In this document: positions 1-63,274 of the stretch, piece by piece
How positions within the stretch are numbered: position 1 is the first letter of the stretch
How the letters are laid out: every line of letters starts with the position of its first letter
Assembly (NCBI GenBank): GCA_045643205.1
Contig: JAZUKI010000008.1
Coordinates: 1 to 63,274, forward strand
Direction: 5' to 3'
Origin: Clostridia bacterium
GTDB lineage: Bacteria; Bacillota; Clostridia; TANB77; CAG-508
Length of the DNA: 63,274 bases
Notes under the pieces: model-generated
Databases searched by the model: none
The model's input: only the letters and a program-made list of their open reading frames with translations
What the model was told of the DNA's origin: nothing
Translations under genes and position numbers: made by a program

Positions 1-462
1 TTAGTATATGAATTTGTAAATGGAAGACTTAATAATATTAATTTTAATAAATTTGGAAAAATTTTATTGAATATAATTGAAATTATTGGATTTGCAAGTA
101 TTTTCTTTATTGTAAATACAAAAAATTCACATGAAAAATATGATTATATTATGTTGGTGATTTTATTTGTTTGTATATCTATTGGATTTTCAAATAAAAC
201 ATATACAGGAAAAATGTTATCTAATAAATTTGTTTTTTATCTAGAAAAATTAAGCCTTCCTATATATTTAACACATAATACAGTTATAAGAATAATTAAT
301 AAAATTCTTATAGCTAATAATATAACAATGAATTTTTATTTAATATTATTAATAACAATAGTTGCAACAATTATTATTTCGATATTGGAATTACAGTTAA
401 TAAAAATAATACCACATCTAAAATCATTTACTAAAAAACTTTTAGTAGAAAAAGAAGCTTAA
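1..462 (+). CDS. Acyltransferase-3 (OafA-like) membrane O-acyltransferase, C-terminal part, truncated by window edge
   Basis: Frame open from base 1; multiple TM segments; LEKLSLPIYLTH resembles the family LGxxSYxIYLxH motif; next to glf. Confidence 0.6.
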   Translation, partial: LVYEFVNGRLNNINFNKFGKILLNIIEIIGFASIFFIVNTKNSHEKYDYIMLVILFVCISIGFSNKTYTGKMLSNKFVFYLEKLSLPIYLTHNTVIRIINKILIANNITMNFYLILLITIVATIIISILELQLIKIIPHLKSFTKKLLVEKEA

Positions 463-498
463 TATTAATAAAAGTATAGAAAAAGAAAGGTTTGATAG

Positions 499-1593
499 AT
501 GAAATATGATTATTTAATAATAGGCACAGGATTATTTGGTGCAACATGTGCTAATTTATTAACTAAAGCAGGAAAAAAAGTATTAGTTATTGATAAAAGA
601 CCAAATGTTGCAGGAAATATCTATACTGAGAATGTTGAAGGTATTCAAGTTCATAAATATGGAGCTCATATATTTCATACTGATTATAAAGATGTATGGG
701 AATATGTTAATTCATTTGTTGAGTTTAATAGATATACTAATTCACCAGTAGCTAGAATTGGAAATGAAATATATAATATGCCATTTAATATGAATACATT
801 TTCTAAAATGTGGGATGATGTTTTCACACCTGAAGATGCAATGAGACATATTGAAGAAGAAAAGAAAGAAATAGATCACGAGCCACAAAATTTAGAAGAA
901 CAAGCAATTTCATTAGTAGGTAGAACTATATATGAAAAACTAATTAAAGGTTATACTGAAAAACAATGGAACAGAGATTGTAAAGATTTACCTGCATTTA
1001 TAATTAAGAGATTACCAGTTAGATTGATTTATGATAACAATTATTTTAATGATAAATATCAAGGCATTCCAATTGGCGGATATACTAAACTAGTTGAAAA
1101 AATGTTAGATGGTATAGAAGTAAGACTTGATACAGATTTCTTTGAACATCCAGAATTAAGAGAAGAAGCAGAAAAGATTATATATACAGGACCAATAGAT
1201 GAATATTTTAATTATTCATTAGGTGAACTTGAGTGGAGATCTTTAAAATTTGATACACAAGTTTTAAATGAGAAGAATCATCAAGGTAATGCTGTTGTTA
1301 ACTATACAGGACATGAAGTAGATTACACTAGAGTAATTGAACATAAACATTTTGAATTTGATACAGAAAGTCCAAAGACAGTAATTACATATGAATATCC
1401 AGCTGACTATGAAAAAGGTATGGAAAAGTTCTACACAGTTAATGATGATAAAAATAATGAATTAGCAGAAAAGTATAGAGAATTAGCTGCTAAGGAAGAA
1501 AATGTTATATTTGGCGGAAGATTAGCTGAATACAAATATTATGACATGGATGATGTAATTAAATCAGCAATGGATTGTGTAGCTAGACAATAA
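499..1593 (+). CDS. glf: UDP-galactopyranose mutase
   Basis: YDYLIIGTGLFG FAD motif, HKYGAHIFHT, YTEKQW, GRLAEYKYYDMD. Confidence 0.97.
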   Translation: MKYDYLIIGTGLFGATCANLLTKAGKKVLVIDKRPNVAGNIYTENVEGIQVHKYGAHIFHTDYKDVWEYVNSFVEFNRYTNSPVARIGNEIYNMPFNMNTFSKMWDDVFTPEDAMRHIEEEKKEIDHEPQNLEEQAISLVGRTIYEKLIKGYTEKQWNRDCKDLPAFIIKRLPVRLIYDNNYFNDKYQGIPIGGYTKLVEKMLDGIEVRLDTDFFEHPELREEAEKIIYTGPIDEYFNYSLGELEWRSLKFDTQVLNEKNHQGNAVVNYTGHEVDYTRVIEHKHFEFDTESPKTVITYEYPADYEKGMEKFYTVNDDKNNELAEKYRELAAKEENVIFGGRLAEYKYYDMDDVIKSAMDCVARQ

Positions 1594-1638
1594 TCATAAT
1601 AGATTATAAAAAATAAATACATTTAATATTAAAATAGG

Positions 1639-1683
1639 AAACCACCGATAGCATTAATAATTATTTAATGCTGTCGGTGGTTT
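1639..1683. terminator. Bidirectional intrinsic terminator between convergent glf and the 128-aa ORF
   Basis: AAACCACCGATAGCATTAA / TTAATGCTGTCGGTGGTTT, 19-bp stem with A/T tails. Confidence 0.85.
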
Positions 1684-1708
1684 TGGAAACTGCAGAAAAA
1701 GATTTAAG

Positions 1709-2095
1709 TTACAGATTCTGAAGTGGCTTTAAATAAACAAGGCACAGCCTTTCTTCGGCAACGCTGTGATCATCATATGGATTATTATTGATCTCAGCAA
1801 CGGTGGTCCAATTACCTTCATAGAGAAGCTCAAAAAAATCAGCTTCATCAATAAGGTTATCCAACATTGTCTGGCTCACCAGCAAAAATGGAATACCATC
1901 AGAGACTATGAAGTCACGTCGCAAAATATCAACTTCCTTTATATAGGAATCTGCATTTGCTTTTTTACGATAGTACTCTTTTTTGGCAACCTCATCAGCT
2001 GGTTTTGTTGGAAGATTCTTAATCTTCTCCAAACGATCCCGCCGTTTTCTTAAAATCTTAAGCAATGAATCCTTTTCTTTTGTTTCATAGTTCAT
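1709..2095 (-). CDS. Hypothetical protein (128 aa orphan)
   Basis: Strong RBS AAGGAGGG upstream of ATG; own promoter and terminator; no family recognised. Confidence 0.75.
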   Translation of the reverse strand: MNYETKEKDSLLKILRKRRDRLEKIKNLPTKPADEVAKKEYYRKKANADSYIKEVDILRRDFIVSDGIPFLLVSQTMLDNLIDEADFFELLYEGNWTTVAEINNNPYDDHSVAEERLCLVYLKPLQNL

Positions 2096-2196
2096 AGTAA
2101 ACCCTCCTTAATAATTTTTTTTGCCTTATCAAAGTAGCCGATAAGGAAGATACTAGTTGGAACATAAACATAAAAAATAAATGTTTATAGTACACA

Positions 2197-2225
2197 AGTA
2201 TACCATATATTTGAAAAAATGTATA
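2197..2225 (-). promoter_or_regulatory. Putative sigma-A promoter of the 128-aa gene
   Basis: Minus strand TATACA-17 bp-TATACT with TG extended -10. Confidence 0.55.
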
Positions 2226-2272
2226 GATATGTAGAGATGATTATATTTAGAAGAATAATAAATGAATATAAA

Positions 2273-2322
2273 AAGAGACAGAAAGCAAAAGAACTTCTTC
2301 AGTTCAATTGCTACTGTCTCTT
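2273..2322 (-). terminator. Long imperfect hairpin, likely terminator of the RT transcript (possibly part of the ncRNA)
   Basis: Plus-strand pairs AAGAGACAG/CTGTCTCTT, AGCAA/TTGCT, GAACT/AGTTC; U-run follows on the minus strand. Confidence 0.7.
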
Positions 2323-2354
2323 GTATAGACAATTTACATCAACAGATAAATCTA

Positions 2355-2511
2355 GCACTGGGTGTGCTTTCATTAGGCAATTAGCTGGTAGCGGTCGGAG
2401 AAGAGATTTTGCGATTCAGAAACTTAAAGTTTTCCACAAACTAAAGAGAGCAAAATCTCGACTAACCCAGTGAATTGAGTTATGAATCAATGACATTGAT
2501 CCAGGCACTGG
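2355..2511. ncRNA. Candidate RT-associated structured ncRNA (msr/msd-like), strand uncertain
   Basis: CACTGGGT 2356-2363 / ACCCAGTG 2465-2472; GAGATTTTGC 2403-2412 / GCAAAATCTC 2450-2459; small hairpins TGCTT-TCATT-AGGCA and GCT-GGT-AGC; ATCAAT-GAC-ATTGAT; GC-richer than flanks. Confidence 0.55.
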
Positions 2512-2599
2512 TTTCGTATGTTTAAATATAAATGTAAAATACATTAAGTAAAATACTTAGTAAATCACATAATTTAAATCAATGAAAATGCCGTTACAT

Positions 2600-3640
2600 T
2601 CATCGTGCTGATTGTAAAATTGTTTTTACCGAAGCTTCAAAGTTAACATTTGTTTTCTTTTCATATTTTTCAATGATAGATGCTATGAAGCTAGGTTCTA
2701 TGCATCTATAATAAGACATAAGGCCAAGCAACTTAGATAATTCAGAAGCAGACCACATCTTACCATTTTTTAAATCCATGAGAAAGCTCCAAAGTTTTGC
2801 TTTGAGATATTGTTTCTTCTTGCTACCGATTTTTGGTCCGTAACAGCCAATAGAAACACCTAAAACCCATACATTAGTTTTATTCGATAGCAGACATTTG
2901 CATTTGTCTTGGTTTAATGCAAAATTGTATTTTTTTAAACATGTACTTAGTACAACTCTTTTTTCATTAAAATTTTTGTACGCTCTAGGCAGAGTAGAAT
3001 AATAAATATCATCTGCATACCGAGTATACGATGGATCATCCTGCCAAAGTTTTAAATCTAGCGGTAATATTGCTAAATTAGAAAACAAAGGGCTAGTCGG
3101 AGCACCTTGTGGAAGTCTGTAATCATCATTGTAGTAGATCATACATGAAGCAACAATTGTTTCTAGTTTATTAAGATCCATTAAACAAAATGGATATATT
3201 ATAGATAAACTATTCATTATTACATTAATAGTACAACTACCAAAGAAATCTTTGATATCGAATCCCATAATGCAACGTGCACCCAAATGTTTAGTAACAG
3301 CATTAATCGTCGATTTTCCTGGAACATAAGCATACACAAAATTAGGAAATAAAAATTTGAAATTGTGAACAAAATAATGATTCACTTCTCTCATATATTT
3401 TTTTAATTCTTCATCTGGTATGTCTATACGCCGTAATTTTCCACTACGTTTCTTTTTGTAGTAGGTAGTATAGTGACTGTTTACATCGGTGCTTAAAATT
3501 TCTAAAGCACGCATGTACAAATAATCTACTTGTGCGGAAAAGCTTTTTACAAATCTAATATTTTTATTAGTGAATTCTTCTACGAATTCGGTGTAAGTTT
3601 CATCATCTTTTTTATTTTTGTAAGTAATAATGTATGTCAT
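2600..3640 (-). CDS. Retron-like RNA-directed DNA polymerase (reverse transcriptase)
   Basis: KKRSGKLRRIDIP (RT0/1), YAYVPGKSTINAVTKH (region X-like NAxxH), DIKDFFGS, LPQGAPTSP, YTRYADD, VWVLGV (region Y-like VTG); RBS AAAGGAG. Confidence 0.93.
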   Translation of the reverse strand: MTYIITYKNKKDDETYTEFVEEFTNKNIRFVKSFSAQVDYLYMRALEILSTDVNSHYTTYYKKKRSGKLRRIDIPDEELKKYMREVNHYFVHNFKFLFPNFVYAYVPGKSTINAVTKHLGARCIMGFDIKDFFGSCTINVIMNSLSIIYPFCLMDLNKLETIVASCMIYYNDDYRLPQGAPTSPLFSNLAILPLDLKLWQDDPSYTRYADDIYYSTLPRAYKNFNEKRVVLSTCLKKYNFALNQDKCKCLLSNKTNVWVLGVSIGCYGPKIGSKKKQYLKAKLWSFLMDLKNGKMWSASELSKLLGLMSYYRCIEPSFIASIIEKYEKKTNVNFEASVKTILQSAR

Positions 3641-3763
3641 AGAAGACTCCTTTCTATAGTTATGAAGTTTAGTATTGAGTAATTATAGATTTATTATAGA
3701 TGCATATGAACTTGTCATTATACTGACAAGTTGTTTGTCAATGTTCTAAAAGAACGTGTTTAC

Positions 3764-3792
3764 ATAATATCACAAAGATAGACATTTAACAA
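3764..3792 (-). promoter_or_regulatory. Putative sigma-A promoter of the RT gene
   Basis: Minus strand TTGTTA-17 bp-TATTAT with TG extended -10; implies a ~120-nt leader. Confidence 0.55.
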
Positions 3793-3882
3793 TAGAGTTT
3801 TTAATAATTGCAATATTATATAAAGTTATATAGTATTTTTATTATTGTTGTGATAAAATACAAAACTAGAGCAAAAACACAT

Positions 3883-3958
3883 GCTGGTATAGCTCAGTTG
3901 GTAGAGCACGTGTTTCGTAAACATGAGGCCATGAGTTCGATTCTCATTGCCAGCACCA
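3883..3958 (+). tRNA. tRNA-Thr (anticodon CGT)
   Basis: 76 nt cloverleaf: GCTGGTA acceptor, TAGCTCAGTTGGTAGAGC D-arm, TT-CGT-AA loop, GTTCGATTC T-loop, encoded CCA. Confidence 0.96.
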
Positions 3959-3981
3959 ATTTTATTGAAAGAGGTATTAAA

Positions 3982-5220
3982 ATGGACGATAAAATTTTTA
4001 AAGATTATGAATCTGAAGTTAGATCATATTGCAGAAAGTGGCCTGTAATTTTTACTAAGGCTAAAGATGCAATTATTACAACTGAAGATGGTAAAGAATA
4101 TATTGATTTTTTTGACGGAGCCGGTGCGCTTAATTATGGCCACAATAACAGCTACATCCAAGAAAAAGTTATTGAATATATTAAGAGTGATGGAATAGTT
4201 CATTCACTTGATATGTATACTAAGGCAAAACAAGAATTTTTAGAAAGTTTTACTGAGAATATTTTAAAACCAAGAAACTTAAATTATAAAATTCAATTTC
4301 CTGGACCTACTGGAACTAATGCAAATGAGGCTGCTTACAAGCTAGCTAGAAAAGTTAAGGGAAGAAGTAATATATTCGCGTTGATGGGATGTTTTCACGG
4401 AATGACTTTAGGTTCTTTGGCTTTGACAACTGATAAAGGTGGAAGAGGCGGAGCAGGTGTTCCTCTTTATGGAGTTACTCATATTCCTGCACCATACATG
4501 TTAGATACAATCAAATATTTACGTACAATTCTTTCTGATGATCACAGCGGAATTGAACTTCCAGCTGCTATTGCTATTGAAACAGTTCAAGCAGAGGGCG
4601 GAATTTATGTACTTGATACAGAGTTTTTAAAAGAACTAAGAAAACTTTGCGATGAATATGGAATTTTATTAATCGTTGATGATGTTCAAGTTGGATGCTC
4701 TCGTACAGGAACATTCTTCTCATTTGAGCGTGCAGGAATTGAACCTGATATTGTTACTATGAGTAAATCAATTGGAGCTTATGGACTTCCATTTGCATTG
4801 ACTTTATTCAAACCTGAACTTGATGTTTGGACTCCAGGCGAGCATAATGGAACTTTTAGAGGAAACAATTTAGCCTTTGTTGCTGCTAAGGCTGGTATTG
4901 AACTTACAATTAATGAAAAGATTGGCGATGAAGTAAAACGCAAAGGTACTATCATTGAAGAATTTTTAAATAAAGAGATTAAACCTATTTCTGATACAAT
5001 TGAAATTAGAGGTATTGGAATGATTTGGGGTATCGATGTTAAAGAAGGTGATCTTGCTAAGAAGATTGCTGATAAATGTTTTGAAAAAGGATTAATTATT
5101 GAGAGAGCTGGTAGAGGAGATGATGTTGTTAAGATTATGCCAGAGCTATTAATTCCAGATGATATTATGATGAAGGGATTAGAAATAATTAAGGAAGCAA
5201 TAGTAGAGGTTATTGGATAA
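3982..5220 (+). CDS. ectB: Diaminobutyrate--2-oxoglutarate transaminase (class III PLP aminotransferase)
   Basis: ESEVRSYCR, GAGALNYGHN, GPTGTNANEAA, DDVQVGCSRTG, MSKSIG, PGEHNGTFRG; start moved to ATG 3982 after RBS GAGG because the longer ORF overlaps the tRNA. Confidence 0.9.
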   Translation: MDDKIFKDYESEVRSYCRKWPVIFTKAKDAIITTEDGKEYIDFFDGAGALNYGHNNSYIQEKVIEYIKSDGIVHSLDMYTKAKQEFLESFTENILKPRNLNYKIQFPGPTGTNANEAAYKLARKVKGRSNIFALMGCFHGMTLGSLALTTDKGGRGGAGVPLYGVTHIPAPYMLDTIKYLRTILSDDHSGIELPAAIAIETVQAEGGIYVLDTEFLKELRKLCDEYGILLIVDDVQVGCSRTGTFFSFERAGIEPDIVTMSKSIGAYGLPFALTLFKPELDVWTPGEHNGTFRGNNLAFVAAKAGIELTINEKIGDEVKRKGTIIEEFLNKEIKPISDTIEIRGIGMIWGIDVKEGDLAKKIADKCFEKGLIIERAGRGDDVVKIMPELLIPDDIMMKGLEIIKEAIVEVIG

Positions 5221-5250
5221 TTAATAAGCAAATTAATTTTACATAATTTG

Positions 5251-5279
5251 TTGCCAAAATGCCTATTTTATACTATACT
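5251..5279 (+). promoter_or_regulatory. Putative sigma-A promoter of the 212-aa gene
   Basis: TTGCCA-17 bp-TATACT. Confidence 0.6.
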
Positions 5280-5298
5280 AGTTCTATCAATTAATTTC

Positions 5299-5372
5299 AT
5301 ACAGAGTGGGAATCCGCTAGATTATTGACATTTGCACAAGAATATCTAGTCGGAGCCCTGTATCCTCCGACT
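5299..5372 (+). promoter_or_regulatory. Structured 5' leader with two mutually exclusive folds
   Basis: Long stem ATACAG..GGG..TCCG.CTAGAT / ATCTAG.CGGA.CCC.TGTAT versus perfect 8-bp AGTCGGAG/CTCCGACT. Confidence 0.5.
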
Positions 5373-5399
5373 TAAAGTGAATACTAAGGAGGAAAACAT

Positions 5400-6038
5400 A
5401 TGAAAGTATTCAGTGTTGCTGGTCGTCTTAAACAAGACGATGATGATTTCGGATCTGTTAAATTTGATGGATTTTTTTCTTTAGATGAAAATAGTTCAGA
5501 AATCAAGGGAAGTTTAAAAGAATTTTTTAGTCAGCATGAGGAAAATAGGTTTATCTATGGAAAGTACGATGAGTCCAGTAGTAGAATGGCATTCTTTATT
5601 ATGACCAATAGTACAAAACTTTCTCCTATTCTTTGTGTTTTTTCAAATCTAAGAGAAGAAGGTATTTGGTCCGCGTACTATTTACCAGATAAAGGATTTT
5701 TTCCTAGTTCGGAACCAGATGGGAATATTGAAATAATCCTGAAAGCTAATTCAAAGAGCAGTAATGAAGTAATAGAAGAGTACGATTTACTTGCTCAGAA
5801 TATTACTCAACTAAATGAAGAGCTTATCAAGTCAGGTGTAGATTACTATACAGAAGGCCTTGATATAGCAGGTGTTTATGATTTTAATTATGCTGCTAAT
5901 TGTAAGGCTAATTCTAATCATAATAGTTACGATCCTAGGTTTAGTTGGCTACCGAAATATTCAAAAGAGTTCGATAATTTGGATGATGATTTTGAGGACG
6001 ATGATGAAGATGATGACTATGATGAATATTTTGATTAA
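5400..6038 (+). CDS. Hypothetical protein with very acidic C-terminal tail
   Basis: RBS AAGGAGG; DDDFEDDDEDDDYDEYFD tail; no family recognised. Confidence 0.8.
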   Translation: MKVFSVAGRLKQDDDDFGSVKFDGFFSLDENSSEIKGSLKEFFSQHEENRFIYGKYDESSSRMAFFIMTNSTKLSPILCVFSNLREEGIWSAYYLPDKGFFPSSEPDGNIEIILKANSKSSNEVIEEYDLLAQNITQLNEELIKSGVDYYTEGLDIAGVYDFNYAANCKANSNHNSYDPRFSWLPKYSKEFDNLDDDFEDDDEDDDYDEYFD

Positions 6039-6101
6039 TTTAATTAATCTAATTTATTTAATTAATCTAATCAATCGGATTTAATGACAACTGAGTATTT
6101 T

Positions 6102-6139
6102 ACAAAGTGAGCAAGATTTTGCTCACTTTGTTTTTTTTT
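6102..6139 (+). terminator. Intrinsic terminator
   Basis: ACAAAGTGAGCAA/TTGCTCACTTTGT, 13-bp stem plus T-run. Confidence 0.9.
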
Positions 6140-6182
6140 GTTTTATAAACTTCGGTTAAGCGGGATATTTATTTGTTTTATA

Positions 6183-6211
6183 TTGAACATAGGCTAAAAT
6201 CGTGGTATAAT
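6183..6211 (+). promoter_or_regulatory. Putative sigma-A promoter of the 269-aa gene
   Basis: TTGAAC-17 bp-TATAAT with TG extended -10. Confidence 0.7.
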
Positions 6212-6292
6212 GTCGCCTAACTTTTATTTGCAAATCCTTAGGGTATTTCAACTTGGGACAACAGCAAAAATAATTTTTTAGGAGGTAAAAAA

Positions 6293-7102
6293 ATGAAAGT
6301 GGAAAGTAGTAAGCAAGAGGAGCGGCAGCTCGCTGAAAGAGAGTTGCAGGTGTTTATTAGTACAAAGGCAATGGAAATTCCAAAAGGAATGAAATTGATA
6401 GCTGTGGATGAAAAACCACAGAAGGAAGTGGAGTTCGAAATTCAAAATTTCATTGCTATGGCAGATAAACAAAATGTTTATTCAGAGGATGGTGATCTAA
6501 TTGCATTTATCTACAACGAGAAATACTATGTTGCAGGAAAAACAGACAATGCTATTTCGATTTTAAAAAGAAATCAGTTTGTGTCAAAGAATTTTTACAT
6601 TAAGCTGTTGAGTTATCTTCCTGCGGAAAAACAAAAACAACAAAGAGTATTTCAATTGTTAGAAGATGCGGCGAAGGCTCATGAAGATGAATTTCGCTGG
6701 TATTGTAAGAAATGGGCAATGACCAAATCAGTTTATCCTATTTCATCAGAAGCTCTCAAAAATTGTTTTAAGATTCCAAGAAAAGGAATCAGAGTAAGGC
6801 AACCTGATGGAAACGCATACTATGCTCCAATAGTCTCGTACATGAATCGAGATGAAGTGGGAGTGCTTGATTGTATCGGCCAGTATGCTGTACTTGGGAA
6901 AATTACGTTTTTTGTGCATGCTGATAGCGACACCTACGTTGCTAAAGGTAATCACATAATTAATGTTTTGAAGGCTAATGGTTATAAGCCGGAACTGGTT
7001 CTGACTTATCAAGAAGAATTCAAAATTTTGGATGAAGAGTACCAGAAAATTTGGGAAATGATTCCTGAAATAAACGATTCTTCGATAGAAATAACGAATT
7101 GA
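6293..7102 (+). CDS. Hypothetical protein with an internally duplicated domain
   Basis: RBS AGGAGG; two similar segments ending YYVAGKTDNAISILKRNQF and TYVAKGNHIINVLKANGY. Confidence 0.8.
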   Translation: MKVESSKQEERQLAERELQVFISTKAMEIPKGMKLIAVDEKPQKEVEFEIQNFIAMADKQNVYSEDGDLIAFIYNEKYYVAGKTDNAISILKRNQFVSKNFYIKLLSYLPAEKQKQQRVFQLLEDAAKAHEDEFRWYCKKWAMTKSVYPISSEALKNCFKIPRKGIRVRQPDGNAYYAPIVSYMNRDEVGVLDCIGQYAVLGKITFFVHADSDTYVAKGNHIINVLKANGYKPELVLTYQEEFKILDEEYQKIWEMIPEINDSSIEITN

Positions 7103-7122
7103 TAATTACTGCTTTTTAATTT

Positions 7123-7158
7123 AAGGAAAGGTTAGCAAATGCTAGCCTTTCTTTTCTT
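7123..7158 (+). terminator. Intrinsic terminator
   Basis: AAGGAAAGGTTAGCA/TGCTAGCCTTTCTTT. Confidence 0.8.
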
Positions 7159-7213
7159 ATATAAATGAAATAAGAACAAAAATAAAAATGCAAGGTTATA
7201 AAAAGTTAAATAT

Positions 7214-7242
7214 TTGACAAAAAATGGAAAAATAGATATAAT
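7214..7242 (+). promoter_or_regulatory. Consensus sigma-A promoter
   Basis: TTGACA-17 bp-TATAAT. Confidence 0.8.
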
Positions 7243-7283
7243 AGATCTTACATAATTTTTTGAACATCTGGAGGTATAGCAAG

Positions 7284-7538
7284 ATGAAAAAAACTATAAT
7301 TGTAGAAGGACCTAAAGGAATGCGGGCGATATCTGAGATTACATTACAAATTTTAGAAGTTTGTGGTGTTAAAGATGAAATAAAAATTAAAAGCTCAGAT
7401 GATATTAATTATAAAATCTCAATCAAAAAAGGCATAGAAGTCATTCAAATTGAAGTAAAGAATGTGCATCTAAATAAAGATGTTAGAGATTTTTTAATTA
7501 CTCTGCAAGCAAATCTTCATGAGAGGTCAGAAAATTAA
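7284..7538 (+). CDS. Small hypothetical protein (84 aa)
   Basis: RBS GGAGGT before ATG 7284; flanked by promoter and terminator. Confidence 0.7.
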   Translation: MKKTIIVEGPKGMRAISEITLQILEVCGVKDEIKIKSSDDINYKISIKKGIEVIQIEVKNVHLNKDVRDFLITLQANLHERSEN

Positions 7539-7560
7539 TTTTTTTCATTTTATGATGTAG

Positions 7561-7590
7561 AGAAGTGGAATAATAATTCCACTTCTTTTT
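7561..7590 (+). terminator. Intrinsic terminator
   Basis: AGAAGTGGAA/TTCCACTTCT plus T-run. Confidence 0.85.
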
Positions 7591-7695
7591 TATTTTTATA
7601 TTTCAGTTTGGTGTCATTTGTGTTGATATTAGTGAAATTTTTAATTTGCAATGCTATAATCTCAATGCAAATTTATATTTTTTTAGGAGGACAAA

Positions 7696-8583
7696 ATGGA
7701 TTTAGAAAAACTTCAAGTAATGAAAGATGGAAGAGGATTTATTGCTGCTCTTGACCAAAGTGGAGGATCAAGTGCTAAGACTTTATTAAGATATGGTATT
7801 AGTGAAGATAGTTATTCAACAGAAGAAGAAATGTTTAATCTTATTCATGAAATGAGAAAAAGAGTTTTTACAAGTTCAGTTTTCAATAATGAACATATAG
7901 TTGGTGCTATTTTGTTCTATAAAACTATGATGGGAAAAGTTGATGATGAATTTACAGCTGATTATTTATGGAACAAGAAACACATTGTTTCTTTCTTAAA
8001 GGTAGATAAGGGATTAGAAGAAGAGACTAACGGAGTTAAGCTAATGAAAGAAATTCCTGACTTAGATGAGCAACTTGCTGAAGCAAATAGCAAAAATGTT
8101 TTTGGAACAAAGATGAGAAGTGTTATTTATTCTGCAAATGAAGAAGGAATCGCTGCAATTGTAGATCAACAATTCGCATTTGCAAAACGTATCTGCGATG
8201 CTGGTTTAGTTCCTATTATTGAACCAGAAGTTGATATTAATGCAGTTGATAAAGTAGAATGCGAAACAATATTAAAACAAAAAATTGAAGAAAAATTAGC
8301 TACATGGAATGAAGATGATTTAATTATGTTTAAATTTACAATTCCAACAGAAGCAAATAAATATTTAAGTTTATATGATAACAAAGCTGTTGTTAAAATT
8401 GTAGCACTTTCAGGTGGATATGAATTAGATGTAGCTTGCGATTTATTAAGCAAAAACGAAAACATGATTGCAAGTTTCTCAAGGGCTTTACTTGGAGGAC
8501 TTACAGCACAACAATCACAAGAAGATTTTGATAATACACTAAACGAAACAATTATGAAAATCTATACAGCTTCAATTGAGTAG
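7696..8583 (+). CDS. fda: Class I fructose-bisphosphate aldolase (Staphylococcus Fda type)
   Basis: GFIAALDQSGGS, FLKVDKGL, GTKMRSVI, PIIEPEV, VALSGGY, ASFSRAL. Confidence 0.95.
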   Translation: MDLEKLQVMKDGRGFIAALDQSGGSSAKTLLRYGISEDSYSTEEEMFNLIHEMRKRVFTSSVFNNEHIVGAILFYKTMMGKVDDEFTADYLWNKKHIVSFLKVDKGLEEETNGVKLMKEIPDLDEQLAEANSKNVFGTKMRSVIYSANEEGIAAIVDQQFAFAKRICDAGLVPIIEPEVDINAVDKVECETILKQKIEEKLATWNEDDLIMFKFTIPTEANKYLSLYDNKAVVKIVALSGGYELDVACDLLSKNENMIASFSRALLGGLTAQQSQEDFDNTLNETIMKIYTASIE

Positions 8584-8617
8584 TTAAATAATTAATAAAA
8601 ATAAACGAAAACGAAAA

Positions 8618-8670
8618 TAAAAGAACCCTTATAAAATGGAAAAAATTTCATTTCATAAGGGTCCTTTTTA
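8618..8670. terminator. Bidirectional terminator between fda and the convergent orphan
   Basis: ACCCTTAT..AAATG / CATTT..ATAAGGGT long imperfect stem. Confidence 0.7.
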
Positions 8671-8694
8671 GTTGTAATTATACAAACTAAAGTA

Positions 8695-9072
8695 CTATGC
8701 GTAATTTTTTTTAGGCGGAATAGCTTTAAAAAATGCAAACCACTCGTTTCTAAAAGCTTCTGAAAATTCAGGGGTTGCAATTTGATCTACTATCTGTGGA
8801 AAGTTATTAATATTTTTTAAAATTTGATCTTTCCACTTTATCAATTCATTTGGCAACTTTGGATTATTTGGTTCAAAGCTATTATGTCCAGATTCTATGT
8901 CACATTTCATCAAATGGACGAACATTACAAGGTCGAGTGAATCTACTGTGTCAGGTACATAATTTCCTAAATGTTTGATGAATGAAAATAAATATCCATC
9001 AATAGGATCTTTACAAAGTCTGTTCGCATGTAAAAGCGAATTCCTTGCATTAAAAAATTTCATTTGTTTCAT
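8695..9072 (-). CDS. Hypothetical protein (~125 aa orphan)
   Basis: RBS GGAGGT before ATG at 9072; promoter TTGACA-16 bp-TATAAT at about 9151-9178 on the minus strand. Confidence 0.7.
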   Translation of the reverse strand: MKQMKFFNARNSLLHANRLCKDPIDGYLFSFIKHLGNYVPDTVDSLDLVMFVHLMKCDIESGHNSFEPNNPKLPNELIKWKDQILKNINNFPQIVDQIATPEFSEAFRNEWFAFFKAIPPKKNYA

Positions 9073-9209
9073 TTTTAATACCTCCGTAGTTAGTTTATTT
9101 TTGTGAATCATGAAACAAAAGCATAGTTAAAACGCAACTAGCTGCACACGATTATAGCAAATTTACATAATTTGTCAATTGCCAAAGTTTACATTTTTTA
9201 TACAACAAA

Positions 9210-9236
9210 AAAACAACCAGAAAAATCTGGTTGTTT
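9210..9236 (-). terminator. Terminator after tRNA-Leu
   Basis: AAACAACCAGA/TCTGGTTGTTT with T-run on the minus strand. Confidence 0.8.
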
Positions 9237-9241
9237 TAAAT

Positions 9242-9325
9242 TGGTGCGGATGAAGGGACTCGAACCCCCACACACGAAGTACTGGTTCCTAAGACCAGCG
9301 CGTCTACCAATTCCGCCACATCCGC
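9242..9325 (-). tRNA. tRNA-Leu (anticodon TAG)
   Basis: GCGGATGTGGCGGAATTGGTAGACGCG..CTGGT-CT TAG GA-ACCAG, long variable arm, GGTTCGAGTCC, CCA. Confidence 0.96.
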
Positions 9326-9476
9326 ATATGTTTTTGACAAGAATTATAATACTCTTATTATCACTAAAAGTCAAGTATAACATTAAATTTATGTTGAAAA
9401 AATATATTTATTATTATAAAATTGTCATGAATTAAGAATTGCGTATCTAGTATTTGATACATGAAAGGAATAAACA

Positions 9477-9719
9477 ATGAAACAAAAATTTCTTAAGGAT
9501 ATTGGCATCGATATAGATGATGAAACAAAAGATCTTATTAAGCAATTTGATTTAACAGGATATATGGATCAAATTAGTGATGATCGTTTAAAAGAAGAAG
9601 AAAAAGCTGTTGAAGAACAAACAGAAAAAATTGAAACAGCCGATGAAATAAAAAATGACAAAACTGATGTAGCTGACGAAGAAACTGAAACAGCCGACAA
9701 AGAAAATACTGAGGAATAG
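9477..9719 (+). CDS. Small acidic hypothetical protein
   Basis: RBS AAAGGA; E/D/K-rich; closely upstream of rlmD. Confidence 0.6.
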   Translation: MKQKFLKDIGIDIDDETKDLIKQFDLTGYMDQISDDRLKEEEKAVEEQTEKIETADEIKNDKTDVADEETETADKENTEE

Positions 9720-9725
9720 AAATTA

Positions 9726-11048
9726 ATGTTTAACAAAAATGATGAATTTGAAGTAAATATTATAGATTATGGAAGAGATGGAGAAGGTATCGCAAAGGTT
9801 GATAATTTTACACTCTTTATTCCTGGCGCAATGAAAGGTGAGCATTGCAAAATTCATGTTACTAGAGTAAATAAAAATTTTGGCTTTGCAAAACTTGTTG
9901 AGGTTATTGAAAAATCAGAAAAAAGATGTTCACCAGATTGTAAGAGTTTTCCTCGATGTGGGGGATGTTCTTTACGACATATGACATATGATGAAACTTT
10001 AAAAATCAAAAAGTACATTGTTGAAAATTTAGCAAATAAAATGCTTGATCAAGATATTAAAGTTAATGATTGTGTTAGTTGTGAAAAAAATAAGTATTAT
10101 CGAAACAAAGCTATTTATCCAGTTAGCAAAGATGGAATAGTCGGAACGTTTGCTGGTAGATCACATTTTGTATTACCAATTAATGATTGCAAAATTCAAT
10201 CAAAAATTTCACAAAACATTGCAAAACATATTACAACAAATTGGAAGGGAACTTTTTATGATGAAGAAACTAATAAAGGTGAACTTCGAAACATAATGAT
10301 TAGAACTGGAATTAACACTGATGAAGTAATGGTAGTTGTTGTTTTGAATGGAAATGAACTTAAATTTAATGTAGATGAGTTACTAGAACATTATCCACAA
10401 ATCAAAACAATAATTATTAATAAACAAACTGCAAATACAAATGTTATCTTATCAAAAGACAATACTATTGTTTATGGCGAAGGATACATTAAAGATAAAA
10501 TTGGTGATTACATTTTTAAAATTTCACCAAACTCATTTTTTCAAATTAATAATGAGCAGACTGAAAAGTTTTACAAACTAGCAATTGATAATTTAAATTT
10601 AAAGCCAGATGACATTGTATGTGATTTATATTGTGGAATTGGAACTATAGGAATTTCAATTGCTGATAGAGTTAAAAAAGTTTATGGAATTGAAATTGTA
10701 GATGAAGCAATTGATGATGCAAAAGAAAATGCAAAGCTTAATAACATTGATAACATTGAGTTTATCAAGGGAGATTGTGAACAAGCTTTTGAAGAATTAC
10801 TAAAGAAAGAAATTGTTCCAACAGCAATTATTGTTGATCCACCAAGAAGTGGTCTTGATGAAACAACAGTACATAACATCAACAAATTAAAACTTGAAAA
10901 ACTTTCATACATTAGTTGCAATCCAGCAACATTGATGCGTGATTTGCATATGTTAGAAGAAACATATACAATAACAAGTTTGACACCAGTTGATAATTTT
11001 TGCTACAGCTCTAGTATAGAAACAGTAGCAACACTTGAAAGGAAATAA
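9726..11048 (+). CDS. rlmD: 23S rRNA (uracil-C5)-methyltransferase RlmD
   Basis: TRAM domain, CGGC, SFFQIN, DLYCGIGTI, VDPPRSG, ISCNPAT. Confidence 0.92.
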   Translation: MFNKNDEFEVNIIDYGRDGEGIAKVDNFTLFIPGAMKGEHCKIHVTRVNKNFGFAKLVEVIEKSEKRCSPDCKSFPRCGGCSLRHMTYDETLKIKKYIVENLANKMLDQDIKVNDCVSCEKNKYYRNKAIYPVSKDGIVGTFAGRSHFVLPINDCKIQSKISQNIAKHITTNWKGTFYDEETNKGELRNIMIRTGINTDEVMVVVVLNGNELKFNVDELLEHYPQIKTIIINKQTANTNVILSKDNTIVYGEGYIKDKIGDYIFKISPNSFFQINNEQTEKFYKLAIDNLNLKPDDIVCDLYCGIGTIGISIADRVKKVYGIEIVDEAIDDAKENAKLNNIDNIEFIKGDCEQAFEELLKKEIVPTAIIVDPPRSGLDETTVHNINKLKLEKLSYISCNPATLMRDLHMLEETYTITSLTPVDNFCYSSSIETVATLERK

Positions 11049-11050
11049 AA

Positions 11051-11767
11051 ATGATTCTTGAAGAAAGATTTTTAGTTGGAATACAAGATATTGATAAGAA
11101 CGATTTAATTACAAATAAAGCATTTTTTGAAGCGTTTGGAAACTTAGGATGCATTCATTCAAATTTTGCTGGCTCAGGACCTTATCAAATGAAGAAAACT
11201 CATTTGTCATGGTTAGTAATTAATTGGAAGTTAAAAGTTTTTAAACGTCCAAAATATTTTGAACATTACTATGTTAAAACTTGGGCTAGAAACTATGATA
11301 GACTTTATTCTTATCGTGATTATGAAGTATATAATGAATCTAATGAAAGAATTGCAATTTGTACATCAAGATGGATTTTAGTTGATACAGAGAAAAGACA
11401 TTTAGGAAAAATAGAACCTTCTATGATGGCAAATTATCAACCTGAGAAACGTGAAGTTTTCCCAGGATATGAATTTCCTAAGATTGAAGCACCAGAAAAT
11501 ATAATGGTTCAAAAATATTATAATATAAATTCAATGATGATTGATTTTAATAATCATGTACACAATACAAGTTATATTGATTTAGCAGATGAAGTAATAC
11601 CACAAGAAATTTTAAATCAACCAATTAATGATATAGAAATAATTTATAAAAAAGAAATTAAACCTGAGGAAACTGTAAAGTTACAATACTCTGAAATGAA
11701 TGGTAAGAGAATGGTTACAATTAAGAGTGAAGATGAACTTATACAGCATAGCCAAATTATTTTTTAA
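11051..11767 (+). CDS. Acyl-ACP thioesterase
   Basis: Double hotdog pattern, IDFNNHVHNTSY catalytic motif. Confidence 0.85.
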   Translation: MILEERFLVGIQDIDKNDLITNKAFFEAFGNLGCIHSNFAGSGPYQMKKTHLSWLVINWKLKVFKRPKYFEHYYVKTWARNYDRLYSYRDYEVYNESNERIAICTSRWILVDTEKRHLGKIEPSMMANYQPEKREVFPGYEFPKIEAPENIMVQKYYNINSMMIDFNNHVHNTSYIDLADEVIPQEILNQPINDIEIIYKKEIKPEETVKLQYSEMNGKRMVTIKSEDELIQHSQIIF

Positions 11768-11780
11768 TAAGTAAAAAAAG

Positions 11781-11836
11781 AAGATGATATAAATGAAGTG
11801 AAACATATTTAGCTTACTTCAAAAATATCATCTTTT
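11781..11836. terminator. Bidirectional terminator
   Basis: AAGATGATAT/ATATCATCTT and inner GAAGT/ACTTC between convergent genes. Confidence 0.65.
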
Positions 11837-11890
11837 TATTTTGTTCTTAAATAGTTATTTACTATTAATTATTACTATTAATTATTAATA

Positions 11891-12391
11891 TTAATGCATC
11901 ATATTAATTGCACCAAAAATTCCTGCTGTTCCAAGTCCCATAATTATACCTGCACATACAACTCCAAGCATTACTGCGATACAACTCTTTTTGAAATCCA
12001 TATCTAAGAATGATGCTGCAAGAGTTCCTGTCCAAGCACCTGTTCCTGGAATAGGAACACCTACAAATAAAAATAGTGCGAAGTATAAACCTTTGCCAGC
12101 TTTCTTTTTAAGTTTTTCACCACCTTTGTGGCCTTTGTTTAAACAGAATGTAAAAAACTTTCCAATGAATTTTTTATCTTTACCCCATTCAAGTACTTTT
12201 CTTGCAAAGAAGAAAATAAATGGAACAGGTAACATATTCGCAATTACACATACTACATATAAAATTAAAATTTGTTGCCATGATTGGCAAGCAGGGCCCC
12301 AAGCTTCACTTAATCCGATTGGAATAGCTCCTCTTAATTCTATAAGTGGTATCATTGAAAAGAAAAATAGTTTTATTAATTTTGAAATCAT
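11891..12391 (-). CDS. Small multidrug export family membrane protein (COG2426)
   Basis: SMIPLIELRGAIP and FVGVPIPGTGAWTG motifs. Confidence 0.9.
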   Translation of the reverse strand: MISKLIKLFFFSMIPLIELRGAIPIGLSEAWGPACQSWQQILILYVVCVIANMLPVPFIFFFARKVLEWGKDKKFIGKFFTFCLNKGHKGGEKLKKKAGKGLYFALFLFVGVPIPGTGAWTGTLAASFLDMDFKKSCIAVMLGVVCAGIIMGLGTAGIFGAINMMH

Positions 12392-12520
12392 TTTTGTGCT
12401 CCTTTATAAATGTTCTTTGAAAGTATAGCATAAGTAAATAAAAAAGTGCAACATATGTATTTTTACTTTCACTTTTTAAGATAAAATGATATAATTCAAA
12501 AGATTTAAGAAGGAGAAATA

Positions 12521-13462
12521 ATGAATTCAATTATTCAGGCAAAATTAAAATTGCCTATTGATTTTATAAATTACATAGAAGCTAACTTTGGTGAAAGAGT
12601 TGTAAATAATATTCTTTCAGGTATGTGCGAAGCAAGGAACACAACGTTCAGAGTTAATACATTAAAAAGTAACTGCGAAGAAGTTGAGAAGTTTTTAAAT
12701 GAAAATAATGTAAAGTTTGAAAAATGTGAATTTTACGAAAATGCTTATATTGTTTCTAATAAAACAGAAAAAGATATGCTTGATTATGATATTTGCAAAG
12801 ATGGAAAAATTTATTTACAAAGTTTGTCGAGTATGGTGCCACCATTAATTTTAGGTGGTGTGGCTAATGATAAAATTCTTGACATGACATCTGCACCTGG
12901 TAGCAAGACTACTGAAATTGCAGCTTTAAGTAATAATGAAGCAATAATATATGCAAATGAAATTGATAAAATTAGATTTGAAAGATTAAAATATAACATT
13001 GAAAAACAAGGCGCTAACATTGCAGAAGTAATCAATGATGATGGATGTAATTTGGGTGATAAGTATCCTGAAACATTTGATAGAGTTTTACTTGATACTC
13101 CTTGCAGTGGTGAAGGTAGATTTTTATTAAATGAAGCAAGTACTTATTCAAAGTGGTCAACTAAAATGGTTGATGAATTATCAACTCTTCAAATTAAATT
13201 AGTTACAAGTGCTTGCAAAGCCTTAAAAAGCGGTGGCACACTTGTTTATTCTACTTGTACATTGAATAAAAATGAAAATGAAAAGATAGTCGATTATGCT
13301 ATTAAAAATTTAAATATGGAAGTTGCACCAATTGATTTAAAAATAAAAAACAAATTAAATGGTGATGTAAAAGGCTTGGACAAACAAGTTAAAGATACAA
13401 TTAAAATTTTACCAAATAAAAATTTTGAAGGATTTTATTTAGCAAAGTTAATTAAAAAATAA
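12521..13462 (+). CDS. RsmB/NOP (RsmF-like) RNA m5C methyltransferase
   Basis: YLQSLSSM, LDMTSAPGSKT, DTPCSGEG, YSTCT. Confidence 0.9.
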   Translation: MNSIIQAKLKLPIDFINYIEANFGERVVNNILSGMCEARNTTFRVNTLKSNCEEVEKFLNENNVKFEKCEFYENAYIVSNKTEKDMLDYDICKDGKIYLQSLSSMVPPLILGGVANDKILDMTSAPGSKTTEIAALSNNEAIIYANEIDKIRFERLKYNIEKQGANIAEVINDDGCNLGDKYPETFDRVLLDTPCSGEGRFLLNEASTYSKWSTKMVDELSTLQIKLVTSACKALKSGGTLVYSTCTLNKNENEKIVDYAIKNLNMEVAPIDLKIKNKLNGDVKGLDKQVKDTIKILPNKNFEGFYLAKLIKK

Positions 13463-13476
13463 TAGGGGGAAAAAAC

Positions 13477-14052
13477 ATGACAGAAGAAGCAAAGAAAAAT
13501 AAAGAAGAATTTATTAGTTTGTTAAGATCAACAAACAGAGATGGAATTGAAGATTTACTAAATTTTCTTGAAAATTCTGATTTCTATACAGCACCTGCAA
13601 GTACTAGATTTCATGGAAATGTAGAAAGTGGATTATTAAGTCATAGTTTATTAGTTTATAAAATTGTTGCAGAAAAAATGAAACACGTACCAGTTGAAAT
13701 TAATACACCAGATGATTCAATAATTATTAGTGCTTTACTTCATGATATTTGTAAAACAAATTATTATGCAGTTGATTATAGAAATGCAAAGAATGAACTT
13801 GGAGTTTGGGAAAAAGTTCCTTACTATAAAGTTGAAGATACAATACCTTATGGACATGGCGAAAAGTCTGTTATGATGATTACTGAATATATTAAAATGA
13901 CTCCTGAAGAAAAGTATGCGGTTAGATGGCACATGGGATATACAGAACCTAAAGAGTTATATACAACAATTGGTTTAGCTTATTCAAAATATCCTTATGC
14001 TTTAATGCTTCATGAAGCTGATATTGAAGCAACATATTTATTTGATATGTAA
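13477..14052 (+). CDS. HD-domain phosphohydrolase
   Basis: APASTRFH, HS, LLHDICK, GHGEKS, RWHMG, HEAD. Confidence 0.85.
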   Translation: MTEEAKKNKEEFISLLRSTNRDGIEDLLNFLENSDFYTAPASTRFHGNVESGLLSHSLLVYKIVAEKMKHVPVEINTPDDSIIISALLHDICKTNYYAVDYRNAKNELGVWEKVPYYKVEDTIPYGHGEKSVMMITEYIKMTPEEKYAVRWHMGYTEPKELYTTIGLAYSKYPYALMLHEADIEATYLFDM

Positions 14053-14231
14053 TAATTTTTGAATTTTATGATTTTTAAATTTTGATAATAGCAAAATTTT
14101 AAGGTTTGTAAAAGTTTTGATACGTAATAATTATTGAATTGTAAGTACTTTTATGGTATAAATAAGGATGTGATTATACAGGTTTTATAGATTACCAAAA
14201 AATCTAAATAAATTTTAAAGGAAGAAGATCG

Positions 14232-15440
14232 ATGGCAAATATTATAGACATCTTAGAACAAAGAGGATACATTGAACAAGTAACTGATAAAGAAGAATTA
14301 ATAAAAGTTATAGAGAAGGAAAATATTTCTTTCTATATTGGAATTGACCCAACAGCAAATAGTTTACATGTTGGACATTTTGTTAGCTTAATGGTTGCTT
14401 CAATTATGCAAAAACATGGATTAAGACCAGTTATATTAATGGGCGGTGGAACTGCTGCAATTGGTGATCCATCTGGTAAAACAGATATGAGAAAAATGCT
14501 AACTAGAGAAGAAATAGATAGTAACGTTATGGCTATTAAGAAGCAAGTTGAAAAATTTGTTTCTTTTGAGGGAGATAACGGAGCTGTTATTGTAAATAAT
14601 GCTGATTGGTTAGTTGGATTAAATTATATTGATTTCATGAGAGAGATTGGCTCTAAATTTACAATTAGCAGAATGCTTGCAGCAGATTGCTATAAAAACA
14701 GACTTGAAACAGGACTAACATTTTTTGAAATGGGTTACATGTTGATGCAATCTTATGACTTTTTACATTTATACAATGAATTAGGTGTAAAACTTGAAAT
14801 TGGTGGAAACGATCAATGGTCAAATATCATTGGTGGTGTTGAATTAGTTAGAAAATTTAATCATGCTGATGCTTTTGGATTAACATTTAAACTTCTTACA
14901 ACAAAAGAAGGAAAGAAAATGGGTAAAACAGAAAAAGGTGCATTATGGTTAAATCCAGAACTTACAACACCATACGAATTTTATCAATATTGGAGAAATA
15001 TTGGTGATGCAGATGTAAGAAATGTTTTAAAAATGCTTACATATTTACCAGATGATGAAATTATAGAATTAACAAGTGTTGAAGGCGAAGCTATTAATCA
15101 TGCTAAAGAAGTTGCTGCTTATGAAATTACAAAAATTGTTCATGGTGAACAAGCTGCCAAAGAAGCTGAAGAAGCTGCTAAATCATTATTCGGAAATGGA
15201 CAAAACAGTGAGAATGTTCCATCAGTACAAGTTAGTGCTGATTGCTCAATTCTTGATGCAATTATCAGTGCAGGTTTTGCTCCTTCAAAGGGTGAAGCGA
15301 AGAGATTAATTGCTCAAGGTGGAATTACACTTGATGATGAAAAAGTAACAGATATTGCTATGGTTATTACTAGTGAAATACTAGATACAGAGCCTTTATT
15401 AAGAAAAGGAAAGAAAGGTTTCTGCAAATTAGTAAAATAG
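14232..15440 (+). CDS. tyrS: Tyrosine--tRNA ligase
   Basis: GIDPTANSLHVGH (HIGH), GGNDQWSN, KMGKT (KMSKS), C-terminal S4 domain. Confidence 0.97.
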   Translation: MANIIDILEQRGYIEQVTDKEELIKVIEKENISFYIGIDPTANSLHVGHFVSLMVASIMQKHGLRPVILMGGGTAAIGDPSGKTDMRKMLTREEIDSNVMAIKKQVEKFVSFEGDNGAVIVNNADWLVGLNYIDFMREIGSKFTISRMLAADCYKNRLETGLTFFEMGYMLMQSYDFLHLYNELGVKLEIGGNDQWSNIIGGVELVRKFNHADAFGLTFKLLTTKEGKKMGKTEKGALWLNPELTTPYEFYQYWRNIGDADVRNVLKMLTYLPDDEIIELTSVEGEAINHAKEVAAYEITKIVHGEQAAKEAEEAAKSLFGNGQNSENVPSVQVSADCSILDAIISAGFAPSKGEAKRLIAQGGITLDDEKVTDIAMVITSEILDTEPLLRKGKKGFCKLVK

Positions 15441-15656
15441 TTTGACTTTGATATGAGTTTTAAAGGCTATTTTAAAAGATTATTATAATAAATATTTAAA
15501 AGTATAATATATAAATTATAGGTAATAACTTGATTTTATCTATTGTTTATGCTATTATAGAAAAGTGCCCTTAACTTAGTTTTAGGTTAACACACCACTA
15601 AGGCTCAGTTATCGGTAAAATCTAAACTTTGTTTAGAAATTTTTAGGAGGTGTAAA

Positions 15657-15920
15657 ATGACAAAGGAAAGAAAAACAGAAGTTATTGAATCTTATAGAAG
15701 AGATGAGAAAGATACTGGTTCTCCAGAAGTTCAAATCGCTCTATTAACAGAAAGAATCAATGAACTTACAGAACATTTAAAAAATAATCCAAATGACAAT
15801 CATTCAAGAAGAGGATTATTAAAAATGGTAGGTAATAGAAGAAATCTATTAAACTACTTAGCAGACAAAGATATCCAAAGATACAGAGATATCGTTGCAA
15901 AATTAGGATTAAGAAAATAA
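15657..15920 (+). CDS. rpsO: 30S ribosomal protein S15
   Basis: [26 protein letters not shown]. Confidence 0.98.
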
Positions 15921-15941
15921 TATTTCTACTAATGAATTTTT

Positions 15942-15973
15942 AAGAGAACCTATGATTTCATAGGTTCTCTTTG
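15942..15973 (+). terminator. rpsO terminator
   Basis: AAGAGAACCTATG/CATAGGTTCTCTT. Confidence 0.9.
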
Positions 15974-15998
15974 TACTCTGTAACATAGTTAACATAAA

Positions 15999-16027
15999 TT
16001 GACAAAAATGGAAAAATATAGTAAAAT
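15999..16027 (+). promoter_or_regulatory. Sigma-A promoter of the 448-aa orphan
   Basis: TTGACA-17 bp-TAAAAT. Confidence 0.7.
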
Positions 16028-16076
16028 AAATTGTATTTTGTTGATACGATTTATTTTTTTAGAAGGGGAAAATTAA

Positions 16077-17423
16077 TTGACTGATACTGATTCTACATCA
16101 CAAAAGATAGAAGATTTTAAATATGTTTATAAAGCAGTAATAAATCCATATACTAATAGAGCTGTTGATGAAGTAATTGATGCATTATTTGAGAATGTAA
16201 AATGCAATTATGAGCAATATAAAGATGATATACAAGCAATTCCAGCTACTATGGAAACATATAAATATCATCTAATTAAACCAATAGATAATGGCAACCC
16301 AAGATATCCATTATTAGACTTTTTAATTAATAGAGCTATTTCTAATTTAGATGGAATAAAAACAGATGAAGATCTAGAAAAAAGTATATATTCAGATAGA
16401 AAATTACAATTAGATACAACTGCATATACTATTTATAACAAATATTCAAATGATGCATTACTTTCTAAAGCAAGACAAAAAAATTTATTAAAAGAAACCG
16501 GAAAAGTATTATATAGTTATGATTATATTGATAGTGGAACATTGCATACATCTTTAAGAAATAAGAAACCTAATGAACTTACACCAACTACAAAACTTGG
16601 AAATTTAATAAATGGTTTAAATAAAATTTATTTTAGAATTCAAGATTTTAATGAAGTTAATAAAGCTGTAAAAAATTATGATTGCAATGATTTTAGTAAA
16701 GTTCCATTTGATTCTGAAATATTAGCATTAACTGCAGAAGAATATTATTCAACAAAATTTGCTAATATGTTTGGAAAAGAAAATGAAGAAATGTATAAAC
16801 CATTAGTTTCAGCTTATATAGAAAAAAGTAAAGATACTGAAGGAAGAAAACTAATTGTTTGTACACCTAATTCATTAAATAGATTTGCAGGTGGCGGAAG
16901 ATTTATTTATCATTTAGAAAATTTAGTTAGTAAACCAGCAATGTTTTCTTCAATGTTTTTTGGTACTGATGAAGCTATTAAAGAATTTTCAATTAATTAC
17001 AAAGATTGTATTGAAGAGGTTTTAAATATTTTTGGCGAAAGAGTAAGTGAAGATTTACTAGCTATGCCTGATAAAAAATTAAAAATATTATTAATCAATG
17101 CATGTAATATGACAAAAACAGATATTCCAGAAAAAAATGAACAAAGATATAAATGTCAAATAGCACTTGATAGAATCTTTGTAAATGCATATAAAAAAGC
17201 ACATGAATTACAAATAATTTCTGATAAAGAGTTCGAAGAAATATGCAGAGAATCAAGTAAAATTTCACCTATTATTACAGATAACAATATGAGTAAATCT
17301 CAAGATTCAAAGGCAAAAGCTGAATATAAAGAATTATTGAGAAAAATTAAAGAATCAGATAAATGTAAAGTTACAGAACTTATAAAAAATAGTGAAAAAG
17401 ATGAAGAATTAGAAGTAATGTAA
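16077..17423 (+). CDS. Hypothetical protein (448 aa orphan)
   Basis: RBS AAGGGG, TTG start; long ORF with host-like codon use; no family recognised. Confidence 0.8.
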   Translation: MTDTDSTSQKIEDFKYVYKAVINPYTNRAVDEVIDALFENVKCNYEQYKDDIQAIPATMETYKYHLIKPIDNGNPRYPLLDFLINRAISNLDGIKTDEDLEKSIYSDRKLQLDTTAYTIYNKYSNDALLSKARQKNLLKETGKVLYSYDYIDSGTLHTSLRNKKPNELTPTTKLGNLINGLNKIYFRIQDFNEVNKAVKNYDCNDFSKVPFDSEILALTAEEYYSTKFANMFGKENEEMYKPLVSAYIEKSKDTEGRKLIVCTPNSLNRFAGGGRFIYHLENLVSKPAMFSSMFFGTDEAIKEFSINYKDCIEEVLNIFGERVSEDLLAMPDKKLKILLINACNMTKTDIPEKNEQRYKCQIALDRIFVNAYKKAHELQIISDKEFEEICRESSKISPIITDNNMSKSQDSKAKAEYKELLRKIKESDKCKVTELIKNSEKDEELEVM

Positions 17424-17441
17424 TATTATATAAAAAATTAT

Positions 17442-17477
17442 AAGAATCTAGAATTATTTAGTCTAGATTCTTTTTTT
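17442..17477 (+). terminator. Intrinsic terminator
   Basis: AAGAATCTAGA/TCTAGATTCTT plus T-run. Confidence 0.85.
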
Positions 17478-17704
17478 GCTCCTAAAATTATTTAGTTTAT
17501 GATTTTTTTGTTTTTTTAGATTTTTTTAGATTTTTTAATTTTTAAAAATGCTTATTTAAGTTTCTTAATTGTACAAAAATAACAAGAAAACAGTTGACAT
17601 AAGCAAGAAAAGACTATAATATAACAGAATAGCAACAAATATACGCAATTGTTTTTTATTTATTGAGATTTGATTTTGTTATAAACTACGAAGGAGGGCT
17701 TGCC

Positions 17705-18103
17705 ATGAAAAATAACGAAATCATTGAAAAATTAAATCAGAAAGTTTTAGTAGCAAAGAATCTTAAAATTACTGCAAAAGAAAGATCGCAGTCACTTAGG
17801 AAGAGTAATCTCCAAGAAGATAGCGAGGTATATGATGAAGATGTTAAAAATATAGAAATATACCTTAAAGAGCTAACAGATGCAATCAACCTAGTAAAAA
17901 AATACGAAGGCATAGATTACAAATTTTATGATTCGAAAAATCTCTATTCGGGTGCTATGTGTAGTACAGGCGGAGTTGGAAGCATAATTAGTGCTAAGTT
18001 TAATTACATATACTATTATGCTTTTGGCAAAGATTTTGAAGAATGCTATCTGTATGTAGCGAACATTTTTGAAGTAGTAAAGGGAAATGAGTATTTTAAC
18101 TAA
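17705..18103 (+). CDS. Hypothetical protein (132 aa orphan)
   Basis: RBS AAGGAGGG before ATG 17705; TTGACA at 17594 upstream; terminator downstream. Confidence 0.75.
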   Translation: MKNNEIIEKLNQKVLVAKNLKITAKERSQSLRKSNLQEDSEVYDEDVKNIEIYLKELTDAINLVKKYEGIDYKFYDSKNLYSGAMCSTGGVGSIISAKFNYIYYYAFGKDFEECYLYVANIFEVVKGNEYFN

Positions 18104-18110
18104 ATTGCGT

Positions 18111-18145
18111 AGGGACTTCTGTATAAATACAGGAGTCTTTTTTTT
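18111..18145 (+). terminator. Intrinsic terminator
   Basis: AGGGACTTCTGTAT/ATACAGGAGTCTTT plus T-run. Confidence 0.85.
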
Positions 18146-18165
18146 ATGCAAAATTGGATAAAATT

Positions 18166-18261
18166 ATGTTCAAAAAATAATGAAAAAACATGTTCAAAAA
18201 ATAATGAAAAAATATGTCTAAAAAATAGTGAAAAAATATGTCTAAAAAATAGTGAAAAAAT
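18166..18261 (+). repeat. Tandem repeat, 4 x 24 bp
   Basis: ATGTTCAAAAAATAATGAAAAAA(C/T) x2, then ATGTCTAAAAAATAGTGAAAAAAT x2; no spacers. Confidence 0.9.
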
Positions 18262-18442
18262 GAACATAAAATGTCAATAAAACATTGATAATATAAGGGC
18301 TTTATGATAAAATATAAGTGTTATTTTGTGACCTGATTTATTGTAGCTTGTACAAAGTTATTTTTGATCAAAATTTGTTGATCTAAAATATCTTTTTAGA
18401 GGTTACAGATAGATCATCTCACATAAAATTTAGGAGGTAAAA

Positions 18443-20578
18443 ATGGTTAAATTTTATGAAATGGAGTTAGCAGGTAGAAAATTATCTATCGAAACAGGAA
18501 AATTTGCAGCTCAAGCAAATGCAAGTGTTACTGTTAGATATGGTGATACAATGCTTATGACTAACGTATGTGCTGCTAAGGAGGCACAAGATGGAATCGA
18601 CTTTTTCCCATTAACAATTAATTACGAGGAAAAAATGTACGCTGTTGGAAGAATTCCTGGAAGCTTTAACAGAAGAGAAGGAAAACCTTCTGATAAATCT
18701 GTTTTAGTTGCTAGAGCAATTGATAGACCAATCAGACCTTTATTCCCACATGATTTTAGAAATGATGTAGTAATTACAAATACAGTTTTAGCAGTTGATC
18801 CTGCATGCAATCCTGAGGTATGCGCTAATATTGGTACTGCAGCTGCACTTGCTATTTCTGATATTCCTTGGGGAGGACCTACAGGAGCAGTTCAAGTTGG
18901 ATTAATCGATGGAAAAATTATTATTAACCCAACTGAAGAAGAAAGTTTACAAAGCAAACTACATTTAACAGTTGCTGGAACATTAGAAAAAATTACAATG
19001 ATTGAAGCAGGCGCTGATGAAGTTCCTAACGATGTTATGCTTCAAGCAATTAAAGAAGCACATATTGAAATTAAAAAAGTTTGTGAATTTATTCAAAAAA
19101 TCAAAGATGAAATTGGCAAACCTAAATTTGAATATCAATCATTTGCAGTTGATACAGAGTTCTTTGCTAAAGTTACAGAAGTTTTAGATACAGAAATGTA
19201 TGAAGCTGTACAAAATACAGATAAAGAACAAAGAAACGCAGATGTTGATGTTGTTTCTGAAAAGATTAAACAAATTGCTATTGAGATGTGGGGCGAAGAT
19301 GCTGAAACAGAGCATGCATTTGATATTGCTACTGCTATTCATGATTTGGAAAAAGCTTGTGTTAGAAGAATGATTTTAAAAGAACATAAGAGACCAGATG
19401 GAAGGGCAATTGATGAAGTAAGACAATTAAATGCAGAAGTTGGATTAGTTCCAAGAGTTCATGGTAGTGGTTTATTCTCAAGAGGACAAACTCAAGTTTT
19501 AACAATTTGTACTTTAGGTACAAAGGATGATGCTCAAATGCTTGATGGATTAGATAGCGTTACATCAAAGAGATATATGCATCAATATAACTTTCCTGGA
19601 TATTCAGTTGGTGAAGCAAAAGCACCTAAGTCACCAGGAAGAAGAGAAATTGGACACGGAGCTTTAGCTGAAAGAGCATTAGTTCCAGTTATTCCTTCTG
19701 AAGAAGAATTCCCATATTCTTTAAGACTTGTTTCAGAAGTACTTGAATCAAATGGTTCAACATCACAAGCTTCAATTTGTGGTTCAACACTAGCACTTAT
19801 GGATGCAGGTGTTCCAATTAAAAAACCAGTTGCTGGTATCTCTTGTGGATTAGTTACAAATCCAGATGATCCATCAGACTATATAATGCTAACAGATATT
19901 CAAGATATTGAAGATTTCTTTGGAGATATGGATTTTAAAGTTGGTGGAACAAAAGATGGTATTACAGCTATTCAAGTTGATATCAAGATTGATGGTTTAA
20001 CATATGACTTTATCGAACAAGCTTTTGAAAGAACAAAGATTGCAAGAGATATGATTATTGATGAATATATTTTAAAAGCAATTCCAGAACCAAGAAAAGA
20101 ATTATCACCATTTGCACCAAGAGTTACATTTATGAAAATTGATGTTGATAAGATTAAAGAAGTTATTGGTAAAGGCGGAGAAACAATTAATAAAATTATT
20201 GATGCTACTGGAGTTAAGATTGATATTGAACAAGATGGTTCTGTTTTAATTTATGCAGTTGATCAAGAATCTGGAAAGAAAGCTGAAAGCATGATTAATG
20301 CAATTGCTAAAGATCCAGAAGAAGGCGCAATTTATGATGGAAAAGTTACATCAATTACTGCTTTCGGTGCTTTTGTTGATATTGGCGGAGGCAAAGAAGG
20401 ATTAGTTCATATTTCTAAGATTTCTGAACAAAGAATTGAAAAAGTTGAAGATGTTTTAAAAATCGGAGATGAAGTAAAAGTTAAAGTTATGAAAGTTGAC
20501 AAAGTAAAAGGAAAAATAGAGTTAAGCATGAAAGATGTAAATTCTACAACTCATGTAACTGAAGAACCTGTTGAATAA
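18443..20578 (+). CDS. pnp: Polyribonucleotide nucleotidyltransferase (PNPase)
   Basis: FFPLTINYEEK, RREIGHG, SNGSTSQASICG, GDMDFKVGG, KH and S1 domains. Confidence 0.98.
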   Translation: MVKFYEMELAGRKLSIETGKFAAQANASVTVRYGDTMLMTNVCAAKEAQDGIDFFPLTINYEEKMYAVGRIPGSFNRREGKPSDKSVLVARAIDRPIRPLFPHDFRNDVVITNTVLAVDPACNPEVCANIGTAAALAISDIPWGGPTGAVQVGLIDGKIIINPTEEESLQSKLHLTVAGTLEKITMIEAGADEVPNDVMLQAIKEAHIEIKKVCEFIQKIKDEIGKPKFEYQSFAVDTEFFAKVTEVLDTEMYEAVQNTDKEQRNADVDVVSEKIKQIAIEMWGEDAETEHAFDIATAIHDLEKACVRRMILKEHKRPDGRAIDEVRQLNAEVGLVPRVHGSGLFSRGQTQVLTICTLGTKDDAQMLDGLDSVTSKRYMHQYNFPGYSVGEAKAPKSPGRREIGHGALAERALVPVIPSEEEFPYSLRLVSEVLESNGSTSQASICGSTLALMDAGVPIKKPVAGISCGLVTNPDDPSDYIMLTDIQDIEDFFGDMDFKVGGTKDGITAIQVDIKIDGLTYDFIEQAFERTKIARDMIIDEYILKAIPEPRKELSPFAPRVTFMKIDVDKIKEVIGKGGETINKIIDATGVKIDIEQDGSVLIYAVDQESGKKAESMINAIAKDPEEGAIYDGKVTSITAFGAFVDIGGGKEGLVHISKISEQRIEKVEDVLKIGDEVKVKVMKVDKVKGKIELSMKDVNSTTHVTEEPVE

Positions 20579-20602
20579 TAAAAGAAAGGGAAGATTAATA
20601 AT

Positions 20603-21847
20603 ATGCAAATATTATATTTTATCCAACAATCAATTATTTGGATTATAACAATTTATTATATTTATGAATTACTAATTTCAGTTTTTTCATTTGTTAAACT
20701 TAAAGATAAACCTTTGATAGTAGAAAAAAATCATAAATTTATTTGTATTTTACCAGCACATAATGAAGAGGCAGTTATAGGAAACTTAGTTCACAGTTTA
20801 CAACAACAAACATATCCAAAAGAATTTTATGATGTATGTGTTATTGCTGATAATTGTGATGATAATACTGCAGAGATAGCTAAAGAAGCTGGTGCTATGG
20901 TTTTTGAAAGACATGAACCTGATAAGGCAAAAAGAACAAAAGGTTTTGCATTACAAAAATACATCGGAACATTATTAGATGATGAAAATATGGACTATGA
21001 TGCTTTTTGTATTTTTGATGCAGATAATATTGTTGATGAACATTTCCTTGAAGCAATGAACAAACATTTATGCCAAGGTGAAGAAGTTGTACAAGGATAT
21101 AGAGATATTAAGAACCCAACTGATAGCTGGATAGCATCTGGATACGCTTTGTTCTATTGGATGATGAATAGATTCTACCATTTAGCTAGATATAATGCTG
21201 GACTTTCAGCATTATTAAATGGTACTGGATTTATGGTTAAGTTTGATTGCATCAGAGATAAAGGTTGGGATACTAATACTTTAACAGAAGATATTGAGTT
21301 CTCAATAAAATCTATGATTGGTGGAAAGAAAGTTGGATGGGCTACAGATGCAAAAGTTTATGATGAAGAGCCTGTTGATTTTAAACCATCATGGAAGCAA
21401 AGACAAAGATGGACAGTTGGACATATTCAAGTTATGAAGGAATATACAAAACCATTATTTAAATCTACTAAAGAATTTAAGTCATTAACAAATATTGATG
21501 GTTTGTTATACATAGCCGGAAGTATTCCGATGTTTATAGTTACAATCTTGTTATTGTTATCAAATGCAGTTGTTTATTTAAATCAAGGAATGTCAACAGA
21601 TGATTTCTTAATAAACATTTTGAAATATATTATTCCAACATTTATATTACCAATTATAACTGCTGCATTTACAATGATATTAGAACATAAATCATTTAAG
21701 GGAATGTGGAAGGGATTATTACTATATCCATTATTTATGGGTTCATGGTTATTAATCAACTTTAAATGTTTATTCGTTCAAAACACAAGCTGGGATAAGA
21801 TTGATCACACAAGAAGTGTAAAGATTGAAGAAGTAAAAAATAAATAA
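20603..21847 (+). CDS. Family 2 processive membrane glycosyltransferase
   Basis: PAHNEE, DAD, TED, QRQRW (QxxRW) motifs; TM helices. Confidence 0.9.
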   Translation: MQILYFIQQSIIWIITIYYIYELLISVFSFVKLKDKPLIVEKNHKFICILPAHNEEAVIGNLVHSLQQQTYPKEFYDVCVIADNCDDNTAEIAKEAGAMVFERHEPDKAKRTKGFALQKYIGTLLDDENMDYDAFCIFDADNIVDEHFLEAMNKHLCQGEEVVQGYRDIKNPTDSWIASGYALFYWMMNRFYHLARYNAGLSALLNGTGFMVKFDCIRDKGWDTNTLTEDIEFSIKSMIGGKKVGWATDAKVYDEEPVDFKPSWKQRQRWTVGHIQVMKEYTKPLFKSTKEFKSLTNIDGLLYIAGSIPMFIVTILLLLSNAVVYLNQGMSTDDFLINILKYIIPTFILPIITAAFTMILEHKSFKGMWKGLLLYPLFMGSWLLINFKCLFVQNTSWDKIDHTRSVKIEEVKNK

Positions 21848-21937
21848 AACTTTAAAATAGTTTGTTATAAAAACAATTTTTGTAATAAAAGATTTTAAAA
21901 TGAAAAGATGAGAAATAAATTAAAAGAGGTTAGTTAA

Positions 21938-22795
21938 ATGCTTTTTGGAACAACTAAAGTTTATGCTTTTGTAGGCCCTTCAGGTACAGGTAAGAGTTAC
22001 AGGGCACAAATGGTAGCAAATGAACATGATATCAGATATATCATTGATGATGGAATTTTAATTAGAGATAATTATATTGTTGAGGGTAGTTCTGCTAAGA
22101 GAGCTGAAACAAAAATTGAAACTGTTAAGAAAGCAATCTTTGTTGATGAAGAACAAAAGAAAGCTATGATTAAAGCTTTGAAAAGATGTAAACCTGAATC
22201 AATTTTAATTCTAGGAACTTCTGATGGAATGGTTGAAAAGATTCAACAAAATTTGAAGTTACCTAAAATTATGAAAACAATATATATTACTGATGTTGCT
22301 ACAAAAGAAGAAATTGCAAATGCAAAGAGAACTAGAGTTCAAGAAGGAAAACATGTAATTCCTGTTCCAACATTTGAAATAAAAAAAGATTTCTCTGGTT
22401 ATTTATTAGATCCATTACAGATTTTTAAGACTAGAAGAAATAACAATCCATATATTGCTGAGAATTCAATTATTCGTCCAACATTTTCATATATTGGAAA
22501 TTTCACAATTTCAGATACAGTATTTAGACAAATAATTGAATATCTTGCAACTAAGAATCAATCAATTTATCAAATATTAAGAGTAAATGTAACCAAGGCT
22601 AAGAATGATATTCCACCTTCAATTTATATTGAAGTAGAAGTTAATTTCGGTTGCAATATAAAAAATGAATTAAAAGAGTTTAAAGAAAAAGTTCAAAAGG
22701 AACTTGAAACTCAAACAGCAATGAACTTCTCTGGTATTACAATTGTTGCAAAGAAAATCAAATTACCAAATGATGAATCAATGTATTTAAATTAA
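21938..22795 (+). CDS. P-loop protein with C-terminal Asp23/Gls24-like domain (conserved in Clostridia)
   Basis: GPSGTGKS Walker A, IIDDG, GKHVIPVPT, SIIRPTFSY. Confidence 0.75.
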   Translation: MLFGTTKVYAFVGPSGTGKSYRAQMVANEHDIRYIIDDGILIRDNYIVEGSSAKRAETKIETVKKAIFVDEEQKKAMIKALKRCKPESILILGTSDGMVEKIQQNLKLPKIMKTIYITDVATKEEIANAKRTRVQEGKHVIPVPTFEIKKDFSGYLLDPLQIFKTRRNNNPYIAENSIIRPTFSYIGNFTISDTVFRQIIEYLATKNQSIYQILRVNVTKAKNDIPPSIYIEVEVNFGCNIKNELKEFKEKVQKELETQTAMNFSGITIVAKKIKLPNDESMYLN

Positions 22796-22820
22796 AAATA
22801 AAATAAGTGAGGATAATGAA

Positions 22821-24194
22821 ATGTCTTTTATAGTTGCAATTGATGGACCATCAGGTTCAGGTAAAGGAACAGTTACACCAGCATTAGCTGAAAAATTTAA
22901 TTTAATGTATTTGGATACTGGTGCTACTTACAGATGTGTAACACTAAAACTTCTTAGAGAAAAAGTTGATTTTGATGATATTCCTGCAGTTCAAAAAGTT
23001 CTTGATAATATTAAAATTGAATTCAAGAAAATTCCTAAACCTAAGGACTGCAAAGATGAACATTATGAACCTAAAAGAGTTTTTGTTGATGGAGAGGACG
23101 TAACTAAAGAAATTAGAGAAGCAGATGTTGCTAAAAATGTTTCTCCTGTTTCTCATATTCCAGAAGTTAGAAAAGCAATGGTTAGTCTTCAAAGAAAAAT
23201 GTCTGAAGGTAAAGATGTTATTCTTGAAGGTAGAGATATCGGAACTAACGTATTTCCAAATGCTGATGTTAAAATTTATTTAGACGCAAGCTTTGATGAA
23301 AGAGTTAGAAGAAGAATAAAACAAAATAAAGAAAAAGGCATCGAGATGTCTGATGAAGAAGTTAGAAAAAACATGGAGACACGTGATTATAACGATGCTC
23401 ATTCAGATGTTGGTCCTTTAAAAAAAGCAGATGATGCAATTTATGTAGATACTACTGGTAAGTCAATAAAGAAGAACGTTAAGAACATTGCAAAGATAAT
23501 TAAAAAGGCAAAAAAAAACCGCGAAATTATTGAAAAAGCATATATAATGACTCCTGAAACTACAAGTAAAAAGATTAGAAGAAAACTTACAAAATGGTAT
23601 TTATCAGCCCTATATCATATTGTTTATAGAATCAGAAGATCTAATTTGGCAGCTGTAAATGATAGAAGTAAAGGTTATATTATTACTGCTAATCATGTTA
23701 ATTACATTGATGCCGCAGCAATTATATTACTAAATTATAGACCGATTAGATTTATTGAAAAAGCTGATTTAAATAGAATTTGGATTATCCGTCATTGGAG
23801 CCGTCTATTTAATATTATTCCTGTAAAGAGAGATACAGGAGATATAGGAACTGTAAAACTTGTACTTCAAGGATTAAAGAACAAAGAGGTAATTGGAATT
23901 TTCCCAGAAGGTACTAGAAATGGTATGGAGAAAGGAAAAGATATAAAGAACGGCGCTGTTTACATGGCTTATAAAGGAAAAGTAGAAATTATTCCTGTTG
24001 GTATTGCTGGTTCATTTAAACCTTTTACAAGAGTTTATATTAATTATGGTGATCCAATTGATGTAGCAAAATTTAAGACTGATGATCCAAATTGGTTAGA
24101 TAATGCTACTGAAGAAGTTATGAAACAAGTTGTTAAATTATCAGATAAAGATTACTACAAAAATTATATGAAAGCACAACGTGAAAAGAGGTAA
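22821..24194 (+). CDS. cmk: Cytidylate kinase / 1-acyl-sn-glycerol-3-phosphate acyltransferase fusion
   Basis: N-terminal IDGPSGSGKGT, LDTGATYR, EGRDIGT; C-terminal PlsC motifs NHVNYID and FPEGTR in one frame. Confidence 0.92.
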   Translation: MSFIVAIDGPSGSGKGTVTPALAEKFNLMYLDTGATYRCVTLKLLREKVDFDDIPAVQKVLDNIKIEFKKIPKPKDCKDEHYEPKRVFVDGEDVTKEIREADVAKNVSPVSHIPEVRKAMVSLQRKMSEGKDVILEGRDIGTNVFPNADVKIYLDASFDERVRRRIKQNKEKGIEMSDEEVRKNMETRDYNDAHSDVGPLKKADDAIYVDTTGKSIKKNVKNIAKIIKKAKKNREIIEKAYIMTPETTSKKIRRKLTKWYLSALYHIVYRIRRSNLAAVNDRSKGYIITANHVNYIDAAAIILLNYRPIRFIEKADLNRIWIIRHWSRLFNIIPVKRDTGDIGTVKLVLQGLKNKEVIGIFPEGTRNGMEKGKDIKNGAVYMAYKGKVEIIPVGIAGSFKPFTRVYINYGDPIDVAKFKTDDPNWLDNATEEVMKQVVKLSDKDYYKNYMKAQREKR

Positions 24195-24198
24195 CAAG

Positions 24199-25356
24199 AT
24201 GGAAGAAGATAATAAATCATTCGAAGAATTATTAAATGATTCAATGAATAAGAAAACAAAATTAGACAAGATTGTTGAAGGTAAAGTAATTAATGTTACA
24301 AGTTCTGGAGAAATCTATGTCGATATAAATTATAAGGCTGATGGAATTATTCCTAAGAGTGAATATTCATTTGATGAGAATGCTAACCCAGCTGATGAAT
24401 TTAAACCTGGAGATAGTATTACTGCTGAAGTAATTAAAATGAATGATGGATTAGGAAATGTTTTACTTTCTTATAAAAAACTTCAAGCTAAATTAAAAAG
24501 AGATGAGTTTGAGAAGAAAGTTAATAACAAAGAAGTATTTGAAGAAAATGTTTCTTCATCAAATGCTAACGGTCTAATTGTTGAATACAATGGAATTAGA
24601 ATTTTCATTCCTAATTCTTTGTCAGCAGGACAAAAAGATAAAGTTAGATTTAGAGTTATTGAATACAATCCAAAAGATCATAAAGTTATTGGTTCATGTA
24701 AAGTTTTAGTTGATGAAGCTAAAGCAGAAAATGAAAAGAAGTTCTGGGATGAGGCTAAAGAAGGAAAAGAATATCAAGGTGTTGTAGCAAGCATTAGTTC
24801 GTATGGCGCTTTCATTGATATTAATGGCGTACAAGGTTTACTTCATATTAGCGAAATGTCTTGGGATAGAGAAGCTAGAGCTAATGATATTTTAAAAGAA
24901 GGTCAAAAAGTTAAAGTTAGAATTAAAACTTTAGACAAAGAAAACAAGAGAATTCAACTTGCTTATGATGGCAAGGGAGAAGATCCTTGGGATACATTAT
25001 CAATTAAGGTTAATGATGTAATTAAAGTTAAGATTAAATCAATTAAACCTTTTGGTGCTTTTGCAAATGTTGCACCTACAATTGATGGATTAATTCATAT
25101 TTCACAAATTAGTAGTGAAAAAATTGCTAAACCTGAAGACAAGATTAAAGTTGGTCAAGAGGTTGAAACAAAAGTTATAAATATTGATAAAGAAAATAGA
25201 AAAGTTGAATTATCAATTAAAGAATTAGAAGGTAAGAAAGTTGAAGGAGCTAATAGTAGTGATGAAACTGCTAGTGGTGAAACAATTTTATGGAGCTCTG
25301 AAACAGCAGCTCAAAATAAAGAAGAAAATTTGGAAGGAGATGAATCTAAAAATTAA
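24199..25356 (+). CDS. rpsA: S1 RNA-binding domain protein (ribosomal protein S1)
   Basis: Repeated S1 domains (GLLHISEMSW, GLIHISQIS); downstream of cmk; RBS GAGG before ATG 24199. Confidence 0.85.
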   Translation: MEEDNKSFEELLNDSMNKKTKLDKIVEGKVINVTSSGEIYVDINYKADGIIPKSEYSFDENANPADEFKPGDSITAEVIKMNDGLGNVLLSYKKLQAKLKRDEFEKKVNNKEVFEENVSSSNANGLIVEYNGIRIFIPNSLSAGQKDKVRFRVIEYNPKDHKVIGSCKVLVDEAKAENEKKFWDEAKEGKEYQGVVASISSYGAFIDINGVQGLLHISEMSWDREARANDILKEGQKVKVRIKTLDKENKRIQLAYDGKGEDPWDTLSIKVNDVIKVKIKSIKPFGAFANVAPTIDGLIHISQISSEKIAKPEDKIKVGQEVETKVINIDKENRKVELSIKELEGKKVEGANSSDETASGETILWSSETAAQNKEENLEGDESKN

Positions 25357-25381
25357 TTAATAATTTTTAGGCAAGAATAAA

Positions 25382-27211
25382 ATGATAAACGATAAGATTA
25401 GAAATATAGCAATTATAGCCCATGTTGATCATGGCAAAACTACATTAGTTGATGCTTTATTAAAGCAAAGCAATGTTTTTAGAGATAATGAACAAGTAGA
25501 AGAAAGAATTATGGATTCTAATGATTTGGAGAAAGAAAGAGGAATTACAATTCTTTCAAAGAATACAACAGTAAAATATAATGATGTTAAAATTAATATT
25601 TTTGATACACCAGGACATGCTGATTTTGAAGGTGAAGTTGAGCGTGTATTAAAAATGGTTGATGGTGTTTTACTTTTAGTTGATGCTTTTGATGGACCAA
25701 TGCCTCAAACAAGAGAAGTATTAAAGAAAGCTTTAGCATTAAATTTACAACCAGTTGTTGTTATTAACAAAATTGATAGACCAGGAGCTGATCCATTAAA
25801 AGTTGTTGATAAAGTTTTAGAATTATTCATGGACTTAAATGCAACAGATGAACAATTAGAATTCCCAGTTGTTTATGCATCAGCAAAAAATGGTATTGCT
25901 AAGATGAATTTAAATGATGAAACAGATAACATTACATGTATCTTTGATACTATCATTGATAAGATTTCAGGACCAGAAGTTGATCCAGAGGGTGCAACAC
26001 AATTATTAGTTTCTAATATCCAATATGATGATTATTTAGGAAGATTAGCAATTGGTAGAGTTGAAAGAGGTATTGTAAAACAAGGTGACAACGTTGTTAT
26101 TTGTAGAGAAAATGGAAACATTAGTGCTAAGATTTCAAAATTATTTACATATGAAGGATTAAATAAAGTTGAAGTTGAAACAGTTGAAGCAGGAGATATT
26201 TGCTGTATTGCAGGTTTATCAGAAATCAATATCGGTGATACAATTGCTGATCCAGCTCATCCAGATAAAATTCCTTTTGTTAACATTGATGAACCAACAG
26301 TTTCTATGACATTCTCTGTTAATGATGGACCATTCGCTGGTAAAGAAGGAAAATTCGTTACTTCAAGACATATTAGAGATAGATTAATGAAAGAACTTGA
26401 AAGAAATGTTTCATTAAGAGTTAAAGAAACAGAGAAAGCAGATAGCTTTGAAGTTTCTGGTAGAGGTGAATTACATTTATCAGTTTTAATTGAAACAATG
26501 AGAAGAGAAGGATTTGAACTTTTAGTTTCAAGACCTAAAGTTATTTTCAAAGATATTGATGGTGTTAAATGCGAACCATATGAAACATTAGCTGTTAATG
26601 TTCCAGAAGATACAGCAGGAACTGTTATCCAAAAGATTGGTGTAAGAAAAGGTGAAATGGTTAATATGGAACCAGGTGAACCAGGACATACAAAAATTGA
26701 ATTCGTTATTCCTGCAAGAGGATTAATAGGATATAGAACTGAGTTCTTAACAGATACTAGAGGATCAGGTGTTATGTCTTCAGTATTTAAAGAATATGGT
26801 CCTTTCAAGGGAGATATTCAATCAAGAACTAGAGGAACAATCGTTGCTTTTGAACAAGGAACATCTATTACATACGGATTATATAATGCTCAATTAAGAG
26901 GAGAGTTATTAATCGGTGCAGGTGTTGATGTTTACGAAGGTATGGTTGTTGGTATAAATTCAAGACAAGAAGATATTTCAGTAAACGTATGTAAAGAAAA
27001 ACATTTAACAAATACTAGAGCATCTGGATCTGATGAAGCTTTAAGATTAGTTCCACCAGTTCAAATGTCATTAGAGCAAGCTATTGAATTTATTGCTGAT
27101 GATGAATTAGTTGAAGTAACTCCTTCAAACATCAGAATCAGAAAGAAAATTCTTGATACAAAAACAAGAGAAAGAGAATTCAAGAGATCTCAAATTCATA
27201 AAGATGAATAA
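25382..27211 (+). CDS. typA: Translational GTPase TypA/BipA
   Basis: AHVDHGKTT, DTPGHADF, GRGELHL, KHLTNTRASG. Confidence 0.97.
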   Translation: MINDKIRNIAIIAHVDHGKTTLVDALLKQSNVFRDNEQVEERIMDSNDLEKERGITILSKNTTVKYNDVKINIFDTPGHADFEGEVERVLKMVDGVLLLVDAFDGPMPQTREVLKKALALNLQPVVVINKIDRPGADPLKVVDKVLELFMDLNATDEQLEFPVVYASAKNGIAKMNLNDETDNITCIFDTIIDKISGPEVDPEGATQLLVSNIQYDDYLGRLAIGRVERGIVKQGDNVVICRENGNISAKISKLFTYEGLNKVEVETVEAGDICCIAGLSEINIGDTIADPAHPDKIPFVNIDEPTVSMTFSVNDGPFAGKEGKFVTSRHIRDRLMKELERNVSLRVKETEKADSFEVSGRGELHLSVLIETMRREGFELLVSRPKVIFKDIDGVKCEPYETLAVNVPEDTAGTVIQKIGVRKGEMVNMEPGEPGHTKIEFVIPARGLIGYRTEFLTDTRGSGVMSSVFKEYGPFKGDIQSRTRGTIVAFEQGTSITYGLYNAQLRGELLIGAGVDVYEGMVVGINSRQEDISVNVCKEKHLTNTRASGSDEALRLVPPVQMSLEQAIEFIADDELVEVTPSNIRIRKKILDTKTREREFKRSQIHKDE

Positions 27212-27232
27212 TTTAATTATAGAAAGACTATT

Positions 27233-27814
27233 ATGAATAAACTAGATAAAATAAAAAAAGAAGCTATTGAAAATCATGTTCCAATTATTATGGATGATAC
27301 TTTAAGTAAAATTACTGAAATAATTGGAACTAGAAAACTTCATAGAATTTTAGAAATAGGTACTGCTACAGGATATTCAGCATTATGTTTTGAAAACTTA
27401 TTAGATGATGATGGAATCATTGATACAATTGAAAGAGATGAAGAAAGAATTAAAAAAGCAAAATCTAATTTTGAATTAATGGGTGTAACAAATATTAATT
27501 TACATGAAGGTGATGCTTATGAAATTATTCAAACTCTAGATAATAAGTATGATATGGTTTTTATTGATGCTAATAAAGGTAAATATGATTTTTATTTAGA
27601 TCATGCATTAAGAATGCTTGATAAAGATGGAATTATATTTGCAGATAACATTTTATATAAAGGATATGTAATGAGTGGCTACAATTTGCATAAGCAAAGA
27701 ACAGCAGTTACACATTTGAGAAATTATATTAAGAAGTCAACTGAAGACGATAGATTAGAATCTAAGATTTATGAAGTTGGTGACGGATTAGAAGTTACAA
27801 CTTGGAAAAAATAA
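27233..27814 (+). CDS. O-methyltransferase (YrrM/TrmR-like)
   Basis: HVPII, LEIGTATGYSAL, FIDANKG, DNIL, VGDG. Confidence 0.85.
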   Translation: MNKLDKIKKEAIENHVPIIMDDTLSKITEIIGTRKLHRILEIGTATGYSALCFENLLDDDGIIDTIERDEERIKKAKSNFELMGVTNINLHEGDAYEIIQTLDNKYDMVFIDANKGKYDFYLDHALRMLDKDGIIFADNILYKGYVMSGYNLHKQRTAVTHLRNYIKKSTEDDRLESKIYEVGDGLEVTTWKK

Positions 27815-27854
27815 TTACAAGTAAATTCAAAACGTAAAATAGTGGGGGAATAAA

Positions 27855-28778
27855 ATGAATAATCAAAAGATAAAAAGTTTAATTAAAATAATAATTATAG
27901 CAGCTTTGATGTTAATATTATTCGCAAGTAAAGCTTTTGCAATATCTAATGAAGATAAAAGAACAGAGCAAGAAAAAATGGATCAAAACAGTTTTTTAAA
28001 AACATTAAATATAACGGGATATGAATTGTATCCAACTTTTAATAAATTTGTTTTAGAATATTTCTTACCTATTCCTTCAGAAGTTACAGAATTAGAAGTT
28101 AGTGCGTTACCTGAAATTGATGGACATGAAGTAAAAGTTTCAGGAAATACTAATATAACTAGAGATACAACAACTATAACAATTGTTTCTTATCCTAAAA
28201 AGGGAGGACAAAAAACAACATATAAAATAAATGTTGCAAAACAAAAAAACAATGGCTTATATTTAACAGATTTTAAAGTTTCTAATGGCGAAACAGAGTC
28301 AGATGGAAGCAAGAAATATTTTGATATAAGCCCAGAGCTAAGCAAAGATGCATATAAATATAGTGTAAATGTTTCTATGGTAGATCAAATCAAGAATCTT
28401 GAAATCGAAGCTACACCAAGTGTTGAAAATGCTAAGGTTGAAATTATCGGAAATGAAAATCTAAAAGAAGGAACAAATTACATTACTATTCTTTTAACTG
28501 ATAGCAGTAATAATATTACTACTTATTCAGTTGAAGCAAATATTTCTTTAGGCAATACAGTTGTTAGTGAATTTTCAAAAGGCAAGATTTATGATATGGC
28601 TTATGATACTAAAGAATGGTTTACTGAATTTGTTTCAGAACCTAGAAATGTTATTATTTCACTTTGTGTTATAGGCGGAGTTATAACATTAATTATTGTA
28701 CTTGTTGTTCATAGAATTGTTAAAAGAAAAAGAGTACAAAATAATAAAGAAAAAATAAAACATAGAGCACAAAAATAA
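27855..28778 (+). CDS. Surface protein with two cadherin-like beta-sandwich domains
   Basis: Signal peptide; LKTL..LYPTFNKFVLEY and GNENLKEGTNYITI..TTYSV repeats; C-terminal TM plus basic tail. Confidence 0.7.
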   Translation: MNNQKIKSLIKIIIIAALMLILFASKAFAISNEDKRTEQEKMDQNSFLKTLNITGYELYPTFNKFVLEYFLPIPSEVTELEVSALPEIDGHEVKVSGNTNITRDTTTITIVSYPKKGGQKTTYKINVAKQKNNGLYLTDFKVSNGETESDGSKKYFDISPELSKDAYKYSVNVSMVDQIKNLEIEATPSVENAKVEIIGNENLKEGTNYITILLTDSSNNITTYSVEANISLGNTVVSEFSKGKIYDMAYDTKEWFTEFVSEPRNVIISLCVIGGVITLIIVLVVHRIVKRKRVQNNKEKIKHRAQK

Positions 28779-28883
28779 TTTTTAAATAATAAATATGTTA
28801 TACATGAAAATATATTAAGCAAAATAAAACAAAGTACTGTAAAAATAATTCAAAGGAAAATTTAAAATACTTAGGAGGAAATA

Positions 28884-30023
28884 ATGATTAAGAAAATTGC
28901 TATTTTAGCAAATGGTGGAGATGTAGCTGGTTTAAACCCTGTAATTAGAGCAATTGTTAAAACTGCTGCTAATAAAGGAATTGAAGCATACGGATTTATT
29001 GATGGATATCAAGGATTGTTGGATAATAATTTTATTAGACTTGATGCTAATTCAAATGTTAGAGGATTAATTAATAAAGGCGGATGTATAATTGGTTCAT
29101 CAACTAATACAATTGTTTTTCACTATCCTGTAAAACAAGAAGATGGAAGTATTGTTTATGAAGATTTATCAGATAAATGTGTTGAGAACTTCAAAAAGGA
29201 TGGATTTGATTGCTTATTTACTTTAGGTGGAGATAGCACTCAAAAATCTGCTAGAGATTTATTCGTAAAAGGTATTAATTGTATTGGCGTTCCAAAAACA
29301 ATAGATAATGATGTTGCTTGTACAGATATTACTTTTGGTTATAATACAGCAGTTAGTGTTGCTACTGAAGCAATTGATAGATTACATACTACTGCAGAAA
29401 CACATCATAGAATTATGGTATTAGAGGTTATGGGAAGATATGCTGGATGGATTGCTCTTGAATCTGCAATCGCCGGTGGAGCTGATGTTTGCTTAATTCC
29501 TGAAATACCTTATGATATTAATAAAGCAGCATTAAAAATTAAAAATAGAATGGCAATGGGAAAGAAATTCAGTGTAGTTGTTGTTTCAGAGGGAGCACAA
29601 TCAATTAATGGTGAATCATCTACATTTGAATCAGATATAGATAATGGTACAGGTATTAAAGTTAAATTTGCTGGTGCTGGCGATAAAGTTGCAAAAGAAT
29701 TGCAAGATTTAACAGGACTTGAATCAAGATGTACAACTTTAGGATATATGCAAAGAGGCGGTTGCCCTACATCATACGATAGAGTTTTATCAACTAAGTA
29801 TGGCGTTAAGGCAATGGAATTAGCTCTTGAAGAAAAGTTTGGTGTACTAACTATTATTAAAAATGGAAAACTTGATAGCGTTGATTTAGAAGAAGTTGTT
29901 GGCGCAAACAAAGAGCTAGGAGCTGTTGAAGGCGGAACAAATGAAAGCAACGTTAGACTTGTTAGACTTGATGATGAACTTGTTCAAACAGCAAGAGACA
30001 TAGGTATATCATTAGGAGATTAA
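28884..30023 (+). CDS. pfkA: 6-phosphofructokinase (PfkA family)
   Basis: GGDVAGLN, GGDST, PKTIDND, EVMGRYAGW, LGYMQRGG. Confidence 0.93.
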   Translation: MIKKIAILANGGDVAGLNPVIRAIVKTAANKGIEAYGFIDGYQGLLDNNFIRLDANSNVRGLINKGGCIIGSSTNTIVFHYPVKQEDGSIVYEDLSDKCVENFKKDGFDCLFTLGGDSTQKSARDLFVKGINCIGVPKTIDNDVACTDITFGYNTAVSVATEAIDRLHTTAETHHRIMVLEVMGRYAGWIALESAIAGGADVCLIPEIPYDINKAALKIKNRMAMGKKFSVVVVSEGAQSINGESSTFESDIDNGTGIKVKFAGAGDKVAKELQDLTGLESRCTTLGYMQRGGCPTSYDRVLSTKYGVKAMELALEEKFGVLTIIKNGKLDSVDLEEVVGANKELGAVEGGTNESNVRLVRLDDELVQTARDIGISLGD

Positions 30024-30116
30024 TTTTAATTTTGAAGATAATTTAATTAGAAAATTTAATTTTAATATAAGTTAAAAATTAAATTAGGATATTAATAAAA
30101 ATAGATTGGAGGAATT

Positions 30117-31838
30117 ATGAATTTTAAAAGCATTATTGCAGATTTATTATTTAATAAGATAAAAGAAATAAATTCAGATTCTGAAATTAGTATTGAAGAA
30201 ATAACAAATAATATAGAAGTTCCAAAGGAAAAGAAAAATGGTGATTATTCTTTCCCTTGTTTCACATTGGCTAAAGTTTTAAAGAAAGCACCAGTTATGA
30301 TTGGTAATGAATTGTCTGAAAACTTAGCTAATGAATGTTTTGAAAAAATTGAAAACGTAAATGGATTTTTAAATTTCTATGTTTCAAAAGATGTAATTAT
30401 AAAAGAAACATTTGATAAATTTATGAAAGCACCTGATTGTTATGGATCATCAGATGAAGGAAATGGCAAGACTGTTTGTGTAGAATTTTCATCACCTAAC
30501 ATTGCAAAACCTTTCCACATCGGACATTTAATAACTACAATATTAGGACATTCTTTATATAACATTTACAAATATCTTGGATATAATACAATTGCTTTAA
30601 ATCATTTAGGCGACTATGGAACACAATTTGCAAAGATGATTGAAGGATATAAACGTTTCGGAACTGAATATGATTTTTCTGAAAATGCTATTGATAAATT
30701 AGCTGATATTTATAAAAGAATAAATGAAATATGCGAAGAAGAACCAGAAGTTCTTGAATTATGTAGAGATACATTTGCTAAATTAGAAAATGGTGATCCT
30801 GAGTGTGTTGAAATTTGGAATAGATTCAAAGATTTAAGTTTAAAAGAATTTAATAAAATTTATGATTTATTAGATATTAAATTTGATTCTGTAAATGGCG
30901 AATCATTTTATGCAAATAAACAACAAGAAGTTATTAAATTATTAGAAGAACAAAATGCATTAACAGATTCACAAGGAGCTAGAGTTGTTGAGTTAACAGC
31001 AATTGGACAAGAAGTTCCATTTATGGTTACTAAGTCTAATGGTTCTTCAATTTATGGAACTCGTGATTTAGCAGCAATTCTTTATAGAACTCGTGAATAT
31101 AATTTTGATAGATGTTTGTACGTAGTTGCAAATGAGCAAAAGAACTATTTCAAAAATTTATTCTATGTTGCACAATTTTTAGGAATAGATAAAAAATATT
31201 TACATGGTCTTGAACATGTAGGATATGGAATGGTTTCATTACCAGAAGGAAAGATGTCTACACGTAAAGGCAATTTCTTAAAGGTTGAAGATATTCTTAA
31301 TGATTCTATTTCAAAAACAAGTGAGATACTTAAAGATAGAGATATTGAAGATAAAGAAAACATAGCTAAGATGATTGGAATTGGTGCTATTGTTTTTGCA
31401 AATCAAAAAGAAAATAGAATTAAAGACCAAGTATTTGATATTAATGAAGCATTGAATTTTAATGGAGAAACTGGTCCTTATGTACAATATGCAGCTGTTA
31501 GATGCAAGAGTATTTTAGAGAAGGCAAATTTTGAATTTAATGCAAATGAAGAAATTGATTATTCAGTTTTAACAAATGATTCAACAATTGAAGTTGTTAA
31601 ACTAGTATCTAATTTTTCAGATGTTATTGTTCAAGCAAAAGATAAGAGTGAGCCTTCAATCATTGCTCGTTACTTAATTAAAGTTGCACAAGAGTATAGT
31701 TCTTTCTACAATAAGAATAAAGTAATATGCGATGAACAAAATGTTCAAACAGCAAGATTATATTTAACTTACATGGTTGAAAATGTTTTAACAACTGGAC
31801 TTAATTTATTAGGAATCAAAGTTCCAGATCATATGTAA
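30117..31838 (+). CDS. argS: Arginine--tRNA ligase
   Basis: EFSSPNIAKPFHIGH, KMSTRKG, GETGPYVQYA. Confidence 0.97.
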   Translation: MNFKSIIADLLFNKIKEINSDSEISIEEITNNIEVPKEKKNGDYSFPCFTLAKVLKKAPVMIGNELSENLANECFEKIENVNGFLNFYVSKDVIIKETFDKFMKAPDCYGSSDEGNGKTVCVEFSSPNIAKPFHIGHLITTILGHSLYNIYKYLGYNTIALNHLGDYGTQFAKMIEGYKRFGTEYDFSENAIDKLADIYKRINEICEEEPEVLELCRDTFAKLENGDPECVEIWNRFKDLSLKEFNKIYDLLDIKFDSVNGESFYANKQQEVIKLLEEQNALTDSQGARVVELTAIGQEVPFMVTKSNGSSIYGTRDLAAILYRTREYNFDRCLYVVANEQKNYFKNLFYVAQFLGIDKKYLHGLEHVGYGMVSLPEGKMSTRKGNFLKVEDILNDSISKTSEILKDRDIEDKENIAKMIGIGAIVFANQKENRIKDQVFDINEALNFNGETGPYVQYAAVRCKSILEKANFEFNANEEIDYSVLTNDSTIEVVKLVSNFSDVIVQAKDKSEPSIIARYLIKVAQEYSSFYNKNKVICDEQNVQTARLYLTYMVENVLTTGLNLLGIKVPDHM

Positions 31839-31913
31839 AATAAGTGATAGACAAGTTTAATATATGTAATTTATAGTTAAATAATTTAATTTCAATAATA
31901 TGTAAAATTTTAA

Positions 31914-32405
31914 ATGAAAGGAAATTCTTTAGTGAAAAAGGTTATGTTTATTTCAAGTGAAGGAGGACATTTACAAGAGTTAAGACAACTTAACTTTAAT
32001 AGTTATGACTATTCAGTCGTAACTGAAAAAACTGACTCTACTAAAAACTTGAAAAATAAATATCCTGGAAAAGTTCACTACCTAAGTTATGGAACACGAA
32101 AAAATCCTTTCATTTATTTTTTTGTGTTGTTATTTAACTTTTTTAAAAGTTTATTTATATTTATAAAAATAAAGCCTGAAGTGGTTGTTACTACAGGTAC
32201 GCATACAGCAATTCCGATGTGCTTTATTGCTAAGAAATTATTTAGAAGAAAAGTTATCTGGATAGAAACTTATGCAAATCGAACAACTGGTACACTTGCA
32301 GGCAGAATTTGCTACAAAATGAATTTATATAATACATTCATTGTTCAATGGTCAGAAATGTTAACAGTGTTTCCAAAGGCTAAATACTGGGGAAGCATTT
32401 TCTAA
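31914..32405 (+). CDS. PssD/Cps14F (Alg14-like) glycosyltransferase subunit
   Basis: SSEGGHLQEL, KPEVVVTTG, WIETYA, FIVQW. Confidence 0.88.
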   Translation: MKGNSLVKKVMFISSEGGHLQELRQLNFNSYDYSVVTEKTDSTKNLKNKYPGKVHYLSYGTRKNPFIYFFVLLFNFFKSLFIFIKIKPEVVVTTGTHTAIPMCFIAKKLFRRKVIWIETYANRTTGTLAGRICYKMNLYNTFIVQWSEMLTVFPKAKYWGSIF

Positions 32406-32428
32406 AATTTTAAAAGGAGGTTAGAGTT

Positions 32429-32926
32429 TTGATATTTGTTACATTAGGAACTCAAGACAAGCAATTTCCAAGATTACTTGAAGCAGTTGATAAATTGAAA
32501 ACACAGGAACAAATAGTTATACAAGCTGGAAGTACTAAATATTCTTTTAGTCCTGAAAAAAAGAATATTCAATTTCATAATTATCTTAATGATAATGAAT
32601 TTGATGATTATATGAAACAATCAGACATAATTATTTGTCATGCTGGCGTTGGAACAATTATCAAAGGTCTAAAACTTCATAAAAAATTAATTGTTGCTGC
32701 ACGTTTGAAAAAGTATGGTGAACATGTTAATGATCATCAATTGCAAATTCTTGAAGCATTTAGTCAAGAAGGATACATTATTCCATTAAATGATTTTGAT
32801 AATCTTCAAAAAATGCTAACAATTGATTTTACACCAAGAGGATTTGTTCAACATAAAAAAGAATTTAATGCGTTATTAGATTCTGAAATAAATAAACTTA
32901 CAAAAACAAAAATCCGAAAAAAATAA
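32429..32926 (+). CDS. PssE/Cps14G (Alg13-like) glycosyltransferase subunit
   Basis: IFVTLGTQ, ICHAGVGTI, GEHVNDHQ. Confidence 0.9.
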   Translation: MIFVTLGTQDKQFPRLLEAVDKLKTQEQIVIQAGSTKYSFSPEKKNIQFHNYLNDNEFDDYMKQSDIIICHAGVGTIIKGLKLHKKLIVAARLKKYGEHVNDHQLQILEAFSQEGYIIPLNDFDNLQKMLTIDFTPRGFVQHKKEFNALLDSEINKLTKTKIRKK

Positions 32927-32996
32927 AATTTAAAAAATAAAAATAAAAAAAATTAAATAATAAAATTAGAAAAATAAAAATTTCAAAGGAAAAATA

Positions 32997-34508
32997 ATGA
33001 GTTATCAAGGTAAATTATTAAAAAATACTGCAATAATTGCATTAGGAAAGATTTCAACACAGATATTATCATACATTTTATTACCTCTTTATACTGCAAA
33101 GATGGTTACAGAGGAATATGGTTCTTATGATTTTATTTGTACACTAAGCGTTTTTCTATGTCCAATTATTACACTATTAATAGAAGAGTGTATGTTTAGA
33201 TTTTTAATTGATGCAGACACTGATGGTAAACGAAAAAACATAGTTACACAAACTGTTATTTATACAGCACTCGGAACATTAGTATTTATTCCACTAAGTT
33301 TCTTAGTAATGAATTTAGCAACTGATTGGCAGTTTAATATGCAAATAATGTTTACAGCATTTGTTGTTTCAAACATTATGATTACACTTACTACAAGTTT
33401 AGCTAGAGGATTGAGTAAAATAAAGCTATATTCAGTTTCAAGCTTTGTATTAGGAATTATTACTATTATTGCTCAAATTGTTATTTTGTTAATAACACCA
33501 ACTGCATTTGGTATGCTACTTGCTAACACAATTGCAAATGTTATAGTTTCGTTGTTTATTGCTTGGAGATTAAAATTTAGAAAGCTACTTGGAAAGTTCA
33601 GCAAAAAGACAATGAAAGGTATGATTAAATATTCTTTACCACTTGTTCCAAACAATATTTCATGGCTTATCATTAATATGTCAGATAGATTATTATTAAC
33701 ATCTATGGTAAGTTCAGCAGCTAACGGAATTTATGCAATTGCAAGTAAGTTTCCAAATATCATAACTGTTTTTTATAGTTATTTTTCACTAGCGTGGAAA
33801 GAACAAGCAGCTAAAATTGTTAAAGACAAAGATTTAACAAAACATTATAATGGAATTTATCACGATACTAAAAAAGTTATGTATTCAATAATGTTATTAT
33901 TAATTGCAGTGATGCCAATAGCATTTCCAATATTAATTAATCCACAATATTCAGAGGGATTTATTTATATTCCAATGATTATGATTGCAACATATTTTAC
34001 AGATTTATCAAGATTTTATGGTGGAATATTTGAAGCATATAAAAACACTAAAATAATGGGAACAACTACATTTGCAGCTGCTATTATTAATTTAGTTATT
34101 GATTTAGTATTATTAAAATTTATTGGAATTTGGGCAGCATGTATTTCAACATTAGTAGCAGACTTTTCAGTATATCTTTATAGAAAACAAAAAATTAAGA
34201 AGTATGTAAAACTTAAAGAATTGAACATGGTTCCTGCATATATAATATTAGGAATTATTGTTGGAGTTTATTATTTAAAATACATACCAAACTTTAATAT
34301 AGTTGTATATTATGTAATTGCTGTTATTGCATTAATCTTTGCTATAGTATATGCAATAGTAGTTAACAAGAAACTAATTAATGAAATAGTTGGGAAGATT
34401 ACATCAAAATTTAGAAGAAAATCTAAAGCAGAAAAAGTTAATGTTGAGAAAGTTCAAAATAATAAAGAAAACAATGAAAACAATGACAAAGAGAATAACG
34501 ACAAATAA
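32997..34508 (+). CDS. Oligosaccharide flippase (Wzx family)
   Basis: Multiple TM segments, LLPLYT, YSLPLVPN, SDRLLL, GIYAIA. Confidence 0.85.
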   Translation: MSYQGKLLKNTAIIALGKISTQILSYILLPLYTAKMVTEEYGSYDFICTLSVFLCPIITLLIEECMFRFLIDADTDGKRKNIVTQTVIYTALGTLVFIPLSFLVMNLATDWQFNMQIMFTAFVVSNIMITLTTSLARGLSKIKLYSVSSFVLGIITIIAQIVILLITPTAFGMLLANTIANVIVSLFIAWRLKFRKLLGKFSKKTMKGMIKYSLPLVPNNISWLIINMSDRLLLTSMVSSAANGIYAIASKFPNIITVFYSYFSLAWKEQAAKIVKDKDLTKHYNGIYHDTKKVMYSIMLLLIAVMPIAFPILINPQYSEGFIYIPMIMIATYFTDLSRFYGGIFEAYKNTKIMGTTTFAAAIINLVIDLVLLKFIGIWAACISTLVADFSVYLYRKQKIKKYVKLKELNMVPAYIILGIIVGVYYLKYIPNFNIVVYYVIAVIALIFAIVYAIVVNKKLINEIVGKITSKFRRKSKAEKVNVEKVQNNKENNENNDKENNDK

Positions 34509-34581
34509 AATTAAAAAGAAAATAACAATAAAAAAAGATGTTGAAAAATAAACAAATGATAATATTATATTAGGAGGTAAT

Positions 34582-35943
34582 ATGAAATATTTTGGAACTG
34601 ATGGGATTAGAAGAATTGCTAATACTGAGCTTACACCAGAATTAGTTTATAATGTAGCAAAAGCAGGTGCTTATGTTCTTGCAAAACATAGCGATCACAC
34701 ACCAACAATTTTAATAGGAAGAGATACTAGAGTTTCTGGAACGCTTATAGAAGCTGCTATGACTGCTGGATTTTTAAGCTATGGAGCAAACGTAAAACTT
34801 GTAGGAGTTATACCAACTCCTGGTATTGCATATTTAACTAAAAAATTAAAGGCTGATGCAAGTGTTGTTATTTCTGCATCACATAATACTTTTGAATTTA
34901 ATGGAGTTAAATATTTCTCTAACAAAGGAATGAAACTACCAGATGAAATTGAAGAAGAAATTGAAGAAGTATTAGATTCAGGAAAATTAAATGAATTATC
35001 TGCTTATGGCAATAAAATAGGAACATCTGAAATTAGAACAGATTTACTTGATGAATATTTATATTTTTTTAGAAAGAATTTTGAAGATAGCTTTGAAGGA
35101 TTAGAGAAATCTAATTTTACTGTTGCAGTTGATACTGCTAATGGTGCAACTTCAGTTATTGCTGATAAAACATTTACTGCACTTGGAATTAATCACTATA
35201 TTATTAATTCAACACCTAATGGAGAGAATATCAATGACAATTGCGGTTCTACACATCTTGATGGATTAAAGAAATTCGTTGTTGCTAACAAATGTGATTT
35301 AGGTATTGCTTATGATGGCGATGGTGACAGATGCTTAGCTGTTGATGAAAATGGTGAAGAAATTGATGGTGATCAAATTATGGCTATTATAGCTAATAAC
35401 ATGAAAGCTAAAGGAACATTAAAAAATAATACATTAGTTGCAACTGTTATGAGTAATTTAGGATTAAGAAAGTTCTGCAGTCAAAATGATATTAATCTTG
35501 AAATTACTAAAGTTGGAGATAGATATGTTTTAGCTAATATGCTTGAAAACGGATATAATCTAGGAGGAGAGCAATCAGGACATATTATTTTATTAGATTA
35601 TAATCCAACAGGTGATGGAATATTTACTTCACTTTCATTAATTAGAGTTTTATTAGAAACAAAACAAAAAGCTTCAGAAGCTAAATCAATTATTAATATT
35701 TATCCACAAGTTTTAATTAATGCAAAAGTTAATAATGATAAAAAATATGATTTTGATAAAGATCCAGAAATTCAAGATAGAATTGCTAAATTAGAAGCTG
35801 AATTCCAAGATAATGGAAGAGTTTTAATTAGAGCTTCAGGAACTGAACCATTAGTTAGAGTTATGATTGAAGGCGAAGATATTGATAATATTACAAAGAA
35901 AGCTCAAGAATTAGCAGACTTTATCGTTGAAAAATTAAAATAA
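34582..35943 (+). CDS. glmM: Phosphoglucosamine mutase
   Basis: FGTDGIR, SASHN, DGDGDR, GGEQSGH, RASGTEP. Confidence 0.96.
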   Translation: MKYFGTDGIRRIANTELTPELVYNVAKAGAYVLAKHSDHTPTILIGRDTRVSGTLIEAAMTAGFLSYGANVKLVGVIPTPGIAYLTKKLKADASVVISASHNTFEFNGVKYFSNKGMKLPDEIEEEIEEVLDSGKLNELSAYGNKIGTSEIRTDLLDEYLYFFRKNFEDSFEGLEKSNFTVAVDTANGATSVIADKTFTALGINHYIINSTPNGENINDNCGSTHLDGLKKFVVANKCDLGIAYDGDGDRCLAVDENGEEIDGDQIMAIIANNMKAKGTLKNNTLVATVMSNLGLRKFCSQNDINLEITKVGDRYVLANMLENGYNLGGEQSGHIILLDYNPTGDGIFTSLSLIRVLLETKQKASEAKSIINIYPQVLINAKVNNDKKYDFDKDPEIQDRIAKLEAEFQDNGRVLIRASGTEPLVRVMIEGEDIDNITKKAQELADFIVEKLK

Positions 35944-36091
35944 TTAATTTTAGCATTAAAGTTTATAATTTTAAAAATACAAAATATAAAATAAAAAATA
36001 TAAAGTACAAAATATAAAGTACAAAATATAAAATATAAATTATAAATACAATAATTGTTAAAAATTCGATTTTAACTAGTAAGGATTTATT

Positions 36092-36550
36092 ATGAAGGAA
36101 GAAGAAAAATTAGTTTCAAAGAATCCTACAGCTTACCACAATTTTGATATTACAGATAAAATTGAATGTGGTATTGTTTTGTCAGGAACTGAAATTAAAT
36201 CAATTAGAAATGGAAAAGTTAATATAAAAGATAGCTATGCTTCAGTTGATAAAAATGGCGAAGTTTATATTTATCAAATGCATATAAGTCCTTATGAAAA
36301 TGGTAACATATATAATAAGGATCCGCTTCGTCCAAGAAAACTATTATTAAAGAGAGCTGAGATTAATAAACTTATTGGAGTAACTTCACAAAAAGGATTT
36401 TCATTAATTCCAACTGCTTTGTATTTTAAAAATAATAGACTTAAAGTTGAACTTGGAATTGGAAAAGGTAAGAAACTTTTTGATAAGAGAGAAGATATCA
36501 AGAAAAAAGAAGCTGATATGAAAATTAAAAGGGCTATGGCTCAAGATTAG
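36092..36550 (+). CDS. smpB: SsrA-binding protein
   Basis: [31 protein letters not shown]. Confidence 0.97.
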
Positions 36551-36612
36551 AAAAAAGAAAGAATGAAAGATTATAAAAGAAAAATAATAAAAAATAAATA
36601 ATAAAAATAAAG

Positions 36613-36643
36613 AAAAGACTTCAGTTAAAACTGAAGTCTTTTT
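36613..36643. terminator. Bidirectional terminator
   Basis: AAAAGACTTCAGT/ACTGAAGTCTTTT. Confidence 0.9.
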
Positions 36644-36713
36644 GTAATTTATAAGTATTTTAAATTATTTTAGATTAATTACTTATTTTAGATTATTTTT
36701 ATTATAAATTAGT

Positions 36714-37070
36714 TTATTTTAAACGAATCATAATAGCAATTGCTAGAAGAATGATTACAATTCCTACGGCAATTAATAAAATATTTAAAATCTCATTAAA
36801 ACCGAAGTCTCTAGAATTGTTATTAATATTTGAAGTGCTTTCAACGACTATATCATTTGATGAAGATAGAGTAGTTGTTGTATTACTTGGTGTAACATGA
36901 GAATCTATTCCATTATTGGTACTAACTGAATTATTTTCTGTAGTATTGTTTGAAGAAATTGCTGAATTTGTATTAGTAACTTGACCAACTCCAGAAGTAG
37001 CAAGTGATACAGCAAATAAGCTCATAGCAATTGTGAATATTAAACTAATTATTAATACTTTTATTTTCAT
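36714..37070 (-). CDS. Hypothetical membrane-anchored S/T/N-rich protein
   Basis: Signal peptide, low-complexity linker, C-terminal TM; RBS AGGAGG. Confidence 0.7.
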   Translation of the reverse strand: MKIKVLIISLIFTIAMSLFAVSLATSGVGQVTNTNSAISSNNTTENNSVSTNNGIDSHVTPSNTTTTLSSSNDIVVESTSNINNNSRDFGFNEILNILLIAVGIVIILLAIAIMIRLK

Positions 37071-37182
37071 TAGTGCCTCCTAAAAATCTTTCGTACATAT
37101 TTAATAATAATATAAAAAGATAAAAATGTCTAGAATTTATATAGAAACTTTTAGTTATAATGTATATAAATGTGTATGTATT

Positions 37183-37238
37183 TTATCATCGCTGATAAGT
37201 TTTTTATCGTTGACAATAATTGGCAAATAAGATATAAT
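37183..37238 (+). promoter_or_regulatory. Promoter of the DtxR-like gene with an upstream palindrome
   Basis: TTGACA 37210-17 bp-TATAAT 37238; TTATCA-N4-TGATAA at 37183-37198. Confidence 0.65.
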
Positions 37239-37273
37239 GTTAGAGTGTACAAACTTCTTGAAATTACTAAGAA

Positions 37274-37786
37274 ATGGAGAGTTTTATGAAATTAACAAAT
37301 GTACAAGAAGAATATCTAAAAACTATATATTTACTTCAATTAAATGAAGGAAAAAGTAAGTTAACTGATATTGCTGAAAAATTGAATAAATCAAAAGCTA
37401 GTGTCAATTCAGCTATAAATAATTTAGTGGAACTTGGATTAGTTAGTAATGAGAAGTATGGACCTATTGTTTTAACTGATCAAGGAAAATTAGAAGCTAA
37501 GAAAATAGTGGCTGCAAATGATATTGTAACCTTGTTCCTAGTAGATGTATTAGGAATTGATGAAGAAAAAGCAACTGGCGAGGCTCAAGGTATTAAGACT
37601 ATTCTTTCTGATGAAAGTCTTAATAAACTTGCTAGATATACATATACTACTTTAGGATTAACACCTAAGGAGTGCAGTTATAATATTAATAATGAGAATT
37701 GCTTTAATTGCGGAATTTCTATTAAGGCTAAGAAAATTATTGAAAACAAATCAGAAAAAACAGTTAAGAAAAAATTATTAAAATAA
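37274..37786 (+). CDS. DtxR/MntR-family transcriptional regulator (start may be ATG 37286)
   Basis: QEEYLKTIY, DIAEKLNKSKASV winged HTH, YGPIVLTDQG. Confidence 0.85.
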   Translation: MESFMKLTNVQEEYLKTIYLLQLNEGKSKLTDIAEKLNKSKASVNSAINNLVELGLVSNEKYGPIVLTDQGKLEAKKIVAANDIVTLFLVDVLGIDEEKATGEAQGIKTILSDESLNKLARYTYTTLGLTPKECSYNINNENCFNCGISIKAKKIIENKSEKTVKKKLLK

Positions 37787-37870
37787 ATTAGATAAAAATA
37801 GTTAAGATATGAACTATTGAAAATTAGTCAGAAAAAAGTTGAAAAATAATATTTGAAGAAAGATATTAAT

Positions 37871-38935
37871 ATGAAAAAAGTTTTGCTTGGAATGAGTGGA
37901 GGAGTTGATAGTACTGTTTCAGCTTTGCTACTTAAAGAAATGGGATATGAGGTTACTGGCGTAACAATGCGTTTATTTGATGGCGGTTGTTGCGATTTAT
38001 CTTCATGCGATGAAGCAAAAGTTTTATGTGATCAAAATGGCATGAAACATGTAACTCTTCAATATATGGATGAGTTTAGAGATACTATTATTAAAGATTT
38101 TATTGATGAATATAAAAATTGTTTAACACCTAATCCTTGTGTTCTTTGCAATAAGTTATTTAAGTTTGGATATATGTATGATTTTGCAAAGAAGAATGGA
38201 ATTGATTATTTAGCAACTGGTCATTATGCAAAGGTTGAGTTTAGTGAAGAATATAATAGATATGTTTTGAAGAAAGCTAAGAATAAACAAAAAGATCAAA
38301 CATATTTTATTTATTATATTCCTAAAGATATATTACAGTATATTGTTTTTCCATTAGGCGATTATGAAAGCAAAGATGATGTTAGAGAGGTTGCTAGAAA
38401 TAATAATTTGGCAGTTGCTTCAAAAAGAGATAGTGAAGATATTTGTTTCATTACAAATGGAAATTATAAAAAGTTTTTGGAAGAAAATTCTGATATTAAA
38501 CCAATGCCAGGAAACATTGTTTTAAAAGATGGAACTGTAGTTGGAGAACATCAAGGATTGTACAATTATACAATTGGCCAAAGAAAAGGACTCGGAGTTG
38601 CTTATTCTGAACCATTATTTGTAATTGGTTTTAATAAAGATAAAAATGAAGTTGTTGTCGGAACTAAAGAAGATATTTATTGCAATGAGATTTTAGTTAA
38701 AGATTATAATTTACTTTTAGTTGATGAAATTAAAGAACCAATTAGAGTAAATACAAAAACAAGATTTTCAGTTAATGAATATCCCGCTTCAATAGTTGAA
38801 GTTGAAAAAGATGGTAAGAAGTATATTAAAGTTAAATTTGATGAACCTGTTGCTAGAATTACACCGGGACAATCTGCAGTATTTTATATTGATGATATTG
38901 TTCTTGGTGGTGGAATCATTAGCGAAAGAAATTAA
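37871..38935 (+). CDS. mnmA: tRNA 2-thiouridylase MnmA
   Basis: MSGGVDS, TPNPCVLCN, ATGHYA, KDQTYF, DSEDICF, YTIGQRKG, TPGQSAV. Confidence 0.97.
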   Translation: MKKVLLGMSGGVDSTVSALLLKEMGYEVTGVTMRLFDGGCCDLSSCDEAKVLCDQNGMKHVTLQYMDEFRDTIIKDFIDEYKNCLTPNPCVLCNKLFKFGYMYDFAKKNGIDYLATGHYAKVEFSEEYNRYVLKKAKNKQKDQTYFIYYIPKDILQYIVFPLGDYESKDDVREVARNNNLAVASKRDSEDICFITNGNYKKFLEENSDIKPMPGNIVLKDGTVVGEHQGLYNYTIGQRKGLGVAYSEPLFVIGFNKDKNEVVVGTKEDIYCNEILVKDYNLLLVDEIKEPIRVNTKTRFSVNEYPASIVEVEKDGKKYIKVKFDEPVARITPGQSAVFYIDDIVLGGGIISERN

Positions 38936-38953
38936 AATATAGAGAGAGTTAGT

Positions 38954-39637
38954 ATGAATCAATTTTCTAGAGAAGAATTATTAATTGGAAAAGACAAATT
39001 GAATAAGTTAAAAGATTCTAAAGTTTTAGTTTTTGGACTTGGCGGTGTTGGATCATATGTAGTTGAAGGTCTTGTTAGAGCTGGTATTGGAAACTTTGTT
39101 TTAGTGGACAAAGATACAGTAGATGTTACTAATATCAATAGACAACTTTTAGCTTATGTATCAACAGTCGGAAAAAATAAAACAGAAGTAGAATTTGATA
39201 GAATTCATGATATTAATCCAGATGCAAAGGTAGAAATTATTACTGATTATTTTGATGAGAATTCAGATCATTCAATTTTTAATGATTGTGATTATGTAGT
39301 TGATGCAATTGATTCAGTAGCATCTAAACTTGATATTATTGAATATGCTAAGTCAAGGAACATTCCTATAATTTCAGCTATGGGTACTGGATTTAAATAT
39401 AAACCAGAACTTTTAAAGATTGATGATATATCAAAAACTGAAATGTGTCCTTTAGCAAAAATTATTAGAAAAGAACTTAGAAAGAAGAATATAAATCATG
39501 TAAAAGTTTTATATTCTAAAGAAGTACCTATTGATACTGAAAATAAAGATAATGTTGCAACAATTTCTTATATGCCATCTATAGCTGGTTTAATGATTGC
39601 TGCAGAAGTTATAAGAGATTTAGCAGAATTAGATTAA
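38954..39637 (+). CDS. tcdA: tRNA threonylcarbamoyladenosine dehydratase
   Basis: GLGGVGS, TNINRQ, DAIDS, CPLAKIIR. Confidence 0.9.
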   Translation: MNQFSREELLIGKDKLNKLKDSKVLVFGLGGVGSYVVEGLVRAGIGNFVLVDKDTVDVTNINRQLLAYVSTVGKNKTEVEFDRIHDINPDAKVEIITDYFDENSDHSIFNDCDYVVDAIDSVASKLDIIEYAKSRNIPIISAMGTGFKYKPELLKIDDISKTEMCPLAKIIRKELRKKNINHVKVLYSKEVPIDTENKDNVATISYMPSIAGLMIAAEVIRDLAELD

Positions 39638-39662
39638 AATAAAATAGAAAGAGGAAAAAGAA

Positions 39663-40430
39663 ATGAAGATTCTTGCAGTTGGAGATTTAGTTGGAGAAAA
39701 TGGAACACAAAAATTAATTGAAAATTTGAAGAACATTCAAGAAGCAGAAAATATTGACATTACTGTTGTTAATGCAGAGAATGCAGCAAGCGGAAGCGGA
39801 TTAACTACACAATTATATACTAAACTTTCAAGACAAAACATAGATGTACTTACAATGGGAAATCATACTTGGGGAAAGAAAGATATTTTTTCTATTATGG
39901 AAGATAGCAAAATATTAATTCGTCCTGCAAACTATTCTAAAGAAGTACCCGGAAATGGATATTGTGTTTTTGAAAAGAATGGAAAGAAAATACTTGTTAT
40001 TAATTTAATAGGTAGAGTTGGAATGGGAGAATTATCAAATAGCCCATTTGAATGTATAGATAATATATTAGCTACAGTTGAACATGATATTGCTATTATT
40101 GATTTTCATGCTGAAGCTACAGCTGAGAAAAGAGCTATGGCATATTATGTTGATGGAAGAGTTAATGTTTTATTTGGAACTCATACTCACGTTCAAACAG
40201 CTGATGAAGAAATTTGTGATAAAGGATTAGGATTTATTTCAGATCTTGGAATGACAGGACCTAAGAACTCAGTTATAGGAATGGATATAAAGGCATCTTT
40301 AAAGAGATTTACAACTTCAATTCCTGAAAGATATAAACTAGCTGATGGCGATTGTAAGTTGAATTCAGTAGTTTTTGAACTTGATGATAAAACTCTAAAA
40401 TGCAAAAAGATATATAGAGTAAATCTATAA
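39663..40430 (+). CDS. ymdB: YmdB-like metallophosphoesterase (TIGR00282)
   Basis: GDLVG, NAENA, TMGNH, DFHAEAT, GTHTHVQTAD, DLGMTG. Confidence 0.92.
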   Translation: MKILAVGDLVGENGTQKLIENLKNIQEAENIDITVVNAENAASGSGLTTQLYTKLSRQNIDVLTMGNHTWGKKDIFSIMEDSKILIRPANYSKEVPGNGYCVFEKNGKKILVINLIGRVGMGELSNSPFECIDNILATVEHDIAIIDFHAEATAEKRAMAYYVDGRVNVLFGTHTHVQTADEEICDKGLGFISDLGMTGPKNSVIGMDIKASLKRFTTSIPERYKLADGDCKLNSVVFELDDKTLKCKKIYRVNL

Positions 40431-40546
40431 TAAAAACAATTAAATACATTGTTGTAAATATTAAATAAACAATCAAATATATTATTCTAAAATATCAAAT
40501 AATAATTAAATATATTGTTGTAAAATGTCAAATTATGGTAAAAAAT

Positions 40547-40582
40547 AAAGTCTAGAATTCCCCAAAATTACTAGACTTTTTT
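40547..40582 (+). terminator. Intrinsic terminator
   Basis: AAAGTCTAG/CTAGACTTT plus T-run. Confidence 0.7.
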
Positions 40583-40628
40583 ATTTGTTTGTAATATAAA
40601 TAGGGAGTACAAAATAAATGGGGGATAT

Positions 40629-42197
40629 ATGAAATATAAATATAAGAAGAAACATAATAATTTTTTTAAGTACATATTTGTAGTAGTTGTTATCGCCTTA
40701 ATAGTAGCTTCTATTTATTTTGTTTATTATCAAGATAAAAATAATATGAGTTCGTTGGAAGGTGATTCTGGAAATAAAGGAATTGGCAACATTTCAGTAG
40801 TTGATAATGTAAAGATGGCTATATACGAATATGATAATATAAATCCTTTATTGACACATAATAGAGAAGTTCTTAATTATACAAAATTGATTTTTGAACC
40901 ATTAATGAATATTTTACCAGAATATAGCTTGGAGTATTGTTTAGCTAAATCTTGCCAACGAGTAGAAGATAATAAATATGAAATCAAGTTAGATACTAAT
41001 GCAAAATGGCATGATGGTTCTAGTTTCTCAGCAGAAGATGTATTATTCACTTATAAAAAAATACAAGAGGGAAATTCTGTTTATAAAACAAACATAAGCA
41101 ACATTGCTTCAATGGAAAGCCAAGATGATGAAACAATTATTATAAGAACAAACAATCAAGATGCATTTTTTGAATTTTCATTGAACTTTCCTATAGTATG
41201 TAAGAAATATTATGATGGTGAGGATTTTGCAAGTTCTTCTAAAATTCCTATAGGAACAGGAATGTACAAGATTGCTAGTAATACTTCAAATTCTTTATTA
41301 TTAACAAAGAATACTAAATGGGCAGAACTACATAATAGAGAACAAATGACTGAATCAATTACTATTCAAAAATATTCTTCTATTGGTGAAGCTTATAATG
41401 CTTTTAAAATGGGAAACATTGATATTATAAATACAGCAATGACAGATTACCAACAATATATTGGAACAATGGGATACAATATTAAAAGATACGCTGGAAG
41501 AAGCTATGATTATTTAGCTTTAAATTGCAATAATTCAATTTTAAGTGATAAAGCAGTAAGAAGAGCTATTAATTATGCAATAAACAAAGATACTCTTAAT
41601 ACTAATGTTTTTTACGGAAACAAAATTGTATCTAATGGATTTTTAGATTATGGAAGTTTCTTATATAATGGAGAGAATTTAATTTCTTATGATCAAGAAA
41701 GAGCAAAACAAGAATTACTAAACAATGGTTGGTCAAATGCTAGTGGTACTTGGAAAAAAGATGATAAAACAATTGATTTAAATATTGCAGTTAATAATGA
41801 TAGTCAAGATAGAATTAATGTTGCAAACAATATTAAAAATCAATTGAGCGAAATAGGAATTAAAGTTCATGTTAAACAAGTTTCTAGAGATAGATATAAC
41901 CAATACTTGAATGATAAAAATTATGATATGATTTTATGCGGTGTTAATAATTCAGTTGCACCAAAATTGAAAACTTTTTATGGAGGCGGAAATATTGCAA
42001 ATTATTCAGGCAGTGATAGTTTAGATTCTATAGAAGAAATTAGAGAGATTCAAAAAAGAGCAAATGAAGATGTTCCTTATATAGGTTTATATAGAAACAA
42101 ATGGACAATTATACTTAATCCTAATGTAGGAGGAGACCTTAAACCTAATGCATATTGCCCATATAACAATTTTGACAAATGGTATAGACAACTTTAA
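40629..42197 (+). CDS. ABC transporter substrate-binding protein, family 5
   Basis: INPL, KWHDGSSFSAEDVLFT, PIGTGMYK, VRRAINYAIN; N-terminal TM anchor. Confidence 0.88.
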   Translation: MKYKYKKKHNNFFKYIFVVVVIALIVASIYFVYYQDKNNMSSLEGDSGNKGIGNISVVDNVKMAIYEYDNINPLLTHNREVLNYTKLIFEPLMNILPEYSLEYCLAKSCQRVEDNKYEIKLDTNAKWHDGSSFSAEDVLFTYKKIQEGNSVYKTNISNIASMESQDDETIIIRTNNQDAFFEFSLNFPIVCKKYYDGEDFASSSKIPIGTGMYKIASNTSNSLLLTKNTKWAELHNREQMTESITIQKYSSIGEAYNAFKMGNIDIINTAMTDYQQYIGTMGYNIKRYAGRSYDYLALNCNNSILSDKAVRRAINYAINKDTLNTNVFYGNKIVSNGFLDYGSFLYNGENLISYDQERAKQELLNNGWSNASGTWKKDDKTIDLNIAVNNDSQDRINVANNIKNQLSEIGIKVHVKQVSRDRYNQYLNDKNYDMILCGVNNSVAPKLKTFYGGGNIANYSGSDSLDSIEEIREIQKRANEDVPYIGLYRNKWTIILNPNVGGDLKPNAYCPYNNFDKWYRQL

Positions 42198-42310
42198 TAA
42201 GTAAAAAACGAATTAGCAAAAAAACTAATTTAGTGAAAAACAATTAAATAAAACAGCTAATTAAGTAAAAAAACAACTAATTAAGTAAAAAAAACAACTA
42301 ATTTTGAAAA

Positions 42311-42326
42311 GCGAAAAAATGTTCGC
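42311..42326 (+). promoter_or_regulatory. Probable LexA (Cheo) SOS box upstream of recA
   Basis: GCGAAAAAATGTTCGC, one mismatch to CGAAC-N4-GTTCG; just upstream of a TTGACT -35. Confidence 0.7.
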
Positions 42327-42409
42327 TAAAAGTATTGACTTTTTAAAATTTTAAATATATATTAAATGCAAACAAACGTTTCACAAATGAAATTTTTTAG
42401 GAGGAAATT

Positions 42410-43528
42410 ATGGCTAAGAAAGTCGAAAAAGAAAAAGTAAGTGATGTTAAGGTAGGACCAAATCCAGAAAAATTAAAGGCACTAGAAGCAGCAATGGGAC
42501 AAATTGAAAAACAATTTGGAAAAGGATCAGTTATGAAATTAGGAGATTTTAAAACTCTTAATATTGATTCAATTCCATCAGGTGCTTTATCATTAGATGT
42601 TGCTCTTGGAATTGGTGGTATTCCTAAAGGAAGAATCATAGAAGTATTTGGACCAGAATCTTCTGGAAAAACAACTTTAGCATTACATATGATTGCTGAA
42701 GCACAAAAAGCTGGTGGAGAAGCAGCATTTATTGATGCTGAACATGCTCTTGATCCAGTTTATGCTAAGAACTTAGGTGTTGATATAGATAATTTAATTG
42801 TTTCACAACCTGATACTGGAGAGCAAGCGTTAGAAATTTGCGAAGCTTTAGTAAGAAGTGGAGCAATCGATATAGTTGTTGTCGACTCAGTTGCAGCATT
42901 AGTTCCTAAGGCTGAAATTGATGGAGATATGGGAGACTCACATGTTGGTTTACAAGCAAGACTTATGTCACAAGCTTTAAGAAAATTAACAGGTGTTCTT
43001 AATAAATCAAATACAGCATTAATATTTATAAACCAATTAAGAGAAAAAGTTGGAGTTATGTTTGGAAATCCAGAAACAACTCCTGGTGGACGTGCATTAA
43101 AATTCTACTCTTCTGTAAGACTTGATATCAGAAGAATTGAAAATATTAAAGATAACGGCGAAGTTTTAGGAAGTAGAGTTAGAGTTAAAGTTGTTAAGAA
43201 TAAAGTTGCTCCACCATTTAGAGAGGCTGAATTCGATATTATTTATGGCCAAGGTATATCTAAATCAGGAAACATTTTAGACTTAGCTGTTAACCTAGAT
43301 ATTGTTGAAAAGAGCGGATCATGGTTTAGTTATAATGGCGAAAGAATTGGCCAAGGTAGAGAAAATGCTAAATTATTCTTAGAAAACAATCCTGAAATTA
43401 TGAAGGATGTTGAAAATAAAGTTAGAGATAACTTTAATACAGCATTTGAAAAGAGTTTAAGCGAAGGCGCTTCAAATTCAAATGAAGAAGACGATGATGA
43501 TGAATTTGATGACGAAGATGATGAATAA
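42410..43528 (+). CDS. recA: Recombinase RecA
   Basis: [36 protein letters not shown]. Confidence 0.99.
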
Positions 43529-43611
43529 TCATTTAATTAAAATTATCACTAAATAAATTAATCGATAAATAAAATTATGAAATAATTTAAAATTAGAAAC
43601 AACAAATTTAA

Positions 43612-44160
43612 ATGAAAAATTACGATATAAATGATATTAATGAATTATTAAAGAAAAAAGGTATTGATTTAGACCATCAAGATTATTCTGATGGTCTTGA
43701 TCAAGTTGTAGAAGAATATACTATTGAAGAATTTGATAGGGCTAAAACTAGAATTTTAAAGTATGTTTTATACAAAAAAAGATGCGAAAAAGAAGTTAGA
43801 GAGAAATTTCAAGGCGTATATGATGAAAATTTAATAGATGCAGTTGTTGAAAATCTCAAAGAATTAAAGTATATTGATGATATTTCATATATTGAGAGGT
43901 CAATTAATGAATTTTTTGCTCTAAAAACCTTGTCTCAATATGAAATTAGATATAAACTCTTAAGCAAGGGTGTTTCAAGTAAAGATATTGATAAATATTT
44001 TCAAGAACATCAAGAAGAACTATTTAATTATGAATTAGAGTGTACAAGAAAGATTTATGACAAAAAGAAAAAAAGTGGCCTAGAAGATATAGAAATTAAA
44101 AATTATTTATATAAGAAAGGTTATAAAACAGATAGTTATTCTGATTTATTTAAGCAATAA
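43612..44160 (+). CDS. recX: RecX regulator
   Basis: Follows recA; KKRCEKEVREK, YIDD, LLSKGV, LYKKGY helical repeats. Confidence 0.8.
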   Translation: MKNYDINDINELLKKKGIDLDHQDYSDGLDQVVEEYTIEEFDRAKTRILKYVLYKKRCEKEVREKFQGVYDENLIDAVVENLKELKYIDDISYIERSINEFFALKTLSQYEIRYKLLSKGVSSKDIDKYFQEHQEELFNYELECTRKIYDKKKKSGLEDIEIKNYLYKKGYKTDSYSDLFKQ

Positions 44161-44171
44161 TAGGGGAAGTA

Positions 44172-44942
44172 ATGCAAAACATATTAACATTAGAAACAAA
44201 TAAATACAAAATTAAAATAGAGAACTTTGAAGGTCCTCTAGATTTGTTATGTCATTTGATTGATGAAAATCAAATGAATATTTATGATGTTAATGTTAAT
44301 GAAATAACAGATCAATATATTGAATATCTTAAAGCTATGGAAGAACTTGATCTTGAAATTACTAGTGAATTCTTAATTATGGCTTCAAATCTTTTATATA
44401 TTAAGTCTAAGAAGTTATTACCACGTGAAGAAGAACAAGAAGAAATGCTTTCTGAAGAAGAATTGATTCAAAGAATTATTGATTATAAGAAGTATAAAGA
44501 GATAACTCATACATTCCTTGAAATGTATGAAAAAAATCAAAAAAGAATATTTAAAAATACTAAGGAAAGTATTCCAATTCCTGAACCAAAATTAGAAGAA
44601 CAACATGAATATATGGAATTAGTAACTTTATATAAGAATGTTTTAGATATGACTGAAGCAAGAAAAAATAAGAATTCAAAGAATCTTGAAAAAATAGCAA
44701 TAACTGAAACAGTATCAGTTACAGATACTGTAAAAGAGATGTTTAGAGCTTTAATTAAGAAACGTACATTTATTTTTAATAAATTATTCTCTCTTAAAAA
44801 GAATAAACCAGAAGAAGTTGTTACAGCTTTTAGCGGTTTGCTAGAGATGTCTAGAAGAAGTAAAGTTTTGACAGAGCAAGAAAAATTGTTTGGGGATATT
44901 ACTGTAACTAAGCGCCCAAGAGATGCAAAAAAAGTCGATTAA
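44172..44942 (+). CDS. scpA: Segregation/condensation protein A
   Basis: FEGPLDLLCHLI, ITDQY, SEFLIMA, KSKKLLP, FSGLLEM. Confidence 0.93.
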   Translation: MQNILTLETNKYKIKIENFEGPLDLLCHLIDENQMNIYDVNVNEITDQYIEYLKAMEELDLEITSEFLIMASNLLYIKSKKLLPREEEQEEMLSEEELIQRIIDYKKYKEITHTFLEMYEKNQKRIFKNTKESIPIPEPKLEEQHEYMELVTLYKNVLDMTEARKNKNSKNLEKIAITETVSVTDTVKEMFRALIKKRTFIFNKLFSLKKNKPEEVVTAFSGLLEMSRRSKVLTEQEKLFGDITVTKRPRDAKKVD

Positions 44943-45035
44943 AGCCTTGAATATAGAATGCTCCAACCATAGGAAAATATTGACAATAGAGCAAAAAAAT
45001 ACTATAATTAAAGAGTATTTGAAAAGGAGAATCAG

Positions 45036-45305
45036 ATGTTAGCAAAGAACTGGAAAAGAATATTATTAATTGTTTTAATAATTGCATGTTTAACTAATGT
45101 TTTAATAAAAATTATTTGCAAAAACTCATTACAAGATGAGTTACAATCTGCTGTTCAATATGTTTTTTCTCACCCAGATGAAAATGCTAACAATGAAACA
45201 TCAGTTACACAATCTACAACAGAAAAAAATAATGAAACTGTTATAGAAACTGAATCAAATGAGATAAATGATAATTCTACAATGAAATCACCATTTGATA
45301 TGTAG
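45036..45305 (+). CDS. Small membrane hypothetical protein
   Basis: Promoter TTGACA-17-TATAAT 44980-45008, RBS AAGGAG, N-terminal TM, hairpin 45327-45354. Confidence 0.7.
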   Translation: MLAKNWKRILLIVLIIACLTNVLIKIICKNSLQDELQSAVQYVFSHPDENANNETSVTQSTTEKNNETVIETESNEINDNSTMKSPFDM

Positions 45306-45382
45306 AAACAATAATATATCAAATTCATAAAACCAACTCTTCTGTTGGTTTTATTTTATATTAAAAGGAAGGAGGGCACGGC

Positions 45383-46708
45383 ATGAAGCCAGTAGTTGCA
45401 CTTATAGGAAGACCAAACGTAGGAAAATCAACTTTATTTAATTACTTAATTGGTGAAAGAAGAGCTATTGTTCAAGATACACCAGGAGTTACAAGAGATA
45501 GAATTTATGGTGAAACAACATGGAGAGATAGAAGTTTTACTGTTGTTGATACCGGTGGTATTGAAGAAAAGTCGAATGATATTATTCTTAATCAAATGAG
45601 ATTACAAGCTGAAATTGCAATTGACATGGCAGATGTTGTAGTTTTTATAACTGATATAAAAGCTGGAGCTACTTCTTTAGATAATGAAATTGCTATGATG
45701 CTTAGAAGAGCAAATAAGAAAGTAATTTTAGTTTGCAATAAAGTTGATGATTTTAATAAATATAGAGATGATGTTTATGAATTTTATAATTTAGGATTAG
45801 GTGATCCTGTAGCTATATCAGCAGTAAATTGCCAAGGAATTGGTGATATGCTTGATAAAGTTTATGAAGAACTTCCAGAAGATGATGGCGAAGAAGAAAC
45901 AGATAGCGTTAAAGTTGCTGTTATTGGAAAACCTAATGTTGGAAAGTCATCATTAATTAATAAGATTTTAAATGAAAACAGACTTATCGTTAGTGATATA
46001 GCAGGAACAACAAGAGATGCTATTGATACACCTTTTGAAAATGAAGATGGTAAATATGTTTTTATAGATACAGCAGGACTTAGAAAACATTCTAAAATTG
46101 AAGAAGACATTGAAAAATATTCTATATTACGTACGAATTTAGCAATTGAAAGATCAGATGTATGTATTTTGATGATTGATGCTAATGAAGGTGTTACTGA
46201 GCAAGATACTAAAATTGCAGGTCTTGCAAAAGAAGCAGGTAAGGGCGTAATTATAGCAATAAATAAATGGGATGAATATAATAAAGAGAGTGGAACTCAA
46301 GAAGAATATACAGCAATGGTTTATAATAAATTAGCATATTTATCTTATGCCCCAATTGTATTTATTTCTGCTAAAACTGGACAAAGAGTAAACAAACTTT
46401 TTGCTGTAATAAATCAAGTAGCAGAAAATAATGCAATGAGAGTTCAAACATCTGTCTTAAATGAATTATTAGCTGAAGCAGTTGCTATGGTTCAACCACC
46501 AACAGATAAAGGTAGAAGATTAAAAATATTCTATATGACTCAGGTTTCAACAAAACCACCTACATTTGCAGTATTTGTAAATAGTAAAAAATTATTTCAT
46601 TTCTCATATGAGAGATATTTAATGAATAAATTAAGACAAGAATTTAATTTTTTAGGAACTCCAATTAGAATGCTAGTTAGAGAAAGAAAGGATGAAGAAG
46701 ATGATTAA
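45383..46708 (+). CDS. der: Ribosome biogenesis GTPase Der
   Basis: Two G domains (GRPNVGKS, GKPNVGKS), DTGG/DTAG, KH-like C-terminus. Confidence 0.98.
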   Translation: MKPVVALIGRPNVGKSTLFNYLIGERRAIVQDTPGVTRDRIYGETTWRDRSFTVVDTGGIEEKSNDIILNQMRLQAEIAIDMADVVVFITDIKAGATSLDNEIAMMLRRANKKVILVCNKVDDFNKYRDDVYEFYNLGLGDPVAISAVNCQGIGDMLDKVYEELPEDDGEEETDSVKVAVIGKPNVGKSSLINKILNENRLIVSDIAGTTRDAIDTPFENEDGKYVFIDTAGLRKHSKIEEDIEKYSILRTNLAIERSDVCILMIDANEGVTEQDTKIAGLAKEAGKGVIIAINKWDEYNKESGTQEEYTAMVYNKLAYLSYAPIVFISAKTGQRVNKLFAVINQVAENNAMRVQTSVLNELLAEAVAMVQPPTDKGRRLKIFYMTQVSTKPPTFAVFVNSKKLFHFSYERYLMNKLRQEFNFLGTPIRMLVRERKDEEDD

Positions 46709-47474
46709 GTGGTACATTGCAATGGCATTAATTGCATATTTAATAGGAAGTATAAGTTTCTCAGTAATATTTACTAAGAGATTTGCAGGTTTTGATGTTC
46801 GTGAAAAAGGAAGCAAAAATGCAGGATCAACAAATGTTTTAAGAACAGCAGGTGTTGCGCCAGCAGTTTTAACTTTAGTTTGTGATTTACTTAAAGGAGT
46901 TGCAGCAGTTTTATTAGGATTACTTTTAGGAAATATGTTAGGACAAGAAGTTTGTCCAGATGCTTCTAAAGCAATACTTTGCGAAGTTGCAGGTATATTT
47001 GTTATTATTGGACATACATTTCCATTATTTTTTAAATTTAAAGGTGGAAAAGGCGTTGCAACAGGAATTGGTGCTTTATTAGTTTTAAACTGGAAAATTG
47101 GTTTAATCTGCTTAATATTTGGATTAGTATTAATTGTTTTATCAAGAATGGTTTCTTTAGGTTCAATGGCAGGTGCAATTTTATTCCCTGTAATTTGTAT
47201 CTTTATTAGAGATAGCTATATTGTAAACGACAATTACTTAAGTTATGTATTATTTGGAATTGTTTTAGCAGCAATTATTCTATTTAATCATAGAACTAAT
47301 ATTCAAAGATTAACTAGAGGACAAGAAAATATTATTTCATTTAAACATAAAAATGAGCCTGTTCAAACAACATATAGTTCTACACCTGCAGAAGCAGCTT
47401 TAAAGAAAGAAGAAGCAGCTCAAGTTCAAGCTCAAGAAACTGTAGAAAATAGCGAAAGTTCAGAAAATAAATAA
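46692..47474 (+). CDS. plsY: Glycerol-3-phosphate acyltransferase PlsY
   Basis: YLIGSI, GSKNAGSTN, DLLKG, GHTFP, GGKGVAT, HRTNIQRL. Confidence 0.95.
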   Translation: MKKMIKWYIAMALIAYLIGSISFSVIFTKRFAGFDVREKGSKNAGSTNVLRTAGVAPAVLTLVCDLLKGVAAVLLGLLLGNMLGQEVCPDASKAILCEVAGIFVIIGHTFPLFFKFKGGKGVATGIGALLVLNWKIGLICLIFGLVLIVLSRMVSLGSMAGAILFPVICIFIRDSYIVNDNYLSYVLFGIVLAAIILFNHRTNIQRLTRGQENIISFKHKNEPVQTTYSSTPAEAALKKEEAAQVQAQETVENSESSENK

Positions 47475-47582
47475 TGTTTCTATATAATAAAAACAATTGG
47501 ATAATATTTTTATAAATAAAGTTTATAAAAATGTTTTTGAAAAATGAAATTTAAATTAAAACAAATGAATAGAGGATATTAA

Positions 47583-48569
47583 ATGGGTACAGTAGCAGTT
47601 ATAGGTAGCGGTAGTTGGGGTGTTTCATTTGCTCAACACTTAGCAGAAGTAGGACATAAAGTTAAGGTTTGGTCTTTTAAAGAAGAAGAAAAAGATGATT
47701 TAAATAATAATAGAAAATCAGTGTATTTACCTGATTTAACAATACACGAAAATGTTTATTGTTCTAATGATTTTAAAGAAGTTGTCGAGGATGCTGAATT
47801 TATTATTCACGTTACACCTTCAAGAGTTACTAGAGAAACATTTAGAAAATATAAAGATTATGTAGGAAATAAACCAGTTGTAATTTGTTCAAAAGGATTT
47901 GAAGAAGGTTCATTATTAACTTTAGATGAAGTTATGAAAGAAGAACTTCCTGGAGTTAGAGTTGCTACTTTATCAGGTCCAAGTTATGCAACAGAGGTTG
48001 CAGCTCATATTCCTACTGCAGTTATTCTTGCATCTGAAGATAAAGAGTTACTTGAAGAAGTATCTGCAAAAATTAGTAATGATATATTTAGAGTTTACAA
48101 ATCAACTGATGTTAAAGGCGTCGAAGTTGGTGGTGGATTAAAAAATATTATTGCATTTAGTGCTGGTATTGCTGCTGAACTTGATTTCGGTATGAATGCA
48201 CAAGCTGCTCTTATCACAAGAGGACTTGCTGAAATTTCTAGATTAGGAATTGCTATGGGAGCTGATAAACAAACTTTCTATGGTTTATCTGGTTTAGGAG
48301 ATTTAATTTTAACATGTTCTAGCGATGAAAGTAGAAATAGAAGAGCAGGCAGATTAATTGGAAAAGGCATGACAGTTGAAGAAGCTAAAAATGAAATTGG
48401 TATGACTATAGAAAGTGTTGATAATATTGTTATTGCAAAGAAACTTGCTGAAAAACACAATGTAGAAATGCCAATTACAGAAGCTGCTTATGATATTTTG
48501 TTTAACAAATTAGAAGTTAAAGATGCAGTTCAACAATTAATGACTAGATCAATTAAATATGAAGACTAA
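47583..48569 (+). CDS. gpsA: NAD(P)H-dependent glycerol-3-phosphate dehydrogenase
   Basis: GSGSWG, CSKG, SGPSYATEV, LKNIIA, GLGDLILTC, SRNRR. Confidence 0.96.
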   Translation: MGTVAVIGSGSWGVSFAQHLAEVGHKVKVWSFKEEEKDDLNNNRKSVYLPDLTIHENVYCSNDFKEVVEDAEFIIHVTPSRVTRETFRKYKDYVGNKPVVICSKGFEEGSLLTLDEVMKEELPGVRVATLSGPSYATEVAAHIPTAVILASEDKELLEEVSAKISNDIFRVYKSTDVKGVEVGGGLKNIIAFSAGIAAELDFGMNAQAALITRGLAEISRLGIAMGADKQTFYGLSGLGDLILTCSSDESRNRRAGRLIGKGMTVEEAKNEIGMTIESVDNIVIAKKLAEKHNVEMPITEAAYDILFNKLEVKDAVQQLMTRSIKYED

Positions 48570-48646
48570 ATTAAAAAACTAATTACTAGATTAATAAATA
48601 TGAAAAGTAAAACATAAAACATAAAATATAAAATATAAAATATATA

Positions 48647-48681
48647 AAAAGTTGGCTAGTTGGAAAAATTAGCCAACTTTT
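48647..48681 (+). terminator. Intrinsic terminator after gpsA
   Basis: AAAAGTTGGCTAG/TTAGCCAACTTTT. Confidence 0.85.
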
Positions 48682-48716
48682 ATTGACTAAAAGCCTTAAA
48701 TTTAGTACAATAGTAC

Positions 48717-49061
48717 GAGGTAAATTAAATGATCGCGTATAGCAAATAGCGAAAGCTTGCGTACGAGGAAAGTCCGGGCCCCACAGAGCAGGATGCTTGA
48801 TAACGTCAAGCGAGGGTAACCTTAGGGAAAGTGCAACAGAAAATTACCGCCTCTTTTGAGGTAAGGGTGAAAAGGCGAGGTAAGAGCTCACCGTAAATGC
48901 AGTGATGCATTTAGCCATGTAAACCCCATCCGGAGCAACACCGAGACTAGAAGGTTAAATAGTTGCTCGCTATCTTCTTAATTTGGTGGCTTGAACTATA
49001 TAGCAATATATAGGCTAGATAAATGATCATTCTCGACAGAACCCGGCTTACTGTTTACCTT
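48717..49061 (+). ncRNA. rnpB: RNase P RNA, bacterial type A
   Basis: GAGGAAAGTCCGGGC, GAAAGTGCAACAGAAA, GGGTGAAAAGG..GGTAAGAG, AAACCCC, ACAGAACCCGGCTTA; P1 AGGTAAAT/GTTTACCT; promoter TTGACT-17-TACAAT directly upstream. Confidence 0.95.
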
Positions 49062-49069
49062 TATATATG

Positions 49070-49099
49070 AAAGGAACCACCTGTGTAGGTGATTCCTTT
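49070..49099. terminator. Bidirectional terminator after rnpB
   Basis: AAAGGAACCACCTG/TAGGTGATTCCTTT. Confidence 0.8.
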
Positions 49100-49114
49100 G
49101 TTATTTTTATAAAT

Positions 49115-49975
49115 TTAATTCAAAAGATTTTTTATATCTTCAGGAATTTCTGATTCAATTATTATTTCTTTTCTAGAAACAGGATGTATAAAACTAATTT
49201 TATATGCATGTAAAGCTTGTCTACTAATTAGAGGAGAGCAAGAACCATATAAGTCATCTCCAATTATTGGGTGTCCTATTGAGGCCATATGAACTCTAAT
49301 TTGATGTGTTCTACCAGTTTCTAATTTACATTCAACTAATGACATATTATTTCTAAATTCTAATGTTTTGTATTTTGTAATAGCTTTATCACCATCATTT
49401 CTAATTGTTCTTTCTATAATACTTGGAAGTTTTCTAGCGATTGGTTTATCTATTGTTCCAGACTTATCTGTTTTTCCATCGACAACTGTTAAGTAATATT
49501 TTTGATAGTCAGTTAAATTTTCTTGAATATATTCTGATTTTGCAAATATAACAATTCCGGTAGTGTCTTTATCTAAACGATTAACAGGTCTTATTTTCTT
49601 ATTTAGACCAATGCTTATAAAGTATGATTTTATACCATTTGATAAGCTGTCCTCATAATGATTAATAGAAGGATGAACAGGCATAAATGGAGGTTTATCT
49701 ACAATTAACATCCATTCATCTTCATACAATATTTTTAATGTAAAATTATTTGGCACGATGTTATCACTTGTTTCTTCATAACCCAAATCAATTTTAAGAA
49801 TGTCGCCAGAACTAGCAGTGTCATAAGTTTTAGCAATTTTATTATTTAACAAAATATTGTTTTTTATTTTTAAAATTAGTCGTTTTGAAAATGACAAATC
49901 TTCTTTTAAAATTTGCTTAATTGTTTTTGAAGAAGAAACTTTATATTCAAGTACTTGTTTACCAGTATTTACCAT
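49115..49975 (-). CDS. RluA-family pseudouridine synthase
   Basis: VDKP, NRLDKDTTG, LETGRTHQIRVH, HPIIGDDLY. Confidence 0.93.
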   Translation of the reverse strand: MVNTGKQVLEYKVSSSKTIKQILKEDLSFSKRLILKIKNNILLNNKIAKTYDTASSGDILKIDLGYEETSDNIVPNNFTLKILYEDEWMLIVDKPPFMPVHPSINHYEDSLSNGIKSYFISIGLNKKIRPVNRLDKDTTGIVIFAKSEYIQENLTDYQKYYLTVVDGKTDKSGTIDKPIARKLPSIIERTIRNDGDKAITKYKTLEFRNNMSLVECKLETGRTHQIRVHMASIGHPIIGDDLYGSCSPLISRQALHAYKISFIHPVSRKEIIIESEIPEDIKNLLN

Positions 49976-50148
49976 AATTTTATATTTGATTAACCTCTCA
50001 ATTTTCTTTGATTTTAAAGTAATTCAATATTTTTTTATTTTGATTACAAATTGGTTACATTATATATTTTTTATTGTACTTTTACTAGTTTATTTATATA
50101 ATTTATTAGGTATTTTCTTAAGAAATTTTAAGGAAAAAAGGAGTGTAA

Positions 50149-51147
50149 ATGAATTTTATTAACAAAATTATTGATAAGGCTAAAACTAATATAAAGACAA
50201 TTGTTCTACCAGAAGGCGAAGATGCTAGAGTTTTAAAGGCAGCTCAAATGGTTAAAGAACAAGGCTTTGCTAATATTGTTATTTTAGGAAACCCAGAACA
50301 AATTGCTAAAGATTGTGAAACAAATGGAATTAATTTGGATGGAGTTAATGTAATAGATTTTGAGCATAGCGAAAAATTAGAAGAATATGCTAATTTTTTA
50401 TTTGAACTTAGAAAAGCAAAAGGAATGACTTATGAAGAAGCAATGGAACTTGTTTCTAAAAATTCTAGATATTATGCATCTATTATGGTTAAGGTAGGAG
50501 ATGCTGATGGATTTGTTTCAGGAGCTTGTCATGCTACTTCTGATACATTAAGACCAACACTTCAAATCATTAAAGGAAGACCAGGAGTTAAAACTGTTAG
50601 CGCATTCTTTATTATGGATATGCCTAGCGATGAATTTGGAGAAAATGGAACTTTAATTTTTGCAGATTGCGGATTAGTTGAAAATCCTAATGAAGATCAA
50701 TTAGCTGATATTGCTATTTCATCTGCAGAAAGTTTTAAAGAATTGGTAAGTCCTGAAGGAACACCAAGGGTTGCAATGCTTTCATATTCAACTAAGGGCA
50801 GTGCTCATTCAGAATTAACTGATAAAGTTATTAACGCAACTAAGATTGCAAATGAAAAGGCACCAGATGTTTTAATTGATGGTGAAATGCAACTTGATGC
50901 AGCGATTATTGAAAGTGTAGCTAATTCAAAAGCACCTGGAAGTGAAGTTGCTGGAAAAGCAAATATTTTAATATTCCCAGATTTAAATGCTGGAAATATT
51001 GGATATAAATTAACACAAAGATTTGGACATGCAATTGCTTATGGTCCACTTTGCCAAGGTTTAGATAAACCTGTAAATGATTTATCAAGAGGATGCACAG
51101 CAGAAGATATAGTCGGAGTTGTTGCTATAACATGTGTACAAGCATAG
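50149..51147 (+). CDS. pta: Phosphate acetyltransferase
   Basis: VLPEGED, FADCG, LSYSTKGS, DGEMQLDAA, FPDLNAGNIGYK, NDLSRGC. Confidence 0.97.
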   Translation: MNFINKIIDKAKTNIKTIVLPEGEDARVLKAAQMVKEQGFANIVILGNPEQIAKDCETNGINLDGVNVIDFEHSEKLEEYANFLFELRKAKGMTYEEAMELVSKNSRYYASIMVKVGDADGFVSGACHATSDTLRPTLQIIKGRPGVKTVSAFFIMDMPSDEFGENGTLIFADCGLVENPNEDQLADIAISSAESFKELVSPEGTPRVAMLSYSTKGSAHSELTDKVINATKIANEKAPDVLIDGEMQLDAAIIESVANSKAPGSEVAGKANILIFPDLNAGNIGYKLTQRFGHAIAYGPLCQGLDKPVNDLSRGCTAEDIVGVVAITCVQA

Positions 51148-51177
51148 TTAATACTAAAGAATTAAAGAGGTAAGATT

Positions 51178-51822
51178 ATGGTTAAATTAAAAGATGTTTA
51201 TGAAAAAGTTAATACTAAACCACTTTCAAAAATTACAGAGTTTCAAAAGAAAGGTTCGCTAACAGCAAATTTTAAATTTTTTATTGAAAATTATGGAGTT
51301 ATATATCTTCTAATTTTATTAATTTTAGTTTTATGTATTTGCATAGGCTTTAAATTTGATTGGAAGATGTTATTAATAATTATTGGAATTTATTTTGTTG
51401 GAACTTTAGCTTTAATTGCAACTAATACTTTTAGATTAAGTTGGTGCAATCAAGGATTAAAGATAAGACGTTTAGTTAAAGAAGAAATTATACCTTATAA
51501 CGAAATATATAGTTTGTTTATGTATAGAGAGAAAACAAGATTTGCATTCTTCATTCCTATTTATTCATATACAATTAATTTATACTGTAATGATCCTGAT
51601 AAGGAAGTAAAAAGAGTTTATTTCAACACTATAATGATTAATAAAAAGGCTGTAGAAAAATTTATGAACTCAGTAGATGTTGAAGTATTACCTGAACAAA
51701 AAGATTTTGATGTTGAAGAAGCTAAAAGAGAAAAGAAATACAACCTTGGTACAATTGCTATAGCTGTTGTAATTGCAATTGTTATTGTTCTATATATTAT
51801 TTCGTTGATTTCTAATCAGTAA
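51178..51822 (+). CDS. Hypothetical membrane protein
   Basis: Three TM segments; RBS GAGG. Confidence 0.7.
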   Translation: MVKLKDVYEKVNTKPLSKITEFQKKGSLTANFKFFIENYGVIYLLILLILVLCICIGFKFDWKMLLIIIGIYFVGTLALIATNTFRLSWCNQGLKIRRLVKEEIIPYNEIYSLFMYREKTRFAFFIPIYSYTINLYCNDPDKEVKRVYFNTIMINKKAVEKFMNSVDVEVLPEQKDFDVEEAKREKKYNLGTIAIAVVIAIVIVLYIISLISNQ

Positions 51823-51901
51823 GTTAGATGTTTAAAAGTTAATTTAGATATTCAAAAGTTGATTTTGAAATTTAGAAGTCAAATTAGTTTAAGGAGTAAT
51901 T

Positions 51902-52177
51902 ATGCCAATTATTAAAAAGATAATTATTATTGTTTTAATTGTTTTAACAATAGCATTAATTGGATATGTTTTTATAATGCATCATCAGATGTTGGAAACT
52001 TATGCTGATGAAAAAGATAGTTTAAACAATCAAATTGAAGCTGCTGAATTAAAGCAACAAGAACTTAAAGATGAGATTGATTCTATAAATTCTGCTAATA
52101 CAATTGAATCAATTGCAAGAGATAAACTTGATATGTATTACCCAAATGAAAGAGTATACATTGATATTTCTAAGTAA
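51902..52177 (+). CDS. Septum formation initiator (DivIC/FtsB-like)
   Basis: TM, coiled coil, then IESIARDKLDMYYPNE. Confidence 0.85.
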   Translation: MPIIKKIIIIVLIVLTIALIGYVFIMHHQMLETYADEKDSLNNQIEAAELKQQELKDEIDSINSANTIESIARDKLDMYYPNERVYIDISK

Positions 52178-52225
52178 ATTTATATAATTAATATTTCAAG
52201 TAAAATTTTTGTGAAAGGATATTAA

Positions 52226-53602
52226 ATGCAATACGAAGATTATAGTCTAGTTGATTTAAGACTACTTGCAAAAGATAAAGGAATTAAAAATGTTACTAAG
52301 CTAAAGAAACAAGAATTAATTGAAGAGTTAATAAAAATCAAAGAAGACAATAAAGAAACAATTATTGAAAATGATCAAAAACTTAATAATGAAAATCTTG
52401 AAGAAACAAAAGGAATAAACAGCAAAGGCATAAATGAAGCAAAAACTAAAGAGATAAATGTGGATGGATTAAAATTAAATACATCTAATGACACTGTTGG
52501 TGAAGGTATTCTTGAAATTTTGCCAGATGGATTTGGTTTTCTTAGAGGAAAAAATTATCTATCAACACCAAATGATATCTATGTTTCACCAACTCAAATT
52601 AAGAGATTCAAACTTGATAATGGAGATAAAGTAAGAGGCGTTATACGTAAACCTCAAGCAGGAGAACGTTTTCCAGCATTAATTTATGTTGGAGAAATTA
52701 ATGGAAGATCACCAGAAGATTTTATTAGTAGAAAGAAATTTGATGATTTAAAACCAATTTATCCAAACGAAAAAATAAAATTAGAAACTTCTAAAGAAGA
52801 ATATTCAACAAGAATTATGGATTTATTATGTCCAATTGGAAAAGGACAAAGAGGCTTGATTGTTGCACCACCTAAAGTTGGTAAGACAACAATTATTAAG
52901 AAAATTGCAAATGCAATTACGAATAATAATCCAGATGTTGAATTAATTGTTTTATTAATAGATGAAAGACCTGAAGAAGTTACTGATATGGAAAGATCTA
53001 TTAAAGGTGAAGTTATATATTCTACATTTGATGAATTACCTGAACATCATGTTAAGGTTGCTGAAATGGTTATAGAAAGAGCTAAACGTTTAGTTGAAGC
53101 TAAGAAAGATGTTGTTATTTTATTAGATAGCATCACTAGATTAGCAAGAGCTTATAACTTAACTATTAATGCTTCAGGAAGAACTTTATCAGGAGGACTT
53201 GATCCTGCTGCACTTCATTATCCTAAAAAGTTTTTAGGTGCTGCAAGAAATATTGAAGGCGGTGGAAGCTTAACTGTCTTAGCTTCTGCATTAATTGAAA
53301 CTGGAAGTAAGATGGATGAAGTTATATTTGAAGAACTAAAGGGAACAGGTAATATGGAAGTTGTTTTAGACAGATCTTTATCTGAAAGAAGAATTTTCCC
53401 AGCTATTAGTCTTACTAAATCAGGAACAAGAAGAGAAGATTTACTATTAACAAGAGATGAACTTGATGTTGTTTATCAACTTAGAAAATCTCTTTCTTCA
53501 ATGAAACAAATAGAAGTGATTGATGAGTTATTAGGTTTAGTAACTAAAACAGATAACAACGTTGAACTAATAGAAAAATTAAAAACAATTTTCAAAGTCT
53601 AA
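52226..53602 (+). CDS. rho: Transcription termination factor Rho
   Basis: [49 protein letters not shown]. Confidence 0.97.
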
Positions 53603-53732
53603 ATGACAACTTTTTAAAGCACAAATATATTTTTTAAAGAATAAAAAAGTGTAAAGCACAAATAATATTTTTAAAAGAATAATAAAGCGTAAAGCATGAA
53701 TAATATTAATGAATAAAAAAATAGGGGTTAAT

Positions 53733-54608
53733 ATGGCAAATAAAAAAAGTAAAAAGAAAAATAATTCAAAGATAGTATTATATCTTGTTGGAGGAATAGC
53801 TATATTTGCTTTATCAATTTTAATTACGAATTTAGTTATTTCAAATATAACACAAACACCAAATACTACTAACCAAGTTAATGTAGAAAATAGTTCAACA
53901 GGAAATGAAGTTTCAAATACAACAAGTAATAGTGTAAATGAAATAAATACTGTTGTTAATGAAGTTTTGAATACAACAAATGAAGTAGCAAATACAACTA
54001 ATACAACCAACACAAATACAACTACAAATAATACAACTAAGAAATCTGAAAAATATAAAGATAGTCCATACTACATTAAAGTAAATAAAAAATGTAATGT
54101 AGTTACAATTTATAAGAAAGATTCTGAAGGTAATTATACAGTGCCTTATAAAGCAATGTTATGTTCAACCGGACCTTATACACCACCAAATTCTAATAAG
54201 GGCAATACTTATAAAGCATCTTCTTATGAAATGGAAGACTATAGAAGAAGATGGGGAACACTTCAAGGACATAATGGTTACACATATGTTTATGGACAAT
54301 ATGCTTGTGGCATTGTAGACAATGTTTTATTCCATTCAGTTACTTATACTTCTAAGAGCCCAGATAGTTTAGAATGGGAAGAATTTAATAAACTTGGAAC
54401 TTCAGCATCTGCTGGATGTGTACGTTTATGCGTTGCAGATGTTAAATGGATATATGATAATGTTCCAGCATATACTATGTGCGAATTTTATGAAGATTCT
54501 AATCCAGGACCTTTAGGCAAACCAACATTACCACAAATTTCAAGTGATGATCCAAGAAGAGGATGGGATCCTACTGATCCTGATCCAAACAATCCTTGGA
54601 ATAAGTAA
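53733..54608 (+). CDS. L,D-transpeptidase (YkuD family) with T/N-rich linker
   Basis: N-terminal TM; LFHS..LGTSASAGCVRL catalytic His/Cys; start may be 53709. Confidence 0.85.
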   Translation: MANKKSKKKNNSKIVLYLVGGIAIFALSILITNLVISNITQTPNTTNQVNVENSSTGNEVSNTTSNSVNEINTVVNEVLNTTNEVANTTNTTNTNTTTNNTTKKSEKYKDSPYYIKVNKKCNVVTIYKKDSEGNYTVPYKAMLCSTGPYTPPNSNKGNTYKASSYEMEDYRRRWGTLQGHNGYTYVYGQYACGIVDNVLFHSVTYTSKSPDSLEWEEFNKLGTSASAGCVRLCVADVKWIYDNVPAYTMCEFYEDSNPGPLGKPTLPQISSDDPRRGWDPTDPDPNNPWNK

Positions 54609-54724
54609 TTAGCAAAAACTTTTAAATATTTTAAGATGTTTTTATATATAAAATAAACAATTTTAAATAGAATATTTAAAAATATATATCATTTAAAATT
54701 TAAATTTTTTAAGGGATTTAAAAT

Positions 54725-57676
54725 ATGAAGAAGATTAAATACGTAGGAAAAATTTATAATTTATTTATTGTAAGTATTGTTTTAACAATGCTAATTTCAA
54801 TAATAGTTACAGTTTTAAGTTTAATTAATTTTAGTGAAAATTCAACAGTTTCATTATTATCAGCAATTGATGCAAGTGATAATAATAAATATTATTCAAA
54901 TTTAGATAATAATTCTGGAGCAATTAAAGCACCAAACTTTGCAGCTGTTTCAAATCAAAACAAACAAAATGCTGCATTAGTTGGGGCAAATTATGTTTCA
55001 TCAAACATTGCCAAATTTAGTTTAGCAGATTACATTCCAGAGAATACTGAAATTAAAGATCAAGGTAGAACTGATACTTGCTGGACTTTTAGTTCACTTG
55101 GTTCAGTGCAAACTAATTTAGCACTTGAAGATTATTTAAATGATATGCCTGCATATGAATACGATTTTTCTGAGAGACATGTAGCTTTAGCTTCTAGTAA
55201 AAGTATTGTAGGAGATAATGGCTATACTAGAAACCCAATTGAAGGGGCAACTTATTGGATGGCTATGAATTACTATTCAAGAGCAGCTGGACCTGTTTTA
55301 GAAAATGAATGTGAATTTTCTGAAAGTATAAGCAATAGTATTGATATAAATAAATTAAATAAGGCTGCTACAGTAACTGATATTAAATTATTTCCATCAC
55401 CAGACAGCGATGGTTATGACCAACAAGAACAAATAAATAATATGAAGACTTTTATAAGAACAACAGGTTCATTATGCGCTAATATGTATTTTCCTACTAG
55501 TTTCCCTGATGATACTTATAACACGAATACTGGAGCAAGTTTTGCAACCTCTGATAAAGACGTAAATCATATGATTTCAATTATTGGATGGGATGATAAC
55601 TATAGCAAAGATAATTTTAAGGCAAAAAATAAACCATCTAAGAATGGTGCATGGTTAGTTAGAAATTCACATGGTGATCACCCATATACAGATAATGGTT
55701 TTATTCATATTTCTTATGAAGATCCATTATTATATGAAGCGATTTTTGGAATTGAAAAAGTAGATCGTGCTAATGACTACACAAGTGTAGTCAGCTATGA
55801 TGAAAAAGGAATGAACTATACTTTAACTGCTTCAACTAATAAATACATTTTATACAATGTTTTTCCAAGAAATAAAGCAAATAATATAAATGAATTTATT
55901 GATAGCGTTTCATTGTATGTTTTAGATGATTCTGATGTTTCAATTGAAATTGCTGAAGGTGATTATAATAAAAATAAATCAATACGTTTTGAAAAACAAA
56001 TAATTTCAAATGCAACGAGTGTAACACCGGGCTTTAGAACTTTTAATCTTAAAACACCTTATAAATTTAATACAGTATCTGGAAACGCTTCAGGATTAAG
56101 TGATGCAGTAACTGTAAAAATATCTGTTTCAGTACAATCAGGTAGCAAAATGTTTTTACCTTTAGAAGGAGGATTTAATAAAGCAAGTTATTATAATAAT
56201 TCTTATAAAAAAATATCAGACATAACTGGTGAAACTAAAACTGAAACAGAAAAATGTTTTATATGTTTAGATGGTAAATCAGTATTTGATTTAGGAAAGT
56301 TACATGAAGCTAATGACACATTAATTGATTGTGATTCAACAGTTCAGTTAAATTTAGTTTCATCAACAAAGCCTGCAGGAAAATTAGTAGTAAAGACTAA
56401 TCCAAATAAAACAGAATATAATGTAAATGAAAAATTTAGTGAAAGAGGTTTGTCTTTAGAATATAATGCTGGAAACAATTCTAATTTAGCAATTGATTTA
56501 AATGATTGTACTTTTAAGAAAAATGACAAATTAAGTGCAGGTCAAACTTATGTAGAAGTTTATGGATATGGAACTAGTGCAAGAATTCCAGTTACAGTTA
56601 AATCAGTTGATCCTCAAATTAGTCCAACTCTTACAGTAAAAACAAATCCAAATAAGACAGCTTATGAAGAGGGTGAAACATTTAGTTCTAAAGGATTAGT
56701 TTTAAAATACAAACATGGAACTCAAAATAATCCATTAATTGATGAAATACCAAGTTCGAATATCACTGTTAAAAATGGTACTAATTTAAAAGAAAATCAA
56801 AAATCTGTTACTGTAGAATACATGAATTTAACTGTTGATATTCCAATAACTGTTGCAAAGAAGTCAACACCACCAGAAGAACCACCTAAATTTGATGATG
56901 TGAATAATCTTAAAAATTTAAGTGCAGAGTTAAATGAGTTTAAATTTAATTCTAAGAATAAATATGGATTTGATAGTTTTAAAGTAACTTTGAAAAATAT
57001 AGTTGAAAAAACAGGTGCTTCATACAAGTATGAATATTATGTTTCTAATATGAAGGGTGAAGTTCAAAATAAAAGTACAATAGGAACAAGCCTAAGTAAT
57101 GGCTCATTTGTTTTAGATATAGAATCAAAAAATACAGGTAATTTAAGAGCAATAACAGAAAAAGATACTATTTATTTAACTTTAATTCAAACAAATAAAA
57201 TCACTAATACTGAAGTAAAATCTACTATTCAAATTTTAGGAAATGCAAATACAAAATTTTATTTTGATGGAGTTTTGAAATCTGCTAATACAACAGGAAA
57301 TTCAAATAACAACAATCAGAATAATAACCAAAATAATAACCAGAACAACAATCAAAATAACAATCAGAATAATAATCAAAACAACAACCAAAATAAAAAT
57401 CAAAACAATAATCAAAATAATTCAAATACAAAAGCTGCTACCAAAGTAGGAGCAAATACTCAAAATAAAAATTCAAATATCAATACAAACAATAATACAA
57501 ACAATAACGCAAATAATAATTCTAATAGTAATGATGGTACTATAGCTAATAAAAAAATACCACAAACAGGTACTGCAGAGGAAATTGTTAAAATAGTAAT
57601 TATTGCTATTGCACTAATTGGAACATCACTTATTGTTAGAGCAGTCATTATAAATAGAAATATAAACGGGAAATAA
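54725..57676 (+). CDS. Cell-wall-anchored C1A (papain-like) cysteine peptidase with Ig-like repeats
   Basis: DQGRTDTCWTFS, NHMISIIGWDD, VRNSHG; two KTNPNKTxY..FS..GL Ig-like repeats; IPQTG sortase-like motif followed by TM and basic tail. Confidence 0.85.
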   Translation: MKKIKYVGKIYNLFIVSIVLTMLISIIVTVLSLINFSENSTVSLLSAIDASDNNKYYSNLDNNSGAIKAPNFAAVSNQNKQNAALVGANYVSSNIAKFSLADYIPENTEIKDQGRTDTCWTFSSLGSVQTNLALEDYLNDMPAYEYDFSERHVALASSKSIVGDNGYTRNPIEGATYWMAMNYYSRAAGPVLENECEFSESISNSIDINKLNKAATVTDIKLFPSPDSDGYDQQEQINNMKTFIRTTGSLCANMYFPTSFPDDTYNTNTGASFATSDKDVNHMISIIGWDDNYSKDNFKAKNKPSKNGAWLVRNSHGDHPYTDNGFIHISYEDPLLYEAIFGIEKVDRANDYTSVVSYDEKGMNYTLTASTNKYILYNVFPRNKANNINEFIDSVSLYVLDDSDVSIEIAEGDYNKNKSIRFEKQIISNATSVTPGFRTFNLKTPYKFNTVSGNASGLSDAVTVKISVSVQSGSKMFLPLEGGFNKASYYNNSYKKISDITGETKTETEKCFICLDGKSVFDLGKLHEANDTLIDCDSTVQLNLVSSTKPAGKLVVKTNPNKTEYNVNEKFSERGLSLEYNAGNNSNLAIDLNDCTFKKNDKLSAGQTYVEVYGYGTSARIPVTVKSVDPQISPTLTVKTNPNKTAYEEGETFSSKGLVLKYKHGTQNNPLIDEIPSSNITVKNGTNLKENQKSVTVEYMNLTVDIPITVAKKSTPPEEPPKFDDVNNLKNLSAELNEFKFNSKNKYGFDSFKVTLKNIVEKTGASYKYEYYVSNMKGEVQNKSTIGTSLSNGSFVLDIESKNTGNLRAITEKDTIYLTLIQTNKITNTEVKSTIQILGNANTKFYFDGVLKSANTTGNSNNNNQNNNQNNNQNNNQNNNQNNNQNNNQNKNQNNNQNNSNTKAATKVGANTQNKNSNINTNNNTNNNANNNSNSNDGTIANKKIPQTGTAEEIVKIVIIAIALIGTSLIVRAVIINRNINGK
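57305..57421 (+). repeat. Coding 12-bp tandem repeat (NNNQ x ~9)
   Basis: aat/aac triplets plus caa/cag repeated in the peptidase linker. Confidence 0.9.
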
Positions 57677-57759
57677 GTTTAAAATTGAAAGTAAACTTAA
57701 ATAGAATAAATTATAAAGGAAATTAAGCTTTAAGCGAAATTAAGTTTTAAATTGAAATT

Positions 57760-57812
57760 AAAGAGATATAAGTAATTGCAAAGTAAAATAGTAAAATACT
57801 TATATCTCTTTT
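57760..57812 (+). terminator. Intrinsic terminator, large loop
   Basis: AAAGAGATATAAGTA/TACTTATATCTCTTT, 15-bp stem. Confidence 0.75.
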
Positions 57813-57891
57813 AATATGCAAATAGTTTACATAAGTCTTTTAAAGTGATATAATGGATAAGTCTTTATGCAATTTTAAAAGGAGAAAAGGA

Positions 57892-59475
57892 ATGGAACTT
57901 AAAAAGATTTATAATGCAACAAATAATCCATTAAAAGATAAGCAAATAGTTGATCAAATATTAAAAATATATAGTGATTCTCTAGATAAATTAGACTTTG
58001 TAACTAAGTTAAGAGATACAGAAAGTGATTTTTTAAATGCTTTTGTTTTCACAGCATCAGAATATTCAAATTATTATAGAGAATTTTATAAAACTCATTT
58101 TATTTTGTTTAATAAATGGATGCAAGATATAAAAAGAATTAGTAAGCTTCCAGAAAAGGACAAAGCTAAGTTTTTTGAAAAAGTTAGTTTTGCTAGCCAT
58201 GATGTAGGCACTTTTATGGATGGGGATAAAATAATGACTACTGATGCTGTAAAAAGGTCATTCAATAAAATTGCAAATAGAGTTAAATACACAAATAATA
58301 TTACTGATTTTAAACAAATTGAAAGATTTAAAGAAGAACTAAAAAAAGAAGACAAAAATACAGAAAGATTGCTAGAAATATTAAATTATTATTCAAATAA
58401 AAATATAGAGGAAGAAGTTATCAACATTAAATCTAATTATTTATTAGAAGATGGAGATAAATATAATAGAAATGGAGTCTTTCTTGCTTTTATTCCAGAT
58501 AAGAATGATCAATTTAACTTTATTAATGAATATCTTACAAGATGTATTAAATGCAAAATACCATATGAAATTGATGTATCAGTTGATAAGCATACTAAGC
58601 AAATTGTTAAAATTAGTTCAACTACAGCAAATTTAGGCAAAAATTTAGCAATTATTAAAGATATTGCAGACTCTAAGCCTGATATGATTAAAGGAATGAA
58701 AAAACCACCAATTTTATGTGGAACAATTCAAGATAATGAATGGATTGGAATTGGAACATATTCTGCAAAAGAAATTGAGAGAACAACTTTTGGATTTACT
58801 GAAAGAAGAGGAAACATTATTTTTGATACTATTCAAGAAAATTCAATTAAATATTTAAAAGAAAATTTTACTAAACCTATTGAAGTTGATGGAAAAGAAA
58901 CAACTCTAAGAGAACATTTATCTGACCTAACATTAGATATATTACTTAAAAGTTTAAAAAATATGGCTGATTCATGGTTTGATGGAATAAAAGATGGAGG
59001 CATTTCTGATAAAGAAGCTGATAGAGAAGTAAAGAAAGTATTTGGTTTTAAAAGACAAGATTTAGACAATCAAAAATACATCAAAAAGATTAAAGATGAA
59101 GTTGATTATAAAATTGATGCTATGGTTTATCAAGAATTTGATTTGCAAGAAGATTTTTATAGTTTTAAACTTCCTAATACTTTATTTAGTTTTGGAAAAA
59201 CAATATCATTACCTATTAAAGCTGACGCCATAAAAGATGAAGCATCAGAAGTTTTATTTAAACAACCTGATTTTATTGAAGAAACAATAAATGAAATAGA
59301 AAGTAAATTTGAAGAAGTAGGAATTGACACAAATCCATGTTATGAAGATTATATTGTTGATAGAATGGAAGAATTAGATAGAGAAGAAAGACAACAAGCA
59401 AATAAAACTGTACCTTTAACAAGTCAATTAAAGAAACAATCAATTTACAAAGGTAATAGAAGCAAAGATAGATAA
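57892..59475 (+). CDS. Hypothetical protein, possible divergent HopA1-like domain
   Basis: RBS AAGGAG..AAGG before ATG 57892; CKIPYEI..KKPPILCG..WIGIG..GFTERRG pattern. Confidence 0.7.
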   Translation: MELKKIYNATNNPLKDKQIVDQILKIYSDSLDKLDFVTKLRDTESDFLNAFVFTASEYSNYYREFYKTHFILFNKWMQDIKRISKLPEKDKAKFFEKVSFASHDVGTFMDGDKIMTTDAVKRSFNKIANRVKYTNNITDFKQIERFKEELKKEDKNTERLLEILNYYSNKNIEEEVINIKSNYLLEDGDKYNRNGVFLAFIPDKNDQFNFINEYLTRCIKCKIPYEIDVSVDKHTKQIVKISSTTANLGKNLAIIKDIADSKPDMIKGMKKPPILCGTIQDNEWIGIGTYSAKEIERTTFGFTERRGNIIFDTIQENSIKYLKENFTKPIEVDGKETTLREHLSDLTLDILLKSLKNMADSWFDGIKDGGISDKEADREVKKVFGFKRQDLDNQKYIKKIKDEVDYKIDAMVYQEFDLQEDFYSFKLPNTLFSFGKTISLPIKADAIKDEASEVLFKQPDFIEETINEIESKFEEVGIDTNPCYEDYIVDRMEELDREERQQANKTVPLTSQLKKQSIYKGNRSKDR

Positions 59476-59503
59476 GAACAAACAATAATTATAATTAAAA
59501 AAT

Positions 59504-59549
59504 AAAAAGTTGAACAAAGAACTTTTAGCAGTTCATGTTCAACTTTTTT
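59504..59549. terminator. Bidirectional terminator
   Basis: AAAAAGTTGAACA..GAACT/AGTTC..TGTTCAACTTTTT. Confidence 0.85.
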
Positions 59550-59557
59550 ATTGCAAA

Positions 59558-60877
59558 TTATAAAACAACAGTTATAATAGATTGTTTCTTTACTAAAATA
59601 GTATTGGATTTTAACTTTATGTTTATATCATAATCTTGCATATTCAATAGTACAACTACAATAGAGTTATCTTCGTTTTTAAAACAAATTGCCTCAATAT
59701 TAGAATTGTTCTGAATACTAACAAGAGAAGCATTAGGATGAATATATTTTGCAAAATGTTGAATATAGTAATAGCAAAGATTATTATAGTAGTTTTCGTT
59801 TCTTATCATAGAGGGAGCATTACAAAAGTTGTTTTTATGATTTGGTCCGCCATTGTTGTCTAATAAAATATTCCAATCTATATAAGCAGTTACTCCAGTA
59901 CTTAAATCACCGATAATGTCATGTGCATACATATTAGCATTTATAATTTCATCTTCAGGTTTATAATTTGAAAAACCTACGCAACCTTCTGTGTGAAAAA
60001 TTAATTTATTTTTAAAATCGTTATAACATTTTAAAACGTTTTCAAAATAGTCTCCAGTATACCAATGAATCGCAATTCCAGAAATTATATTATCTTTATC
60101 AAGTTCAAAAATTTTGCTCGATCTTTCATACACATTATCTTTATTATGATCATGAATTAAAATTTTTATATCTAGATTATTTTCTTGTAAAGTAGGGTGT
60201 AAGTAGTTTATTGCAAAATCAGCTTCTTCTTCAGGTGAGAACAAACATGATTCCCAAATCTGTCTTGCTGTAGTTTCGTTTTGTACTGTCATATAAGAAA
60301 TATTTATACCTTCTGCTTGATACGCAAGAATAAAGTTAGCTATATATTGAGCGTATAATTTAAAATATTTTTTCTTTAATTTTGTTCCGAAATATAGTTG
60401 ATGAAAATGTTTCATAAAAGATGGAGGAGACCAGGGAGTAGCTAAAAATCTAATGTTTGGATTTACCTTCTGGAGATCTTTTATTAACGGAATGATATAT
60501 TGTTTGTCTCTTTCTATTGAAAAATCAGATAAATCATTCTTTTTAGAGTATGAATAACTATTTAATGAAAAGTCACAACTTCCAATAGAAATTCTTATTA
60601 TATTATAATTTTTATAGTCGTTAAGAAACTTTTCTTGATTTTCATTGCTTAACTTTGCATATGCATATCCAGCTGCTTCAGTTATGGCTCCGCCAAATCC
60701 AACAAAGTTCGAATTATTAATAGCTTCACCGATTTCGATAGAACCAGTTATGTTAGGTATAATATTCTCTTTGCAATCAGAGTTATTAGAACTAGAGTCT
60801 TTTTTGTTTGAAACATCGTTGATATTTTGTTCCTTTAAAAATATATTGTTATTAAAACAAGTTTCAATTATTTTCAT
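59558..60877 (-). CDS. Glycoside hydrolase family 30 (glucosylceramidase-like)
   Basis: GFGGAITEA, IGSCDFS, TPWSPP, VQNET (acid/base), HTEGC (nucleophile), DWNILLD..GGPNH. Confidence 0.9.
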   Translation of the reverse strand: MKIIETCFNNNIFLKEQNINDVSNKKDSSSNNSDCKENIIPNITGSIEIGEAINNSNFVGFGGAITEAAGYAYAKLSNENQEKFLNDYKNYNIIRISIGSCDFSLNSYSYSKKNDLSDFSIERDKQYIIPLIKDLQKVNPNIRFLATPWSPPSFMKHFHQLYFGTKLKKKYFKLYAQYIANFILAYQAEGINISYMTVQNETTARQIWESCLFSPEEEADFAINYLHPTLQENNLDIKILIHDHNKDNVYERSSKIFELDKDNIISGIAIHWYTGDYFENVLKCYNDFKNKLIFHTEGCVGFSNYKPEDEIINANMYAHDIIGDLSTGVTAYIDWNILLDNNGGPNHKNNFCNAPSMIRNENYYNNLCYYYIQHFAKYIHPNASLVSIQNNSNIEAICFKNEDNSIVVVLLNMQDYDINIKLKSNTILVKKQSIITVVL

Positions 60878-61042
60878 AAACTAAGCTCCTTTCAGTCACA
60901 TTTTAACACATTATATTATATAAGTCTAAAAATTATAAAATATGGCGCAAATAGTAATAAATAAAGAAATTATTTTAGAGATTTTATCGACTATTTTGCT
61001 TATGTGTGGTAAAATTGCAGATATGAAAATAGGAGGTATTTT

Positions 61043-61582
61043 ATGGAGTTAAAAGGTAGTAAAACAGAACAAAATTTAATGGCTGCATTTGCGGGTGAGA
61101 GCCAAGCTAGAAATAAATATACATATTTTGCTTCAAAGGCTAAGAAAGATGGTTATGAGCAAATTGCTGCTATATTTGAAGAAACAGCAAATAATGAAAA
61201 AGAACACGCTAAGATGTGGTTTAAAGAATTAAATGGAGGAGAAGTTCCTTCAACAGAAGAAAATTTAAAAGCTGCTGCTGATGGCGAAAACTTTGAGTGG
61301 ACAGATATGTATGAAGGATTTGCTAAAACTGCTGAAGAAGAAGGATTTACTGCTTTAGCATATAAATTTAGAGCAGTTGCTGCTATTGAAAAACATCATG
61401 AAGAAAGATATAGAAAATTATTACAAAACATTGAAGACAAAGTTGTTTTTTCAAAAGATGAAGAATGTATTTGGGTTTGTAGAAATTGTGGCCATGTTGT
61501 AATTGGAAAATTTGCTCCAGAGGTATGCCCAGTTTGCAATCATCCAAAGAGTTATTTTGAATTAAAGGCTGAAAATTATTAA
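61043..61582 (+). CDS. rbr: Rubrerythrin
   Basis: [35 protein letters not shown]. Confidence 0.96.
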
Positions 61583-61662
61583 TTAAAAACTGAAAAGTAT
61601 TAATTAAACATAATTGTTGATTAACTATAATTATTAATTTAAACAGCTCTGGGAGAATTTTA

Positions 61663-62637
61663 ATGATTAGAATTGGAATATATGGATATGGAAATCTTGG
61701 ACGCGGAATAGAAAGTGAGATTAAGAAGAATGAAGATATGGAATTAGTAGCTATCTTTACAAGACGTGATCCAAGTTCTATTAAAACTAATAGCGATGTA
61801 CCTGTTATTAGTTCTAACCAAGTAAACGAATGGACAGACAAAATTGATGTTATGATTTTATGTGGTGGATCAGTTCGTGATTTACCAGTACAAGCACCTG
61901 AACTTGCAAAATATTTTAATATCATAGATAGTTTTGATACTCATATAAAAATTATTGAACATTTTGAAAATGTTAATGATTCTGCAGTTGATAGTTCTCA
62001 TACTGCAATAATTTCAGTTGGATGGGATCCTGGTATGTTTTCACTAAATAGACTTTATGCAGAATGTATTTTACATGAAGGAAAAACATATACATTCTGG
62101 GGCAAAGGAATTAGTCAGGGCCATTCAAATGCAATTAGAAGAGTTGCTGGTGTAAAAGATGGTAGACAATATACTATACCGGTTAAAGATGCAATTAGAA
62201 GAGTTAGAAATGGAGAAAATCCAGAGTTATCGGAAAGAGATAAGCATAAAAGAGAGTGCTTCGTTGTTGCTGAAGAAGGCGCTGATTTGGCTAGAATTGA
62301 AAAAGAAATTAAGGAAATGCCAGCTTATTTTAATGAGAATGAAACAGTAGTACATTTTATTTCTGAAGAAGAATTGATTCGAAATCATAGTGAGTTACCT
62401 CATGGTGGATTTGTAATTAGAAGTGGTGAAACTGGAAATGGTAACAAGGAAATAATTGAGTATTCTTTAAAACTTGATAGCAATCCTGAATTTTCAAGCT
62501 CAGTGCTTCTTACATATGCAAGAGCTTGCTATAGATTAGCAAACGAGAAAAATTATGGAGCTAAGACTGTTTTAGATATTCCACCAAAATATTTATCTTC
62601 ATTAACTGATGAAGAATTGCGAGCAAGATTTATTTAA
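61663..62637 (+). CDS. ddh: meso-Diaminopimelate dehydrogenase
   Basis: GYGNLG, CGGS, DSFDTH, GWDPG, TFWGKGISQGHS, NPEF. Confidence 0.96.
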   Translation: MIRIGIYGYGNLGRGIESEIKKNEDMELVAIFTRRDPSSIKTNSDVPVISSNQVNEWTDKIDVMILCGGSVRDLPVQAPELAKYFNIIDSFDTHIKIIEHFENVNDSAVDSSHTAIISVGWDPGMFSLNRLYAECILHEGKTYTFWGKGISQGHSNAIRRVAGVKDGRQYTIPVKDAIRRVRNGENPELSERDKHKRECFVVAEEGADLARIEKEIKEMPAYFNENETVVHFISEEELIRNHSELPHGGFVIRSGETGNGNKEIIEYSLKLDSNPEFSSSVLLTYARACYRLANEKNYGAKTVLDIPPKYLSSLTDEELRARFI

Positions 62638-62740
62638 TAAAAATTAAAAAAATAAAAACTAAAACTAAAAATTATTAAATAAAAATTTAGAACAAAATTA
62701 CATGTAATAAAAATAAAAAATAAAAGAGTAATAAGGAATA

Positions 62741-63274
62741 ATGAGTTTTAAAAAAATAATTGAAGAAGAATCAAATAAAGAATATTTTAAAAAACTTCAA
62801 AGTTTTATAGACAATGAATATAAAAACAAAACTATATTTCCTGAGCGCAAGAATGTTTTTGCGGCACTAGAAACGACAAATTTTAATGAAGTAAAGGTTG
62901 TAATTATTGGACAAGATCCATATCATGGCGAAGGGGAAGCACATGGACTTTCATTTTCAGTAAATCCTGGAGTTAAAGTTCCACCTTCATTAAAAAATAT
63001 TTATAAAGAATTATATGATGACTTAGGTATTACTCCCAGTAATAGTGGTAATTTAACTAAGTGGGCTAATGAAGGAGTACTTTTATTAAATGCAGTGCTA
63101 ACAGTAGATAAAGATACTCCGGCATCCCATAGAAATCTAGGATGGGAGCGCTTAACAGATTATATTATTAAAGTATTAAATGAAAAAGAAACACCTGTTG
63201 TCTTTATATTATGGGGTAATTTTGCCAAGGAAAAAAAGACACTTATAACTAATCCTAAACATTTAGTTTTAACT
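62741..63274 (+). CDS. ung: Uracil-DNA glycosylase, truncated by window edge
   Basis: Translated by hand: VVIIGQDPYHG..AHGLSFSV, PPSLKNIY, GVLLLNAVLTV, FILWG. Confidence 0.95.
   Translation, partial: MSFKKIIEEESNKEYFKKLQSFIDNEYKNKTIFPERKNVFAALETTNFNEVKVVIIGQDPYHGEGEAHGLSFSVNPGVKVPPSLKNIYKELYDDLGITPSNSGNLTKWANEGVLLLNAVLTVDKDTPASHRNLGWERLTDYIIKVLNEKETPVVFILWGNFAKEKKTLITNPKHLVLT

Follow-up and report, generated by a model that had tools for sequence, protein, structure and literature searches.

We found that the window (the whole stretch of DNA analyzed, 63,274 nucleotides of a Clostridia bacterium contig) carries a retron-type reverse transcriptase (RT) gene that is followed by its partner RNA, which starts within the last RT codons, and that comes without a conserved effector, a combination that is novel. 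The locus is probably a retron that stands alone, belongs to a distinct lineage, and has its parts in permuted order: promoter, RT, msr-msd-like noncoding RNA (ncRNA), and terminator (Table 1). The evidence consists of the family placement of the RT, the architecture of the RNA, the recurrence of that architecture with covariation in relatives, and one contig from an RNA library that spans both the RT and the RNA.

Table 1. Features of the RT-RNA locus and its surroundings, in window positions
Feature	Positions	Strand	Basis or remark
Orphan ORF128, 128 aa	1709-2095	minus	Strong ribosome-binding site; 170 nt past terminator
Intrinsic terminator, long hairpin (stem ends 2275, 2320) then U-run	2268-2322	minus	Sequence; folds
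a2 arm of closing helix	2329-2354	minus	Ends 6 nt before terminator stem; minimum-free-energy (MFE) pairs
Branched long stem, msd-like	2357-2472	minus	Inverted repeat, helix scan, folds
SLc, conserved stem-loop, 9 bp, AAUGUYAUU at tip	2483-2503	minus	Covariation in four-sequence alignment
AU-rich imperfect hairpin region, msr-like	2504-2592	minus	Folds; length varies among relatives
a1 arm of closing helix	2595-2623	minus	Last 7 RT codons, stop, and 5 nt beyond; MFE pairs
RT gene, 346 aa	2600-3640	minus	ORF list; stop codon at 2600-2602
5′ leader of RT mRNA with two small hairpins	3641-3757	minus	Weak fold; RNA-library contig coverage
Promoter-like pair, TTGTTA-17-TATTAT, TG before -10	3764-3792	minus	Consensus match, 9/12
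tRNA-Thr (CGU), divergent from RT, edge of cassette	3883-3958	plus	Rfam, 71.4 bits; ARAGORN

Profile comparisons assign the RT to the retron lineage

As an earlier note on this DNA had stated, the RT is intact: its translation reads YADD, NAVTKH (region X), and VLGV (region Y), and it matches the Pfam family RVT_1 at 7.5e−17. The note had also called the protein retron-like, and the best matches in three libraries agree. The best PADLOC model is RT_II-A (137.2 bits), and the best 25 of the 56 hits are all retron RT models; the top NCBIfam model is retron_St85_RT (NF038233; 157.9 bits, 3.2e−46); and all 12 matches in a PDB search are retron RTs, with the RT of Retron-Kva2 at the top (4e−18) and the Ec86 RT among them. 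By profile comparison, the window RT thus belongs to the retron RT lineage. It also matches the phage family phrog_2825 (139 bits).

The score of the window RT on NF038233 lies below the curated cut-off of that model (157.9 versus 235 bits), which places it outside the St85 family, and a relative from a viral contig, L093, likewise falls under the cut-off with 209.3 bits. For scale, a true type member (L172) obtains 352 bits on its own model, well above the window RT. The RT_Ec107-like profile is not the best one for the window RT (116.4 bits, fifth in PADLOC), and it gives 92 to 107 bits on three relatives from the same order (see below). Retron RTs are described as having the motifs NAxxH in region X and VTG in region Y (PMC7736814). 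In the window RT, NAVTKH has three residues between A and H, one more than NAxxH, and region Y has VLG instead of VTG. H118 and G261 are almost invariant across a 37-row alignment of the RT family, in which the proteins are 343 to 457 aa long. No relative was found at E ≤ 1e−20 among proteins of 607 to 2,000 aa, which is weak evidence against fused, longer forms of the RT.

Other classes of RT were also compared. The window RT lies outside DRT/UG (Drt2, 28.2 bits, cut-off of 390; no other DRT model listed by NCBIfam) and outside the group II intron RTs and maturases (TIGR04416, 58.6 bits, cut-off of 300); Rfam finds no group II intron RNA, or any other intron family, in positions 1-9000 at E ≤ 1. 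The locus does not resemble a diversity-generating retroelement (DGR) either: direct repeats in positions 2000-4000, the 2-kb span scanned for the template and variable repeats of a DGR, are imperfect and at most 24 nt long, and no Avd-like Pfam match occurs among the neighbors of the RT.

A structured RNA begins in the last codons of the RT gene

The RT stop codon is followed on its 3′ side by ~330 nt of noncoding, GC-enriched, and strongly folding sequence. For the minus strand of positions 2096-2620, the predicted folding energy is −126.7 kcal/mol (z = −7.66), which none of 100 shuffles equaled; the plus strand of the same span folds more weakly (z = −4.79), and the G-U pairs of the predicted helices are consistent with the strand of the RT. 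GC content is 37 to 40% over positions 2281-2520 versus 18 to 26% in nearby intergenic DNA. The earlier note had placed ~330 nt of structured noncoding DNA after the stop codon. The structure is substantiated, but its start has to be moved, as the 5′ arm lies within the last 7 codons of the RT.

In the predicted folds, the window RNA has the retron plan: a1/a2 inverted repeats enclose short hairpins and a long stem. The a1/a2 duplex is predicted at −21.6 kcal/mol (z = −5.1; 0 of 500 shuffles as good), and a neutral scan for closing duplexes gives a weak value for the window (z = −3.2). Two G residues at 2591-2592, located 3 to 4 nt past a1, are candidate priming Gs; a G occurs 0 to 3 nt after a1 in each of the four loci of the family, but in sequence this rich in AT such a spacing is not significant. 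The stem-loop SLc is the signature of the family and probably the hairpin that the RT recognizes. Its motif occurs five times in the window, and by inspection only the copy at 2489-2497 has flanks that add at least 4 further pairs. The long stem, which we presume to be the template for reverse transcription, has a predicted 8-bp helix at its base (2465-2472 with 2357-2364) and a perfect 10-bp stem in its inner part (2450-2459 with 2403-2412). The 8-bp helix was at one point the candidate for a1/a2, and it was dropped because the relatives place the start of the closing helix at the RT stop codon.

The terminator-like hairpin with which the earlier note had closed the locus is present: it lies directly 3′ of a2 and is followed by a U-run. 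It is missing from the output of a simple terminator scanner, which picked out a smaller hairpin at 2354-2368 instead. The RNA matches no Rfam family: over positions 1-9000 at E ≤ 1, the search returns only the tRNA-Thr and chance-level matches. Searches (blastn) with the RNA and the leader gave chance matches only among the other loci examined and a single 25-nt chance match among GenBank phages.

The RNA architecture recurs in relatives from the same order

Three RT homologues from the same bacterial order (L270, L271, and L009) are 38 to 41% identical to the window RT, and their loci share the plan of the window RNA, including SLc with compensatory changes. In L270 and L271, which were found by genome searches, the RNA is downstream: a1 runs across the RT stop codon and is followed by SLc, a long-range helix (10 bp in L270 and 11 bp in L271), a2, and the terminator. 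In L009, which is one close relative among the matches listed from scans of genomes and metagenome contigs with generic retron motifs, the RNA is upstream of the RT. This upstream RNA is equipped with a consensus promoter (TTGACA, 17 nt, TATAAT) and a terminator of its own, and in front of it lies a remnant of a reading frame, VKKLCS, which corresponds to the C terminus of the family RT. In all three loci, a2 is immediately followed by the terminator, and the closing helix has a z score between −5.3 and −7.0. The earlier note had expected homologues to carry a conserved structure downstream of the RT and not an upstream msr-msd with an effector. This holds for two of the three close homologues; in L009 the structure is upstream, yet there is no effector, and the relic of an RT C terminus stands in front of the RNA.

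In an alignment of SLc from the four loci, all cells are paired (36/36), both sides change in 4 of the 9 pairs, and the covariation score is 0.704 versus 0.247 for shuffled alignments (0/500). With at least 4 extra flanking pairs, the SLc motif occurs in 6 places in 1.78 Mb of other loci (window not included), and 3 of these are the relatives. The four RNA sequences of the family were picked by eye. A full-length MAFFT alignment of them aligned SLc alone, in three rows, and an nhmmer profile built from the RNAs of L270, L271, and L009 misses the window RNA, with its best matches elsewhere at E > 2. The case for homology of the entire RNA is therefore its architecture together with one hairpin.

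A conserved small peptide encoded in the RNA was also considered and was rejected. Reading from the AUG of the SLc loop gives frames of 26, 25, 64, and 4 codons in the four loci (4 in L009), and frames so unequal argue against a conserved peptide like that of type VI hybrid RNAs.

The family is carried by just four genomes among the 401 sampled in the order (around genome G000). No members beyond the same four were found in these 401 genomes or in the 400 genomes around G068, and none of the 43 other genomes of the genus has a relative of the RT at E ≤ 1e−25.

A wider clade with RTs from viral contigs

In an RT tree, a 62-row clade (SH-aLRT 100) unites the window family with RTs from viral contigs. 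This grouping bears out the kinship to phage retron-like RTs that the earlier note had suggested. The window RT lies on a long branch (stem length of 1.35), and a tblastn search of GenBank phages with the RT returned 39 records, every one of them under 30% identity.

Several of the viral-contig relatives have, in their predicted folds, a textbook RNA directly after the RT stop codon, in the order a1, G, hairpins, long hairpin, and a2. Among automatically scanned loci, an a1-then-G helix at the stop codon was found in 7 of 12 inside the clade versus 3 of 28 outside it, and across 97 loci it was found in 15 at the stop codon versus 7 at a control position inside the RT. Mean fold z values, which were computed with 12 shuffles only and over related loci that are not independent, are −5.36 downstream and −1.68 upstream of the RT inside the clade (n = 15) versus −1.74 downstream and −4.18 upstream outside it (n = 24). 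The canonical relatives outside the clade have their structure upstream of the RT. The neutral scan for closing duplexes gives −0.0 to −1.7 for most viral-contig loci and discriminates poorly.

Promoter, leader, and transcription

For the promoter of its own that the earlier note had given the RT, the candidate is a consensus-level match. A scan found 18 promoter-like sites versus 14.3 expected from shuffles, and the match is therefore not significant on its own. The leader region (3630-3882, minus strand) folds weakly, with z = −1.64 and 10 of 200 shuffles equally good; we prefer this value to the z of −3.7 that was obtained for the upstream region of the window with 12 shuffles.

In metatranscriptome data, one assembled RNA-library contig (2334-3736) spans the leader, the RT, and the RNA. 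With its end at 3736, the contig is consistent with a leader of 96 nt or more; the earlier note had given ~120 nt. Because the contig reaches 3736, the transcript would start upstream of that position, which argues against a better-scoring promoter match at 3710-3682. The contig halts just short of the terminator, whereas contigs from DNA runs cross it. The RNA-library contigs come from one run in which strand, ends, and level are not readable and admixture of DNA is possible. The library has no cover at 2152-2245 and 3750-3843, both of which are covered by DNA runs; stretches that lack cover in the RNA run do not by themselves show absence. Mapped reads show one difference within the RNA, G2393A; because they come from near-identical strains, they yield no covariation. 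Synteny on the side of the tRNA-Thr and an aminotransferase gene is not kept within the genus, and for this reason the insertion borders of the cassette cannot be set.

Effector question and alternative readings

The RT is the only gene common to the four family loci, and hence there is no conserved effector. The locus has no maturase, Cas1, or Avd, and none of these is conserved with it; no type-specific effector of the tripartite retron types I-XIII was found among the neighbors, which have no Pfam or PADLOC match. The earlier note had listed an effector, a maturase, Cas1, and Avd as missing. This stands, but for the effector it needs to be read as the lack of a recognizable or conserved one, because ORF128 follows the terminator on the same strand.

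It is distinctly improbable, in our estimate, that the locus is a three-part retron in which ORF128 would be an effector held in check by the RT-RNA(-DNA) complex. The position of ORF128 on the RT strand, 170 nt past the terminator and with a strong ribosome-binding site, would suit such a role, as would its appearance, along with the RT, in one RNA-library run, its GC content (35 to 41%, higher than that of flanking host genes, as expected of acquired DNA), and the report that most retrons carry an effector (PMC7736814). However, its RNA-library contig (1672-2142) is separate from that of the RT and lies behind the terminator. ORF128 is also an orphan: it has no match in Pfam, PADLOC, PHROG, or NCBIfam, two database-wide searches returned only a near-identical 70-aa fragment and two weak relatives (E = 9e−5 and 1e−3), a protein atlas gave no usable match, and its AF2 model is poor (pLDDT of 55.7). 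Moreover, it is absent from L270, L271, L009, and all other loci examined. Judged by this distribution, ORF128 is not a conserved part of the RT-RNA module.

Two further readings concern the RNA itself. The RNA might be the cognate partner of the RT, with a product that is not branched msDNA but unbranched, protein-primed, repeated, or conditionally made cDNA, for which DRT systems and type VI retrons offer precedents. We regard this as unlikely, although several observations are compatible with it: the RT sits on a long branch, falls under the curated retron cut-offs, and has variant regions X and Y; the locus offers no effector for msDNA to restrain; type VI retrons are described as having no detectable msDNA until triggered (10.1101/2025.10.22.683967); and DRT3 is reported to need an ncRNA downstream of its RT (PMC8632793). 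The DRT models score far lower on the RT, however, and the RNA follows the retron plan, with a G immediately after a1 in the sister RNAs of viral contigs; the unequal AUG frames also speak against a type VI-style peptide. That the structure is a mere 3′ UTR element, acting in mRNA stability, termination, or RT autoregulation, and is not a template at all, with an RT that uses another substrate or is inactive, we consider very improbable. Such an element would be cotranscribed with the RT and end in a terminator, as observed, and a 5′ arm over the stop codon would suit translational control. Yet the upstream RNA of L009, with a promoter and terminator of its own, argues for a separate RNA gene that is retained next to the RT; long stems that vary and a hairpin that is conserved through compensatory changes are what retron templates show; and the catalytic motifs of the RT are intact.

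A model for the locus

The simplest reading of the locus is an ordinary retron mechanism with a permuted gene order and an msDNA-like product. The earlier note had gone further and proposed a different RT-ncRNA module with an undescribed cDNA. This proposal is not supported, as the RNA has the standard retron plan and the viral-contig relatives show it in textbook form. Under the ordinary mechanism, a single transcript would carry the RT and the ncRNA, and its 3′ part would fold such that the a1/a2 helix closes over the AU-rich hairpin, the recognition stem-loop, and the branched long stem. The RT would bind this folded RNA, prime from the G beside a1, as in other retrons, and copy the long stem into msDNA-like single-stranded DNA (ssDNA); the module would work without a dedicated effector. 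Since a1 forms part of the coding sequence, the closing helix would be opened by each ribosome that completes the RT. A given molecule should therefore alternate between being translated and being folded, and RT synthesis and template would be coupled.

We also put forward a broader and more speculative conjecture, which we regard as unlikely. In it, the entire clade, phage-borne as well as chromosomal in small-genome gut Bacillota, would be a retron lineage that has its template in the 3′ UTR of the RT mRNA and a1 in conserved C-terminal codons, with the mRNA switching in cis between translation and reverse transcription and with no toxin effector. If this were true, the effector-less cassette would not be a defense of the toxin-antitoxin style, and its DNA or RNA-DNA product could be a decoy against host defenses or could aid phage DNA metabolism. 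Two questions follow from the locus: how the same nucleotides can serve both translation of the end of the RT and template folding, and what role an effector-less retron has in phages and bacteria.

The position of the RNA also bears on how retrons are searched for. Mestre et al. describe large RT sub-branches without a findable ncRNA (PMC7736814), and the de novo ncRNA step described for one recent survey used 600 bp upstream of the RT (PMC13712802). Since some retron searches extract no more than the sequence preceding the RT, surveys may miss downstream RNAs of this kind. A clade with its RNA behind the RT, fused to the stop codon, could explain part of the gap of missing ncRNAs, and this placement provides a simple rule for finding more.

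Comparison with known systems

Like canonical retrons (Retron-Eco1/Ec86; type II-A of Mestre et al. 2020), the window locus has an RT of the retron lineage and a predicted RNA with closing a1/a2, short hairpins, and a long stem. In the standard cassette, the msr-msd is upstream of the RT (PMC6868368 and PMC7736814), whereas the window ncRNA (2329-2623) follows the RT, with which it shares the last codons, and the upstream leader folds weakly. Unlike canonical type II-A, the window has no NDT-like or other effector, and its RT scores well below the level of members. The stand-alone cassettes of RT clade 2 (Ec107-like) and RT clade 11 are similar in consisting of an RT and an ncRNA, and they are described as (msr-msd)-RT cassettes without an associated protein (PMC7736814); the Ec107-like group is reported mostly from host-associated Bacillota (PMC13712802). 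They differ in that the Ec107-like profile ranks only fifth for the window RT and the window RNA is downstream.

The same order of parts as in the window (promoter, ribosome-binding site, RT, and ncRNA) is found in engineered operons of "inverted architecture." Such RT-then-ncRNA operons are reported to yield RT-DNA for many retrons (10.1101/2024.01.25.577267), which indicates that an RT-first order is workable. The engineered operons are synthetic and serve standardization, whereas the order in the window is natural, recurs in a clade, and has a1 fused into the RT coding sequence. Because engineers already prefer the RT-first order, the natural cassettes may be compact, self-contained producers of ssDNA for editing tools.

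DRT3 (UG3/UG8) resembles the window locus in having a required ncRNA 3′ of an RT gene (PMC8632793), but it comprises two RTs, uses another RT lineage, and has an RNA of a different kind. The Drt3a model gives 67.9 bits on the viral-contig relative L093, and no match to it is listed for the window RT. The viral retron-like RTs RTC3 and RTC5, described in a 2024 survey in hLife (PMC13681634), are also phage-carried; we liken the window RT to them through phrog_2825 and its grouping with viral-contig RTs, and not through a mapping to those clusters. As a separate observation, the RT in viral contigs is flanked by a ThiF-like gene on one side and an SNF2 helicase gene on the other.

Assignment of the reverse transcriptase

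The sequence matches of the window reverse transcriptase (RT) are predominantly to retron RTs. Among its 56 PADLOC hits, the best 25 are all retron RT models, with top scores of 137.2 bits for RT_II-A, 129.2 bits for RT_III-A and 116.4 bits for RT_Ec107-like, and 12 of its 12 sequence matches in the PDB are retron RTs (best match, Retron-Kva2 RT, 4e-18). The best NCBIfam model is retron_St85_RT (157.9 bits), with Drt2 (28.2 bits) and group II RT-maturase (58.6 bits) far below it. The curated cut-off of this model is 235 bits; for scale, a bona fide type III-A relative (locus L172) reaches 352 bits on its own model. Because retron models score best and the leading score remains under its cut-off, we assign the window RT, by sequence, to the retron type, with no described type matched at member level.

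A structured RNA overlaps the RT stop codon

The earlier note had claimed an RT followed by a structured RNA and a terminator, and all three elements are borne out: the RT ORF is intact, the 525 nt around and following its stop codon have a fold z of −7.66 on the RT strand and −4.79 on the opposite one, and a hairpin with a U-run follows (see the table). The G-U pairs in the RNA helices suit the RT strand. GC content at 2281-2520 is 37 to 40%, versus 18 to 26% in other spacers of the genome. An Rfam search of the RT-downstream region gave no match there. In the minimum-energy fold, the 5′ arm (a1) of the closing helix comprises the 7 final RT codons together with the stop codon and the next 5 nt. 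The two closing-helix arms (a1 and the 3′ arm, a2) alone pair with −21.6 kcal/mol (z = −5.1; 0 of 500 shuffles as good).

Features of the RT-RNA cassette in the window
Feature	Coordinates	Strand	Remarks
RT ORF	2600-3640	−	Intact, 346 aa; matches Pfam RVT_1
Outer closing helix	2595-2623 with 2329-2354	−	Minimum-energy fold
AU-rich hairpin region	2504-2592	−	Inside closing helix (minimum-energy fold)
9-bp stem-loop (SLc)	2483-2503	−	Inside closing helix (minimum-energy fold)
Branched long stem	2357-2472	−	Inside closing helix; contains a perfect 10-bp inner helix
Terminator, long hairpin and U-run	2268-2322	−	6 nt past the 3′ arm of the closing helix

Conservation of the RNA among RT relatives

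About 38 protein clusters have 36 to 58% identity to the window RT. RNAs were compared within the family at the loci with DNA, namely the window and L009, L270 and L271, whose RTs are 38 to 41% identical to the window RT and which belong to the same bacterial order. Four of 401 genomes sampled from the order carry the RT family; none of the 43 other genomes of the genus does. At L270 and L271, a helix of 11 to 12 bp has its start on the RT stop codon and its closing arm 255 and 292 nt further downstream, immediately ahead of a terminator. At L009 the a1 sequence is closely similar and the span measures 275 nt, but the RNA precedes the RT and comes with a consensus promoter and a terminator of its own. 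The closing-helix z values of L009, L270 and L271 are −5.3, −6.3 and −7.0, respectively. One frame directly before the upstream RNA of L009 (~3385-3402) reads VKKLCS, which matches the conserved C-terminus of the family RTs (e.g., SVKKLLCS-stop in L271). We infer that VKKLCS may be what remains of the 3′ end of an RT gene, which would make RT-then-RNA the older order and L009 a rearranged locus.

SLc, a stem-loop tipped by AAUGUYAUU, recurs in each of the four family RNAs. In its alignment (A3), 36 of 36 cells are paired and 4 of the 9 pairs differ in both partners; covariation scores 0.704, versus 0.247 for shuffled alignments (0 of 500 shuffles), for a stem-loop that was picked by eye and thus selected in its favor. 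The motif with at least 4 further flanking pairs occurs at six places in 1.78 Mb of other loci (window left out), three of them being the RNAs of L009, L270 and L271. Among the five motif occurrences in the window, inspection found such flanking complementarity only for the copy inside the RNA (2489-2497). Beyond this hairpin, the likeness of the family RNAs is in plan and position, not in sequence: in a MAFFT alignment of the four RNAs, the stem-loop is the sole part aligned, in three rows, and an nhmmer profile built from the three relatives' RNAs did not recover the window RNA. A viral contig (L127) encodes a distant RT relative and, ~770 nt further downstream (~3075, +), a hairpin in which 10 pairs flank the same AAUGUUAUU motif.

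Downstream RNAs in a clade shared with viral-contig RTs

In a quick IQ-TREE tree of 90 RTs, a 62-row clade (SH-aLRT 100, stem length 1.35) joins the window family (37 rows, support 99) and two groups containing viral-contig loci; the window retron belongs to a clade shared with these phage-borne RTs. An automatic scan required a helix of 7 bp or more, beginning −12 to +35 nt from the RT stop, with a G after it; 15 of 97 loci were flagged, and a control position within the RT gave 7 of 97. Mapped onto the tree, the flags fall on 7 of 12 scanned clade members and on 3 of 28 loci outside the clade; 13 of these 28 have the upstream equivalent. Eight flagged loci were folded, seven in the clade (L091-L094, L099, L103 and L110) and L105 outside it, and all eight yielded textbook retron RNAs consisting of a1, G, one or two short hairpins, a long hairpin and a2. 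A neutral duplex scan discriminated poorly. A criterion-free comparison of mean fold z over 250 nt agrees with the helix-then-G scan, with values of −5.36 downstream and −1.68 upstream inside the clade (n = 15) and −1.74 downstream and −4.18 upstream outside it (n = 24; 12 shuffles per sequence, related loci being non-independent).

At L105, a viral contig, the textbook RNA (4826-5010) lies directly after the RT stop. The downstream arrangement may have arisen more than once, or the placement of L105 outside the clade may be unsure (end branch 1.42).

Within ~3.5 kb on each side of the RT in L089-L094 and L169 (viral or metagenome contigs), the RT and its downstream RNA sit in a conserved gene row, with three ORFs of ~490, 270 and 230 aa on the 5′ side (the last is ThiF-family in L093) and ORFs of ~140, 135 and 450 aa on the 3′ side (the last is an SNF2-type helicase in L093). 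Such a gene row points to a module of phage DNA metabolism rather than to a defense island. A second very long, near-perfect hairpin, with perfect arms of at least 17 bp and a span of ~120 nt, is located beyond the retron-like RNA in L169 (~5071-5192) and L094 (~450-600 nt past the RT stop).

Neighboring ORFs and the architecture of the retron

An all-against-all BLASTP of the ORFs around the four family loci linked only the RTs and no other common gene. Family RTs are 343 to 457 aa long, and a search among longer proteins, which gives weak evidence, found no fused relative. The 128-aa ORF after the terminator (1709-2095, −) has no family match, no relative better than E = 9e-5 besides its own fragment, and no counterpart in any other comparison locus. 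Because its GC content (35 to 41%) exceeds that of neighboring host genes, the ORF may ride as cargo on one small acquired segment together with the RT; nothing ties the two to each other. The 212-aa product of an ORF at 5400-6038 (+) carries an extended acidic (D/E) tail and has no Pfam or PADLOC match, and a 269-aa ORF (6293-7102) is likewise unmatched.

In the standard retron cassette, msr-msd is upstream of the RT (PMC6868368, PMC7736814), whereas the window RNA is downstream and overlaps the RT stop codon. According to Mestre et al., stand-alone cassettes are known in retron RT clades 2 and 11, and an RNA was not found in large sub-branches of clades 3, 7, 8 and 9, nor anywhere in clades 4-6 (PMC7736814). 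The de novo step of the SPIRE survey covers 600 bp upstream only (PMC13712802), and passages of a catalog of viral retron-like RTs make no mention of RNA (PMC13681634). Engineered operons use the inverted order, RT then ncRNA (10.1101/2024.01.25.577267). Searches of the main text of openly available papers yielded no natural retron with the ncRNA behind the RT. The earlier note had read the locus as a module distinct from retrons, with a downstream RNA and no effector; the gene order and the lack of a conserved effector stand, and the separation from retrons is not supported. The window locus is a retron of new architecture, with a permuted, stop-codon-overlapping RNA and without a conserved effector, and its product and role are putative.

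If the system works as other retrons do, the RT would recognize the conserved hairpin in the 3′ part of its own transcript, start synthesis at a G adjacent to a1 and reverse-transcribe the long stem into single-stranded DNA. Because a1 overlaps coding sequence, we predict that the terminating ribosome would unfold the RNA and that the C-terminal codons of the RT would be under double constraint.

Expression of the cassette

In one metatranscriptome run, a contig at 2334-3736 extends from the leader through the RT into the RNA, ending ahead of the terminator, and a second contig (1672-2142), with greater word depth, carries the 128-aa ORF; positions 2152-2245 and 3750-3843 are uncovered. Two DNA runs have contigs that span 2166-3117 and 2217-2576. 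Because assembled contigs give neither strand, ends nor level, and an RNA library may contain DNA, the first contig only hints at co-transcription of the RT and the RNA. Its extent places the transcript start upstream of 3736; this favors the weaker promoter match (3792-3764) over the one at 3710-3682. In two DNA runs, the contigs have a 15-nt AT-rich insertion at 3818, between the RT promoter region and tRNA-Thr, and a small rearranged joint at 3870-3902.

Follow-up and report, generated by a model that had tools for sequence, protein, structure and literature searches.

A putative retron RNA overlapping the stop codon of a divergent retron-type reverse transcriptase gene in a Clostridia bacterium

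The reverse transcriptase gene and its surroundings

The DNA analyzed (the window) is a stretch of 63,274 nucleotides from a Clostridia bacterium. Between its glf gene and a tRNA-Thr (CGT) gene lies a block encoded on the minus strand, which comprises a retron-type reverse transcriptase (RT) gene encoding protein P0001, a structured element that begins in the last codons of that gene, an intrinsic terminator and an orphan gene, ORF128 (Table 1). The initial annotation had singled out 117 nucleotides of this element, referred to here as the inner domain, and had read them on the plus strand as a retron RNA of the Ec86 type, convergent to the RT gene.

Table 1. Features of the RT locus, in order of position in the window
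Feature	Position	Strand	Description
glf	499-1593	plus	other border of the island
ORF128 (P0002)	1709-2095	minus	orphan protein, downstream of the terminator
Intrinsic terminator	2273-2322	minus	long hairpin, then UUUUUAUAUU; -26.2 kcal/mol, z -6.26
Outer a2	2329-2354	minus	3′ arm of the predicted terminal helix
Inner domain	2356-2472	minus	closed by CACUGGGU/ACCCAGUG; UUUUGC/GCAAAA stem-loop 2459->2403; tail with two small hairpins
Conserved hairpin	2483-2503	minus	GGAUCAAU-GUC-AUUGAUUC; stem NNNAAU, loop GUY; best conserved piece
AT-rich hairpin	2504-2593	minus	variable; from the MFE; msr side in the proposed model
Outer a1	2595-2624	minus	5′ arm of the predicted terminal helix; last seven RT codons, stop and five more bases
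RT gene (P0001)	2600-3640	minus	retron-type reverse transcriptase, 346 aa (ORF list)
RT gene signals	2602-2600 (stop TGA)	minus	RBS AAGGAG 8 nt 5′ of the ATG
Promoter-like site	3764-3792	minus	TTGTTA-17-TATTAT with TG; candidate start of the RT-ncRNA transcript
tRNA-Thr (CGT)	3883-3958	plus	bounds the RT island on the far side

P0001 was compared with several collections of protein families and structures. It matched RVT_1 in Pfam (7.5e-17), and the best 25 of the 56 PADLOC families matched were retron RT models throughout, with RT_II-A (2e-40) and RT_III-A (3.8e-38) at the top. All 12 of the 12 matches in the PDB were retron RTs (Kva2, Ec86, Ec83, Ec78 and Ec67; best 4e-18), and the best NCBIfam model was retron_St85_RT, at 157.9 bits (3.2e-46), which is below that model's cutoff of 235 bits; the Drt2 and Drt4 models reached just 28 and 16.5 bits. 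PADLOC, the PDB and, below its cutoff, NCBIfam therefore all place P0001 in the retron RT clade, and by these comparisons it is a divergent retron RT. The NAXXH motif and the VTG triplet are named for retron RTs in the parts consulted of PMC7736814. When P0001 was aligned by HMMER with the solved Ec83-like retron RT, the NALAH of the reference corresponded to AVTKH, with N-A shifted by one residue, and its VTG corresponded to VLG. The solved Kva2 retron RT has VHG at this place, and so motifs of the VTG type are not invariant among retron RTs.

Relatives of P0001 were sought in protein, genome, metagenome and viral collections. About 35 homologs were found in protein databases (P0003-P0040; 36-58% identity), all of them metagenomic. 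A search of genome contigs with the single protein found no relative, and a search of the same kind of contigs with an alignment (A1) found at least one clade member, L009. Clade members with DNA are L009 (the same locus as L250), L251 and L252, which all come from one family of the bacterial order to which the window belongs; the RTs of the four clade loci are 346-467 aa in total length, and their N-terminal extensions hold no Pfam domain. Among the matches listed from metagenome contigs, identity over the best segment was at most 38% (31% for the top-ranked match), and the viral contig search gave distant relatives only (L169-L180). In the phage and plasmid collections, none of the 15 matches listed per collection exceeded about 29% identity. 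The RT was found in none of the 43 other genomes of the window's genus and in 3 of 400 genomes of its order besides the window's own; the 400 genomes scored for its class, the window's own included, gave three distant matches. Loci L256-L258 are distant relatives from genomes.

The genes next to the RT differ from locus to locus: ORF128 in the window, PAP2 in L009, LemA and G5-SLT in L251, and small ORFs in L252. No conserved effector gene or fused domain, of the kind that marks tripartite retrons, was found in the four clade loci. ORF128 had no match in Pfam, PADLOC or NCBIfam, it is absent from the relatives' loci, and a search of 5.8 billion proteins returned, at near lengths, one match, a 70-aa fragment of 96% identity. 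An RNA contig of its own (1672-2142, run X1) covers ORF128, which is a possible effector of the retron. The position of the block of RT, ncRNA and ORF128 between glf and tRNA-Thr (CGT), together with the lack of an RT match in the other 43 genomes of the genus, would fit a small island acquired beside a tRNA gene. The use of glf as a marker of the island border within the genus was dropped, as only orthologs of 65-68% identity were available.

The promoter-like site upstream of the RT gene would be the promoter of a joint RT-ncRNA transcript. In the RT leader, a perfect 9-bp hairpin (AACTTGTCA-TTATAC-TGACAAGTT, 3709-3733) overlaps a further promoter-like site (3710->3682) and may be an operator or a leader structure. 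Behind position 3818, in the gap between the RT promoter region and tRNA-Thr, DNA runs X2 and X3 have 15 inserted nucleotides, TATAAAATATAAAGT, that the window lacks.

Structure and conservation of the element

All of the repeats and hairpins that the initial annotation had listed for the inner domain are present. The 8-nt inverted repeat is exact (CACTGGGT at 2356-2363, ACCCAGTG at 2465-2472), a G at 2364 stands opposite A2464, and the TGCTT/AGGCA hairpin occupies 2365-2379, with a U-G pair that exists on the plus strand only. The GCT-GGT-AGC hairpin lies at 2384-2392, and the long stem is exact over 10 nt (GAGATTTTGC at 2403-2412, GCAAAATCTC at 2450-2459). GTCG (2394-2397) and CGAC (2459-2462), which had been taken to flank the long stem, are there too, but CGAC shares C2459 with the 10-bp stem, and so the two pairings exclude each other. 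Folded on the plus strand, 2340-2490 has exactly the annotated architecture as its MFE (-37.8 kcal/mol, z -2.73, with 3 of 200 shuffles as good); the minus-strand MFE is weaker (-32.0 kcal/mol, z -1.61, 15 of 200 shuffles) and leaves the 8-bp helix unused. The inner domain as such folds 6.9 kcal/mol better on the plus strand than on the minus strand, and in a strain variant, G2393A, a U-A pair replaces one of the U-G pairs of the plus strand.

By itself the 8-nt repeat is unremarkable, because 23 inverted pairs are listed in 521 nt of this AT-rich DNA; it is the conservation of the helices in relatives that makes them more than chance. Pairing of the 8-bp helix is kept in L252, with changes on both sides at 5 of the 8 positions. 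Three loci retain the 10-bp stem; 5 of its 10 positions differ on both sides, all cells are Watson-Crick pairs, and the base of this stem, UUUUGC/GCAAAA, is shared by the four loci, in L252 as UUUCGC/GCGAAA. The earlier view that the inner domain belongs to the adjoining retron is supported, and its helices are real and conserved.

The inner domain is enclosed by a longer helix. Positions 2624-2595 and 2354-2329 form 25 predicted pairs, with three bulges and one mismatch, at an RNAduplex energy of -20.7 kcal/mol, a value reached by 0.15% of 2000 shuffles and by none of 96 windows from the RT gene. RNAduplex runs on long flanks over-extended and were set aside. The unconstrained MFE of 2624->2329 is -74.6 kcal/mol on the RT strand against -67.1 kcal/mol for the antisense, and on the RT strand it recovers the outer helix, the AT-rich hairpin, the conserved hairpin with the GUY loop and the inner domain. 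For the fold of the AT-rich 5′ part, the RT strand is favored by 7.0 kcal/mol. As in retrons, then, structured parts next to the RT gene are closed by terminal inverted repeats. The usual retron layout, with the ncRNA 5′ of the RT, was not found here: in the window, L251 and L252 the element is 3′ and includes the RT stop, and L009 alone has it 5′ of the gene.

Rfam holds no family that matches 2329-2624 at E values up to 10, and in the window just the tRNA passes; a row for mir-1954 at 2624-2700 is a chance match. In Logan contigs of the DNA runs the element does not stand out, and standard libraries of this kind would not capture ssDNA. A different fold around the conserved hairpin is possible, because on the RT strand AACCAGUG (2504-2517), part of the base of the AT-rich hairpin, could replace ACCCAGUG as the partner of CACUGGGU (2472->2465).

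Conservation was counted across four loci (the window, L009, L251 and L252), with helices counted by script, and the roughly 35 homologs were compared as proteins only; these counts overstate independence, because the loci are kin. The modules, their order and spacing and their orientation to the RT are common to all four, with element lengths of 296, 255, 292 and 275 nt. Terminal helices of 10-16 bp are present in L251, L252 and L009, at the position of the outer helix of the window. That of L251 is ATGTTCTTAAAT/ATTTAAGAACAT, with the RT stop inside it; that of L252 has 11+5 bp around ATTCTTAAAT, again with the RT stop inside; and that of L009 is related in sequence (ATGTTCTTG...), in an element that lies 5′ of the RT. 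The outer helix of the window shares no sequence with these TTCTTAA helices. In L252, L251 and L009 a G follows a1 at +1 or +2 on the RT strand, and the candidate priming Gs in the window are G2592 and G2597, the latter lying in outer a1 in the 1x1 mismatch, two pairs from the inner end of the helix. Counterparts of the AT-rich hairpin occupy the same position in L009, L251 and L252, at other lengths.

The best conserved piece is the hairpin at 2483-2503, which is a candidate recognition hairpin for the RT. NNNAAU-GUY-AUUNNN is found on the RT strand in 4/4 clade loci, and the core of the hairpin lies 33-42 nt 5′ of TTT[TC]GC in the three relatives and the window. On the RT strand all 36 of 36 cells are paired, with four pairs changed on both sides and 0 of 500 shuffles equal to it; on the opposite strand 33 of 36 cells are paired, and the three pairs that discriminate between the strands are the outermost ones. 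The same pattern also occurs in four further loci examined (L063, L194, L207 and L237), with two of these loci for either strand. A leave-one-out covariance model built from the three relatives (R1) was run over both strands of the 63 kb; its best match was 2504->2444 on the minus strand (18.2 bits; E 0.086 by rough calibration, which is weak), and the next match scored 14.3 bits. A MAFFT alignment of the whole elements was set aside, as it misaligned L009 and the window-L252 pair.

These observations suggest that the 8-bp helix probably closes an inner domain and is not the terminal helix of the retron. The proposal that CACTGGGT/ACCCAGTG are the retron a1/a2 finds no support, as the pair is enclosed by an outer helix that is longer and matches the terminal helices of the relatives. 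The reading we lean towards is that the 117 nt form the inner, a2-proximal domain of a retron ncRNA of about 296 nt on the RT (minus) strand, 2624->2329.

A version of this reading that keeps the strand but takes the inner helix as the working a1/a2 in the window and L252 was also weighed. G2462 of UAG would then prime, the UUUUGC stem-loop would be the msr and the tail the msd. Both the window and L252 retain the helix, with its both-side changes, a G follows it within 2-3 nt in each, and the conserved UUUUGC/GCAAAA stem base is what would be expected of an msr element. The inner helix is, however, confined to these two loci; L251 and L009 lack it and keep the outer one, and the conserved hairpin would fall outside a1/a2. 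The msd tail would be 39 nt in the window and the cDNA of L252 about 18 nt at most, far below the msd stem-loops of retrons described in the parts consulted of PMC7736814. We regard this version as very unlikely.

The strand of the RNA

The strand was sought in terminators, promoters and assembled RNA. On the RT strand the terminator hairpin of the window is followed by UUUUUAUAUU, and on the plus strand by GUAUAG, with no U-run; the consensus scan omitted it because its loop exceeds the limit of the scan. A hairpin with a U-run stands 6-31 nt after a2 on the RT strand in 4/4 loci. Read on the opposite strand, the same hairpin has no U-run after it in the window and L009, a short UUU in L252 and a partial run in L251. 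The terminator scan reported no terminator in L252 and, in L251, reported the hairpin on the opposite strand only; we think that its stem extension probably consumes the U-run in these two loci. An antisense RNA would need a promoter inside the hairpin, because the terminator hairpin fills that space.

The promoters point the same way. On the RT strand of L009 a consensus promoter (TTGACA-17-TATAAT with TG, 12/12) precedes the element and a 14-bp terminator follows it, and on the opposite strand of this locus the promoter scan found no promoter-like site. The initial annotation had found no convincing plus-strand promoter in the window, and the scans agree, with only two 9/12 sites (2184-2211 and 2232-2259). 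In metatranscriptome run X1, one unbroken contig extends from the RT leader to inside outer a2 (2334-3736), so that the element is present in an RNA library. The separate contig over ORF128 lies beyond, and none covers 2143-2333, although uncovered parts are not proof that RNA is absent. This evidence consists of assembled contigs, which show neither strand nor ends, and carry-over of DNA is possible; contigs of DNA runs X2 and X3 bridge 2334. RNA run X5 says nothing about the absence of RNA.

An RNA on the RT strand, all versions taken together, is likely. A transcript convergent to the RT, as the initial annotation had it, found no support from the orientation to the RT (the same in 4/4 loci), the RT-strand terminators (4/4) or the 12/12 promoter of L009, and we consider it unlikely, whether it comprises 117 nt or all of 2329->2624 on the plus strand. 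Were it true, the RNA would be antisense to the 3′ end of the RT gene and the RT would need to locate it in trans, and the RT mRNA and the ncRNA would overlap obligatorily as sense and antisense, a layout that we found described nowhere.

In the shorter of the two convergent forms, CACUGGGU/ACCCAGUG would be a1/a2, G2364 the branching G, the small hairpins the msr and the UUUUGC stem the msd. The better plus-strand fold, the canonical order on that strand and the unpaired G right after the 8-bp helix speak for it, as do the plus-only U-G pair of TGCUU/AGGCA and the U-A pair that G2393A makes of a plus-strand U-G. In L252, however, the region of the two small hairpins is 18 nt without any hairpin, the best conserved hairpin is left outside, and an outer helix encloses the element; the Ec86-type plus-strand ncRNA and G2364 as its branching G are both unsupported. 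The only promoter-like sites on the plus strand lie 100-170 nt upstream, no RNA contig covers 2143-2333, and the RT-strand terminator hairpin occupies the promoter space. This form is highly improbable.

In the longer form, the small hairpins, the UUUUGC stem and the conserved hairpin would make up the msr and the AT-rich hairpin the msd. The conserved modules would come first and the most variable hairpin last, like in canonical retrons, most clearly in L009; for the 3′ part in RT sense the antisense fold is the better one in three of the four loci, and for the AT-rich part it is the fold in RT sense, which is what a cDNA would show. Against this, the hairpin 6-31 nt before its 5′ end in 4/4 loci leaves no room for a promoter and reads as an RT-strand terminator, the scans found no suitably placed promoter-like site in L009, L251 or L252, and the consensus promoter of L009 is on the RT strand. 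The conserved hairpin would lose 3 of its 36 pairs, the first G after a1 would stand at varying offsets, and the msd of L252 would be a hairpin of only about 27 nt. Of the readings considered here, this one has the least to recommend it.

Folding energies were also compared part by part. Three of the four loci have a 5′ part that folds at least as well on the RT strand and a 3′ part that folds better antisense, the exception being L251, whose 3′ part prefers the RT strand; the whole element of L252 folds better antisense (-72.7 against -65.0 kcal/mol). As a test of strand this preference is uninformative, because a retron is nearly symmetric when strand and msr/msd are swapped together, and both orientations predict the pattern if the msDNA fold is under selection. 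More generally, a correct reading on one strand of an inverted-repeat element cannot fix the strand of the RNA, since the cDNA of a retron resembles in sense an RNA from the opposite strand. The initial annotation had left the strand open, with wobbles that fitted either a cDNA or an RNA; the idea of a cDNA is retained here, in mirror image, with the RNA on the minus strand.

A structured 3′ UTR of the RT mRNA would also account for an RNA on the RT strand. It would act in stability, translational coupling or termination, the element would not be reverse transcribed, and the RT would have another template or none. The stop codon lies inside the outer helix, where translation and folding would compete, no conserved effector was found, and the retron motifs of the RT are divergent. 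In L009, however, the element is a promoter-to-terminator unit of its own, detached from the RT mRNA; an a1/a2 helix with an adjacent G is a hallmark of retrons, and relatives have canonical elements at the same place. This explanation is unlikely, if slightly less so than the inner-helix version above.

A proposed mechanism and its relation to known retrons

In the retron reading favored here, the ncRNA would be the 3′ tail of the RT transcript, on the minus strand, closed by the outer helix, whose a1 arm (2624-2595) includes the RT stop codon. From 5′ to 3′ inside the helix would follow the AT-rich hairpin, the GUY-loop hairpin and the inner domain, with the terminator (2322->2273) beyond. 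If the RT works as in canonical retrons, it would bind on the 5′ (msr) side and prime from the 2′-OH of a G at the inner end of a1, for which G2597 and G2592 are the candidates. It would then copy the domain adjacent to a2, so that the msDNA would have plus-strand sequence from about 2352 onward.

The inner domain would be the msd, the template, because its a2-proximal position matches that of the long hairpin in L171, L174 and L256; as msd it would give a cDNA in plus-strand sense. The small hairpins and G-T wobbles would look right on the plus strand because that would be the sequence of the msDNA. The plus-only wobble pairs, and G2393A, by which a plus-strand pair becomes Watson-Crick, fit a cDNA of this sense. 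Such a retron may make msDNA, and it may have a role in defense.

In the parts consulted of PMC7736814, the canonical order of retron RNAs is a1-G-msr-msd-a2. The window shares with the canonical retrons described there (Retron-Eco1/Ec86 and Retron-Sen2/St85) the RT family, a neighboring structured RNA with terminal inverted repeats and a G at the inner end of a1, short hairpins with a long irregular stem-loop, and a transcription unit that includes the RT. Unlike in those retrons, its RNA gene follows the RT and begins in the last codons of that gene rather than in a 5′ leader, the domain on the msd side is branched, no conserved effector was found in the four loci, and the RT falls below the St85 cutoff and has VLG for VTG. 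According to the same parts of PMC7736814, RT clades 2 and 11 include stand-alone (msr-msd)-RT cassettes that have no dedicated partner gene, as in the window, whose best PADLOC models are RT_II-A and RT_III-A; this likeness is one of models.

The order of promoter, RT and ncRNA is that of the operon engineered for a retron census in the parts consulted of PMC10849725; unlike in the synthetic operon, the order in the window is natural and a1 overlaps the RT stop. DRT3 systems (UG3/UG8) also have a structured ncRNA after the RT gene, but their RT belongs to a different family and, in the sections consulted of PMC8632793, no msr-msd bounded by a1/a2 is described for them. From these comparisons of sequence we propose that the window holds a retron, a known system, in a layout variant with a downstream ncRNA.

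Searches for retron ncRNAs usually cover the 300-600 nt 5′ of the RT (PMC13712802 and PMC10849725, parts consulted), and in the running text of the literature searched no natural retron ncRNA 3′ of its RT is described. The frequency of the layout was surveyed in 224 RT loci as a perfect inverted repeat of at least 9 nt with its 5′ arm at the RT stop, with a control position inside the gene. Among the 21 loci closest to P0001, 8 had a repeat at the stop, 2 had one at the control position and 2 had a strong upstream repeat (at least 11 nt); for the other 203 loci these numbers were 37, 31 and 73. L252 was missed by the GC filter of the survey script.

Just after the RT stop of L171, L174 and L256, on the RT strand, follow a1, a G at +1 or +2, short hairpins, a long hairpin and a2. 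This downstream arrangement appears to characterize a wider lineage of RTs. The related RTs of L171 (ncRNA at 3430-3638), L174 (3369-3582) and L175, from the viral contig search, and of the genome locus L256 have about 30-35% identity; several of the contigs are predicted to be viral, and the ncRNAs of these four loci are canonically ordered and start within about 15 nt of the RT stop. The ncRNA of L009 (1788-2216) is a promoter-to-terminator unit 5′ of its RT. Its a1 still resembles the last 20 or so nucleotides of the L251 RT gene (within 2540-2577 of that locus), with 18 of 20 bases the same, which suggests that an ancestral module was relocated from the 3′ end of the RT gene.

With the stop codon inside a1, a terminating ribosome and the terminal helix would compete, which is a possible link between translation of the RT and priming of the cDNA. 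For engineering, a compact candidate could be a natural unit of about 1.5 kb such as this one, in which the ncRNA follows the RT and no effector is conserved, and which comes from a gut bacterium whose genome is 1 Mb in size. An ncRNA that starts in the last codons of the RT and runs downstream would escape pipelines that look upstream only, and the downstream layout may account for some of the retron clades that have been reported without an ncRNA.
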